From Basidiobolus meristosporus CBS 931.73 (Eukaryota; Fungi; Basidiobolomycota): a DNA stretch of 64,000 nt. Where the stretch lies: NCBI GenBank assembly GCA_002104905.1, contig MCFE01000054.1:1-64000 (forward strand). Direction: 5' to 3'. Made by a program: the position numbers and the translations under genes. This document shows positions 1 through 64,000 of this stretch, piece by piece; positions within the stretch are counted from its first letter, which is position 1; every line of letters begins with the position of its first letter. The notes beneath the pieces were generated by a model. That model saw only the letters and a program-made list of their open reading frames with translations, was not told the DNA's origin and searched no databases.

Positions 1-235
1 AGTCTTGGACATGGACTATAATGTTGCCAAAAATGATAGAACTAAGGCCTTGTATCGCCGTGGCTCAGCACTTGTTTCCCTTAAGCGCGAGGAGGAGGCT
101 GTCAAAGATCTCTCAGAGGCATTGGAGTTGAGCCCAGAAGATTCAGCCATCAAGCGTGAATTGGCGGTTGCTAAGCAACGGGCACAAGTCAAGCGTGAGA
201 AACAGAAGAAGGCATTCGCCAAAATGTTTGCATAA
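1..235 (+). CDS. CPR6: 3' end (TPR region) of a cyclophilin-40-like Hsp90 co-chaperone; 5' part lies outside the window
   Basis: TPR helix pair KALYRRGSALVSLKREEEAVKDLSEALELSPEDSAI; C-terminus KKAFAKMFA* matches the AxYAKMFA end of Cyp40/PPID. Stop TAA 233-235. Confidence 0.75.
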   Translation, partial: VLDMDYNVAKNDRTKALYRRGSALVSLKREEEAVKDLSEALELSPEDSAIKRELAVAKQRAQVKREKQKKAFAKMFA

Positions 236-2265
236 ATAGGATAACCTTTGGTAGCCTAAATTTTATGGTGTAATTTAGTAAATTTTACGTTGATAAAGTT
301 AATCAGCTCTGTGTTCCGGCAGATTCTTAAGTAATATGCAATTCAGAAGGAAAACCAGAAAAATGTTGCCTGCAAATCGATGTTTTGGCGCCCCGATTGT
401 AACACCAGCATAAGTAATAATCCTACATTGAACGCGCCCAGCTTTTAAGAAAAGCCAATATATCACTTGGTAGTGCAATTGTAAAAGAACCTATTTCCTG
501 TTATGCGATTGACAGGGGTTTTAATGGCCAGCCTTCTTCATGTCCTGCTTTATCAATCTCTACCCTTATTGAAAGTAAGGACAAATGAAATTGAACCTCA
601 ATGGTCAGTTTCGCACAATATCAAAATCCCGCAGATGATTGAGCTTTGGCAACCAAATGTCGGGGAGTTATGAGTTGACTCAGATGTAGCGTTGTAGCTT
701 GGCAGAATATCTCATTATAGGAACTTACTAAGCCTCAAGATATGAAGAACATTATACAGCAAGCTCGACCAATTGCCACCCTATATATTGTGTCGGCTTG
801 CTTGGGCCAATCGGGTTTGCAAGAATGCTTGGTGTCACAGAAGGTATTTCTCCCAAGGATTCGAACATCATCGAGGAATAATCAAGATCTTGTTTCGTAG
901 ATACTATGCACGTAATACAATCGCGTCATCTCCGCAGTTCTAAATAGAGTAAAGTACTTCAACGGCCAAAAGAAGCAGCCTTACCTTATTGAGCCGCCTA
1001 TTCATTAGCACCGTTATTTAGCCAGTTGCAACTTATGAATAAATGTTTAAACTCGCTCTATCTCGACTTGTTCATTGAGACCGGGCAATACGGCTTTTTC
1101 TCATTGCAAAGCCCGAGAACACAGGCCAATAATCTCGCTTACCAAGCAGCGAGGACACAGCATATCAAGCGGATCTTCAAAAGCCCGCCTCGAGGGTGCG
1201 CGTATTCTTGTGTCTGGCACGCGAGGTACACGGCCTAAGTTGGTGAGACACTCCGATTGAAATAGTATTAAGGATGGTGCATTGATAAGTGATAGTGGAT
1301 CAGAAATCTAGAATCTCCCACAGCAATAAGCAATTCCCGAAGTGGTTGTACAGGCTCCGTATACCCCACACTAGTGGATAGAGTGCTAATGAGGCGAATA
1401 GCGCCTTTATCTGATTCGGTTTTTCAGTACACTTCTCCGATATCTCAATCGTAGATGAGTCACCAGATCCACAGCAAGCAAGAGACGCATCATAGATAGG
1501 TTGAGGGTTTACATGGATAACTAGGAGTATGGTACAAGAATGGTGTTTCATTAGTGGTATATCTCATGATTCATAAGATTGCTCATCGGAGGTTTCGCGC
1601 CTGATTCCGGCGTAAACGTAGTTTGGGAACCACTTCTGGCCGCTTTGGTCATTGCGTCTGAGACGTGAATTTGCATCAATGCATTTGACAATAGACCGCC
1701 CGTGCTGCGGATTCAATTTAGGGGATGGGCAACTTGCCCTTTTCGTACCACACCTGTGACTTCAAGAATCCATTAAGTGCTAGATTTGGTTTTACTTCAT
1801 TCGATTGTAGACTTGTTGGATCAGCCAGTTGAATTACATTGGTACGGAATTATATAGCCAGTGGCATCGACAGAGGACCTGCGGGCGAGACAATGCTGTG
1901 GCTTGCAAGAGGTCCTACCGGAATTAGATCTTCTCCTGTGTAGACTGGTTATTTTTCGGTTGGTCCTTTGTGAATATTTCATTTATTTCCTCAAGACCAT
2001 ACACGCATCTGTTCCAAATGCTTGTCAGGGAAGCAGAAGACAATTTTTTCTATGAATCAAAAGTAATGTTTGGATGAAGGGAGAGGATGCTCATATTTTG
2101 ACTCATTAGTATAAAGAGGTGAAAAATCAAATTCGCCAATTCTGAAGTACAGTATGTACATGCTATAAACTGATGTAGTATAACGCAAAAAAGAGAGGGA
2201 GAAGCAATAGTGGCTGTTCAACAGCAGGTGTTAATAAATAATAACCCATGAAAGCAGTTAGTTTC

Positions 2266-3670
2266 TTAAGAATGTGGAATGTTTTGCTGCCGAAGGTAAT
2301 TATCGAACAAAAAGGAGAATCCAGTGTCCTCAAATTTGGTCAAAGAGCCTCGAGTGGGCTCAGGGCTGATATACAGATTCGTATCTCGGACAAAATTTGG
2401 CCGTTTGCCAGTCATTTGTACCTGCTCAATTCGCGAGTGTTGTGAGGCGAGATAAGGTGTTGGTAACTTGCCGTTTGAGCCTTGAGAGTCAACAATATCC
2501 ATGGGGTAGAAGTTGGTATCTCGTCGAAAATTAGGGCGAGGTTCGTTAAAGCCATAGTAAGGCAAAGGGGATGTGGACAGATGTGTAGAAGAATGTACTG
2601 GTTGACATTGATTATACGATGGTCTTGACGGAGATGAGAAAATCTCATCATCCAGGTCATGCTCAAAATCTGAATTATGGCCCGAGCTGGGTGATAGAGC
2701 TGAGTATCTATTTTCCACCTTGTCACCATTGCGGCATGCTTCTCCCGACCAAGAGCAAGTATCCTTTACTGCTGAGCTTGTGATTTTTCTCCTTTTGAGA
2801 TGCGAGTCTACCACCTCAGTGTCATCGTTCATCTCGGCATTTCTAATTCGATTAAGTAAGCATCTTGTATTTTGAGGATCTAATAATCACTTACCTTGGT
2901 CGATCTTTACGAATACGAATCCTAACCCCTTGATCTGAGAAAATTCTACTAAGGGCAGTGGACTCGGACATTCCGGGAAACAGCTTTGGCGAATATACGG
3001 TAAATACATCGGACACCACAGAGCAAATGTGAACGGCAGATTGACTAAATCGAATGAATGGGTAAGTTTCCAAACTCTGCAACTAGATGTTGGCCAGAAT
3101 ATTCAACGAACTTGACGATTTCATAGAGATTAAAGCGTAAACGAAATCTTCCTTCGAGTCTGACAGATATATCAGGAAATACAAAAAATCCGTTTTCTGA
3201 GAGGTGAATGGTCAGTAAGCGAACGATGTTGAGCACTTACATGCTTAACTTACCACTTTGGTCGATGTCTCTCAACTTGTATAAAGAGGATACTAAAGTT
3301 CCAGCAAGTCTGCGAGGTGGTAACTGTTCATAGCCACCGTCATGACCAGGGAGCAATGACACATATACCATGAAGTTTGGATTCTGTAGGTAGTCGTCAT
3401 CATAGGTTTCCCCACTGGTGCAAATTTGAACAATGGGCGGTGGATCTATTGGTCTACGGTCGACTTTCTCTTTAGAGCTGCACAACCGGGCCTGGCGCGG
3501 TTGTTGGCGCATCACAAGATGATAAGACCTAGTATGCAAGCTATGGTTAACGAGTGGTTTTGTATGATATGTGCAGTATTGCAGCTTTTCTTGTACCTAT
3601 TGGGACAGTAACCGAAATTCTCTGAGTTTTGAACAAACTTGAGGCTTTGAGTTGAGTGACCTTTCGTCAT
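2266..3670 (-). CDS. Velvet-domain transcription factor, VosA-like (copy A), 5 exons
   Basis: Exons 3670-3597, 3528-3254, 3196-3112, 3044-2895, 2842-2266; GT-AG introns of 68, 57, 67 and 52 nt join in frame. Velvet motifs [96 protein letters not shown]. Basic LKRRK follows the domain. Confidence 0.9.
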
Positions 3671-6600
3671 TTGGGGAATAGCAATAGGCTAGGGATTAAA
3701 CGGAAATCTTTAAACAAAGGTCACACTTGACCAAGAATACAGTATATAGGTGATAAAATGCAAACAGAAACGGGGTTACCAAGCCCTATTTATATTAATT
3801 TTCGGATCATAAACTGACACTAGGGTAGATTTCAATTGTATTCTAGCAATATGTAGTATTTAACGAATAGAAACGATAGGTGGTGGTCTCGCAACCCAAT
3901 GCTATGATGACAAATATGGGAAGTGCTTGCATTAGATATAGATGTGTGAAGACATGGCATCAGGTTTGGCCGGAGGTGATTTCATTTAGCTTTTCAAGAC
4001 AACCTGTATGAGCAAACCTCGTCATAGAGTAGGCTATCAGCTAGCGGGATCACATTTTGGACCACGAACTTAAGGTAAAAGAACTGAAGCCTCATTCCTT
4101 CACTAGCTTCCAATTTCCTGACAAGAGATGTCTGGAAATTCCCCAACCATTGAGCACTCCAAGCAATTGTAATGGATGAAACTTACCAAACCAACCGCCA
4201 TTCCAATATTATCCGCAACCATGGATGCAAATGACACCAACTTGTCAGTTCAAGTTCTTGCCTGTTCATATTAATCCGGCCATATGAAGATATATAGATG
4301 CTATGTTTCGATTAGGTCTGAAATCAAAGCTTTAAACATCTCCACAGCCCGAAATTACGACAAACCATCTTGTGACCTGAGGTTTCTCCTTAATCCAGCT
4401 GGAGCAGGAAAAAATCTCCGAACTAAAGGAGAATCCCACTAGTGACACGCCACCAAAATTTGGCTCTTGTACTTCATCACTAGAGGGATTAGTCATCTGG
4501 ATTCAGGTTTTTGAAAACAGCCCATCTACTGGAAAAAAACTTTCGCATTGATGAATAATCAAGTCCCAATACTAGATTAGACGGAGGTCGGAGAATTTCC
4601 AACTCCTTGTCACCCCAAATACCCAGAACGGACGGTTCAAGTGAACACCTGACAAATCATTTAAGCTTTGACCCAGATCGATTGCGGAAAATCGGGCAAA
4701 ATTCGTCGAGTTGGTGTTTCTGGTGATGTAAATACATACACTGGACTAGTTCCAAATGGCTCAGCTGTTGCCGGTATCGTGAGCAATGCTCACCTAAGCC
4801 TGAGACCAATAGCTACATTTCTGTTGTCGGAACGTAATACACGGGGATGTCACTTGAATAGTCATGCTCTTGACGAAATCTTACTCATCTTCAGTAAGCC
4901 AAAGTTGATCTTCAGATCAAGAGAGTTTTAAATACAGATCTTGCTCACCATTGCAATCATTGGATACGTCTATGGCATGCCCTATATATTGGCTGTCCTG
5001 ATTTAATTATTATACCCATTTTAGGGAAAAAATCTCAGTTCTGAATATATAAAAGCTGATGTAAATTGTTCAACCTTATCGCTCGAATGACTAGGCTTTT
5101 AGTGAGACCTTATTAGCCAAACACCACCGCCAATGCGCTTATGCACAAATTATCGAGCTCCGGTTGGCCTTGGTTTTGAAACCCGACGTGGTATTATTTG
5201 CTCGATCGAGGCACACATCAGTCGACAAGCGCCTCCATTGGCTCACTAACTTCTCATTGATGTAAACTCGGATGTTATAAAATCGGAGCCCAATGCATGT
5301 TTAACAGTGGCCCATTAATCAGATAGGTGTGTACATCGATGTCATTGAGCTAGAGTCTGTTATATAACGGATTATAAAGGACGCTGATGTAGTTCTTGTA
5401 TAAGACTCGCCACATATAACGCATGTATATATATCTATCACCAAAAAGTCTTGGCATGTATATTGAATCTAGTCATCGTGTGCATCGTAAAACTCTGAAC
5501 ATCCCCATCAACAACACTTGAGTTACAACCATGATCATGTTGGGATTTTTCGCGAAAAATATCAAACCAGGTGGAGGTATATATATACTAAAACCCAGGT
5601 CTGAGCACGACATCTCACGCTCCGTATGTAAGCCGTAACATTTCTATTTTCAAATATTCACAGGCTTTCCACTTGCACTAGAGTAATGTTTGTAATAAAA
5701 GTACACCAATAACCAAAGCAATCGTTGAACAATATCGAAATATACACCACTAAAGTAAGGCCGTTGATTCCCGATTAATGCTTATCAAACTCGAGTCACT
5801 GGTCGATAAATTTATCCTAGTTACACCGGTGCATTACTTATTGTCCCAAAGGCAATGGCAATTTGCTAGTAACACATGGACTTTCTGATAAATCAACACA
5901 CTCCATAATCTCTGAACGTGAATGAACTGCATACGCTGATCATGTGCCAGCCAAATGGAGAATGCTAGTAAACCCTAGCTGCTATATGACTGTGTGTATG
6001 ATTTTGGAATACTATATTACACCTGACCTAGCCGACTTTCATTACTAAGGATAGAAAGTGTACTGAATTTGATAATCAATCTAGATTATCAAGAAATACT
6101 TCGGTACAAATTGATTTATTATGCATGTTTCGATATGGTCCGGATGTTTTATGTAAGCAGATAGTCTCCTGGTATTGGTTATTTGTTATCTGGGCCGTTG
6201 GTCATAAAGCAAAATATCCTGCTCATGAGAAGATGGAACAGTCATCCAAGGGTTTACTTCCCTTTGGTTTTCCCATGTGGGAACTCTTTCAGCAACAAGA
6301 ATGGTTGGTGGATACTTGAGTTTCCCTTGATATAACTTGGCTATACTTTGCCGTGCGGTGGCCCATTTAGTGTACTAACGAACCAACCCTCTGTAACAAG
6401 AACTCAGATTGGAAAGTGATGGTCCAATTGAAGAAGCGTAGCTATTTGTTGTACAAGCCTCGGAATGAGGAATTGAAAGTCCTAAATTCTAGGCACCAAT
6501 CAAGCAGAAACAACAAAAATCACCCCTCCAATGGATCCCAGGACTTTGGTACTCCCCTCTTCACCTCAAATGAAAATGAAAATAGTCTACTTTATGGTTG

Positions 6601-7839
6601 GCATATAGCCTAGATGGATTCAAAACCAGTAGACAGCAGATACGGTAAAATATCAGTGAGAAAAGTCGTCTTGAAACTCGAGTAATACGTGAAGTGCAGT
6701 GTAAATATATATGTAATACAGTAGCATGGGTTCATGGACATCAGTTAGAACACACCAATACAGTATGCAATGGAGACCTCCGGGATTTCTTGAAATGTTT
6801 GATATCATTCCGATTGAATCAATATATAATGCTGTTTCTCACGCTTCTCCCTTTCTTGATTTCGCTTGATTTGTATATTTGTTGGGCTATGATGTGTTTT
6901 TTGTTCAGTCGATGGGGTTCAATTATACTATTTCTGAACCCGCAGGAAAACACGTATTTTCGGCTCATATCTATTGAATAGATGCTCTACACTCATTCCT
7001 TAATGTACCTGGGGCTCACCTTCACGTACAGGATTTGTTGGTGTAATCTTGACAGTTGATGGGTATTGTGGATGTTACCCGTCCACCCCATTTGAATGCC
7101 CCTGTAAATCCAAACACGGTACATGCTGTATAGAGAAGATAAATCTCTAAAATGGGTTTCGTGTTTTTCGTAATACCAATGTGGAATTCTTCTTAGTGGG
7201 ATCGGTTTTCATGAAAAAACTAGGCGGAGCATAGTTCATATTGCAGTTCTGCAAGAACGGAATGGGCTATAAGATCTCGTTGAGAGTAGAATCATCGGTA
7301 CTCGCTCCCAAAAAGCAGCTCTAACCACCAGTGCATTCAAGCTGTTATTTATAACAGGGAAAATGCGGTGATATCGATGATGGGGTAGGTATCCAATGGC
7401 AGGAACCAAGATAACCTCCGTTTACCAAAATAAGTTTACATGCCTATTGCGTCCGTGTCACGCCCAAACCCCTGAGAATCGGGTTTTCTGTCAGTCAACA
7501 GATCATTTACTTTTACCAATGATTCCCATGAATTGGAGTGATGATCCCCAAACTTGACTAGTAGGTGATGTGATGGTGGCTGATTTCCCATCCTTCGGAC
7601 ACTGGTTGTTTCAATTATTGGTAAATAATTGAGTTTGTGTTGATTTGATGCATCCTCAAGCTTGACCAATGATGGGAATTTTTACTCACGGCAAAAGGTC
7701 TTAGCATCGCAGCTGGTTTTTAAATACGCTAGAACAGTTGGCTACTTTTTAGAAATTGCATGGCTCCGGCATCATTTAAATTCAGCGTTGATTTGGGCTG
7801 TGATCCGTAGCTTTCTAGTTTCATTTCAAGGACCCTCCT

Positions 7840-9157
7840 ATGATTAATCCCGGTTGTATTCAACAGCCTCATTTCTTAAAGTCTTCACAATGCTTTCGCC
7901 CTGACGCTATACGGTGAGTGTTTTCAGTTGCTGACATCGTGATTTCGCTAGTCTAGATTTTCTTCTGCTTCTTTAGATCCGCACGCCTAATGGTTAGGCA
8001 GGAGCCTAAACATGCTCGCCTATGTAGCTCCAAGGAAAAAGTAGATAGGCGCCCTATTGATCCACCGCCAATTGTGCAAATAGAACCTGTGGATGGTGAT
8101 GAGTAGGAAGCTTCTAGAAATACTCCATCTCAACAACTGTTGATATTAAGGAACGGATTTTTAGAGATTTTTTCCAAAATCCAAATGTCCTATTATTTGT
8201 TAGTTTGATATTGCCAGACACAAACCAACCAAAGCCTTTGCATCCGAAATGTTTAACCGGAACAACGGTCTCCTCATTGTTCAAACTGAAAGATACAAAC
8301 AACTCTGGTATTTACATACTCTTCTCAGAGTCGTTAGGCCATTCTGATGAGCAGTCTCATATTATTTAGAGGGTGGTTTCTTTGTTTTTCCCGACATCTC
8401 CGTCCGCTTAGAAGGGTATTTTCGGCTTCGCTTTAGTCTTTATGAGATAGATGGGTTGGCTTAGGTGTATGGTATCATGGTCTGTGAGCTTTACTAAGGC
8501 GAATTTTCTCCCTTTCAAGTTCCAGTGTCAGCTATGCTTCGAGTACTGTATCTGATGTTTTTACGGTGTACCCACCCAAGCAATTTCCAGGGATGTCTGA
8601 ATCTACTTTGCTATCCCGGTATTTTGCCGAGCAGGGAGTACGAATAAGAATACGAAAAGAGAACAGAATTCGGACATCCTCGTAAATACATCAATATCTG
8701 TTTAGGATATACAGTATACTAAGTGGTAAATTGTAGGGATAGCAACACTACCACTCGATTCAAAAGAAGACCAGATTCTGAATCAACTCTGTGTCTTTCA
8801 CATGAAACTGTACACGCACAACACCCATACACTTCTGCAGAGACATTCACCGCTTCTATTACTCAGCATCATGTTGAAGTAAAGGCCCTATCACTTAACC
8901 AAGCAGGCATAAAAGTCGAACGCCCCCAAAACAAAGACTCAGGAACTGAGGTGGCCAAGCCAATGGTTGTGAATACTACAACTGAGTTTAACCCGTGCTT
9001 TCCGCATGATAGCAACTTTTATCCAACTCTGAATGCAACCGCAGCTCCGCCTAGGCAGGTTGGGGATGGGTTCTCCAAGCTGTTTGATATGTACCTACAA
9101 CAGTTGAATATACCATGCTCCAAACCAACTCAGCATATGCGTCCACCGGAATATTGA
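7840..9157 (+). CDS. Velvet-domain transcription factor, VosA-like (copy B), 6 exons
   Basis: Exons 7840-7913, 7977-8102, 8165-8307, 8370-8454, 8520-8681, 8737-9157; introns of 55-65 nt join in frame. Motifs [97 protein letters not shown]. Only the last exon appears in the ORF track. Confidence 0.9.
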
Positions 9158-10232
9158 GAACCTAGACTTCGAGGAAACGCTAAGTCTTTAGCACCCATGC
9201 TCCATGATCCTTTACTACATGCATCAGCTGTCCCTACACCGCCATATAGGAAAGTCATCATCAGCCAACATGTATTTTTGGATTCTAAACAAGCGTAGAC
9301 ATTTTTCAACGCTTATCTTGCTTACCTGACACATATATATGGTATGAAATTTTAAAGCGCTGATGACTATATTGTCGTTCGTCAATGATATCAATACATA
9401 AACGATAAATACTCTCGCCCAATATATAATGTTGATTGAGACGCTGGTCGTGTTATGTAAAGAATTGATGGATGTCATGCATTTGCTCAAGAACATAATG
9501 AACTATTTTGTGCCTGCTATTCAATACTTTCAAATGAGGTTCTTATTCAGGAGTGGAATGGTCAAGATATCCGACAAATAATAACCACATTTCATGTTGC
9601 AAATATGGTATTATGATATCAATTTAAATGGTCATAACCGCCCGGAAACTTACCTATAATAGTATATTGAGTTAGGCCTGAATGTTGACGCATCACGCAG
9701 CAGTTCCCTTGAAATTTTACCAGCAATGAGCCAGCAGCCCAACCTGGCAACTACAGCAAACTGGCATGCACAACAGTATACGGGTGTCTCTATCAAGTTG
9801 ATAAACATATATTTTCATGAGAAAATGTGTATGTCTTTTATGATTACTGGGCAAATATTGGAGAGTAGGTTTGAAGACTAGACCCTTATCATCAACAAAT
9901 CACTACGTAATGACAGTTTTGAAGGATGCTACTGTTTATCTCCATTCGATTGGCTGTAGCTATTCCTAGTATTAGGCTCATATAAACCTCTGGGTGATAT
10001 CTGACATTACGTAAACATACATAATTTCAACACCTGGCGGCATTACTACCTGATTGTTTGATCAACCTCAAAACAGGAAACGTCGCATGACCTGAAACCT
10101 TACCTCATTCGGCCAAAAAGGGGCACCTTTGAAGTAGGTCGACGTCATCACAATCCATGAGCTTAGGGTGCGATCGCGACTATAAAAGCAAAAAATTGCT
10201 TGAAAGCGGTGCACCATAGGAATATCTTTATT

Positions 10233-10739
10233 ATGACTATTCAGCAAGGAGACCGAATCCCATACAGTGAGCACTTCACAATTTTACCTGATGAAGGATA
10301 CGACATCCACAACCTTGACGCGGAGTTTTTGTTCAAGGGAAAGAAAGTCATTCTCTTTGGCCTCCCTGGTGCATTTACAACTATATGTAGCAACAAACAC
10401 CTACCCGAGTATGCTACCCTTTATGATACATTTAAAAGCAAGGGAATTGATGCTATCTACTGTACTGCCGTGAATGATCCTTTTGTGATGCGTGCATGGT
10501 CACAGAACTATGACATCGAGAACAAGGTGGTAGTCATCTCAGATGGCGACGGCAGTTTCCATAAGAAGATAGGGCTGACCCAGACAATACCCGCGCTCGG
10601 CGAGCGATCATTACGTTACAGCATGTACGTTGATGATGGAGTGGTTCGTGTATTAAATATTGAGGAACCTGGACCATCAAGCTATAAGATATCGGGGCCT
10701 AATCACATGCTCAAGGATTTGGAGCAGCTGGGTATTTAA
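10233..10739 (+). CDS. Type II (Prx5/Ahp1/Pmp20-like) peroxiredoxin, intronless
   Basis: ATG at 10233 (MTIQQGDRIP); peroxidatic motif FGLPGAFTTICS (PxxxTxxC); AVNDPFVMRAW; DGDGSF; RSLRYSMYVDDGVV. Confidence 0.9.
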   Translation: MTIQQGDRIPYSEHFTILPDEGYDIHNLDAEFLFKGKKVILFGLPGAFTTICSNKHLPEYATLYDTFKSKGIDAIYCTAVNDPFVMRAWSQNYDIENKVVVISDGDGSFHKKIGLTQTIPALGERSLRYSMYVDDGVVRVLNIEEPGPSSYKISGPNHMLKDLEQLGI

Positions 10740-10887
10740 TGCCGAGCGGCTGTTTTCTAAACCCTGCCCTAGTAGGGCGTATCTGTAAAGTAGCATGACT
10801 AGAATACTTTATTCATGATTATAAATATATGTGCAAATGTGCAATAAATGAATGATACAAAAGCTTCACTAAAATTAGTAAACGAGT

Positions 10888-11841
10888 CTAATCTTTGAAC
10901 ATTTCTCCCAACTCCTGTGATCTAGTGTTAGCGGCCAAAACTCCCTTTTCTATCCATTCTCTGACTTCGCCGCGCTGCATGGTTGTGATGGCTGCTTCGG
11001 TAGTACCATTTGGTGATGTAACCCTACGACGAAGTTCGGCAAATTCTTCACCACTTTTTTCCGCCATCTTCGCAGCGCCAAGGCAGGTTTGAACTGCCAA
11101 AGCACTAGCAATTTCCTTAGGGAGACCAGCCTTTACACCGGCATTCTCTGTATTTCAAAAAAAAAAAAAAAGAATTAAAATCCGACCAGATCAAGCCACT
11201 AAACAGGACTTACCCATAGCCTCGAGCATCAGGAAGAAATAGGCTGGACCAGAACCACTGACCGCCGTGACTGCGTCCAGTAGCTGTTCGTCTTCAAGCC
11301 ACTGAGTTTTAGAAATAGAACATAGTATTTCGTTGGCAACCTCTTTGTGCTCTTCAGTAGCATAACGATTAGCGTAAAGCCCAGTGGCTCCACAAAGTAC
11401 AAGGGCAGGAGTATTGGGCATGCACCTGACTACTGGAATCTCTGCACCTGGAATTGCCTCACCGTTGTCGTCTGTGGATAGCCAGCGGGCTAATTCTGTA
11501 GTGCGGATACCGGCGGCAATTGTTATAACTAGAGGCTTCGCCTCAATTAATGCTGAGCTCAAGCTGAGAGCAACTTGCTTCATCACCTGTGGTTTGACAG
11601 CAAACACAACGACCTGCGCTTTTGAACGGTTGTTTCCTTCATAGCCTGTGATGGCTGAAGTGTTATCTGGGGCCAGATTGATTCCAAAGGTGTCATGCAT
11701 GTATTGTGCACGAGCTGTTACGATCTCAGACAATGTGATATTTGCGCGGTCAAAGCCGTTTTCGATCAAACCACCTATGATGGCTTCGGCCATATTACCG
11801 CCACCGATGAAGGTGATGTGTTGGGCTCCAGTACGAGTCAT
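10888..11841 (-). CDS. PRO3: Pyrroline-5-carboxylate reductase, 2 exons
   Basis: Rossmann ITFIGGGNMAEAI, VFAVKPQ, VRCMPNTP, AVSGSGPAY, VTSPNGTT. Exons 11841-11214 and 11147-10888; 66-nt intron GTAAGT...TACAG gives in-frame EAM/ENAGV. Confidence 0.95.
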
Positions 11842-14800
11842 TGTCAGTTAGGCTTCCAAATCTATGCTAAAACAAATGGTCTATGTGTATCCTTTGATTT
11901 TCAATGGATATACAAGCTAGAGATTGAGGATGAAAAACTTGGCATTCGCCTATTTAAGACTGGGTCCTGTACGAGATCAATACCCAAAGCTGATCACACG
12001 ACACGCAAAGATTTTGATCTCTTAGCCGACGCTTCCCAGTTTATGCAGTCATATGATTTGATATTTTCTTTCGAGCCATATACCAGACCAAACTGGGTGT
12101 TTGTCCACGATTGAGAGATCCAAAGTCAACCAAAGATCCAATGAAAACACTCTTTCTGGGTGGACTATCCAGCAAGGGTGTTACACAGTAGTTATTGAGC
12201 ATCCAACTCACACCCCTACAAACCAGATATCCTATCATGGTTAGCTTATCAATGGAAATCTTATCGGGGCTTCACGTGTGATCTGGGTGGGTGGGGTCAG
12301 ATGTCGACTAAAGCTCCGGTAGTTTATATTGTCTTGTATGACTATGAACCGGTTCTCTCACGATAGATGATGCTATGGGACGTTCAGTGGCATTGATCTA
12401 ATCTGTTGAGTCAAGTCTGCTACGAGTGAGTAAGTGTGAGTCATGCTTTTGCGTCTGCCTCGGCTCTAACTGGTTGATAATAACACCAATAGGTATATTT
12501 TACTCGAATTAAACGATGGCTACTGCTCCTACTTGGGGAGGAGCCAAAGCCCCACTGCATTGGAAGGAATATTCCACGTTTACCCACCAATATTGGTCAC
12601 AGTGAGTGTTGTTGAATTAGAATAGGCACGGTCATTTTAGACAGCCCGTGTCACTCTAATATATTGTGTATGTGCATCAGCTGTCGTTGATCAGGAAGTT
12701 GTGTTTGTGACTCTTCAATCGATATATGAATATCCTTAGTCAGGTTGTGCGATTTGTACGAATACATCATAACAACTTTAGCATGGACTTAAGCTAGTTT
12801 AGATTTAACAAATGTTGCCCAGTGTTTTTTGACTCATCTGCTACAGTCGTTCCGAATTGGAGTATTATTTCCACTACTGGTGACTTGCGATAAATAATAT
12901 TCATTCCGCTGTTGCCATTGATATCAAAATCTTCGGACCTTGCCAACCTTTGAGTGCAGGATTACATAATCATTGGCTTTCGGTATGAAAATGTCTTCAA
13001 AGTTTGATGCCTCAGTAATTTTCTATGGTAGCAACAACAGGCCACCTCTCAGGAAAAAGAAGCTTGGGAAACGAATCCAACTTGGTTCTCTATACTCTGT
13101 TGGAGGTATAGGGAAGTTTTCGAGAGCTCTTTGTCCTTCTAGGCGCTTCCAAACCAAGTTTACATTACGTGTATGCATCTCAAACAGGCACAAAGTTAAT
13201 CTTGATGCTTGCCAAGTCGTAACTAGAAAACCTCAAAACCAGGAAAAGAAACATCATGAATAACATGGTTAGTATGGTGATCCCAGTACGGGATAGCTAG
13301 CTTCATAGTCAGGTCTGCTGTTGATACGAGGTGACCGAGTTAGAAACCCAACTTGCTTCAATTCAGACTATCTGAGTCGCAGTCATAAGTCAACTATTTC
13401 GTGCTGAAAAACCATTGGGGTTGATGATTTGTTCAGGGAAATGCCCCAAAGCGATCAAAACAATCAGGTGAGCGCTCTTGCAATGATAGTCATGTGCATT
13501 GTGTTCTTTGATGGTTGCTATCTTAACTATAATTGTTTCATTTTCTGAAAACATCAATTCCTCGGCTAGAGATACTCCTGACAATTCATAGACTAATAGC
13601 TAATAAAAGATCAATTAATGCTTGTGAAGCATCAGTCAACAGAAATGATGTCTTAACAAGAGTACATATATGCTTTCCACTACCTAGTGATTACTTAACG
13701 CTTTAGTCGTGGCTTATAGCTGACTCAATGGGATTTGTATGCTGATCTTGGACTTCCCTACCCTCACCTCCGACATAGACCAACCCTGCTTTATATAGGC
13801 ATTTGTGACGGATTTCACAGCCAAACGAATCCAATGAGATGTTGCCTCGAAACACAGGAGTTATCAATATATTTGGGCCGATCTCAGAGTTCAAATACGC
13901 GATCACCTCTGGCTGTGTAGCAAACCCAAAGACATGTACCATTGTTGATTTATCGTATTTTAGCTTTAATGAACCAACAAAACTAGTCCAAAAAAGTAGT
14001 GAACGCAACAGTGGAGGGAATCTTCGAAATCCCCCAAAATAGCCAGAGACATGTTTCATAATACTGGATTGATTCGAACTCTATACGTGTTGCTCACGGA
14101 CTTCAAAAAACTACGCAGTACCCTCGTTCATGCTGATTTTCCACTACTACTGCATCCAACCCAAATCCGAGGCATTCAGTATTTGAGGCCGGGAGGGATA
14201 AAAAGAAGGTTCGTCCTGCGAGAACAGCGGCCAATAAGGGGGGTGATGTATCGTATTCTTATAGTGAAATTAGATTCCTTTTGGACTGATGTTAACACCA
14301 ACGTAATCACATATTTAAAGAGCTCAGGCTAATACAGCAGCTCCCTTGCATGTATTTTAGCTCATGCAACCCATTTTTGAGTATCACTTACCGTTTCTCG
14401 TAGTCGTGAACTGTCTATCGAATTTTATGTCATTGTAAGGCGAAATCGATTTTGTATGGCTCATTGCAGGGAGATTCATTATGGAGGTCTTCTACCGAAA
14501 GAATGTCACAAATGTCTAGTAAGAGGATGCTAAACCCATTTATTGGTGTTACGTTGAGCATCAATTAATCTCTCAGCTCATTGTCGCAATGAAATTGGAG
14601 TGCTTGCGATAAAACCCGTGGAACCAAGGCCAAATTGAATAGTCACATAAATATATTATTGTTTCGTCAATTCAATTCATTCCTGCGCCGGAAGGTGCTT
14701 TACGCCGCCAACCTTTTGATTGTTTCAAAACAAATAAGCTTGTGTTACGTAGGCGATTGCTATCCAGTCAATGATTACCTGAAAGTGAACAATTGCTAAA

Positions 14801-15593
14801 ATCATGATTGTTCGTAACAATGGGATTACATTCAGTGTTTCTATATTAGACACTATCCTTTATTAGTGGATATGATATGATCAAAATTCCCCTAACCCTA
14901 CATTTATCCTCGACTGTTCTATTTTAGCAGGGTGTTATCTCATGTTTGGTTTAATACATAAATCCTTGTGCACTCACTGGCTTGGCCACTATATACACTT
15001 GGTTCTTAACCAATTACGAAGTCTTTCCAAGGTCAAAGGCAATCAAGCCAAAAAACCTTGGTAAGTAGTCCTCTCATTAATTATTACCTATTTGCATCAG
15101 TTGCTGACCGGCTGTTTCTGTATCAATTGAACTTCCGCGTACATAGAGAAGCGGCATATTACTCTAACTGTTCAAAGCCTCCAGGTTGCCTCTTCGGCTC
15201 GAGTCCTCTAACATTAAGGCTGTATGCTAACATCTTCCTCGGCAGATTACCTAAACCAGCGAGCTATACCCGGGCTATAGCGGAAAGGCGAAATATTCAT
15301 TCAATAGCCACCCAATCACCACAGCCTCTAACAGCTTCTCCGAAACCATATAATTTTGCTGACTTCCCTCACACAGATCAATCGCATAGCAGTCAGATCG
15401 ATAGCATCGACTTTGATACGAAGCTTACTCAGAAAAAGTGCCTCAGCCTTTAGTCCCAATCCGCCTCTCTCAGAATATTCTTGCTTTATTCAGGACCTCG
15501 ATTATTTTGCGCAAAATCTTCAAGCCTCGCTCCTCGAGTCAGTGAAGCTAAATCATCATTTCACTTGGCACACAATCTTTCACCGCCTCGAAT

Positions 15594-18500
15594 ATGACTC
15601 GCGAGAGCAAAGAGAATTCCCAACTTTCAGTAATATCAAATTACGACAATTCAGGAAGCCCTAGTAGCAATCACTCGCATTCTGGCGTCTGGAAAACCCT
15701 TCGGAATAAAATTCCCGAGAATTTCATTCCCGCAGCCTCTCATATCAGTAATGTAAAGGAGAAAGAAAAGAAGAAGTTTTTTCAATTCGGGAAGCGTAAA
15801 GTCAAAGACAAGATCGGTGGTTCGCAGGGTATTTTGTTGCAGTCATTCTGCAGAAGTCCACACATCGATGAACTCACAGCCTTTTCCCGGTAGATCACAG
15901 CAGAAAAGGCTCATACTCTTCAGATAAAAGTCCGTATACTGACGAGAATAGAACACATGTATTGAATCGTCGCGAGAGTGATGGTGCGTGGCAGAATCGC
16001 AAACAGAGCGATGACGATCTACAACCGGTACCCATCTCCTGCTAGCAACAAATTGACATACTCGGAACTAACATTATTGTATAGATTCGTGGAATCAATG
16101 GCTCGGAATGTTAGTATATTGTCTCTATTGTTTTCAGCAAATACTTAATCTATTAAAATTAGTGGAGATGGATGGCATAGTTGATCCCGAGGCAATCGCC
16201 CGAGCTAATAGTAGATCAAATACAATGTCATTTATCGAAGGCTTAGATAATTCGATTCGACTAGAGGATTGGAATCACAAAGTAATGCATAGAAAAGAAT
16301 CATCGGAGGCCTGGCTTCCACCTGAATCGTGGGCTGTTGCTTTGCCCACTTCAAGTCAACAAGTCACCGATGACGAGGAGGACTATCAAGGAGTTCAACC
16401 AGTCGAAACCGAAAAATCCCCGAGTACAGAGCCGGTATACCTCAGGATCGAATATGGTTATGCATCAATATACTAATTGCGCATCATTGCGTGTTTGCAG
16501 TTTTGTATCCGCATCTTTAGGGAGGATTCTACTTTCGGCACCGTTACTGTTCCAGCACACATCACTACTGCCGAGCTGTGTGAAATTTTGGGAAGAAAGT
16601 TTTTTCTTCCCGATCCATCGAAGTACAATCTATACGTGCATAGGCATGGGCTTGGTAATTCGTTTCATGGTAATCGCATCGGCTTTCTTGTTATTCATCA
16701 GTCCTTCAGCGAGAATAATGTCACCACAGGAGCGGCCTATTCAGTATCTTAAACGAATGTTGGAGCAAATGGGATACGAAAGTAAGGATAAGCTTAGGGA
16801 TCAGGGCCGAGAAGACAACACCTATCTATGCCGATTTACGTTCAGCCTTACCAGCCTCCAAGCGTCGAACATGGTGGGATTTTTACATGCGAGTGACCGA
16901 TTTTGCTAGTCTTACCAACTAAGCCACTTCATACTAGGAAAGGGAATGCTGGCCAGCAAGTTTCCAGCAAGTCGAGCTTCCCTTACGCAATTTACAAACA
17001 GTTCCAATAGTACTGTTTAGACATACATCCATGATCGTTAGCTTAAATCTCTCCAAGAACCTGATGATTGATATTCCATCGGATTTTATTCAGGCTTGCA
17101 CAAGCTTAAAAGATTTGAGACTAAGCAACAACGAGTATAAGCACATCCCGAGCAGTATCCGTTTTGCAAACAACTTGGAATACCTAGACTTGTCACACAA
17201 CAGACTAAAGGAGGTAGAGTCCGCTCAGTTGCACACAATTACCAGTCTTAAAAGGCTACTGCTTCTGAATAATCGAATCCAACTACTCCCACTAGAGCTC
17301 GGGAAGCTTGTAAACTTAACTAACCTTGATATATCCAACAACAAGTTGACGGAGTTTCCAAATTCTGTCTGCGAGCTTGCCAGCTTAAAAGAGCTGAATA
17401 TATCGTTCAACCGACTGTATCTGATCCCCGAAACAATCGGGAAGTTGGTCTGTTTGGAGAAGCTGAACCTATCTTGCAATCAAATATCCGGCTCATTACC
17501 CAAAGGATTCCAACACCTACATGATCTAGCCGAGCTGGATATTCGCCGAAATAAGATCCATGATTTAGACGCCCTCGATTCTCTACCCAAGTTGGAGAGG
17601 CTGTTCAGTGATCATAACTCCATATCCAATTTCACCACTAGATTTCAGACACTCAAGAGTCTATCACTGTCGAAGAATCATCTCACCCACTTCAATCCGG
17701 CCTGTGTATCCAATACGCTGACTGACCTCAATCTGTCTTCGAGCAAGCTTTCTACGTTACCAGAAGATATCTTCGAACACCTAGGAGGACTACAGCGGCT
17801 AAACTTGGATAACAACCATCTTGTGTATATTCCTAGTTGCATTAGTGCATTAACGAACCTAGAGATTTTCAAATGTGCCAACAACCTGTTGGGTGTTCTG
17901 CCTATCGAAATTGCCGGATTGACCCGGCTCCGCTTTTTAGATATTCACAACAATAATTTAAAAGTTCTACCCGAAGAGCTTTGGTGGTGTCCGAAGTTAG
18001 TCTTACTAAACGCCAGCTCCAATCTTTTGGAAACCTTCCCGACGCCAAATGCCTCTCCACCGAACCTCAACTCTGCCCCCACCACTTCGCGAACTTCGGC
18101 GCAGCCAAGAAGAGCCGACAACTTGCCCACTCGCACCTCGCCACCACCTCTATCACTGTCATTGCACAAGTTGATGCTGGGAGACAATCGATTGACCGAT
18201 GACATCTTTCCCCCAATTAGCTTGTTGACCGAACTCCGGGTATTGAATGTATCATTCAATGCGATCTATGAGATTCCTCCGAAGACTCTATTTGGTATGG
18301 TGAACTTGGTCGAGCTATATCTGTCCGGAAACCAAATCAGTTCTTTACCCACGGATGAAATCGAGCGACTTCGTAGTCTACGGATCCTACACGTCAACGC
18401 AAACAAGTTGCACACATTGCCTGCGGAGCTGGGAAAGATAGGGAAGCTAGAAGTGTTAGATGTGGGCAGCAATAACCTGAAATACAACATATCGAATTGG

Positions 18501-21038
18501 CCGTATGATTGGAACTGGAACTGGAACCTAGAACTTCGTTATCTAAATCTGTCAGGAAACAGACGTCTGCAGATTAAGAACAATCATAACGACCTGAATC
18601 CGAACAGAGGAAGAAACCTGGCCGACTTCAGCTCCTTGCACGTTTTGAGCGTGCTTGGTTTGATGGATGTTACTCTCATGGTGGGCGTTCCAGAAGAAAC
18701 GGACAAACGCAGAATTCGTACCTCAATCTCGGAGGCAAATCACATGAGTTACGGCATGGCCGATTATCTCGGCCCTTCAGGTGTCCTTTGCTCGTGGGAT
18801 TTAGCAGTGCTGAAGTTCCGAAGCTCGGAGAATGAGTGTCTATTTGCCCTGTTCGACTCGCTGAATGTGAAGCAAGGCGGCTCGGTGTTCACGAAGTACC
18901 TGAATGACTGGTTCACATTCCATTTCATTTCGGAGCTGAAAAAGCTACGAGGATCATCGGAAACTGCCGAAGACGCCCTACGTCGTACGTTCTTGGGAAT
19001 AGAAAAAGAGCTAGGGACATTTGCAATTGAAGAGGGTAGTAACGCTGGCGCCTCTGCTCTGGTGATTTACATCTGCGATAAGACCCTCTATGTAGCCAAC
19101 GTTGGAGACGCTCTAGCAGTCATTTCTCGAGGAAGTACCGCACAGTTGATATCCACGAAACACTCAGCATGGAACCAAAAGGAAATTTACCGAATCCGAG
19201 ACTCTGCTGGTTGGATATCACCCAACGGTTTAGTTGGTGGCCAAGTTGGTACCTCTAGATGCTTCGGGCACTTCAACCTTTTGCCAGCGATCAACGCAAA
19301 TCCAGCCATTCAGACAGTGAAGCTTGGGGAGCAAGATGAATTTGTGATCATGGCTAGCAAAGGCCTGTGGGATTACGTTTCATACCAAACCGCTGTTGAT
19401 GTAGCCCGTACGTCGAGATTTGACCTGATGTTGGCTGCACAGAAGCTGCGCGACATCGCCATTACGTATGGTGCCAGTGAAAGCATTGTGGTGATGATCA
19501 TCAGCGTGTGTGATCTGTTTAACAAGCAGCCTAGACAAGGCAAAAATGGTAGCAACCCACAGTCACATCTGGGCAAAGGAATGTTTGGATTTGCCGAAGG
19601 GCACGACGAGACAAACCTGGATTTCAAGAGTCGACGGGGAAAGCCTGAGATCGCCGAGAATTGCGCAGGGAGATTGGAACGGGAGATCCAGCCTCCTGTT
19701 GGTACGGTAGCGCTAGTGTTTACTGATATCAAGAACTCCACATTTCTCTGGGAGACTCTTCCAAAAGCCATGAACAATGCCATTAGAGTCCACAATCAGA
19801 TCATGCGACGTTTACTGCGCACCATTGGTGGCTACGAGGTGAAAACTGAAGGGGATGCTTTCATGGTATCGTTTCCCACAGTCGCCTCAGCATTACGGTG
19901 GTGCTTGACCGTGCAATTGCAACTGTTGCAGGCAGATTGGCCCCAAGAAATCCTAAATTCAGAGGACGGCCGTGAAATATTCGGGCCTGGTTTGACGAAT
20001 GAGCTCGTGTATCGTGGACTATCGGTTAGAATGGGAATTCATTATGGAAAACCAGTCCACGAAGAAGATCCCATTACAAAGCGTATGGATTACTTTGGGC
20101 CTATGGTAAATAGATCCGCTCGTATATGCAATGTTGCCGATGGTGGGCAAATATGCGCTAGTGCGGATGTAATCAACGAAATCAACAATATACCAGGGAT
20201 TTTCGATGAGCTACCAGAGTCCGATACCCCTGATGAAGATCTGTCGTCCTCCGAAAGCGGGCACGAGATGGCACTAAGGCGACTCCGGCTAGAAATCATT
20301 CACCTCGGCAAACGAAAGTTAAAGGGCCTCGAAACCCCCGAAGAGCTGTCTCTGGTTTATCCGAAATCCCTATTAGCTCGCTATGTACAATGGCAACAAG
20401 CTCAGGCCAAAGAAGAGCCGGTGGTGGTCAATGAAAAGGCACTGATTCAAACGATTGATCCCGCCTTAATACGATCACTAGGTTACATCTGTATACGTCT
20501 TGAACGAATGGCATCTGGTAGCGTGATCCCATCCAATCGGCGGGCTTCACGGTCGGAGACCTCCAGCAGTTTACTTACCCTTCACGTTAAAGATAATGCA
20601 GAAGACTACGAGTTGTTGAGGATTATGGAAGGGCTAGTGACACGAATCGAAAACGCCTACTCTACCATCTACCTGAAAAAATTCGAGTCCATCACGAATA
20701 CAGTTGCGGATATATTCGGGAAGGGGTTGGACATGAGTGACATTGACCTTAATAGTCTGCGCAAAGCACTGGAGCAATTTCGTGACATCTTGGCAACAAA
20801 CACTGCAAGTTCGCAGTCTAAGCCCAATGTTTTCGACCACAACTCGTCCAACCTCTCTACCATCCAAGCCAACCATCCCAGAATTGATACAACAAACGAA
20901 ATGTCATCCAAAACCAACGATTTCACTTCTGCCTCCTCTGACCAAGCCTCAAACTACAGACCTAGGAATCGACCGTTGGGGATGGTAGTCACCAAGGGAA
21001 TGTCTGATCCCTTCTTACAAGACCTTGCATCACCTTGA
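15594..21038 (+). CDS. CYR1: Fungal adenylate cyclase (G-alpha-binding motif, Ras-association domain, LRRs, PP2C-like domain, cyclase domain), about 7 exons
   Basis: WLPPESWAV motif; RA domain FCIRIFREDSTFGT...ERPIQYLKRMLEQMGY; many LxxLxLSxNxL repeats; YNISNWPYDWNWNWN; catalytic VALVFTDIKNST, EVKTEGDAFMV, DYFGPMVNRSARI. GT-AG introns join the exons from ATG 15594 into the 4-kb terminal exon in frame. Confidence 0.95.
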
Positions 21039-21202
21039 TGGAGCAGGTCACTTATTTTGGAGAGAAGCTGGTATCTTCGGCAGCAGCAGCATTCCATGAC
21101 ATACTATTTCTTACATATACATCAATACGCCCTTTAAATGTTTGATATTTTCATGCCACAATTTCAAGTGTTCTTACGGAGTCCAACAACATCGATCATC
21201 TT

Positions 21203-21700
21203 TCAGTCTGCTCGCTGAGCCCGCTGTATTTGATGATCAACAATATCTCTTGGCAAGTACTTCGAAGCGCCATTATACCACACATCAGAGCTGATAGGGA
21301 TGATGGATACTTCCAGAAACTCTATCTGCCCGATCATCATCCTATCCTGACATATTTTCGCCCCCTCAACATGTGTGATCCGCATGAGCCTGGCAGCCAA
21401 CTCCTTCGCCTTGATATGAAATAGATGGGGCTATTGCCAGAAAACTACAATAGGTGAAACGAGAATACTTACCATCAGCTGTATACATCAATTTTTACAT
21501 TTTCCCTGTAAAAATCTGGGTTCAACCATGTCAATACATTCAAAATTACAGCATTTCGTAACAAAACGATTACCTGAGCACATTCGCAGGGATTTGATTA
21601 GAGCTTGGTCAGCCCATATGTTCCTGACGACAATCGGCCATAAATTTAATCATCATTGATCGATTGGATTGATCCGGCCTTTAGCAGTCTAGGATACATG
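21203..21700 (-). pseudogene. Spliced-looking minus-strand remnant (decayed gene or lncRNA) convergent with the CYR1 3' end
   Basis: Canonical introns 21573-21506 (GTAATC...TTACAG, 68 nt) and 21472-21410 (GTAAGT...TCAAG, 63 nt) flank a 33-nt exon that has stops in all three frames. Confidence 0.3.
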
Positions 21701-22666
21701 CTGAGTAGGCATGAATCCAATCTCACTTGTGACCTCGATACCCAATTATGAAATTTCAGGTTACAGCAGCCCCATTTGGACACTTGGTATACATTGGCTT
21801 TTCCAAAGGCATTATTTCAGCTACTCCATGGCAACACAAATAAGGGCTTGGACCTGTTGATGCGCAAGCAATGTAGAATCCCTGATTTAAACGATTACAC
21901 CGCATGCTAGTCTCTATCGTTCTCAAAAAATGGATAGGAATCTAGAACACCACAACCCTGAATTTATTTTATATCATCCGTTTCAACTGTTTGGCGCTGG
22001 CAATAAACGCTGGGAATATCACTGCAACCAGCTCACGCCAGGAGCTGCATTCCAGGCCTTGTTGAATTCCGGCTCTGCTGTCGATCGACCAATGGTGGCA
22101 CTCGTTGTTCACAGCAGAGAAATGTTCTGTGCGCTGGAGAGCCTTCAAATCAAGTGGGTTTTGTTTCTCTTTTGCGTGGTCATAGATCCTCATCCTTCCA
22201 AAGAGGTTTGGATGACTCGTACACAGTGCTGTCGAACCATACGAGTGGAAGAAACTAGCATCGCTGTTCTTGGTGTCATGCCTCTTGCCTTTTTGATATA
22301 TTTGTTAGCAAATCATAGCAGGCCATGGTCAATGATGAGAAAATGAATGTTTGCAGGTTGCTGGTTGCTGAAACCAGAAATACTTGCAGACGGGGAATAT
22401 CTATTGAATTTGTAGTACTCTAAACATTCTGAATTTCCAAAAGATGCTACAAATATTGAGGTGATTTTTAGGTTGTTACTCTGCATCACCCCACCCCTTC
22501 TTTCAGTGCCCTAAGTATAAGCAGGGCTTCCAAATCTTGACCCAAATCAACTGAGGAGCCCTCGACCACCACCCGCTCCTGTCATACAAAGAAAGCGCAT
22601 TCTGGTCAGGAGTATACTTCAACAAAAATCCCCTTTGGCCTTTGTGCAAAAACAACTGCGGGCAAT

Positions 22667-24174
22667 ATGTACAACCCATACCCAACCCTAGATTCCTCCC
22701 TACTGGTCTCCCCACAGCAGTACCAAAGTGGTTACGACCATCACTGCCAAGTTGGCGACCGCTTGTCTTCCACTTTACCCCAAAGCCAACCTGGTAAACC
22801 TATATACAACAGTAAAACCCCTGGTACTTTCTAGATTTACTTACGTACTAACAAACACATTCAGGAAGGACGATTTACGTGGGGAACATCCCTCCCGACA
22901 TACCGGTCGAGGAAGTGCTGAGCCACGTCAGAGGTGGCCCCCTCGAGAGTGTCAAACTATTGCCCGAGAAGAGTTGTATTTTCGTTTCGTTTCTTGATGG
23001 AAACAGTGCCAACTCGTTTTACTACGAGGCCAGCACCAAAAAGATCACAGTAAGAGGCCACGACCTTAAGTTCGGCTGGGGAAAGCCTTCACCTGTCCCA
23101 AACAACATCTTGGTGGCTGTTCAGAGTGGCGCTACCCGCAATGTCTATCTCGGCAGTCTTGGAGGATCCATCACGGAGGAGTATATTCGGGAAGAGTTAT
23201 CAGTATACGGCCCTATCGACTCGATCCGGATTATCAAGGATAAAAACATCGGGTTTGTTCATTTCCTGTCTATTGCCAATGCAATCAGATGTGTTGCTGC
23301 TTTGCAATCAGATTCCAAATGGGCAGGCAAGCGAGTAAATTACGGCAAAGATAGGTGCTCACAGCCGATCAAATTTCCCCGAAGCAATGGAGTTTCAACC
23401 AGAAATATGACTCACCCTGGGTACTCGGGTAGTCTCAGTGGGATACCATATACTCCATATTCTAATCCGCCCCTCCATGACTATGACGGACACGCTCAGC
23501 CGCCTAGCTTCATAGGTGCCGTTTATAATCGCACCATATATTTAGGCAACATTCATCCCGAAACCACCTGTGAGGACATATGCAATGTGATTCGCGGCGG
23601 GATTCTTCACCAGATCCGGTTCCTGGCAGAGAAGCACATCGCCTTCGTAAGTTTTATTGATTCCGTTGCTGCAATATATTTCTACAACCTGGCAAGCTTC
23701 GTTGGCGTCATGGTCAAAAACCGCAGGTTGAAGGTTGGGTGGGGAAAAAGCACCCCTTTGCCACCTGCTGTGGCTGTGGCTGTTCAGTCCGGTGCAACCC
23801 GGAACGTCTACATTGGCAACATCGACGATAGCGTCACCGAGGGAAGATTGAAACAGGACTTTTCAGTGTTTGGAGAAATCGAGCTGGTGAACACCTTGAA
23901 AGATAAGAACTGCGCTTTCGTCAACTTCACAAACATCCTTTCCGCTGTCAAGGCGATCGACGGAATCAGGTCTAACTCGCACTACGCCAATTTTCGTATC
24001 AACTACGGTAAGGACCGCTGTGGGAACCCGGCTAGGGCATTTAGAAATGTCAAGGAGTGGGAGAATACCACTGGGTTATCTTCTTTTAACCATGGTGAAG
24101 GCTTCCTAGAGTGTGGTTCTCTCTATGATCAAATGCTACAAGGACATACTAGGGGGATCTACCAATCTCATTAA
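22667..24174 (+). CDS. Four-RRM RNA-binding protein, Mrn1/Nrd1(Msa2)-like; 5' end uncertain
   Basis: Paired RRMs RTIYVGNIPP...CIFVSF, RNVYLG...IGFVHF, RTIYLGNIHP...IAFVSF, RNVYIGNI...CAFVNF, with repeated GWGK and VNYGKDRC motifs. Intron GTAAAC (22797) to CTAAC...TTCAG (22863). The start codon is not cleanly in frame (see findings). Confidence 0.85.
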
Positions 24175-25070
24175 TATTCTTCTTCCAATTCAAGTAAATA
24201 TTTTCTATATTCGTCCTATATCCTTGGTAGAATCTCATAGCCTCTCTTTTTTCCTCCCAGACATATTTCCTATCCAACACCTGCATCGCTTAATCTATGG
24301 GACATTAAAAAATATATTTAGGCCTGTGGCCATTATTGTATGCACAATAGTACTGGACCAATACGCCCTTCAAACTAAAGTCATGTGAAATATTGAGTGG
24401 CCTAGAAAGTGTCCAAAGATCATATTGATCATCATATTTCTGAGGTTGAACACTAGCCATATGAAAAATTCTAAACTTAGAATTCATCCGATAATCTGTT
24501 GGTATTCCAATGGTATTTTGCTGGCGTTCAGCTGGTGCTTTTCCTTTAAATTTTCAATTGTGAATTATTGTGAAAGTCGTGAGTAGCTTATTACCAAATT
24601 TGATATGAATGTTATTTAGGCTAGCCTCCACCTAGAAAATATGTCTTCTTATCTGCCAAATAGCTAGAACCTAAGTTAGTGATAGTTGTATGTTTAGAGG
24701 AACTTGGAATTCTGCTGATATTATTATGGTATTCTGCTGGCTTTTAGTCAATCTTTTCTCTTATGGTAGGATGGTGTTGGTATGGAGCTTCGGATGGTAA
24801 TCGTCCTATTACCTGCTCTAGGTGTGGCTAGAAAAAGATATATATGGTTTTGTTCTCTTAAATCTGCACGCCTGAAACATACAACTTTAATTATTCTCTT
24901 ATGGGCTTTGGATCAGTCAATCCTGATTGCCAAGGTATTACAGTAAAGACCCTGGGGCAATCCAGGGTAAATGTAGTGCTAGAACTGATCAAAATGTATC
25001 TTCATGTAAAGATACGCACAGGGGATGGAAAATCTAGATGTATTATTCATACTAAATGGACATGACCTGA

Positions 25071-28000
25071 TCATAATTTGAGTGCCAATCTTTTTTGCGG
25101 ATATTTCCGTCTGACATACTCCCGGACAGGACCCAATACAACAACCACTTGCCAAAGAATTCCGGCGATCATGTTGGCAATGCTAAGTCCCCAGAGTTTC
25201 CATCTGAAGTCTGTCGGATATACGTTGTGTCCCTGAGGCAGACTGTAAGGCTCAATATACCAGCTTGGGTAGCCATATCCCAACTCCTCCAAGACCTCTG
25301 CTGTACCGCAATTCAAGCGTAGCAAGCAGCCCAGCCGATTTGGGTCTGCCAATTCCGAGTACATGACTATCACCAGAAATCCCACCCAGAGGATAAGTAG
25401 CCTCCAGTTTTTCCACCAAACTGCGCGGTATTTGTGACCAAAGTTGAAGACCATCGCCGCGTTGACAAATTGATATAGAGACACAAATGAGGCAGTTTCC
25501 GACTCGTAATTATCTCCCAGTAGCCACCATTTAGAGTAGTCGACAATGCTGGAATCGAATTCGTTACAACGGTACCACGGTTGTTGTCTAAGGAAAATGA
25601 AGGCGCCGATGAAGAACAAATGATTGATCACGATCTGGCCAAGGACGGAGGCTAACGTTTCAGGACCCAGGATACGGGCGGTAGGACGAGTAACTGCCAG
25701 CCTTGGCGCTGCCCATGATTGTGTAACAGCCCAGGCAAGCCCAACGGTCACAAATGCATCGATAAGAATCCAAACATTCTGGGACGGTTGCATGGAGTAG
25801 TAAAATGTGAATATCTTGACCCAAGCCATAGTTTGGCCGTACATGATCAAATATTTATAGCCCGCGAATGAGGTAGCCAAGGCTGCTCGGCCTTGCTTCA
25901 GGAGTTCGACACATGACATTATTGAACGTGTACTGCTGCTAAATGGAGATACGATGGAGGCTTCAGCTTCACTCAGAGCAAGGCCGACATGGGAAGCACG
26001 GAGAGCTCCACAGTCATTACCACCATCACCGCACATAGCGGTGACTCCTCGTTCCATATGAAGCTGAACACATTCGACCTTGTCATTTGGCTTCATTCTG
26101 GCAAATACACGAATATCCAGCAGGTACTTACGGATGGAGTCATCCTCCACCATATGGTTAAATGCCTTATTGGTAACCGCTAGCTCTAACGGCTGCTCAT
26201 GCCTGTTCTCTTCCGCTAGCTCGATACTCGTAGCCTCCCCAGTGTCCACATCCGTCCAAACAAGCCCTGCTTTAGAGACGTCTCCGAGAAGCACTCGATT
26301 GTTGGCTGGAATCATTCCACATTGTCTGGCAATATAAATACCAGTCAAAGCGGTGTCACCAGTGACCATGACTGTTCGTGTTCCTCCTTCCTTTAATTGT
26401 GTGATGGCATCGGTGGTATCGTCCTTTAACATGTTCTTGAATAGGACAAGCCCCATCAGGTTCAGTTGGCTCTCCATTTCCTCACGGGACCATTCCTGTA
26501 TCGATCGTGGATCGATCTTGCCAAGATCTCGATGCGCCATAGCCAATACATAGCAGCCCTCCATGGCAAGCTTATTGCACATGTCATCATATTCTAGAGG
26601 AATCAGAGCTGGATCGCATAGGTCTTTCACTTTTTCGAAAGACCCTTTTACGTAGACGTGTACATGTCCGGTCATTGTATCAAGGATAGCAACCGACATA
26701 GAGGCGCGGGCATGGACAAATTCATACCGTTTCACCACATGTATGGGTGGGTTGTTTGGCTCTTCGGTCGGGGTCAGGGTGTCCAAATAATTTCCATCTG
26801 CATGTGGAGCAAGTTGCCACTTTGTTGCGCGGAACATCTCGATATCGACCGGGTTTCCAATCAATTGATCCTTGACTTTGGTCACAGTATGGCATGTAGC
26901 TACTCCAAGGCGAATGATACGCGGAATATCGGAAAAAACATCCCTCCTCTCAGTAAACTCGGGGGTGGCTCTCTCCTGAGCTTTGCTCGGATAATCATCA
27001 TTGTATGTATTGATGGGCTGTACACCGTAGAACTCTAACCCTTCCTTTGTCAAGGTGCCTGTCTTATCAAAGCAGAAGATGCGAATCTTGCCAGCGATGA
27101 TGATCCTTGGAAGGTCAACACAGAATATCTTAAGTTTGCGTAGGCGGTTCGCCGCCACACTCTGACCGACGACCAATGCTGCGGGGAGTAGGGGAGAAAT
27201 AATCTGCGAGATGGTGAACATTCCATAGAACCAAGCAGCAATATCCCCACGTCCTCCCAGCCATAGTGCAACTCCAAAGCAAATCAAGCCGTACAAAAGA
27301 AGAACGCACATCACCACCCGTAGCTGTTCATCAAAAACGAATACAATGGGATTTGGGAACAAGATCTTTCGAACCAGCTTGCCCTTGTCGGTAGAGGTGT
27401 TTGTGCGTAACACAAGAGCTGTCGCCTTCTGTTGTGACTCTTGACCGACCGGGGCCGCTTGGGAAATGGTAGTTCCCGCATATAGAGTGTTGTTTTTTCC
27501 CGATCCGGCTGGATCATATTCGATGTTATCATCGTTGAGGGGGAACTTTCGGATCGGTAGAGGCTCTCCGGTCAGCGAGCTCTCATCAGCAACAATGTTT
27601 CCGCTAATGACGGCTCCATCACAAGGCACAGCCATGTCTCTAGTAACTTCGAAGACATCCCCCGGGACCAGCTCAGCAGTGGATAATTCGGTCCATTTAC
27701 CATCACGAAGGACTAGGCAGTCACTTCGGTGCTCAGCCATTTTTTTCACTCGGTGCTCGGAGGTAAGTCTTGTGAATACACGGATCAGAGAGGAAATTAA
27801 AATAACTCCAGTGTCCACTAGACCAATATAGTAGTAGTTATAGTAGTAAAACAGCCAGAGGATCATGAATTGGTAGAGATAGAAGAATGAGGTGAACTCT
27901 TGTAATAGCGCCACTGGGAACGAAGGAACCTTGACACTAATAAAGTTGCTTCCGACCAACTCTTTTCTTCTTATAGCTTCTTCCTGTGTCAATCCGTGCG

Positions 28001-29327
28001 ACTCCTGAATAAGGTCGTGATTGTTTCGACCAACTTCGATTTGAAATGGCTTGTAATCCTGTATTTCGTCGTCGAAAACGTAACGGGTGCATTGGAACTC
28101 GAAGTACCGTCTACCCAAGGTGGTGTTTTGCACAGGGCATGTGGTGACATGGTAATCCCACCCGAATAGATGCTTGAGCTTGTTTTCAAGTCCTCGAACG
28201 ACGGATAAGAGACGGCTCTTATCGTCGAGAAGAAGGTTTGTTTTCAACTGACGCTCAAATTGGATATAGTTGGATTTGTTCGGGCGGCCCTGGATGCGGA
28301 AATAATTCCGGATTCGAGCTCGGAGTATGTTAACCCCAAGTAACCAGGCAGCAGCAAAGTACCATACGGACACAAACACCACCGAAGAAAGAGTTCCGTC
28401 CAACTTGGTAAGGCCAAACGGAGCCCCGGTGATGGTGCCATAATAGTCTCCTGTAAGCACACCTAACCACACAAACCAGCCTATAACCATGAGCACGACA
28501 GACCAAAATGCGATGGTTCCGTAGAGGTTGTTGTTATACCCCTTGATGATGAAATCGCTGTCTTGCTCCTCATCAACTTCGACTTGTTCCTTCTTGGCCT
28601 TCTCACCATGTTCTTCTTTCTCCACGATTCGGTTGTTCTTTTCAGCTTCTTTCTGACGAATGATGGTTTCTCTCCGGATGAACCTCTCAGCGAATGTTTT
28701 GTATAGATGCCAAGTCACCAACAGGAACACCTCTATGCTCAAGATGGTCCACACCCCGATCCACATGGGTTCAGTGTATGTGAATTGCTGAACCTGAGTG
28801 GATTTAGGGCACGTAAGCCATATTTGGCTACCTGTAATGCCCTGGGAAACAAGAGGAATGTTGCTAAGACCCAAGTTACTAGCGCACGCTTCACCGGTCT
28901 GTGCGCCTACTCTTCTTGGGTCAAATTGAGGGATATCCACCCATTGGCCGTTTTTACAGGGATAGTACTGTTGGCTAAGCTGTATACCGGGACAAACACA
29001 TTTGCTAACTGCACCCGAACAGCTGGATTTACAAGAACCATCCTGACAATAACTCTGACCCTCAGGGCATGTGGGCCGAATTGATTGGGGACACTGGTTG
29101 ATGTCAGTCACACAAAGAATAGGGCACATAGCATGCTTTCTTGTTCCAAGTGGACAAATATTTCCGCTGGAATTCTTCTCATTGACTAGTAGCAGGAATT
29201 TAGCATTTGGATCGTCACCAGTGCAGAGAGCAGAATTCTACTTACTTGGAATCAGTGGCACCGAGAAGACGTGCAACACAGAGACGAGGATTAGGAAAGA
29301 ACGAGCTCCATGTATGAGATTCAACAT
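25071..29327 (-). CDS. P5-type (P5B-like) ATPase with N-terminal signal peptide and Cys-rich extracellular domain, 2 exons
   Basis: DKTGTLT phosphorylation site, ESSLTGE, VYVKGSFE, MVTGD, VFARMKPNDK, MCGDGGNDCGAL. Exon 1 (29327-29246; MLNLIHGARSFLILVSVLHVFSVPLIP) splices through a 60-nt GTAAGT...CTAG intron in frame to exon 2 (29185-25071). Confidence 0.92.
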
Positions 29328-30099
29328 GGTAGCGAAATATCAACAATCGATTTTTCTCGAAGGATATATCCAAACCAGCAGGTAAACAGAATTGGAAGAT
29401 TTTATAAATCGTGTATGCAGGGAGAGTGAATGTACCCTTTAGCTGTTTGGTTGATGATTGCCTTGAAGATGCTATGTGATGTCTGTATTTATACTTGGGT
29501 CTCCCTAAATGTCCGAATTTCATAGGCTCAAGGTATACATATAATGGGGATCCTTTCTATAATGTGACTGCAAAATCGAAAGTGAAACCTTAAATTAATA
29601 GAGTATCAAAACAATGGAGCAGTTGCTGTATAGTCTTATAGTAGACTACCATTGAAATTGCATAGCTCGAAAAGTGATACGCACTCGACCAAATCACACT
29701 CTTTAAACCCCAAAGCATTTGGTAACATGAACTGGTAAGTCTATTGGTTTCTTTTTCAGGTGAGATGTGCCGGAAATAGAGGATCGATGTGAGTCCGTTA
29801 CTTCAGGTCTACAGCAAACTGACCTTATTCTAAACATAAACGGCACCCTGTCTTTTTATTCACATAATGAGTATATCTGCAACATTTGGATCCGAACTGA
29901 CACGCTAGATAAGCTTATCACGGGGTGACCTGAATTTAAGCTTCATAGCCTCGATTTGGCACCGTATTGACGGGGGATCATGTGACCGCGATGTGACCAT
30001 ATTTCTCAGAGACCAATCTTTGGCAGCTTACGTAGAGTTGTCGTAATTTTCGCCATTGTTTGCTAACTAATGCATGACGAGGAGTTTGAAGACAACCCT

Positions 30100-32300
30100 G
30101 ATTCGACAGAATTCAGTTCCACATAAGGGGAGTATCTATAGGATCTCTGCCCACAATCCTCTCTGTAGGCATTGAACCTGCTGCATTAGGAATCGGGGTG
30201 GATATGCCTGTTCCTAGAAAGCGCTTATCACCACTGATATTACATTGCGTTGTGAAGGAGGTAGAAGGCACGAACCTTGGAAATCCATCAGAATGGCGGG
30301 GTGCGGTGTCATCTGGTCGCACTGGGGCTAGCTAATGTTTGATTGGCAACCTACTCCATCCTTTTCGGTGCCATTCAAGTTTCCAACTTCGAGAAATGCT
30401 GAGACTGAAAAAACCAACAGTGTGGATTCTAGGTTTCATCCACACATTACTTAACACTGCCACCAGTCATTCATTGGTTACTCAAATCCAAAGTAGACAT
30501 ACCGATTCAGTCTTCCGCGACAATTCCAAATCGGCTTCAAAATACGTGCCGCCAGGTGTTGTCTGCTGACGATGATCTCGATGGGCAACAACACGCCTTT
30601 CACATGACTGACTGAGGCCTTTTTTCTGCTGCATTGACCAATCCTTTCCAAGATGAAACGATATATACACGATTCACAGAGCTAAATAGGAAGCCAGAAA
30701 CAAACCTTTCCCTTGGTTCAGAAGAGATTGGTTCTCGCCCTTAGCACGACCATCCATATCGATCTGTCATGTATTCAACAGCAGGTACTGATGTCCAATT
30801 GTAGTGACCTCGGGACATGGAAGTACTCGATGATGTCAGTGTGTTGCCTATTTGGTGGTATGTCAGAGAATTCAGCAATCTTTTGATTAATAATGGTTTT
30901 ACCACTCACCTGGAATAGTGCTCATGTTGTTCTTTAATGAAGGTCTCTGTGTTGAGGTTGTTGTCAAGGCCAGTTTGGCTTGATTGGTTAAGTGCTGCCG
31001 TGAATCATGTCTGATCGGATGGCACAAATGGAATTCTACCACCGCTGATTGATACATGCCCCTCCAGTATCCACAAGTTTGAATCACCATCCCACACGCG
31101 TTCCATTGGAAGGAACCATAATTTTAGCATGGGCTAAGCCTCACCTCTTAGCAAATCCATGGCCCTCCATCTTTGGAGTCACCCATTTTAGAAATGGCCG
31201 AGATCGCACACTGACAGATGCGCCAAGGGCTACCTTTGCACCACACTATCCTACTCTGAGGTTTAACACAAAGTTTCAATGGATACGACAGAGGCATGCT
31301 TTATTCTTAAATCATCTCTTACTCACCGATGCGACCGCATAACGGCATGCCGCAAGAAACATTGTATAACTATATGTTCCCGGCCGTGCCAGTTTCCAGA
31401 CTGTGAAATGCCGGAGTATGTAAAATGGTACCAATTGCCCCATTCATAAAAATAAAGCCATGAAACGGTCCTTGATTTTTATCCAGTTCAGAGGCAAGTA
31501 AGGTTTGATGAAGGTGATGTACCTTGCATAGTAGTATGCAAGCTTGATTCAGGTTGGGACTTACTTGAAGCAATTGAGTTTCACAGCCCAGAGGCAGTGT
31601 ACTTTTCCTTGGTCTATAATGTGGGTTAGATCCGAATCAATCAATTAATAAACAATTTCTCTGGATGAAGGTCGAGTATCCGCCATGTTTGAGTAACCAT
31701 TGAATTGTATAGCGAAGATAACCGCATACTGTTAACATTGGGATTCAGATGCCGTCAAGCGAGCGCTTTATCGATCTATAACGCGATACTCTGTTAAAGT
31801 ATTAATAATAACGTTCCACCGCCTGCTACAAAGGTGTTGGGTACTTTGGCCTGTCGGTTCGAGAATACCACGTACCCATGAACTCATCACCATCTTTCTA
31901 GAAGGCCGTCATGTATCTATATCAGGCATATTGATCTTACCGTTACTTCTTTTCTACTGAGACATGTCTAGCACACTCACCTCGTGTGTATCAAGCTACA
32001 TTCAGCCCTATGGGAACGTCCATATTCGCCCCGAACCAATATTTCTTGGATACTGGATTTTTCAAGAGCGCCTGCTGATAACTGAACATCAAAAGATCCA
32101 CATTCCCTTTTTGTACAGTCATATACAGGATAAAGGGCCTTCTGAGTGGGTGCTTCCATACAAGATTTACTAAATCGGAATCCCAGGCTGATGCATATCC
32201 AGCCAACGAAAATCCCTTCGGAATGATCAGCCCCTTCGCTTGGAAAGCGTATCATAGATGTCACGTCTTGCTTCAATGAAAGTGAATGTCGCAAGCTTGT
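30100..32300 (-). pseudogene. Unidentified multi-exon decayed gene or spliced non-coding transcript
   Basis: Intron-sized canonical donor/acceptor pairs: 31326-31256 (71 nt), 30909-30848 (62 nt, CTGAC branch), 30502-30405 (98 nt), plus a 49-nt exon 31613-31565 with a CTAAC branch upstream and a GTAAGT donor. No continuous frame could be built. Confidence 0.25.
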
Positions 32301-32419
32301 GTAGAAAGCAGCAAAATAACTCAGGTTTATTGGTGTGTTTAAATAAGATAAGTATATGTCAAGTGAATAAGTAAGGATATCATTTAAAGTTGAGGTGCTC
32401 AATATGTCGAATAATTGGC

Positions 32420-33457
32420 CTATTGTAACAAGACCAAACCGATTAAAGCTGCCAGGACACTGCTGGCGTTGACTACAGCTGACGAGACACCTGTGTTGCT
32501 GGTGCTACCGTTCGACTTGACACCACTGGCATTGAGTGTGGAGTTGGTTTGCTGGCCAGGGATCAAAACCCCGTCCAGGATATGGACGACTCCGTTGCTA
32601 GTGAGCAGGTTGGTGGAGACTAGCTTCATTCCATTGACCGTGACATTCCCCCCGCTCACCTGGACACTCAGCGTGGCTCCTTGAAGGGTGGTCAGCTTTT
32701 CGCCGTCGTTGAGGTCGGCGGAGTACTTGATTCCCGGGCTGACCACATGGTACTTGAGAATATCCACCAAGGCGGTGGTGTTGAGGAGCCCTGCATTCGC
32801 TTTCGCTAGGGCCTCATTGGTGGGGGCGAAGATGGTTGCCCCCTTCAGCCCGTCGATCGTCTCCACAAGATTCGCCTTGCTCAGTAGGTCTACGAGGGTG
32901 GTCAGGTTGGCACTGGCAACTGCGAGACTGGGCTTGGCAGGGGCCGTGAGTACTTGGTCGATGATATGAATCACCCCGTTGGAGGAGGACAGGTCAGCCT
33001 GGATCACCTTGGCGCTCTTCGTCCCGTAGGTGACCATCACCTCCCCTCCATCCTTGCTGAGGCCCACCACCTGGGGTTTGCCATCAGGAAGGTTCACCAG
33101 CTCCGTGCTGTTCAATAGGGTTTCCTTGAACTGAAGGGGCTTGGGCTTCAGCTCCGTGGACAAAATCTTCCCCGAGATGACATGGTACATCAGCAGATCC
33201 TGCACGAGTGTGGGATTCGAAGCATCAATCTGGGCAGCGGCGAATGCAGCATCGCTTGGAGCGAGCACCGTGAATGGGCCATTCCCAGATAGAAGGCTTT
33301 TGAGCACACCGAAGGCGGGATTGTTCATGATGGTAGCAAGGGTGGAGAGACTGGTATTCTCGGCAGCATTCTCGGCCAAGGATTTCTGGGCATCTTGAGC
33401 GATAACACATGAGATGACGAAGAGAGAGGCTACAGGGAAGAATGATTGCACTTTCAT
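32420..33457 (-). CDS. Secreted two-domain fasciclin (FAS1) protein, copy 1, probable GPI tail
   Basis: Signal peptide MKVQSFFPVASLFVISCVIA; two FAS1 domains (FTVLAPSDAAF...LLMYHVI...NGVIHIIDQVL; ATIFAPTNEAL...ILKYHVV...NGVVHILDGVL); Ser/Thr/Asn-rich linker; hydrophobic tail VLAALIGLVLLQ*. Confidence 0.93.
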   Translation of the reverse strand: MKVQSFFPVASLFVISCVIAQDAQKSLAENAAENTSLSTLATIMNNPAFGVLKSLLSGNGPFTVLAPSDAAFAAAQIDASNPTLVQDLLMYHVISGKILSTELKPKPLQFKETLLNSTELVNLPDGKPQVVGLSKDGGEVMVTYGTKSAKVIQADLSSSNGVIHIIDQVLTAPAKPSLAVASANLTTLVDLLSKANLVETIDGLKGATIFAPTNEALAKANAGLLNTTALVDILKYHVVSPGIKYSADLNDGEKLTTLQGATLSVQVSGGNVTVNGMKLVSTNLLTSNGVVHILDGVLIPGQQTNSTLNASGVKSNGSTSNTGVSSAVVNASSVLAALIGLVLLQ

Positions 33458-33540
33458 TGTTGGCTATTACTTGGACAACACTTGGATTGCTTGTGTATGT
33501 ATGTTGGCTTTCTCGTAATACTAAATAATACTTAAGCCTT

Positions 33541-33548
33541 TTTATATA
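33541..33548 (-). promoter_or_regulatory. TATA box of fasciclin copy 1
   Basis: TATATAAA on the minus strand, starting 91 nt upstream of the ATG. Confidence 0.55.
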
Positions 33549-34137
33549 GGAGCTAAGCAGGCAATCGATGTAGTGAATCGACATTGTACAAATGTATCCT
33601 GCAATTATCCGATTTAGGAGAAAATTCATGTTATCCAGGACTCAAAGAAATTCCATGTAATGGAGTGAAGAATTTCGATGATTACTGTCATTCTCATATG
33701 AAGAATAGTATCCCTCTTTTTCATATCACCTTCATCATTTGGTACCAAAGCTCCGATCATGAAGTATACATCATATAGGAATCTTAGCTGCAGAAGCCTC
33801 CTGTGAAGCTGAAAACCGTATTTGATTATACTAAATGAAATTGAGTTCTCTGGATATGACTTTATGATAACTAGCTAGAATTCGGGGAATGCATTTGAAT
33901 ACGAGTTTACGTACACGATTTTTATCCAACTCAGTTCTGTAGGATAGATTCCAAGTCAAGGATCCAATCTCATCACGCATTACGTGGCTAATTATACCAT
34001 AGTACATGGAGAGGCAACAGTGCTCAAGATTCGAACGCGATCCAGTGATCGCAAAATAATTCCCGAAGATACTATGCAACTTGTACATACAAAGGAAAGT
34101 ATAGATGGAATTCACAGTATAAGGCGAGAAATAATGG

Positions 34138-34145
34138 TATATATA
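34138..34145 (+). promoter_or_regulatory. TATA box of fasciclin copy 2
   Basis: TATATATA starting 89 nt upstream of the ATG, nearly the same spacing as copy 1. Confidence 0.5.
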
Positions 34146-34226
34146 GTGGCTATGGATTTCCATACTACTCCCAGAAAGCCAACAAATACACAAGCAATCC
34201 AAGTGTTGTCCAAGTAATAGCCAACA

Positions 34227-35264
34227 ATGAAAGTGCAATCATTCTTCCCTGTAGCCTCTCTCTTCGTCATCTCATGTGTTATCGCTCAAGATGCCCAGAA
34301 ATCCTTGGCCGAGAATGCTGCCGAGAATACCAGTCTCTCCACCCTTGCTACCATCATGAACAATCCCGCCTTCGGTGTGCTCAAAAGCCTTCTATCTGGG
34401 AATGGCCCATTCACGGTGCTCGCTCCAAGCGATGCTGCATTCGCCGCTGCCCAGATTGATGCTTCGAATCCCACACTTGTGCAAGATCTGCTGATGTACC
34501 ATGTCATCTCGGGGAAGATTTTGTCCACGGAGCTGAAGCCCAAGCCCCTTCAGTTCAAGGAAACCCTATTGAACAGCACGGAGCTGGTGAACCTTCCTGA
34601 TGGCAAACCCCAGGTGGTGGGCCTCAGCAAGGATGGAGGGGAGGTGATGGTCACCTATGGGACGAAGAGCGCCAAGGTGATCCAGGCTGACCTGTCCTCC
34701 TCCAACGGGGTGATTCATATCATCGACCAAGTACTCACGGCCCCTGCCAAGCCCAGTCTCGCAGTTGCCAGTGCCAACCTGACCACCCTCGTAGACCTAC
34801 TGAGCAAGGCGAATCTTGTGGAGACGATCGACGGGCTGAAGGGGGCAACCATCTTCGCCCCCACCAATGAGGCCCTAGCGAAAGCGAATGCAGGGCTCCT
34901 CAACACCACCGCCTTGGTGGATATTCTCAAGTACCATGTGGTCAGCCCGGGAATCAAGTACTCCGCCGACCTCAACGACGGCGAAAAGCTGACCACCCTT
35001 CAAGGAGCCACGCTGAGTGTCCAGGTGAGCGGGGGGAATGTCACGGTCAATGGAATGAAGCTAGTCTCTACCAACCTGCTCACTAGCAACGGAGTCGTCC
35101 ATATCCTGGACGGGGTTTTGATCCCTGGCCAGCAAACCAACTCCACACTCAATGCCAGTGGTGTCAAGCCGAACGGTAGCACCAGCAACACAGGTGTCTC
35201 GTCAGCTGTAGTCAATGCCAGCAGTATCCTGATGGTTTTGATTGCATCAGAGCTGTTGTACTAA
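34227..35264 (+). CDS. Secreted two-domain fasciclin (FAS1) protein, copy 2
   Basis: Same as copy 1 except one S/P substitution and a different tail, ILMVLIASELLY*. Confidence 0.93.
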   Translation: MKVQSFFPVASLFVISCVIAQDAQKSLAENAAENTSLSTLATIMNNPAFGVLKSLLSGNGPFTVLAPSDAAFAAAQIDASNPTLVQDLLMYHVISGKILSTELKPKPLQFKETLLNSTELVNLPDGKPQVVGLSKDGGEVMVTYGTKSAKVIQADLSSSNGVIHIIDQVLTAPAKPSLAVASANLTTLVDLLSKANLVETIDGLKGATIFAPTNEALAKANAGLLNTTALVDILKYHVVSPGIKYSADLNDGEKLTTLQGATLSVQVSGGNVTVNGMKLVSTNLLTSNGVVHILDGVLIPGQQTNSTLNASGVKPNGSTSNTGVSSAVVNASSILMVLIASELLY

Positions 35265-35620
35265 ATTGTAGACTTGAAATTTATTTATATACTTGAAGCG
35301 GATCTTTACTTGAAATAGATATGAAATGTCGATAGACTCCCACGAAGTGAAGTGTTGTTTAGAGTCGTTTATTAACCGCAATAGTGATGTATGGCAAATA
35401 GTTGGCTATAATGTGCGATTAAAGAGTAACCACTGACAAATTCTCTTTTGATATTGCTATATTTATTGTACAACGATATTTTACATAATTATATGAACTA
35501 CTTGTCAAAAGCCTAGTAGCTGACAGCGAAAAATAATAGTATGTAATATAACTAATCTACATAATGATTGAACACCAAGTGAGGTATGTGATGAGGCAAC
35601 CATGACAGGATACATCCATA

Positions 35621-36451
35621 TTACAAATTGGCAATTTGAGGGCTTAAAGAGTTGCTGGAATTCGTCCACTGTGTTTCTCTGATGCTACCTAACATAGGTG
35701 ATTCAGAAAGTGAGGAAATGGAGATGCAAGTGTTCCTGGAATTTCTAAAGGGTTGCTCAATCCTCATATGATAGGTTTTCCGCCTGTTGTACTTGTTGGT
35801 ATCCTCCTCGGACTGTTGATCCTCAATTGACTGAATGCTTCGTTTCGCTATTGGGGTTCCTCTGATAGCTTCATTCTTTTTAGTGTTAAATGATGTTAAC
35901 ATGATCAATTTGTCTCCGTATTTTTGAAGGACCTCTGTCTTGATGAATAGGTCAAAGCCGCAAAGAAAGAGGAATTCTACCTCCAGTTGGTTCAACTCCG
36001 CCAAAGGGATCCCCCCGATCTAAATGGTTGCCAGGAAGATCAGTAGATTGCAGAAGGAAACTGTGGACTGAGATTTGCTTACCTTTGCGTATTGCGAATT
36101 GGGGTAAAAAACATCGGAGGAGAACTTCGTCGAGACTGCCAAGCTCGCGATCAACAGACGATGAATATTTAACGAGTTGATGATAAATTTACTGTCTCGC
36201 TTAACTGATAACTCAGTGATACGATCAAAATAGACCAAGATGCCAAGCAACGCCTCGTTTTCGAACGGGGCGAACTTGATGATGCGATGGAGATATGCTT
36301 GGATTGAAATGTTAGGAACTGCCCTTGAGTGAAACCAGGTTACGTTTTTACTCGGTATTTTATCGTTGGCTTTAATGATGGATTCTAGTAGATGTGTGAC
36401 CAATGCAAGAGTTTTTGCCACTGGGTATTGAGCCAGATTGAAATGTACCAT
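35621..36451 (-). CDS. Pho80/Pcl6-7-like cyclin, 2 exons
   Basis: FHSRAVPNISIQAYLHRI, LVYFDRI, NSLNIHRLLIASLAVSTKFSSDVFYPNSQYAK then IGGIPLAELNQLEVEFL; 63-nt intron 36082-36020. Confidence 0.9.
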
Positions 36452-38396
36452 TGGAGAGGCAGTAGCGGAAATTGGCTGCGTCTAGGGTTTTGAGGGTCGA
36501 CGTTGTTGTTTATGCTTCGAGAGTTATGGAAATGGCAAAAAATCGGCTTTGAAAGCAATCATTAGCAAGGTGCAGCGGCAGCCCTATATATAGGAAACCA
36601 TTTGTTTATATGTCCATATAAGGGATCATTGCGCGCGAAATCTTAGTCACACTAACCGAGATACCACTCAACATAGCACGAGCTCCATTCGATCCACTGA
36701 TTGGTAGACATATTGTTGGAGCCTTAATCAGCGACTAGCGAATGCTACAATGACTGTCCAGAGAATGGGCAGTAATGCAGCAGTTATTGGGTCGTTGCAA
36801 TAATACATATCCAATAGCGGGACTGTCATTGTTCTCGCGCAGAATATCAATATGAAGTTTCTATAGATGTGGTACAAGGGGGAATTAAATGATCTAGCTG
36901 CTCTTATTCCCTAAGCGCTCTCACCTGATATCATGTGCTCTGATATGCAGACAATTGGTTGGGAGATGCAGCCTAGGATCAAGTACAAATTGGACTGAAG
37001 CAACAGGAGCATCCTTGCATTCAAAGAGACTTTAGTCAAGCACATCGACTTCACAACCATCCTTGGCTATTTTCATAGGCTGTTCCTCTAATACAGGAAT
37101 GGATTTACATGATAGTCGTGAAAGAACTCAATTCTGGAAGCATCGAAGTTGGTATGGCCTAAAGACCTATTGATGCTTGAAACTGGTGAGACAGATCAGC
37201 CTACCAGCCTATCAGAATCCTGTGCAGATCCATGGCTCACTTCCAGCTACCACTCGTGGGACACTACGGATGTGGTGACGTGCATATCATTGTTAATTAT
37301 CCTTGGCAGATCTGACCTATCTAAGTATAATGAGACAACTACGTTATCAGGGACACTTCGAGGAGCATTCCCAATCACTTCCTCCAACATATTGTAAAAA
37401 CCCAACGATCGAGGGATGGGTGAGGATGCTAGTACGAGAAACTGACATTGTTTGGCGCAACCGTAGTGCTTGTCATACATTAAGTATGTACTGACACCGA
37501 TGTGTAGCGTGTGGACATGAGATGTCTGAGGATATCTGCCTATTTGATGAGGATGGCGACCCCTGCCTATTTACTGAGCCTATTTAGACCAATTTGAAGC
37601 TCATATGGACAGGTGTCACTGCGCCATCAGGGTTAACTACAAGCCGTATAAGCATACCAAGTAATCAGGGGAAACTAAAGATACACACTTATACTAGACC
37701 CTCTGTTTGAGAGACTCACCATCCCTTCAATGATGGCTGGTTTCTGTAGCATTTGGTGTTATCTGTATGAAATTGCCTACCATCGGCCTCGGATAACCAA
37801 CAAATTGATATACTAATCAGGCAATGGTACGACCCCAGCTTCCTTCACGTTGTGCTCCCTAAAAAAGATGTACATAATACTACCCACACCAATCCCCACA
37901 TCAGCAACCACCATGACAAACACAGCCATACCCAGGTAGAGCTTGGCGATGTATATGATTCCCCTGAACTTGAATCATACTCAAGATCCGTACTCCAGAT
38001 TGTTTGACCTTGTCCGTAGACCCACTGGTACTTGGCCGATTCTTAAGTTCTTTGGGCTGTTATTCTGCTGTTTAGGATGTGGAAAGGGAAAATGGGCTAA
38101 AGAGGGTATAATAATGAGAATGGGGGACATAAAAGCATAACCATTGTGGTCGCCATGAGAAGAGAGCATAACAATGAAGGGCACTGAGATTTCTGTTAAA
38201 ATAGGAAGGAAATTTTGGATTGATGGTAAGAATATTGTATATATTGGGATACCACACTTCGTATTGATCATGAGCTTTAATACAGAAATGAATTTTACCT
38301 ATCTTGACATGTGTAGTAATGGGAAAGAAGAGCACTACTAGAGGTTTTTACACATGCATCAATGCTCTTGGTGGTTGGTGGATTACGCTAGGTTGT

Positions 38397-38993
38397 TCAA
38401 TCAGATGGCATCCATATTTCAGTATCGCTATTTACAGCATCCATTACTTGATTATAGTTTCCTTTGATCGGCGGCAATGGTGGAAGCCCAACTGCCGGTG
38501 AATATCCATCCTGGGGAAAATTGCCATCGTCCGTTTGAATGATGGAGTACTCCGAGGAATCCCACTGACTAGAATCCTTAGTACTTGTTTCGGTGACTGG
38601 CACAGAGCTTTCTGAACACCAGGATTGGATGGAGTTGGTTTTGTGTGGTTGTGCTAGCTTTGATGGGGCAAGTCGAGCGTTTTGGCCGTCGTCGGCTGTG
38701 GTGGGAAGGGGCCTTTGTTGGATCAGAAAGTCAATGAAGTCATCATGCACCTCCAACCATTGGCTTGAGGCTTCGCAGTATTCTAATTGAAAATCATCCA
38801 GGACCTCTTCTATTAGGCTTCGTGGATATTCACTGGTAAAACGCTCTTTCGATAACGTGCTGAGCATCTCGATATCCAGGTCATTCATATGCAGCTGCTT
38901 TCGCTCATTGAGTTGTGGATATCGCAGCTGCAGGGTGGTATGGAAGTGCTGATATAGATGTCTTCTCTTTGAAATATAAAACTCTGGTAACAT
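38397..38993 (-). CDS. Hypothetical protein (198 aa; helical acidic N-terminal half, low-complexity S/T/D tail)
   Basis: ATG-initiated 198-codon ORF with protein-like composition; no family recognised. Confidence 0.45.
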   Translation of the reverse strand: MLPEFYISKRRHLYQHFHTTLQLRYPQLNERKQLHMNDLDIEMLSTLSKERFTSEYPRSLIEEVLDDFQLEYCEASSQWLEVHDDFIDFLIQQRPLPTTADDGQNARLAPSKLAQPHKTNSIQSWCSESSVPVTETSTKDSSQWDSSEYSIIQTDDGNFPQDGYSPAVGLPPLPPIKGNYNQVMDAVNSDTEIWMPSD

Positions 38994-40448
38994 GCTTGGA
39001 AATGTTGGTAATGAAGGGTAGGGATATTGTAATGAGAAGGGGAAACTGTACAGACTGGTATGTAGCCCTCAGAGCGTGAATGGAAGGCTTCAACTCTAAA
39101 TCAAAAATACTCGAGTCAAGCGCTCTAAATATTGAAGTATAAAGAAGAAAAAGATTCTTCATTCACCGTGAAATGAAAACCTAATTCAAAAGAGAATAGT
39201 CAAGTGCAGGTCTGGATGGTAGATAATAAAGACCAGGGGTAAAGCTCGGGGCCATAGAGATTAGTCCAAGATTGGCGTCGAAAAGTTAATCAAAGCGATT
39301 GACCAGTTGGAATGGTGGGAATCCGAGACTGGGGAGGACAAGTCTTTTGACTGAGTAGAGCGTGCTTCAATCGGTCAAAGGATCTTTTTTTACTGCATGC
39401 TATAGCAAATGATCATTTCACTGCACTCCAATATGAGCCGACACTTACTCTCGAAAAGGCCAATCAACCCAGAAATTTAGATGAATTAATTAATGAACCA
39501 TGTCAGCATCTATTCGGCATCGAGATGACTTCCCGAAAAAACAGCACTTCATTGAAACGCTACCTTACATGGGTAAAGTCTCCGAGAGCCTTCGAGTGGA
39601 TTTGTTTCGATGGGAAGCACCGAAATGCCTCTAGATGCCAAATTGATTCAGGTCAGTAGATGAGCGGGATAAGCTGCCATTGGGAAGCTGCCAAACGCTA
39701 TGTGTAATTAATTAATATCGGATATCGCCTATATTGAGGACTTCCATGTATCGTCCAATATTTGGTGGTGAAGGTTGTCACTCTAAGAATCCGTCATGGA
39801 TATTAAATCACAAATAGAGACATAACCAGCATGAGGGATTGGATCGCCGGCAATTTCATTAAAAGCATCTACCAATACTGGTGTTGTCGCTCAATGTTGA
39901 TCAGATAATGGTTAGCCTGTGAATCATGAACTTGTAGCTGTGCCTAAATATATCTAGCTGCTACGTCCTCATGGCACATACATACAATCTTGTCAACAGT
40001 TCGATTCGCAGGCAGATTGATGCCATTTCGGAGTGGGTAAATTAGCTCCGGGGACTCCTTATCACATGGAGCATGTGATGGATCCTTATCAATGTTGATA
40101 ACCTTTATTTTATCAGTGTCCAAACACTCTCCAGTAAGCTCTCTCTACAGACCCCGCCTCAACGGCAAGCCAATGCTATGACTAAAGCAGTAGCTTACCA
40201 TCGCCGGGTAAATCACCACACGAATACACCCCACCTGGTTGACCTTACAATGAGGGCTGACCGACTGCACTGAGTTCGCCTGGCATTTTGGATAGATTAG
40301 GAATACATGTTGAATTTCTCTTCTTCCTCGAACCGTGTGCTTTGACTACTGTTAGTTTATTTGAATTCACCACTACTCATGAAATCTCAAGTTACTAAAA
40401 GGACTGCTTACGGCTGTTGAGCCATTTTGAGCACTGGTTCTGCTGGGC

Positions 40449-41546
40449 TCAGCACTCGACCTTGCTATTATAGAAAGGATAATCGGTATATCCAACAGGT
40501 CCAGGAGTATAGAATGTATCCCTATTATAGGGGTTTAGCTTCCAATCATTTCTAATTCGTTCAGGTAAATCCGGATTGGAAATAAATCGTCGGCCGAAAG
40601 CAATAAGTGACCCGGTCTTCTCGGAACCAGCAATGGCGGATTCTGGCGTGTACCCTCCAGCGACAATGAATGGTCCTTTCCAGATATTCCGGAATGGATC
40701 CAACGAGAGTGATTCGTCTTCCTGGGTGTCGATATTGCCAGAAATTCGTGCTTCTACAAAATGAAGATACGACATGTTCGGATACTTCTGTTGGATCTGG
40801 GTGGTCAGGTAGGCGAATGTCTTCACTGGCGATTCATCATCCATATCTTGGAATGAACTGTAAGGTGAGAATCGGATTCCAGTCCTGTCTTGTCCGATGG
40901 CATTAGTGACACTATCGATAACTTCAAGTGCCAGTCTGCACCTATTCTCGATTGACCCACCGTACTTGTCTGTACGTTTGTTACTATTAGAGTTGATGAA
41001 TTGGTCAATCAAGTATCCGTTGGCACCATGGATTTCGACACCATCGAATCCTGCATCAATAGCATTAAGAGCGGCCTGTTTGTATTCCTGTACGATTTTT
41101 GGTATTTCCTCCAACTCCAATGCTCTTGGCGTCTCATAAGGAACCCCGGGTGAGGCTTCACCTTCAATAGCTATACTCGATGCTGATACCGGACTCTGGT
41201 GGTTTGGCAAAAATTTGCTACTTGCTGCCCTACCCAGAAACCAGAGCTGTAGATAAATCACGCCACCGTTCTTATGTACTTGAGTCGTCACCTTCCGCCA
41301 ACCCTCAATTTGGGCGGAAGTATGGATACCAGGGACATTTGCGTAACCCCCACCGTTGGGAGAAATAAAGGTGGCTTCAGTTATCAGCAGCCCCCCTTTT
41401 GTGGCACGTTGCTCATAATATGATGCACCGATATCTTGTGGAACCCCATTCTCGTCTGCTCGGAAGCGTGTTAATGGGGCAAGAACAACTCGGTGCTCTA
41501 GCTTGTTGCGGCCTAGTTGGATGGGCTCAAAGAGTTTGATTGTCAT
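40449..41546 (-). CDS. Old yellow enzyme / NADH:flavin oxidoreductase, intronless
   Basis: HRVVLAPLTRFRA, GLLITEAT, GFDGVEIHGANGYLIDQF (catalytic H-x-x-N-x-Y), DKYGGSIENRCR, IAFGRRFISNPDL. Confidence 0.95.
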   Translation of the reverse strand: MTIKLFEPIQLGRNKLEHRVVLAPLTRFRADENGVPQDIGASYYEQRATKGGLLITEATFISPNGGGYANVPGIHTSAQIEGWRKVTTQVHKNGGVIYLQLWFLGRAASSKFLPNHQSPVSASSIAIEGEASPGVPYETPRALELEEIPKIVQEYKQAALNAIDAGFDGVEIHGANGYLIDQFINSNSNKRTDKYGGSIENRCRLALEVIDSVTNAIGQDRTGIRFSPYSSFQDMDDESPVKTFAYLTTQIQQKYPNMSYLHFVEARISGNIDTQEDESLSLDPFRNIWKGPFIVAGGYTPESAIAGSEKTGSLIAFGRRFISNPDLPERIRNDWKLNPYNRDTFYTPGPVGYTDYPFYNSKVEC

Positions 41547-42093
41547 AATAAATACGTGTGCTTGGAGATGCCCCAGCCTGTACTCAGATCTATATATACA
41601 TAGAGCTCGCTTTACAATTAGTAATGGACAATGCTACGTAGAAAGCGAAGGTTTTGGATCATGGAATTTTAGTGGATTGTTGGGTGATTATTAATTCAAC
41701 ACGCAACGACCTGGATATTAGTAATGGTTGGTGCTGGTTATTTTCCTTATCCACTAGGACGCGCGCGATTAATTGGCAATTTCTCCTCGGTGTGATGCCA
41801 TCTGAGTGCATCTCTGGTTAGTCGTCTAGACAGTTCTCTATCAATCGAACATTGAAGCGCAATCTTCATGGCATTAAGGTGAGCTTCACGCGTGAATACT
41901 GCCAGTGGTGAGCTCAGCAAGGGCTTTGTACCGGAAACCAACTCACTATTGGCGCACGATATAGTTTATTTCACGGCAATTACTATCTACTTCGATGTGA
42001 AGAACACACCAGAACATGATTATGAGGTTTATGAATGCAAGGATGTTGGGACCCTGTAGTCCAGTAAAACAAAAAGCATGAAATGCTCGGGAT

Positions 42094-42879
42094 TCAAGTT
42101 TGTGAAATGAGAGAGTATATATCCACGAGATTTGAGGTGCCTATTTGGGTGGAGACCGGATGGATGCTGGCTTTATCATAAATACTCCTGGATTTCGTCG
42201 GGGGCAGACGTGGAGATACAGCAGGTGAAGAATTGAGGAACGCTTTCCAGTGGTATCTATTGCTCATGAAATCCTCACGCGAAGTGATTCCTTGATACCT
42301 GTACGCCAGTTCACCCACTATCTCCTTATTCCAATAATGGCCCAGAAGTTGTAGCCAAAGCAAAAACTCCTTCTCTGTCACATGAAGTCTGAAGTTAAGC
42401 CCTTTCAAGAATTCCTTTTCGATGCGGTTGATCTCTTTCAACGGGATCCTACTGACGCTCGCCCAGCTTTGATTAGTGAAGGTGGAGTCGTCCAGGTATT
42501 TGTTGGCTAGTATTAGGCCGACGGTGAATACGAAGTATTCAGAGCCAGGGGTTTCGGTTGCGAGCCCATGTTGATTTTTCAACCGGTACACATAATATAG
42601 CGCCAGTATCGCCACGTAGAACGACACCTCGGTCGTGAAAAAAACTGTGTTGCAAAAGCTCTTGAATTTTGCATTGCTGGTAGAGCAGGAAAACGTATTC
42701 AAAGCACTGTTCCACATATAGCTTACCATGTCGCCTGCAAATCCGGATAGCCTAGCTCGGTTGATATCAGGAAGATACTCTACGATTCGGCGTTTGATGG
42801 CACAATCGTGTTCCAGAGTACTTGTGCTATAGACATGCTGATGACCTGGGTGCACAATCGATGATACCTTTGAGACCAT
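42094..42879 (-). CDS. Pcl/Clg1-like Pho85 cyclin
   Basis: VAILALYYVYRL, VFTVGLILANKYLDDSTFTNQSWASVSRIPLKEINRIEKEFLKGLNFRLHV. Confidence 0.85.
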   Translation of the reverse strand: MVSKVSSIVHPGHQHVYSTSTLEHDCAIKRRIVEYLPDINRARLSGFAGDMVSYMWNSALNTFSCSTSNAKFKSFCNTVFFTTEVSFYVAILALYYVYRLKNQHGLATETPGSEYFVFTVGLILANKYLDDSTFTNQSWASVSRIPLKEINRIEKEFLKGLNFRLHVTEKEFLLWLQLLGHYWNKEIVGELAYRYQGITSREDFMSNRYHWKAFLNSSPAVSPRLPPTKSRSIYDKASIHPVSTQIGTSNLVDIYSLISQT

Positions 42880-43993
42880 TATACATAGAAGCCCAATTTA
42901 AGGAAGAGCGCTATCCAGAATATAGCACAGGGTTTGGGTGCTTGAGTGGGTAAACTAGAGAATTTCAAGTATCCCGTGTGGGGCGTTAGGGAGCAGTTAT
43001 TAGAGGGATGAGGCATGGATCGGTCGTTATTGTTGTTCAATAAAAAGGTTAAATAGCTGGTGAAACAAATGCTGCCTGACCAATAAATGATTTTATCTGA
43101 GCAGTAAATAAACAGCAAGACTAACGTGAGACTATTGTAAAATGAAGGCAACATGACTTTAGCATCTTGCATTATGAAACCATCAGCTCACAATCCAAAG
43201 TGCATACACATCTAAATATGACTCTCAATGCGGTAATCTCCTGTAGACTCTGGAACACAATTGATTATCTAAGATATCTTTTACACCCGCAGAATCTACC
43301 TAGATGTCCCGATATAATAATGCTTCGTTCAGCTCACTGTGTTCTGTCCACGAGTACAAAACTGCTAAGCCAATTAGCCGAGAAGGCGATGATTTCGCCA
43401 ATTGGTGATAGAGAGGACTGGCAACACATCAGTTTCTTCCTATGGGCTACCATCGCAGCAGGAGTCAACATCGGCTGGAGTGAATGAATACGCCTGTTTC
43501 CAATAGTATCACGGGGATCACAGCCTTCCATACATCGATACTCTCAAAGCTTGGAATTCGCTTTTGCAGCAGCTTATTGGGATGCTACTTCCAATGTAAC
43601 TCCTGCAACCGCTCAGCAGCAAATGATCATAGAACAAATGTTTACCTGAAACAATTCATATACCCAACCGCGAGGTCACCTGATTGACAGTGGGTAGAGC
43701 GGTGATTTTGGGACATTCCTTGTTAATAACCCAAATGGATCAATTTAGGCAATTCTTTAAATCAGGCATATACTCACTTATGAAAGGCAGTCTAAAATCC
43801 GTTTGGGGATTCCATGGCGTTACTTCAACATAAATTGGCTAGATTGTCCTATCAGGGGCAAGAGGCAAATATCCTGGAGGTGGGTTGGATCCTAAGGAGC
43901 TGTGCGCCAACTCATTTTATGATGCCAAATTAACCCAGGTTTGCTTACAGTTGTCTTGCCGCTACTCCATGCAAAGTGAACCCTACTACCAGT

Positions 43994-45886
43994 ATGCCTC
44001 CACTGATTAGAAGATTTCTGTTTCTAGTACTAGTAATACTATGTTTCCTCTTTTTCTTGTCCCTACAAATCCCTTCCCCCAAAGGGATGTCCTTCGTATA
44101 TAACCTAGGAGGCCAACATTCCCACATCACTATTCTGCATACCAACGATCTGCACGCTCACTATCAGGAGATCAATATCGATGGAAAAGATTGTACGGAA
44201 ACCGAGCGTACTGCCAACGGGTGTCTTGGTGGTATAGGGAGGTTGGCTAGTATGGTGAAGCAATGGCGGGAGAAGGTTCCGGACCTATTGCTTTTGGATG
44301 CTGGGGATCAGTTCCAAGGGTCTATCTTTTACAACGTATTTAAGGGAGACCTGGTTGCCAGAGTTATGAACGAGCTTCGATACGATTTAATGGTATATAG
44401 CAGTGTTCATACATCCGCGAATGCATTTCCCATTTAAACAATGGCTAAGGTTATTGATCATATAGGTTTTGGGGAACCATGAATTTGACGATGGCCCAGA
44501 GGCACTGGCGGATTTCATTGAGAAAGTAAATTTCCCCGTCATTTGTGCCAACTGCGTGGCTGAGAAAAGTCCACGCCTTAACGCTCTGGTAAGGTTCACA
44601 ACAACATAGAGTATTTGCTCTACACGGAATGAGTAAATCCGTGGCATACCCAGACTCATAATTTCCCTATAATAGCTCAAACCCTATCATATCTTTCCTT
44701 CGCAACATCTTGCGGTGATCGGATATGTGAAAAATGTCACCGGCAGTATATCTAATGCTGGCCCTACAATGGCGTTCACAGACCCGATATCCACGGTTCA
44801 GAAATACGTCAATTACTTGAGAAACGAGCTGGGAATCCAAAGAGTGATTGCTTTGAGCCATAATGGATACGTAGACGACCTATACCTGGCCTCGAACATA
44901 CGCGGATTGGATGCAATTGTTGGCGGCCACAGTCATACATATCTAACTAGTGACAAGCATGATCAGAATTTCAAATACGCCAAAGGAGCTTATCCAACTA
45001 TAGTCAAGGACTTGGATGATCATGATGTGTATGTCGTTCAGGTAAGCATATCACATATTCCAATTTGGATGCATCTGCTCCAGCCCTCTTACCAAATCCA
45101 TTCTAGGCTTGGGCTTGGGGCCGTTACCTTGGACACATAGATCTGTCTTACGATTCCGGTGGTGGATTAACGAGACTGGGTGGTGCACCCAAGTTCTTGG
45201 ATGGAGAAATTGAAAAAGACGCCGATATGGAGGGAATCTTAAGCACACACAGCCAGAAAATTCATGAGATCGAAAGTGAAGTGATCGGTTATGCCACAGA
45301 TGCATTCTCCCATCGTGGGTGCATGTCGCATGAGTGTCAGATTGGAAATCTAGTAGCTGACGCCATGCTCGCCTACCAAGAAGAGCGAGGAGCAGAGGCG
45401 GCAATCATCAATACGGGCGCAATTCGCGGTGAGCTTTTCAAAGGAAACATCACCATGAAAGACATCATGGTCATGCTGCCATTTGGGGACAACATTGTGC
45501 AGGTTACAATGTATGGTCAAGAGATTCGAGACTTTGTGGAAACCTACCTGTCCTTGAGAAGCGTTGCCTCCGGAGAGAAAATCAAGGGATTTTTGCAGGT
45601 GGCTGGGCTGCGCATCACTGTCGATAAAAAGGCCGCCGAATTCAACAGGTTATATAAGCTAGAGATTTGGAATAGCACCCAAAAGCAATACAATCTAGTG
45701 CTGGACAGGAAACGATATCAGATCGTAACTGGCAATTTCTTGGCGAATGGAGGAGACCGGATCATCAAGCCTATTCCAGACGTTACTCTGATAGAGGATA
45801 TCAGCAATGTATTGGTGCATTATATAAGATCCCGCTCTCCGTTGACACCTTCCATTGATGGAAGAATCAAATTCCTAAGGAATTGA
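43994..45886 (+). CDS. 5'-nucleotidase (UshA/NT5E-type metallophosphoesterase plus C-terminal domain), 4 exons
   Basis: ILHTNDLHAH, LLLDAGDQFQG, LGNHEFD, LSHNG, VGGHSH, IGNLVADAM, INTGAIRG, LPFGDNI, NFLANGGD. Introns 44393-44465, ~44589-44675, ~45042-45106. N-terminal hydrophobic signal or anchor. Confidence 0.92.
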
Positions 45887-46163
45887 TGTTACGCATGTAT
45901 ATCCAGGTCTTGAAGCCATCCGTCAATGTAAGCAACTTCCCTTTTCTACAAACCCCGCTTTATTTCGTATTCCATAAACGTCCAAATAAAATCCACGAAT
46001 ATCCCCATTTTCCCTATTCGCTTGGCTTTCGAAGACTTTGGTTAGATGGACTGGCTACATCTTTGATACCATGCCACATAGCAAGCGTCAAGTGTGCAAT
46101 ATAGCACACCAAGATTTATTCCAATAGATTGGTAAAAATGGTACACGTATACAAGCCAAACCA

Positions 46164-47583
46164 TCAATCGGCCTTGACCAGTTTGACCTTGTCGGTCCCA
46201 AATTTGCGGGTAAATATCAAATCCTGATAGTTTAATACAAAACGTTAGTGTGTTTTCTCTCCCACCGATGTATGTTGGCGATGCTCACCTTGACCCAAAC
46301 AGGTAGCCAGTTGAGTATGCTCATAAGTGCAACGTTGGTTCCGTATGCAAAGTACGATGGAGGATTCGGGCGCAGAATAGCTTCGACGGTAGCTCGAGCA
46401 AATTCTTCTGTAGAGGTTGCGCCGGCTAGTGATTCCGCGAATGTAAGAAACTCCAAGCTCATACTGGGACATGTGCGAAATGTCGCGTATTTACCTTGTG
46501 ATAGATTCTGCCTCGCCTCGATATACTTGCGAACCGAAGTGTAGTACGAGTCTGTTGATAAGTGCAGTCAGTGTTGTTTAGTCAACATTGTGATAGTCAT
46601 GAGAGCTACCTTCGCTCAATTGGGATGTTTGCTTTAGGCTGTGATTGTGGGAGATGTTAGACTTGATTGCTCCCGGAGTGACTACGGTTACATCGATTCC
46701 GAACGGCTTGAGTTCCAGTCGAAGAGAATCGGACAATGAATGCAATGCCGCCTTGGTGGAGCAATAGACACCTGGGGAATATATGTGAAAACGAGGCTTC
46801 CGAGACGAATGAGTGTCTTATGGTTATTATATACCTGCCCATGGTGTAGCATGATAGCCCACCACGCTACCGACATTGACAATCTGTCCATGACCATTCT
46901 TGATCATATGTGGGGCAACAATTTGGCACAAGCGGATCACACCAAAAACATTGGTTTCGTAAACCGATTTAACTTGCTCTATATCGAATTCAATCAATGG
47001 GCCATACCCACCAACTCCGGCGTTGTTCACCAGTATATCTGTCGGGCAATATTGTTGGATTTTCAACTGTGCATGAGCTAAAGGCTTCAACGCCAACCAA
47101 GCTTACCAATACGTCCGAAACGACTGATCACGTTCTATTGTTTCTTATTAGCAATGACGTAGGGGAAAGATGAATTCCTCCAGGGTACCTCAATGGCTTC
47201 TTTGACGGAAGCCTCATCAACGACGTCCATGCGGACTCTTTCAATGCCGAACTCTACCATAGTTTCTATCAGAATATGACGAGCGTGTGTTATCCATACG
47301 TCTTTTCAGGACTAACCCTCTAAGCCTTCCATCGCCTCTACTTTTCTGGCCGAGGCGATCACTTTGCATTTACGCTGACATTGACAGGTTGTATACGCGT
47401 TAGTGTCACTCGTAGAACATATTGCTAACATACATACTCTGGCAAACTCTTGGCATAATTCGTAGCCTTGAGGAAAGAGGGTAGATGTCGTTTCGTACTG
47501 TGAAGCGCTGTTTTCAACTTACCTATACCACCTTTAGAGCACCCGGTAACAAATACTATCTTTTGGTTCGCTGTATTGGACAT
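46164..47583 (-). CDS. Short-chain dehydrogenase/reductase, Ayr1 (1-acyl-DHAP reductase)-like, 10 exons
   Basis: Spliced product [21 protein letters not shown]...DILVNNAG...NVGS...[24 protein letters not shown]...; nine short GT-AG introns all join in frame. Confidence 0.9.
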
Positions 47584-48359
47584 TTTCTGTTACGATACTG
47601 TACTTGGATGAAGTTCAAACGTGGTGATGAATTTAAATACAAGGGAATCGCATTACCGAAGAATTTCTCGAATCAATGCTGCTTTGCAATCATCAATTGG
47701 CAGAGTCGTACAGAGAAATCACGATGAAATACCACGCAATACGAGCATGTGATGACGATGATATGTACACTTCTACAATCCACCTTTCCTGAATACATCC
47801 CTCCTGATTGCAATGGAGATATGGTGATTTGCGAGCGGTCAAAATCGATTGGAGATTAGGTGAGCTTGATGTTGAAATATTGGACTATTTGGTATCATTC
47901 TGCAGCTTAAAATTTGCTTAACAATTCTACACTAGTCTTAGTCATTATAGGGCTCATTTGCAGTCTTAACCTTGCCACTTTCTTCAGATCTATGATCCTA
48001 TGATTATTCCCCTATTCAAGATCAAATTAGTGCTTTTATCAAACATTATGTGCTAACCCTAAAACTGTTACAGTATGCCCCTGAATATTAGGAAGCACTC
48101 CAAGCACAGTGTTACAGCTGTATTACACATACAAAGGTATAAATACTGAACTACTTTCTGAATAAACCACAGTTAAACCATTATCACTATGTCTTGTTAA
48201 GTCCTTCCTATCCAGTTACTTCTCTAATTCCAAGATCTTATGACCCTTGTTGCCTAAATATATTTTAGAGATGACTTCAATTACCAAACTGAACAACATG
48301 AACATCTTCCCTGTAAAGAGTGATTTGATGGGTAGAATTACAGACCCTGGAGAATCAAG

Positions 48360-51260
48360 ATCCAAGTCCACCTAAAAGAAAGAAAGCTAGGAATATGGCA
48401 ACAGGAAAGGAAGTTGAACCTACCAAGAGTGCAAGAAGCAGTAGCAAAGAATGGTGTATTTATTCTGGAGCTTTGCAGAATATTTGTGGTATAAAGGCAT
48501 GGTTTAGTAACTTGAAGACTAACTCACAGGCCAAAACAGTGAAGCTTACTGATTTACTCCATGTGTCTGGAATAGCCAAAAGCCTTTTCTCAGCAAGTAA
48601 AGCAACTACCTAAAGACAGAAATTTCTTTTCACAAAGCCCAACTGCTCAATTTTGAGTGAAAAAGAGCAAAACTTGGCTTTGGGCAGCAGAGCTCATAAA
48701 GCATACAAGCTACAATACAAGATCACTGTACCTAGGTATGTTGATACTGCTGAAACTGATAAAACTAGCTGTTGTGTGTGGCATAGTAGGCTATGACATA
48801 TTAGGGAACAGAAAACTAGCTGATTGGTACAAATCTGCTTGTTTTGGGCCTATACTATACAATTTATTCAAGTTGAATGTCTGTGAGGTATGTTCATATG
48901 GAAAACAACCTAGGCAATATTTTAAGAGCTCAGGAGGCATTAATGCCACCAAATATTAGCTTTTGTGCATTCACACATATGTGGGTCCATATGAACACTG
49001 TCCTTTGAAGTCAAGAGATACTTTACAATGATGATCAATGACAAGATAAGATACATCTAGGTATGCTTCTTTGAAGCATAGAATGAAGCTCTTGAGGCCT
49101 TTGAGCTCTTGAAGAACATGGCAGAAATAAAAACTGGGTGCAAATTGATGGCATTACAAAGTGACAACTGAGGGGAATACTGCTCTAAATAGTCAGCCAA
49201 GTACTGCTCAACTGCTGGAATACTGCAACATACAATTGTTTCATATTTACAACAGCAAAATGAAGTCACAGAATGTGCAAAGAGGTCTAAAGCAGAGATG
49301 GGAAGAGCTATACCACATGATGAGAGAATGGACTACAAGTTGGGAGCTGGGCCCATCTCAGCTTTATACATCAAGAATAGTTGCCCAGCAACAATGCTGT
49401 GTGATTGCCCACCCTTTGGTGCATGTACCAGCAAAAGCCTGATCTCCAGCACTTAAGGACCTTTGGCAGTAATATCATTGACCACATCCCTAACCAGAAA
49501 TGCTCAAAGTTGGTGCTAATGAGTAGAAAAGGAGTACTTCCAGGGATTTGTGAAGGAACTAATGGACATAGAGTGTATGATGGCAAAGCTCAGAGGCTTA
49601 TCAAGAGCAGGGCCCATTCATTAAGGAGAATTCAGACCTGAGAGCCACTGAAATAATTGTGTAGCCACCTGATGATGCAATTACTACTCATGAAGAAGAT
49701 ATGTACCTAATTGAGCCAGATATGGATGAAACATCTGCTAGCTTCAGATCAGAACAGATTATCCCTGTTAGGAGATGTAACAAAATAAGAAATATGCCTG
49801 GATCATGGTGGTGGACATACAATGATCATGAATAAGCTTATCTGGCCTTATGTGCAAACCTCAGAATGTGGATCAGCCAATGAAAAGTCTATATACAATC
49901 ATGTGTCAACAAGCCATGCAAGCAGAGTACCAACCCCTGATCAGGCAAAGCTGAGGCAGCTGGTTGGTATACCAGATTGGAGAAAACCAATTGTCTGTAA
50001 ATGGAACTACAAGATGGTTGATGAATATAAGGCCATATTGTATGCTAAAGACCATTCTCAGATTCAGAGGCTAGACTTAAAGGAAACATAAAGTCCAGTA
50101 GACAAATGTAACTCCATTCAGACAGTTCTAGCCCTGGCAGCAGTACACAGTGTGTATCTACACCAAATGGTGATAAAAACAGCCTTCTGCATTGAGGATT
50201 ATCAAACATATATATGTATTTGCAGTAAGCAGAAGGCTTGATGATCCCAAATGCCCCTACAAGTTAGACTGATATAGAAATATTTGTATGAACCTAAGCA
50301 GGCACCCAGGGCATGGTATAGCAAGATTAAAACCCATCTGGAAGAGATTTTGTTCACTTGTAACACTACAGAATGTTGTAAAAATTTGTAATTCCACCTA
50401 AATATTCATCTAACTTAGTCACTTAGATCATTACCCTCAAATCCTAGAGAATACTGACCAAATTCCTTGTTGGGATATACTTAGAATATTTACCCAGAAC
50501 ATGAAAATTCTCAAACTTGTCCAAACAGCCCCAAACTTTGCACACATGTTCTTGGGACCTTCCTTAGCCTATTATATGTGTTTGTAATGCCAAGACCATG
50601 TAAAAGTATAAACACTACTTTTCATTCAACAAATTATTAAGTGAAAACCACTTAATCTACTTGTCCTCCCAATCACTTCCAATATCTCTAAGACTCTTAC
50701 AACACAGAACACATAATATATGTGAAACAGCTCAACTGGGGGTAGTTAACCTTATTCTTTATGTGGACAGCATAATAAAAGCTATAAGGGTTCAGGAGGC
50801 ATGTAAACAGACAAAATCAGATCTTTTCAGCAAGTATGAGATGAAAGAACTTGGAATATTAGGTTATTTTTATGGGATTGATATCAATTTGATGCATCTA
50901 CTCGGTAGTCTGATATATTTAATGGTATCAACACATTCAGATATTGCAGCAGCAGCAGGAACAGCTAATCAATACATGCATATTCAAGGATTTGGTAACA
51001 CTGCAACAGTTGAGCACATTTCCAGATACTTACAGGGCAAAGCCTAAGGTTATAACTCAAATATACTAACTTGTGTTTACCAAGATTACCAAAGTTCTAT
51101 TTCATTAGCTGGAAATCCCACTAATCATGCCAGAGCTATGCACATAGTACACAACTCCCCCTTGTAAGGGAAGCTGTAGAGAATAACTTAGTGGACTTAG
51201 TTTACTGAGTAACTGACAAGATGGTGGCAGATATTATTGGTATAGTTTAGGAGCCAAACT
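48360..51260 (+). mobile_element. Heavily decayed Ty1/copia LTR retrotransposon (PR-IN-RT-RH order)
   Basis: Degenerate motifs in order: WCIYSGALQNIC (protease), LWHSRL*H and CEVCSYGKQ (integrase zinc finger), LQSDN*GEY, KPDLQHLRTFG, KPIVCKWNYK, LYEPKQAPRAWY, LYVDS (YVDD), KYEMKELG, GSLIYLMVSTHSDIA, NPTNHARAMHI, MVADI. Many stops and frameshifts; almost no CpG. Confidence 0.88.
50374..50704. mobile_element. Solo LTR (331 bp) nested in the copia RT region
   Basis: Terminal inverted repeats TGTTGTAA...TTACAACA, flanked by 5-bp direct repeat CAGAA (50369-50373 and 50705-50709). Confidence 0.85.
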
Positions 51261-53802
51261 TGTTATTTGCAACAGAACATTTGCTAAGCCCAAAAGTTAT
51301 TTAAGGTCCATCCATACAAGTTCTACAGGTGATGTTCAATAACATACACTACTTATATTGCCAAAGTTCCTCAAAATAGGTGTATCAACTCTGAAGGTCT
51401 CTATTGAAAAGTTAGCAAATATGCGTTGGAGATCCCTTTAGGCTAAATCCAGAGAGTCAGGATCTACATATAGGCGTAATGATGATCACTGGATGGAGGA
51501 AAAATTTTAATTGGACCAGTACAATCATCATAAATATGTTTCCGTTGCCAAAGTGAACACTACAAGGGAATATGTGCCTAAGCACGCCTACTTGTGATCA
51601 TTCTCAGATTTTCTTAATTATTTAGGTTAAATGCAAACAATATGATTGCAAAGAGCATGCAATTCCAAGGCTCATCATGTTCCAATGGTATTGCGATACG
51701 GAAATGAGCTGCTGTAGCGCAGGTTTCCTAAATACGCCTCGGTACAAGTGTCAATAGTTTCAGAACCAGAACTAGAACCTACGCCTGCGCCAGTCTTATT
51801 TTACATACGAACTCAAGGCAGTTCTGGGATTGCTCCAAAGCGACTCGAACAAACCCCTGGTGTTGTCTGTTATAAGCGCAGGGAGAAAGCGTTGGGGGTT
51901 GACCGAGATTGCGCAATGGCGGGATGAATTAACGTTAAATAAGACTCTTCAAGCATGAATGAACTACTGTCTGTAACAAGCATCCATCGACATCACCAAG
52001 AGTACAAATCAAGCCAATGGGGTCTGTTTATGGGGAATCTGATGGAGGTCCAAACGTGGTGCCCAGCTAACCAACTCACGGATCATCCAAACCAAAAGCG
52101 TCGCCTTAATCCAGCCTAATTTTCAGGGGTGCGAGAGTTAGGAGAGATTCGACCTTGAGAAATCCCATTTTGGCTATTGGCTCAAATGGTAATATTGTAG
52201 AAACCCAGCGTGTGAGGATATGCTGGATTTTACCCGAAGTTAATCTCGAATAGAGTTTCACTGATTATAAACGATAACCGGTGGGTTTCAGTCGCAACCC
52301 ATTCGAAAAACTGCCTCATTAGTCGGAAATCTCCACTGTCTTGGGAGGCAGGGATGGCTGGGTTACAACCAGATCAACCATCGGCGTCATCTCTCGGTGC
52401 TGATACAGACATGCTGGTGGCCACCGCTAATCCGCCAGCTTCAAAGCATACCCACGGTTCAACCCAATCTAATCTCGATTACCTTCGGATGAACAGCGTG
52501 ATTAGGACTATCCATCCGCAAATCCATGGCGTGGGCGCTTGATCTGGTCATTGGGCTGTCGAGTTTAACCTGTTTTCGAAGGTCGGTGATACCCCGGCCA
52601 CATCGCCTGGCCAACTATAATTTCCCCGATGCATTCTCGGGTTGCTATCAAGCACGCATCACACAAGATTATCATTTCTGACACAATTATTTGGTATGTT
52701 ACACGCTGAGACGACCAGCGGAAACCCGGCCAACTACTCTGCCAACCCAACTAGCCTTGACGCATCGAATCGACTTGAGCAGATATAGATCTACCTCGTC
52801 ACTAAACGCTAAAATTAATTGAATGCATGTATGGTATGATCTCATCTGACACAACACCGTTGATATTCCTTGCAATCCAATCCGGCCTATCATTTCTGAA
52901 GACCAGCAGCCGATTTCAACATGGGGTATCCTTTCCTTGTTCACATGATTCATTGCGTCTACCAGATGGTTAGTAGCACTGTCTACGCTCCATATATACC
53001 CGGCGTAGATTATCATCTCTGCTCTGCCATGGTGCATATGCACGATCCTGGTGGAGATCTGATGCGGGTTTCTATGGACCGTTATAGTATGGATAAGTGA
53101 GCAATGATCTAAGTCGCAGTGCGTAACCATCATACCAAATCCAATGGCGACCATATACAGCATCTCTGTAACTACTCGATGCAAGCTTATCTTCAAAGGC
53201 AAAAGCTTAATTCGAGAAGTCGCGGACATCGCACTGTCGAGCAGGATCCCGTTGTTCCCTGGCTCACCCAGTGCATGGAGACCTGCGCTTCTGAGACGTG
53301 GCCGCGAATGCATCGATGTTGAAAACCTTCAAGCAGATGTTATCATCTGTATGACTCGATCTGCCTGATATTTTGGATCTTTGCGGAGCAGATGACTCGA
53401 AAGGGAGCAAAAGCTTAGACACCTGCATCCCCTATCCAGCGCAAACGGAGTCAGTTTTCCCGTTTCAAAAAGCGCTTCTAGCGAGGCCCTACTCCAGTTA
53501 CTTGTGCCACCTTAGTCGATGCCAGTGCTTCACTACAATGGTCAATCAAGGATCAAGATATAATGGTACGATGCCACCAAGATTGGCCTTATCCGCTATT
53601 AACATTCCATCGTGACTACGCTGCTATCAGCCCAGTCGATGCTCAGCTCACGAGAACATCTTGCATCAGACGATCAAGATTTGCCTCCTCTGGGAAACTG
53701 ATATGATTCCAATATACTGCTGGAAAAAGTATGGCTGAGTATATCCTGATGTGAAACATCTCCATGGCGCATTTGTCATGCTATATCCACCAGCCTCAAC
53801 GC

Positions 53803-53809
53803 TATATAA
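53803..53809 (+). promoter_or_regulatory. TATA box of the NCS1 permease gene
   Basis: TATATAA starting 81 nt upstream of ATG 53884. Confidence 0.5.
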
Positions 53810-53883
53810 GGCCACCCCACCGAGCTTCCAAAAATCAGTAACCAATCTCACCTCACCATTACATACGCATATCACTCTTCAAT

Positions 53884-55550
53884 ATGGAAAAACTCAGAAA
53901 GTGAGTAACACTCTTCTTGTGACTAGCAAGTCCGATTTAAGTGGCTTTCCTCGACACTGACTAACCCGCCTTCTCTTCAGTCTTCTAGAAATCAAAAAGA
54001 CGAGTGGCGATGTTGAGCACGAAGGCAACCGCTATTGGAGTGAGGATATGGCCCCTCTTCCCGAGGAGAGACAGACCTGGGATCTTCTCAACTTTGTCTC
54101 GTTCTGGATCAGTGACGCCTTCAATATTCCCAAATTCTTAATGGCCGGATCGTTGGTGTCCTTGGGAATGAACTGGTGGCAGGCCTTGCTTACCTTCATG
54201 ACCGGTATGCTTGTCATCACCGTACCGATCACCTTTGCCGGTGTCACTGGCGCCAGGTACCATATCTCCTTCCCGGTAGTTGGTCGTTTAAGCTTCGGTA
54301 TGAAAGGCGCCTACATTCCTGTCTGCATGCGTTTCGTTCTTGCCTGGATTTGGTATGGTGTGAATCTCTGGCTCGGGGGTGAATGTTTGTATGTGGTCAT
54401 CTTAGCCTGCTGGCCCGGATACAACAACATCGATAAGGGCTTCTCTGACCCTGACATCCACATGAAGCAATTCATTCCTTGCATCATTTTCTGGTTGGCT
54501 AGTATCCCTGTTATTGCCCTGGGTGCCGAAAGAATCAGACCCTTGTTCATGGTCAAGGCCTTCTTCTTACCCGTTGCCGGTATTGTACTCTTCGTTTGGT
54601 CGGTGGTCAACGCCGGTGGCTTCAGCTCTGTCTTGGCTAAAGCTGGAACCAACGTAACTTCCAAACAACCTTTCTTCTGGGCTTTCTTCTCTGGCGTTAC
54701 TTCCGTCATGGGTAATATGGCCACCTTCGCTATCAACTGCCCCGATTACACCAGATACTCCAAGACTGTTAGAGCTCAAACTATCGGACAAGCCCTCACC
54801 ATTCCCTTGGGCATGTTGTTCACCGGCTTTCTCGCTGTCTTCATTTCCTCTGCCTCTATCTCCCTCTACAACGAGGCCATCTGGGATCCTATTGTGTTCA
54901 TCAGTAGAATGGACTCCAGTAGCGCTCTTAACCGTGTGCTTCAATTCGTCCTTGGTCTCGGATTCGGCTTGGCGTTGTTGGTAGTCAACTGCGCTGGTAA
55001 TGCTTTGTTCGCCGGTAACGATATTTCGTCGTTGGCCCCTCGTTACATGACTATTCGTCGGGGTAGTATTCTGTGCTCCGTTGTTGGAATCTGTATCTGC
55101 CCCTGGAAATTGCTATCTGGTGCCAGTGGGTTCCTCAATTTCTTGTCGTCCTACACCACTTTCCTTGGCCCAATTGGTGGAGTAGTGATTGCTGATTACT
55201 GGATTGTTCGTAAGAGATATGTCGTGGTTTCTGAGTTGTACAAACCTGGAGGTATCTACTGGTACAGCAACGGATTCCATATGCCCGCCATCATCGCCTT
55301 GGTGATCGGTATCATTCCCAACTTCCTTGGATTCTTGGACAAGATCGGAGTGGCTGGTATTCCTGACTTCTTCAAGAAGGTCTTCAATTTCTCATGGTTC
55401 ATCGGTTTCCTCTTGGGTGGCTTCGTATATGTTATGATCTGCAAGTATCACACCAAGAGCCGCAAGCAAATCGTTACCTCGCCCAGAATTGATCTCGAAT
55501 CACCGGTCGAAAAGAAGGACGGAACCATCACCTACGATGCTAGAGCTTAG
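53884..55550 (+). CDS. NCS1 family nucleobase/nucleoside:cation symporter (Fur4/Dal4/Fui1-like), 2 exons
   Basis: Exon 1 53884-53900 (MEKLR), intron 53901-53980 (GTGAGT...CTAAC...TTCAG), exon 2 to 55550. Motifs YHISFPVVGRLSFG, NMATFAINCPDYTRYS, AIWDPI, NCAGNALFAGND, CPWKLL, FLGPIGGVVIADYWIVRK; about 12 hydrophobic segments. Confidence 0.93.
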
Positions 55551-57589
55551 TTTCTGCCGTACATCATGTTCCCCCGCCAGTTTTACTCATCTCATTAGTT
55601 GCATATCTACCCAGTCCACTATCCCTTTATTCCCATTAGCATCACTGTCAGTTGATGGCATCCTTCCCATTCATGAGAAGTACTCCGCAATCGAATTAAA
55701 GAGGTTTTTTCACGGGAACCGTGTTCCGATCTTATTCTTTTCGGGGGTGTGGTACGGATCCGGTGAAGCATACAGTTGGCATGAGTGTGATTTCCATTTA
55801 CCTATTCCTAGACCGGTTCAAATTGAATCCTGCGACTATTCCCCGATCATGGAGGTGATGGAATACAGTTCACGCAACTGTCTTCCGCACATCCCAATGG
55901 GGATTGGGGATGTATGGCTATATCAAATGCGGTAAGTGGATCTCGGTGAACGGTGACATGTTTGTAGAATTGATTATCATCTTTTTTCCACGTACATCTG
56001 AAGCTACCATTCTGGTCTATCCTCCGACCAAATCAGGCAACGTGACCGTAGAAAAGTATCCCCTCCAATCACCAGGGTGCCAGTCTTCTGAAATCACAGA
56101 GACTATGCATGGCCATGTGCGACCTGAGCAATGAGGCAGTGAGTGGGTTTGAAGATAGAGCTCGATTTCGATGCCAATAAAAATCTTAAAAGCAACTAGG
56201 TTGAGTTAAAGTTTGTCAGTTAGATGATCAAGATTTTCGCTCACTAAGCTCACCAGTGAGCGAGTGCTGCCCAGCCACTGGAAAGATCCCCTTGGATCTT
56301 CTCTCTGCCCAACACCAGTGAGCGATGTGGTGAGTAATCTGGCTTCACTGATTTGAACGCCTTGGTGGCACATCAGCATCCTGTATACATGAGCTTGCTG
56401 GTATTGAGTTCGCTGCTCGATTGCCCTCATCAGTGGTCGGACAAAACCTGTTACGTGGAGGATCTAGCAGCGTCCAGGACACATACGATGCAACTGCATG
56501 AATGGTTCTAGTTCTGGTATGAGACATGTTACCTAGTAATATTGGGACCTGTCGACGGGAGTAGTGTACCCGATAAATGCGGTTCGATTAGGAAATGAAG
56601 CGATCTGTTCATAAGACATTGGCTGGCCAGGGGTTGGCCCCTTGTATCTGTTTATTTGTTAACCGAACGTACGAAGAGGGGGCAAGTGAACACGTTGAAG
56701 TGGGGGGCCTTGGGTCTGTCTTATCCAAGCAGGTATTAAGCATACATGTGACAATATGTCATCTCGTAATCAAATGATGAATGGAATGGCTTCGTTGACC
56801 TATTTTACCCAGGTGTTAGCTTGATTGGTCTCAGGAATGGTCCGGGTATCATCAACGGACGATCACCCTATGTGACGAAAGTTGGAAATAATTCATTTAT
56901 CTTTGGAGACATGGAAAATATTCAGTGATGAAGCCAACTTGGTGATTCGACACACATGGCGATTTAGGATGCATCTAATACCATCGTTGCATGCCGGCTC
57001 CGAAGATGGATCTCTTGGCAGTTATCCGGCCGGCCACGAGCCGTATCAATAGGAGATTCTAGGCCTTGGTAGCGTGACCCTGGGGAGTCACTATCCGAGA
57101 AACCTAGAGTAACCCTAAATGGGCTCGATTGGTGTCATCTCTCTTGGTGAAGTCGGCTTGAAATTTGATCCCACGGGCCAACATTGCTAATCCCAAATAG
57201 TTAATCCTTGATTTTCGATAAATCCATGCTCATCTTACATAGGCGTGGTGGATTTATACCCTCTTTATACCTTTCAGATATCCATTGCCAAAATAACCAA
57301 CTCAACTTAGCCTCTATAGCTGGCAGACATGTGACCTGGGCATTGTGTAGCTTTGACTTGATTGATGTTTCTGAAGGCATCCCATGATGAACACAGCAAA
57401 CAGGGACTCATTTAAACTGGTTATATTCATGTGGATATACATATAATCAAACAAGTCCATCAGTAGAAAGAAGTGACTCCTATTGGTGATTGATGTAATA
57501 TCAACTCCATCTTTTTGTCACAAGCTACCCACTCATATCAAAAAATTCAACCAAATGGGAGTATCTTGGTAGCATTAGATGAGCTTTAC

Positions 57590-57800
57590 TTCTTTTTTTC
57601 CCTACCTGTGTAATGTTGTACAAGATTTGGACATATAGCAAGGTATTGCAAAATCCAGTCACTTATGTGGCTACTGTTTAGCAATTTATTGAACATAAAC
57701 TGGTGTTTGTAATATTTCATGATTCTGTCAAAACAAGCCTGTCAAACATGCCAGAGAAGGCTCCAAGAGTATGTTAGCCATGTCTGGGGCTCTGTGGATA
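57590..57800 (+). mobile_element. Probable LINE ORF1 (gag-like zinc knuckle) relic
   Basis: Frameshifted cluster PV*CC-TRFGHIARYCK, then CGYC, then CQTC...SH, resembling the triple CCHC knuckles of non-LTR ORF1; lies within a CpG-free tract. Confidence 0.35.
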
Positions 57801-58392
57801 ACTTAATATTTTCATATCTTAGGTTCCTTAATTTTGGTGGAAGAGTTTAAGCAAACACCAACAACAATATTAGGCAATATTCAAGGTTTGATATACCTCC
57901 AGTTGTCAGACATAGACTGGTAAGGGAGGACTCAAATCTCAGATTGTATTAGATATCCTGATTCACTGGATTTTTGGCAAAGATGAAGTTTGTGTCAACT
58001 GGGTTGGTAGCTGGCTTATGGTCTCTAACATGTCCTAATACCCAACACCAGCATTGGCCCTAACCTTGAACTCCACAACAACACCATTAAAATCCTCCAT
58101 TCTGTGTTTGTCTCTGCTGTAACACCTGTTGCCCATGACTGCAGCAGGAACCCAGTAGCCTTATGCCACTTTTTGCTCACTGATTCTCATAGGTCTAGGT
58201 AGTCAGCTTGTATTGTAAGGTCCATCACCTTGTTGGCCAGTCTTTGTAACAAATCCTTGCAATATCAAAGTGCATTTCTTGAGTACTGCTCCTGAAGAAG
58301 TGCTGCAACCTCTGGGTGTGACTATTGATGTTACAAAATACCAGCATCAAGATAGTCCACTGATTTCTTAGTGTTAAAGCTTTGCCTGCCAG

Positions 58393-58913
58393 TGTTATGA
58401 AAAGACACAAGGCAGGAGGAAAAGCTAGGCACGGCAGGAAAGGACTTAGGTGTGGACCATCAAGGCAAGGCAGGATTCAAGGCAAGGCTGTTTATTCAAG
58501 ACCTGTGTTTATCAGACTGAGGAATACTTAAGGGGGGATAGGACTATATATACTTTTTGGCTATACTGATGCCAAGAGATATTAGCTAATACTGATGGGG
58601 TTGTGGGGTGAGGCACAGCAATGGTGCTGGGGATAATGACATAGATGACACGGCACTGAGACAGGATGGGGAAATGGATTGGGTCACCTGATCATGTGAC
58701 TAAGTCATGTGACCTGGTATTTCCATATATGGTACTGGACTATGAAAAATACGATGGAAAGCTTCCATGGAATGTTCCATTGTGTAACAATGGTTTGGAA
58801 TGGTCAGGAACTTTCTGGAAGGTGGTAGAAGGTTCCAGAAGGAATCTCTTAGAAATTGAGCTAGGAAGCTGAAACTTAGCATGGGTGTTCATGGTTATCA
58901 TGTGATCATGACA
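58393..58913 (-). repeat. 3' LTR (521 bp)
   Basis: Termini TGTCATGA...TCATAACA; matches 63751-64000 at 247 of 250 nt. Confidence 0.95.
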
Positions 58914-58928
58914 CTATTCTCCTCTTCC
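58914..58928 (-). promoter_or_regulatory. Polypurine tract overlapping the pol stop codon
   Basis: GGAAGAGGAGAATAG immediately precedes the TG of the 3' LTR. Confidence 0.8.
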
Positions 58929-61900
58929 AGGCAAAGCTCTGTTTCCCTTTGGGGCAGGTTTTGCAGGATATTGTTGGTGGAACTGGGTAACTAGTTCTTG
59001 ACAATTAGTGAGATGTGTAGCTGGTTCCCATGTTTGGTCACTTGGGCCATAACCAATCCAGTCTACTAAGTAGTACAGCTTTGACCGGATATACTTGGAG
59101 TCTAGAATCTGTTTAACTTCAAATTCTTGATGTTGGTCAACCTGGATAGCTTGGGGCTTTGCTTCTTGCCGGTTTGGCAAGGTGTTCCTACAATATGGCT
59201 CCAGGAGGGACACATGGAAAGTATCATGGATTTTCATACTTGCTGGTAACTGTAGCTGATATACTATAGGGCTAAGCTTCTTCTTGATCTTGAAAGGACC
59301 AAGTTTCTTGAAATCCAATTTGTCACAAGGACGGTTGGTGCTGATGTTTCTTCTGAGCAGCCATACAAAATCTCCTTCATTAAGATCAGGGCTGGGATGC
59401 TGTTTTAGATTGGCAAATTTCTTGTAGCTTTCCTGAGCTAAGGATAGTTCTTCCTTGAGGGTATTCTGGATGTCCTGGATTGCTTGGGCATGTTCAGCCG
59501 CATGTGGGCTCATTGGGTTTGTTGGAATCTGGATATCAAACTGAGGGTGGAATCCATAGTTTGCATAGAATGGTGTAAAACCGGTTGCACTATGGCTTGA
59601 GCTGTTGTAGGCAAACTCAGCAACAGGGAGTAGATCAACCCAATTGTCTTGCTGGTAATTGATATAGCACCGGAGGTATTGCTCTAGAATCTGGTTGATT
59701 CTTTCAGTCTGGCCATCAGACTGTGGGTGGAAGGCAGTAGAGAGCTTGACTTGAACACCAAGGTATTGCATGAAGTGTTTCCAAAACTTGGACACAAGCT
59801 GTGGGCCTCTATCTGACACAATATCACTGGGGATACCATGAAGGCGGAAAATATTCTTCAGGACTAAAGCAGCAGTTTCTTTTGCATCAGTGTTCTTACA
59901 ACAAGGGATAAAGTGAGCCATCTTGGTCAGCCGGTCAGCCACTACAAGTATAGCATTGAAGCCACATGACTCGGGGAGGTCAGTAATGAAGTCCATAGAT
60001 ATAGATCTCCATTGGTATTCTGGGATAGGCAGGGGTTGAAGAAGTCCATAGGGCTGGTATCTGGCTGGTTTTGCACGGTTGCAAATATCACAAGTCAGAA
60101 TGTACTCTTTGATAAGAGTTATCATTCTAGGCCACCAGAAATCTCTTTTGATAGCATTCAAGGTTTTGGCAATACCAAAGTGGCCTGCAGCCATTGAATC
60201 ATGCCAAGACTTAATGATGTCTAGATGGGTGGCAAGGTCTGGGACATAAAGCTGCTGCTTGTGGTAGATGAGGTTGTTTACCAAATGCAGGTTCTGGATG
60301 TTTGGGAACTTGGGAGGGGGCCCAACTGGGGATTCCAGATATTTCTTGACGGTGCTGGAAGTCATATCAGAGGCTTGGGATTCTGATATCCTTACTAGGA
60401 ATGAAGGGATGACAAGACTTGAGGACTGGGTGGCAAGAATCTCAAAATGTTTCTTGCTCAGCAATGGGTGTTCCATTTGCCAGCAGGCATCATCTCCCTC
60501 TTTCAGGGCATATTCCTTTTTTCTGGACAGGGCATCAGGCTTTCCTTGCTTTGCACCAGGTCTATAGGTGATAGTAAAGTCAAAGCTGGACAGGAAGAGT
60601 GATCATTGGGCTTGTCTCTGGTTTAGTACTTTGGAAGTTGCAAAGTACTCAAGGTTCTTATGGTCACAGAAGACTTTGATTTTGTGTTTTGCACCATCCA
60701 GGTAGTGTCTCCATTGCTCAAAGGCTACAATGATGGCAAGCAACTCCTTATTATAGAAATCATAGTTGATCTCTGCAGGGGAAAACTTCCGAGAGTAGAA
60801 TGCAATGGGGTGCAACACATTGTCCTCATCATACTGGGAGAGTATGGCACCAAGGGCAAAATCAGAAGCATCAGTCTCCACTATGAATTGCTTCTCAAGG
60901 TCAGGGTGGGCAAGCAGGGGGGCCTTCAGGAAAGATTTCTTAAGTTGGTTGAATGAGGTGGATTGCTCCTCATTCCAGGCAAAAGGTGTGTTCTTCTGGG
61001 TAAGCTTTGTCAGAGGGGTGACTATCTTAGAGTAGTTGGCTATGAACCTGCGATAGAAGTTGGCAAATCCCAGGAAGGATTGTACTTCCTTGACTGAGCA
61101 TGGAGTTTTCCAGGACTGGACTGAGTCAACTTTCTTTGGGTCCATTCTTGTTCCCTCAGGGCTGATGAGGTAACCAAGAAATTCCACTTCTCTCTGGTCA
61201 AATTCACACTTCTCTAACTTGGCATAGAGACCGGCAGAGTCTAGTTTTCTCATGTTCATCTTGGCTCTTGGAGTATATGAGAATATCATCAAGGTAGATT
61301 ACCACCAACTGGTCAAGGTATTCACGGAATATATCATTCATGAGGTGTTGAAACACAGCAGGGGCATTGGTGAGGCCAAATGGCATTACTTTGTACTCAA
61401 AGTGACCATATCTTGTGCAAAAGGCAGTTTTCCATTCATCACCAGGCTTGATTCTGACAAGATTGTAAGCTCCTCTCAAGTCTATCTTGGTGAAGACTTG
61501 GGCAGCAGATAGCTGATCCAACAGTGTGTTGATCAGGGGCAGGGGGTAGCGGTTCTTGACTGTGATCTTATTCAAAGCGCGGTAGTCCACACACATTCTG
61601 AGGGTGCTATCCTTCTTCTTGACAAAGAGGATTGGGGCTCCAGCAGGTGATTTGGAGTGCTGAATAAAACCCTTCTGGAGGTTTTCTTGAATATAACCAT
61701 GGAGTTCTTTCAACTCCGGCTGGGAGAGGTTATATATTGGGCCAAATGGAGGGACTTTTCCATCTTCAAGGTCAATAGGGCAGTCATAAGGCCAATGGTC
61801 AGGGAGGAGTTCTGCTTTCTTCTTGTCAAAGACATGGGCAAACTCTTGGTACTTGGCTGGTATGTTTGCTGAGGGGGCTCCTTCAGCTGGCAAGGTATCT

Positions 61901-62394
61901 TGGGCTGTTGAGCTGTTGGCAACAGTCTTTTCACAGTTATCAGGGTCTGGAGATTTCATGGAGTTGACTTGGTGGGATCTGGTGAATGACAGGACTTTGG
62001 ATTTCCAATCAATACTTGGATTGTGGTAACTCAGCCATGAGCTTCCAAGCACAATAGGATAGTGTGGTGAGTTGATGATGTTGAAGGCAATTCTTTCTTG
62101 GTGAGCAGTACTGGACAGCTGAAGTAAGCATGTTTCATGAATAACGGCACCAGAGGAGAGTGATCTTCCATCAATAACTTCTACTTGGACTGGACAGGAT
62201 CTCAAGGTAACAGGAATAGAGTGTTTCTGGACAAAGGCTTGGTCAATGAAACAGGATGAAGCACTGGAATCAATCAGGGCTAGGGTTGGGACAGGGCTGG
62301 AGTCAGGGATCTGGATTTTGACAGGCATTCTCAAGGACCGGATAGATTTTGTGGCAAAGGAAGATTCTTGGATATGCTGGATTTTCATGGGTGG

Positions 62395-62439
62395 GTCCAG
62401 TTGCAGGAATGTCAGTGCAACTGGACATTGGAGTTTCCC
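62395..62439 (-). promoter_or_regulatory. -1 programmed ribosomal frameshift signal between gag and pol
   Basis: Slippery G GGA AAC (62439-62433) in the gag frame, 6-nt spacer, perfect 11-bp stem GTCCAGTTGCA/TGCAACTGGAC with a 10-nt loop; the -1 frame is open into pol. Confidence 0.85.
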
Positions 62440-63344
62440 AACAGATCTGAATCAGGTTGGTTACTGGAGGACTGCATCAGCTTGAAGCTGGACTTCTTGT
62501 TGGGGCAGGACTTGGCAAAGTGACCTGGTTGGCCACAGTATAGACAGAGGTTGGCTTGTTGACGTCTGGACTTTTCACTCTTTGATAGTTTCATGTATTT
62601 GGCACTATCAATCTGCATAGGATCTTCTGGAGTGACTTGGGGAGCAGGAGGGGCTGGGACTGCAACAGGAATGTGTCTTTGACAGTTCTTTTGCTTCTTC
62701 TGGAATAGTCTGTTATCACACCGGATTGCTTGGTGCATAGCTTCAACCAATGTATCTGGATCTGGGAGTGTGAGTAGCAGATCACAAACTTCATCATTGA
62801 GGCCATCTTGGAATTGGCTAATCAAGGCTGCTTGACCCCAGGAGCTGAGGTCACTGGAGAGTTGTTGGAATTCTGAGGCATAGACTGATGCTGGTTTGTT
62901 CCCTTGCTTGAGGGTCTTGATCTTGTTGGCAGCAGTTCTGGCTTGGTCAAGGTTACCAAATGCTAGCTCCATTTCAGTGAGGAAAGCTTGGTAGTCTCTG
63001 AGGAGGGGAGAGTTGGTCTCCACTAATGGGGAGAACCACTTGAGAGCTGTACCAGTAAGCAGGTTGGAGATGAAACCAACTTTGGCCTGGTCAGTGGGGT
63101 ACCAATTGGGCTGGAGTGCAAGATTGTTCTTCACCATGTTGATGAAGCCACGGAATTCATTCTGAGAGCCGTTGAACTTGGTAGCAGGAGTATACTTGGG
63201 TTCTTGGTAGACTGGGACATGGCTAGTTTGCTGGACACTTTGGTTCTGGAACTGAGCAAGAGTGTTTCTGAGGTCTGCATGGTCTTGCTGCAGTTGGGTA
63301 AAGGCAGCCATGAGCTGGGCAAAGTTCAGCTCTAGGTTGGACAT
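62412..63344 (-). CDS. gag (retrotransposon capsid plus CCHC zinc knuckle)
   Basis: ATG 63344 (MSNLELNF); [12 protein letters not shown]...[30 protein letters not shown]; [14 protein letters not shown]; open frame to TGA 62414-62412. Confidence 0.9.
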
Positions 63345-63737
63345 GGTAGCAGAGGAAGGCGGATGAACTTGCAAGGAATACTGGAATATACTAAACTAGG
63401 TTGTGGGTTTGTAAAGCCACCAGTATGTCAAGAATACAACTATTGAGCCACAATCCCCAACTTAAATAAGTTAGCGTCACTTCAGAAGGTACTGGTTTCA
63501 ATGTCCTTTGATAGAGTATTGTACTAAAGCTTCCAATACTGTAACAACTGTAAACTCCACCAGCAGGGTAATAAAGTGAATGCAGCTTTGACCAATAGTT
63601 TTACAAAGATAAAGTATCTTTGCCTTTATAGGACAAGACTAGGGAAAGATGATGGGTGATACTTATGGTGAGTATTCCTTTTACAAGTTTTCTTCAAACT
63701 TTGGGCAGAAGGCAGGGATCCACAGGTAAGTCAGGAG

Positions 63738-63748
63738 AGTCTGATAAA
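63738..63748 (-). promoter_or_regulatory. Self-priming primer-binding site
   Basis: TTTATCAGACT (minus strand), 2 nt inside the 5' LTR boundary, is exactly complementary to AGTCTGATAAA (63876-63866), which lies 26 nt downstream of the LTR TATATATAG. It does not begin with TGG, so it is not a typical tRNA PBS. Confidence 0.8.
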
Positions 63749-63750
63749 AC

Positions 63751-64000
63751 TGTTATGAAAAGACACAAGGCAGGAAGAAAAGCTAGGCACAGCAGGAAAG
63801 GACTTAGGTGTGGACCATCAAGGCAAGGCAGGATTCAAGGCAAGGCTATTTATTCAAGACCTGTGTTTATCAGACTGAGGAATACTTAAGGGGGGATAGG
63901 ACTATATATACTTTTTGGCTATACTGATGCCAAGAGATATTAGCTAATACTGATGGGGTTGTGGGGTGAGGCACAGCAATGGTGCTGGGGATAATGACAT
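63751..64000 (-). repeat. 5' LTR (partial; continues beyond the window)
   Basis: Direct repeat of 58393-58642 with 3 G/A differences. Confidence 0.95.

What the first reader, a model, noticed from the sequence alone, without database searches (positions are those of the whole stretch)
28700..29327. P5-type ATPase carrying a signal peptide and a 13-Cys extracellular domain
Seen: an upstream exon missed by the ORF track encodes a hydrophobic leader (MLNLIHGARSFLILVSVLHVFSVPLIP). It is followed by about 135 aa with 13 Cys (ICP...MCPILC...QCP...TCPEGQSYCQDGSCKSSC...KCVC...PCK...AC...TCP), then a TM helix, a charged loop and further TM segments before the normal P5 core. Known: characterised P5A (Spf1/ATP13A1) and P5B (Ypk9/ATP13A2-5) pumps have no signal peptide or disulfide-rich ectodomain. 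Inference: a receptor-like or substrate-capturing luminal/extracellular module fused to a P5 pump, in an apparently uncharacterised subfamily.
Basis: partly seen in the sequence, partly recalled or inferred. Interest (0 to 1): 0.75.

Follow-up and report, generated by a model that had tools for sequence, protein, structure and literature searches.

The report
P5 pump with built-in luminal cap
This Basidiobolus gene encodes an ATP-driven P5 membrane pump that starts with a secretion signal, a 13-cysteine outward-facing domain of no known fold and an extra membrane helix; the layout marks a whole third branch of P5 pumps found from early fungi to diatoms and apicomplexans, and I found no paper that describes it.

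Summary
A minus-strand gene has exon 1 at 29327-29246, a 60-nt GTAAGT...TAG intron, and exon 2 at 29185-25071. It gives exactly the deposited 1398-aa Basidiobolus meristosporus protein K493DRAFT_334519.

Exon 1 is a signal peptide. It is followed by a 13-Cys domain, an extra TM helix with a strong positive-inside bias, a charged linker, two more helices and a complete P5 ATPase core.

All 13 Cys, the leader and the intron position are conserved in over 100 homologues. These come from early-diverging fungi, an ichthyosporean, a diatom and two apicomplexans. They share an xPLLPA motif in M4 (not PPALP or PPELP), lack three of the four acidic spermine ligands of ATP13A2, and carry conserved Cys in luminal loops L7/8 and L9/10.

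In a quick ML tree they form one clade apart from P5A and P5B. This is probably the "P5C" clade named in 2025 (TgFLP12), but I could not test that directly.

The ectodomain models confidently (pLDDT 93.5) and matches no solved fold.

I read it as a built-in, beta-subunit-like luminal cap; that function is inferred, not shown.

The scan had already noted the same layout on a paralogue elsewhere in this genome (s1-227571).

The parts
29246..29327 (-). Exon 1: start codon plus 27 codons and 1 nt. It encodes the signal peptide: n-region with Arg9, a 14-residue hydrophobic core, and a likely cleavage site after V-F-S.
   Evidence: Homologous leaders with V/T-x-A|TP type sites occur in 78 of 106 members. 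The same exon is present but unannotated in the paralogue, at L001:1377-1455.
29186..29245 (-). Intron 1: 60 nt, phase 1, GTAAGT donor, TGCTAA branch-like site, TAG acceptor.
   Evidence: Donor, branch site, acceptor and phase are conserved in the paralogue's 64-nt intron. Many deposited homologue models start exactly at this boundary.
25071..29185 (-). Exon 2: 2 nt plus 1370 codons plus the stop codon. It encodes the rest of the 1398-aa protein.
28770..29185 (-). Cys-rich luminal/extracellular domain (exon-2 residues 1-138): 13 conserved Cys and one N-x-S sequon.
   Evidence: AF2 gives pLDDT 93.5 and pTM 0.83. Foldseek finds no match (best E 3.7) and the best VIA Z is 2.0. Pfam and the Atlas give nothing.
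28689..28769 (-). Extra transmembrane helix TMa (exon-2 residues 139-165), running outside to inside.
   Evidence: Family-wide, K+R averages 4.7 in the 15 residues after TMa against 0.75 before it.
28527..28688 (-). Charged cytosolic helix and linker (residues 166-219). This is the least conserved part, at 21% mean identity.
28326..28526 (-). Helices TMb and TMc (residues 220-248 and 263-286), joined by the invariant GDYYGT loop. By position they correspond to the N-terminal membrane hairpin of P5 pumps.
   Evidence: The alignment to ATP13A2 starts only at residue 358.
25326..28124 (-). P5 ATPase core (exon-2 residues 354-1286), with TGEP, DKTGT, KGSFE, MVTGD and GDGGND motifs.
   Evidence: TIGR01657 scores 643.7 bits against a cut-off of 618.25. 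PDB matches: ATP13A2 394 bits, Ct P5B 359 bits, P5A 256-262 bits.
27177..27197 (-). M4 signature S-P-L-L-P-A-A, standing where P5B has PPALP and P5A has PP[D/E]LP.
25566..25568 (-). Cys in the luminal loop L7/8 (P0001 C1234), inside a clade-specific insertion.
   Evidence: 98% conserved in the family. Present in all xPLLP clade members that have the ectodomain, and absent in P5A and P5B.
25188..25349 (-). Long luminal loop L9/10 with two conserved Cys (P0001 C1314 and C1320) and a GHNV-P-FRW motif. Mean family identity is 59%.

Best explanation
**Shown**
- This is a real, intact two-exon gene for a P5-type P-type ATPase.
- Its first exon encodes a signal peptide.
- The next ~138 residues form a compact 13-Cys domain.
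- An extra helix (TMa) follows, then a charged cytosolic linker, two helices and a complete catalytic core.
- The layout is conserved, together with an xPLLPA M4 motif and Cys-bearing insertions in loops L7/8 and L9/10, across a clade distinct from P5A and P5B.

**Inferred topology.** The leader takes the N-terminus into the ER lumen. The Cys-rich domain folds there with disulfides and N-glycans. TMa then returns the chain to the cytosol, so the pump core keeps the normal orientation.

**Inferred mechanism.** The ectodomain acts as a built-in luminal cap, much as the separate beta subunit does for Na,K-ATPase or Cdc50 for P4 flippases.
- It packs on loops L7/8 and L9/10. The 13 + 3 luminal Cys would allow eight disulfides, one possibly linking the cap to L7/8.
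- It is needed for folding and ER exit, and/or it shapes the luminal mouth of the transport path.

**Inferred substrate.** The pocket has lost three of the four acidic spermine ligands of ATP13A2 and is aromatic. The substrate is therefore probably not a polyamine but something less cationic, possibly lipid-like, as proposed for TgFLP12.
For: **Gene model**
- define it, and it is identical to K493DRAFT_334519.
- The signal-peptide exon and intron phase are conserved in the paralogue.

**Signal peptide and topology**
- 78 of 106 homologues have a hydrophobic leader, and the rest are truncated models.
- 98 of 106 have at least one N-glycosylation sequon in the domain.
- K+R averages 4.7 after TMa against 0.75 before it.
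- AF2 of residues 1-350 gives pLDDT 92 with three long helices.

**Conservation of the luminal Cys**
- The 13 ectodomain Cys and the three loop Cys are conserved.
- The loop Cys are present in fungal, ichthyosporean, diatom and apicomplexan members.
- They are absent in the P5A and P5B rows and in the one clade member that lacks the ectodomain.
- L9/10 is 59% identical across the family, as high as the core.

**Clade**
- The xPLLP rows form one group at SH-aLRT 99.
- An AU test rejects grouping the fungal family with an animal P5B (p = 0.0039).

**Substrate pocket**
- D254 is replaced by Y, D463 by F and D960 by Q; D967 is kept.
- The ligand residues are those listed in PMC8564547.
Against: - No signal-peptide or topology predictor could be run, and there are no RNA or protein data.
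- No model coordinates were available, so disulfide pairing is unknown.
- Contact between the ectodomain and the loops is untested: the 1398-aa protein exceeds the 1200-residue folding limit, and no shorter natural homologue has both ends.
- The co-absence of ectodomain and loop Cys rests on one row on a long branch.
- The tree has only five P5B rows, one P5A row and long branches, and it used the quick search.
- The AU grouping was chosen after the tree had been seen.
- The substrate inference rests on sequence alignment alone.
Confidence: 0.6

Rival explanations
1. The ectodomain is a receptor-like or substrate-capturing module that binds the cargo, or a signal, on the luminal/extracellular side and hands it to the pump. 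It is not mainly a structural cap.
For: - P5B pumps take substrate from the luminal side (PMC8564547).
- TgFLP12 is proposed to move fatty acid out of a compartment (PMC12217143).
- The domain is well conserved (38% mean identity) and confidently folded.
Against: - It has no similarity to any binding domain.
- The conserved loop Cys and insertions suggest docking on the pump.
- The two roles are not mutually exclusive.
Confidence: 0.25
2. The leader is an uncleaved signal anchor, or is not a targeting signal at all, and the Cys-rich segment is a cytosolic metal-binding domain such as a zinc cluster.
For: Cys-rich cytosolic N-terminal metal-binding domains exist in P1B ATPases (general knowledge). 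No predictor was run here.
Against: - The positive-inside bias after TMa is strong.
- The leaders have a classic n/h/c layout with small residues at -3 and -1.
- N-glycosylation sequons occur in 98 of 106 members.
- An N-in topology would invert the pump core unless TMb and TMc do not span the membrane.
- The conserved columns hold no His or other zinc-finger pattern.
Confidence: 0.06
3. This is a gene-model artefact. Exon 1 is not joined to the ORF, and translation starts at the internal Met (29129), giving a truncated N-terminus.
For: The ORF track starts at 29129.
Against: - Coding conservation continues upstream of that Met, covering Cys1 and the N-x-x-x-x-G motif.
- The splice signals are canonical and the phase is conserved in the paralogue.
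- The deposited model is identical.
- The leaders are conserved from fungi to apicomplexans.
Confidence: 0.03

Closest known systems
P5B ATPases (human ATP13A2, yeast/Chaetomium Ypk9)
   Same: These are the best solved-structure matches (394 and 359 bits). The gene passes the P5 model TIGR01657. It shares the ten-helix core and catalytic motifs, keeps the M6 Asp (D967 equivalent) and the two aromatic ligands, and has an N-terminal membrane hairpin at the same position.
   Different: - M4 reads SPLLPAA, not PPALP.
- Three of the four acidic spermine ligands are lost.
- There is no PF12409 hit.
- It has a signal peptide, a 13-Cys ectodomain and an extra TM helix.
- L7/8 and L9/10 carry Cys-bearing insertions.
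- It falls in a separate clade.
P5C ATPases (TgFLP12 / PF3D7_0504000; Nat Commun 2025, PMC12217143)
   Same: [quoted passage not shown] That range matches the clade found here: early-diverging fungi, Nitzschia, Rhytidocystis and Selenidium. For PfATPase3, AlphaFold gave two N-terminal TM helices plus a further membrane-crossing helix, which the author dismissed as hallucinated (PMC12655044). That fits TMa, TMb and TMc.
   Different: Membership could not be tested because the reference sequences were not retrievable. The paper reports no N-terminal targeting sequence for TgFLP12 and does not mention a Cys-rich luminal domain. PfATPase1 is said to keep the ATP13A2 ligand residues, unlike this clade.
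P5A ATPases (Spf1 / ATP13A1)
   Same: They share the P5 core and have two extra N-terminal TM helices (Palmgren 2023), comparable to TMb and TMc.
   Different: Sequence scores are lower (256-262 bits). M4 reads PP[D/E]LPxE. They have no signal peptide or ectodomain. The single P5A row lies outside the clade.
Na,K-ATPase beta subunit and Cdc50 (accessory subunits of P2C and P4 pumps)
   Same: This is a resemblance in how it may work only. Both are disulfide-bonded, glycosylated ectodomains anchored by TM helix or helices that sit on the pump's exoplasmic loops (L7/8 for the beta subunit) and are needed for maturation (general knowledge).
   Different: Here the module is part of the same polypeptide, at the N-terminus and behind a signal peptide. 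There is no sequence or fold similarity.

Membership tests
P-type ATPase superfamily | DKTGT phosphorylation motif, TGE-type A-domain motif, TGD and GDGxND hinge motifs | tested here: met
   TGEP at 566, DKTGT at 734, MVTGD at 967 and GDGGND at 1080 of P0001. PF00122 matches at E = 2.8e-25.
P5 ATPases (TIGR01657, P-ATPase-V) | Score above the curated cut-off of the family model | tested here: met
   643.7 bits against a cut-off of 618.25, covering residues 354-1286 of exon 2.
P5B | PPALP motif in M4 (Palmgren 2023, PMC10654040) | tested here: not met
   The motif is SPLLPAA here and xP[LIV][LI]PAx in every homologue that has the N-terminal module.
P5B | Acidic polyamine ligands D254, D463, D960 and D967 of ATP13A2 (PMC8564547) | tested here: not met
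   The equivalents are Y, F, Q and D here. In 126 members the counts are 114, 118, 97 and 124 respectively.
P5B | Groups with PPALP-bearing P5B in a tree | tested here: not met
   The xPLLP rows form their own group at SH-aLRT 99. Holding the fungal family together with an animal P5B is rejected (p-AU 0.0039). Only five P5B rows were available and the quick search was used.
P5A | PP[D/E]LPxE motif in M4 | tested here: not met
P5A | Two extra N-terminal TM helices | tested here: inconclusive
   Two helices, TMb and TMc, are present. Their homology to Ma and Mb was not established.
P5C (PMC12217143) | Clusters with TgFLP12 (TGGT1_289070) and PF3D7_0504000 in a P5 phylogeny | not testable with these tools
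   The reference sequences could not be fetched. Two apicomplexan proteins do fall in the clade.
P5C (PMC12217143) | Taxon range: other fungi, diatoms and alveolates, but not animals, yeasts or flowering plants | tested here: inconclusive
   The range seen here fits. A matching range is not a test of homology.
Na,K-ATPase beta subunit / Cdc50 | Sequence or fold similarity of the ectodomain | tested here: not met
   No Pfam hit. Foldseek's best E is 3.7. The best VIA Z is 2.0 over 48,161 chains.

The most novel reading that the evidence does not exclude
A third, roughly LECA-age branch of P5 pumps is defined by an N-out topology that is very unusual for P-type ATPases. A cleaved signal peptide is followed by a new disulfide-knotted fold that serves as a covalently attached, built-in counterpart of the beta/Cdc50 accessory subunits. 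This cap is disulfide-linked to loop L7/8 and gates the luminal entrance for a non-polyamine, possibly lipid-like, substrate.
Probability: 0.3. Interest if true: 0.8.

Novelty: new variant of a known kind. Interest (0 to 1): 0.7.

Why it matters
- **Topology.** As far as I know, P-type ATPases have both ends in the cytosol, and any exoplasmic partner is a separate subunit. A pump family with its own signal peptide and a conserved disulfide-rich luminal domain would be a new architectural solution.
- **Clade marker.** The module gives a simple sequence marker for the third P5 clade: leader, 13 Cys, xPLLPA, and the loop Cys.
- **Annotation.** It explains why many deposited gene models are truncated: a tiny first exon has been missed.
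- **Experiments.** It suggests testable ideas on substrate access for a clade whose only studied member, TgFLP12, matters for apicomplexan parasites.
- **Model organisms.** Mucor, Rhizopus and Phycomyces carry several copies and can be manipulated genetically.

Tried and rejected
- **Family scans.** Pfam and NCBIfam on the N-terminal 158 and 350 residues gave only a chance-level DUF2207_C hit (E = 0.058).
- **ESM Atlas.** The ectodomain's best score was 0.77, which is not informative. The Rhytidocystis protein returned only generic P-type clusters.
- **Fold searches.** The 350-residue model returned only generic helical bundles for residues 133-308. I therefore folded and searched the ectodomain alone.
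- **Folding both ends in one chain.** I looked for a natural homologue of 1200 residues or fewer that keeps both the ectodomain and the C-terminal loops. None exists among 397 fetched proteins.
- **Core search.** The first core search filled its 120 rows with family members and gave no P5A or P5B rows. These came only from the search with the divergent member P0254.
- **Literature.** Searches for a P5 pump with a signal peptide, a cysteine-rich or luminal domain, or in Mucorales or Basidiobolus found nothing relevant.
- **Other protein contexts.** The idea that the domain also occurs in other proteins is rejected for now. Every hit of the 350-residue search that reaches a DKTGT motif has the xPLLPA motif. 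The short hits look like N-terminal fragments.

Full report
**1. Gene model**

The gene lies on the minus strand.
- The ORF list shows a 1352-aa ORF at 25071-29129. Its frame stays open upstream to a stop inside the intron, with no further ATG.
- Upstream, an ATG at 29327 opens 27 codons for a hydrophobic leader. These end at a GTAAGT donor at 29245.
- The 60-nt intron has a GCTAAA branch-like site and a TAG acceptor at 29186. The split codon A|TC encodes Ile.
- Exon 1, the Ile and exon 2 are identical, residue for residue, to the 1398-aa protein K493DRAFT_334519 of Basidiobolus meristosporus CBS 931.73, fetched as P0001.

I did not hand a joined exon1+exon2 sequence to any tool. Exon 2 and its parts were searched by window reference. 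Exon 1 is too short to search. The identical database protein was used by its id.

Independent support for the splice comes from the paralogue K493DRAFT_384971.
- Its locus L001 has an unannotated leader exon at 1377-1455 and a 64-nt intron in the same phase.
- Donor, TGCTAA branch site and acceptor are all conserved.
- The deposited paralogue model instead starts at an ATG inside that intron.

**2. Is the N-terminal module real and more than chance?**

- The 138 residues after the leader hold 13 Cys, against 20 in the other 1232 residues (binomial tail 4.9e-7).
- In an alignment of 126 full-length homologues, each of the 13 Cys is conserved wherever the region is present. Of 106 members, 103 have exactly 13.
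- 78 of 106 members start with a hydrophobic leader of classic n/h/c layout, often ending V/T-x-A before a conserved T-P-x-[WF]-N-x-V-N motif.
- Most of the others are partial or truncated models that begin at or near the exon-2 boundary, which points to a small first exon that is often missed.
- K+R averages 4.7 in the 15 residues after the first TM helix against 0.75 before it. 98 of 106 members have at least one N-glycosylation sequon in the domain.
- AlphaFold2 on residues 1-350 of exon 2 (61-sequence alignment) gives mean pLDDT 92. It shows a compact N-terminal domain, a long helix (139-165), a second helix (167-195), a strand, and two further long helices (220-248 and 263-286).

Together these features place the Cys-rich domain on the luminal/extracellular side. 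With one or three membrane crossings before the core, the pump keeps its normal orientation.

**3. The pump core**

- NCBIfam TIGR01657 (P-ATPase-V) scores 643.7 bits against a cut-off of 618.25.
- Among solved structures the best matches are ATP13A2 (394 bits) and the Chaetomium P5B (359 bits), ahead of P5A (256-262 bits).
- All catalytic motifs are intact.
- M4 reads S-P-L-L-P-A-A, where P5B has PPALP and P5A has PP[D/E]LPxE.
- The ATP13A2 spermine ligands are listed in PMC8564547. The alignments give these equivalents:

| ATP13A2 ligand | Residue here | Members with this residue (of 126) |
|---|---|---|
| W251 | W | 112 |
| D254 | Y | 114 |
| D463 | F | 118 |
| D960 | Q | 97 |
| F963 | W | 121 |
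| D967 | D | 124 |

These substitutions hold across the family. The pocket is therefore aromatic and keeps only one of the four acidic ligands.

**4. Distribution**

- A core search returned only family members of about 1400 aa in its 120 listed rows. They come from Mucoromycota and Zoopagomycota, all unnamed, with at least four paralogues in this genome.
- An exhaustive search with the N-terminal 350 residues found 138 representatives. Every one that reaches DKTGT has the xP[LIV][LI]PAx motif.
- Named distant members come from Chytridiomycota, Blastocladiomycota and the ichthyosporean Amoebidium.
- A search with the most divergent member added the diatom Nitzschia and the apicomplexans Rhytidocystis and Selenidium. 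It also supplied P5B (PPALP) and P5A (PPELP) rows.
- Nitzschia has a leader followed by the same CP-x-[IL]-C-V ... D-C-P ... C-x-D-G-x-C-x-x-S-C pattern (ectodomain HMM E = 1.7e-3 at Z = 1e6).
- The full Rhytidocystis isoform has a leader, the P-A-F-H-T-A-N-D-Y-D-L-D-G-N motif, 14 Cys, a TM helix and a basic stretch.

**5. Phylogeny**

- In a quick ML tree (44 rows, 1335 columns, LG+C20 PMSF), all 34 xPLLP rows form one group at SH-aLRT 99. They lie apart from five P5B rows, one P5A row and four bacterial P2 outgroups.
- An AU test rejects holding the opisthokont family together with an animal P5B (delta lnL 41.5, p = 0.0039). That grouping was named after the tree had been seen.
- Sampling of P5A and P5B is thin, and several branches are long.

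**6. Luminal loops**

- Three further Cys are 97-98% conserved: C1234 in L7/8, and C1314 and C1320 in L9/10.
- They sit in insertions that P5A and P5B rows lack. They are present in fungal, ichthyosporean, diatom and apicomplexan members.
- The only clade member without them is a long-branch protein in Zophobas morio records, which also lacks the ectodomain. This is a single case.
- L9/10 is 59% identical across the family, as high as the core average of 56%. The ectodomain is 38% identical and the cytosolic linker 21%.
- Thirteen plus three luminal Cys make an even sixteen. This is the basis for my inference that the ectodomain docks on these loops and may be tethered to them.

**7. Fold**

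- Folded alone with 67 sequences, the ectodomain reaches pLDDT 93.5 and pTM 0.83, with little regular secondary structure.
- Foldseek against the PDB gives nothing below E = 3.7.
- The exhaustive VIA search of 48,161 chains gives one match, at Z = 2.0.
- Pfam and the Atlas give nothing.
- A missing match does not prove a new fold, but no known domain type can be assigned.

**8. Comparison with the literature**

- Reviews list only P5A and P5B (PMC10654040). ATP13A1 is reported to have 12 TM helices and ATP13A2-5 to have 10 (PMC5837089).
- A 2025 paper names a third clade, P5C. Its range (other fungi, mosses, diatoms, oomycetes, alveolates) fits the clade found here. It proposes that TgFLP12 exports fatty acid from the apicoplast (PMC12217143).
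- That paper mentions neither a Cys-rich domain nor a signal peptide, and reports no N-terminal targeting sequence for TgFLP12.
- A modelling paper notes an N-terminal extension in PfATPase3. It dismisses as 'hallucinated' an extra membrane-crossing helix plus two TM helices that AlphaFold predicted there (PMC12655044). This is what the layout described here would predict.
- I could not fetch TgFLP12 or PfATPase3, so P5C membership remains probable (about two in three) but untested.

**9. Verdict**

- The module is not a recent fusion. It is the conserved hallmark of an old third P5 clade.
- Its role is inferred. I favour a built-in, beta-subunit-like luminal cap that may also shape substrate access.
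- A follow-up agent of this scan reached a similar description for a paralogue on another piece of this genome (s1-227571).
- New here are the apicomplexan members, the link to P5C, the loop Cys, the pocket changes and the tree.

Noticed in passing
L001:1377-1519 (paralogue K493DRAFT_384971, GCA_002104905.1 MCFE01000052.1): The deposited model starts at an ATG inside the intron (L001:1501), giving an artefactual M-I-L-L-F-I-V start. The real signal-peptide exon (1377-1455) and a 64-nt intron lie just upstream, unannotated.
   Followed up: yes
Family alignment of 106 members: About a quarter of deposited homologue models lack the leader, and most of these begin at or near the exon-2 boundary (V-N...). 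The tiny first exon seems to be missed systematically by gene callers in early-diverging fungi.
   Followed up: partly
P0274 / P0396 (Zophobas morio records XP_063932470, KAJ3616736): A beetle genome record holds an xPLLP-type P5 pump (M4 T-P-L-L-P-V-A) on a long branch. It lacks both the Cys-rich N-terminus and the loop Cys. It could be a contaminant (for example a gut parasite), a transfer, or a rare animal member.
   Followed up: no
window 32420-33457 (-) and 34227-35264 (+): Two almost identical 345-aa ORFs with N-terminal leaders lie in inverted orientation about 770 bp apart and differ only near their C-termini.
   Followed up: no
PMC12655044, section 3.10 (literature): AlphaFold models of Plasmodium ATPase3 showed two N-terminal TM helices plus a further membrane-crossing helix, which the author judged wrong. 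This may be the true remnant of the TMa/TMb/TMc arrangement seen here.
   Followed up: partly
window 25188-25349 (-), luminal loop L9/10: This ~50-residue exoplasmic loop (A-D-P-N ... C-x-x-R-x-N-C-G ... G-H-N-V-x-P-x-x-F-R-W) is as conserved as the catalytic core (59% against 56% mean identity). That is unusual for an exoplasmic loop of a P-type ATPase.
   Followed up: partly
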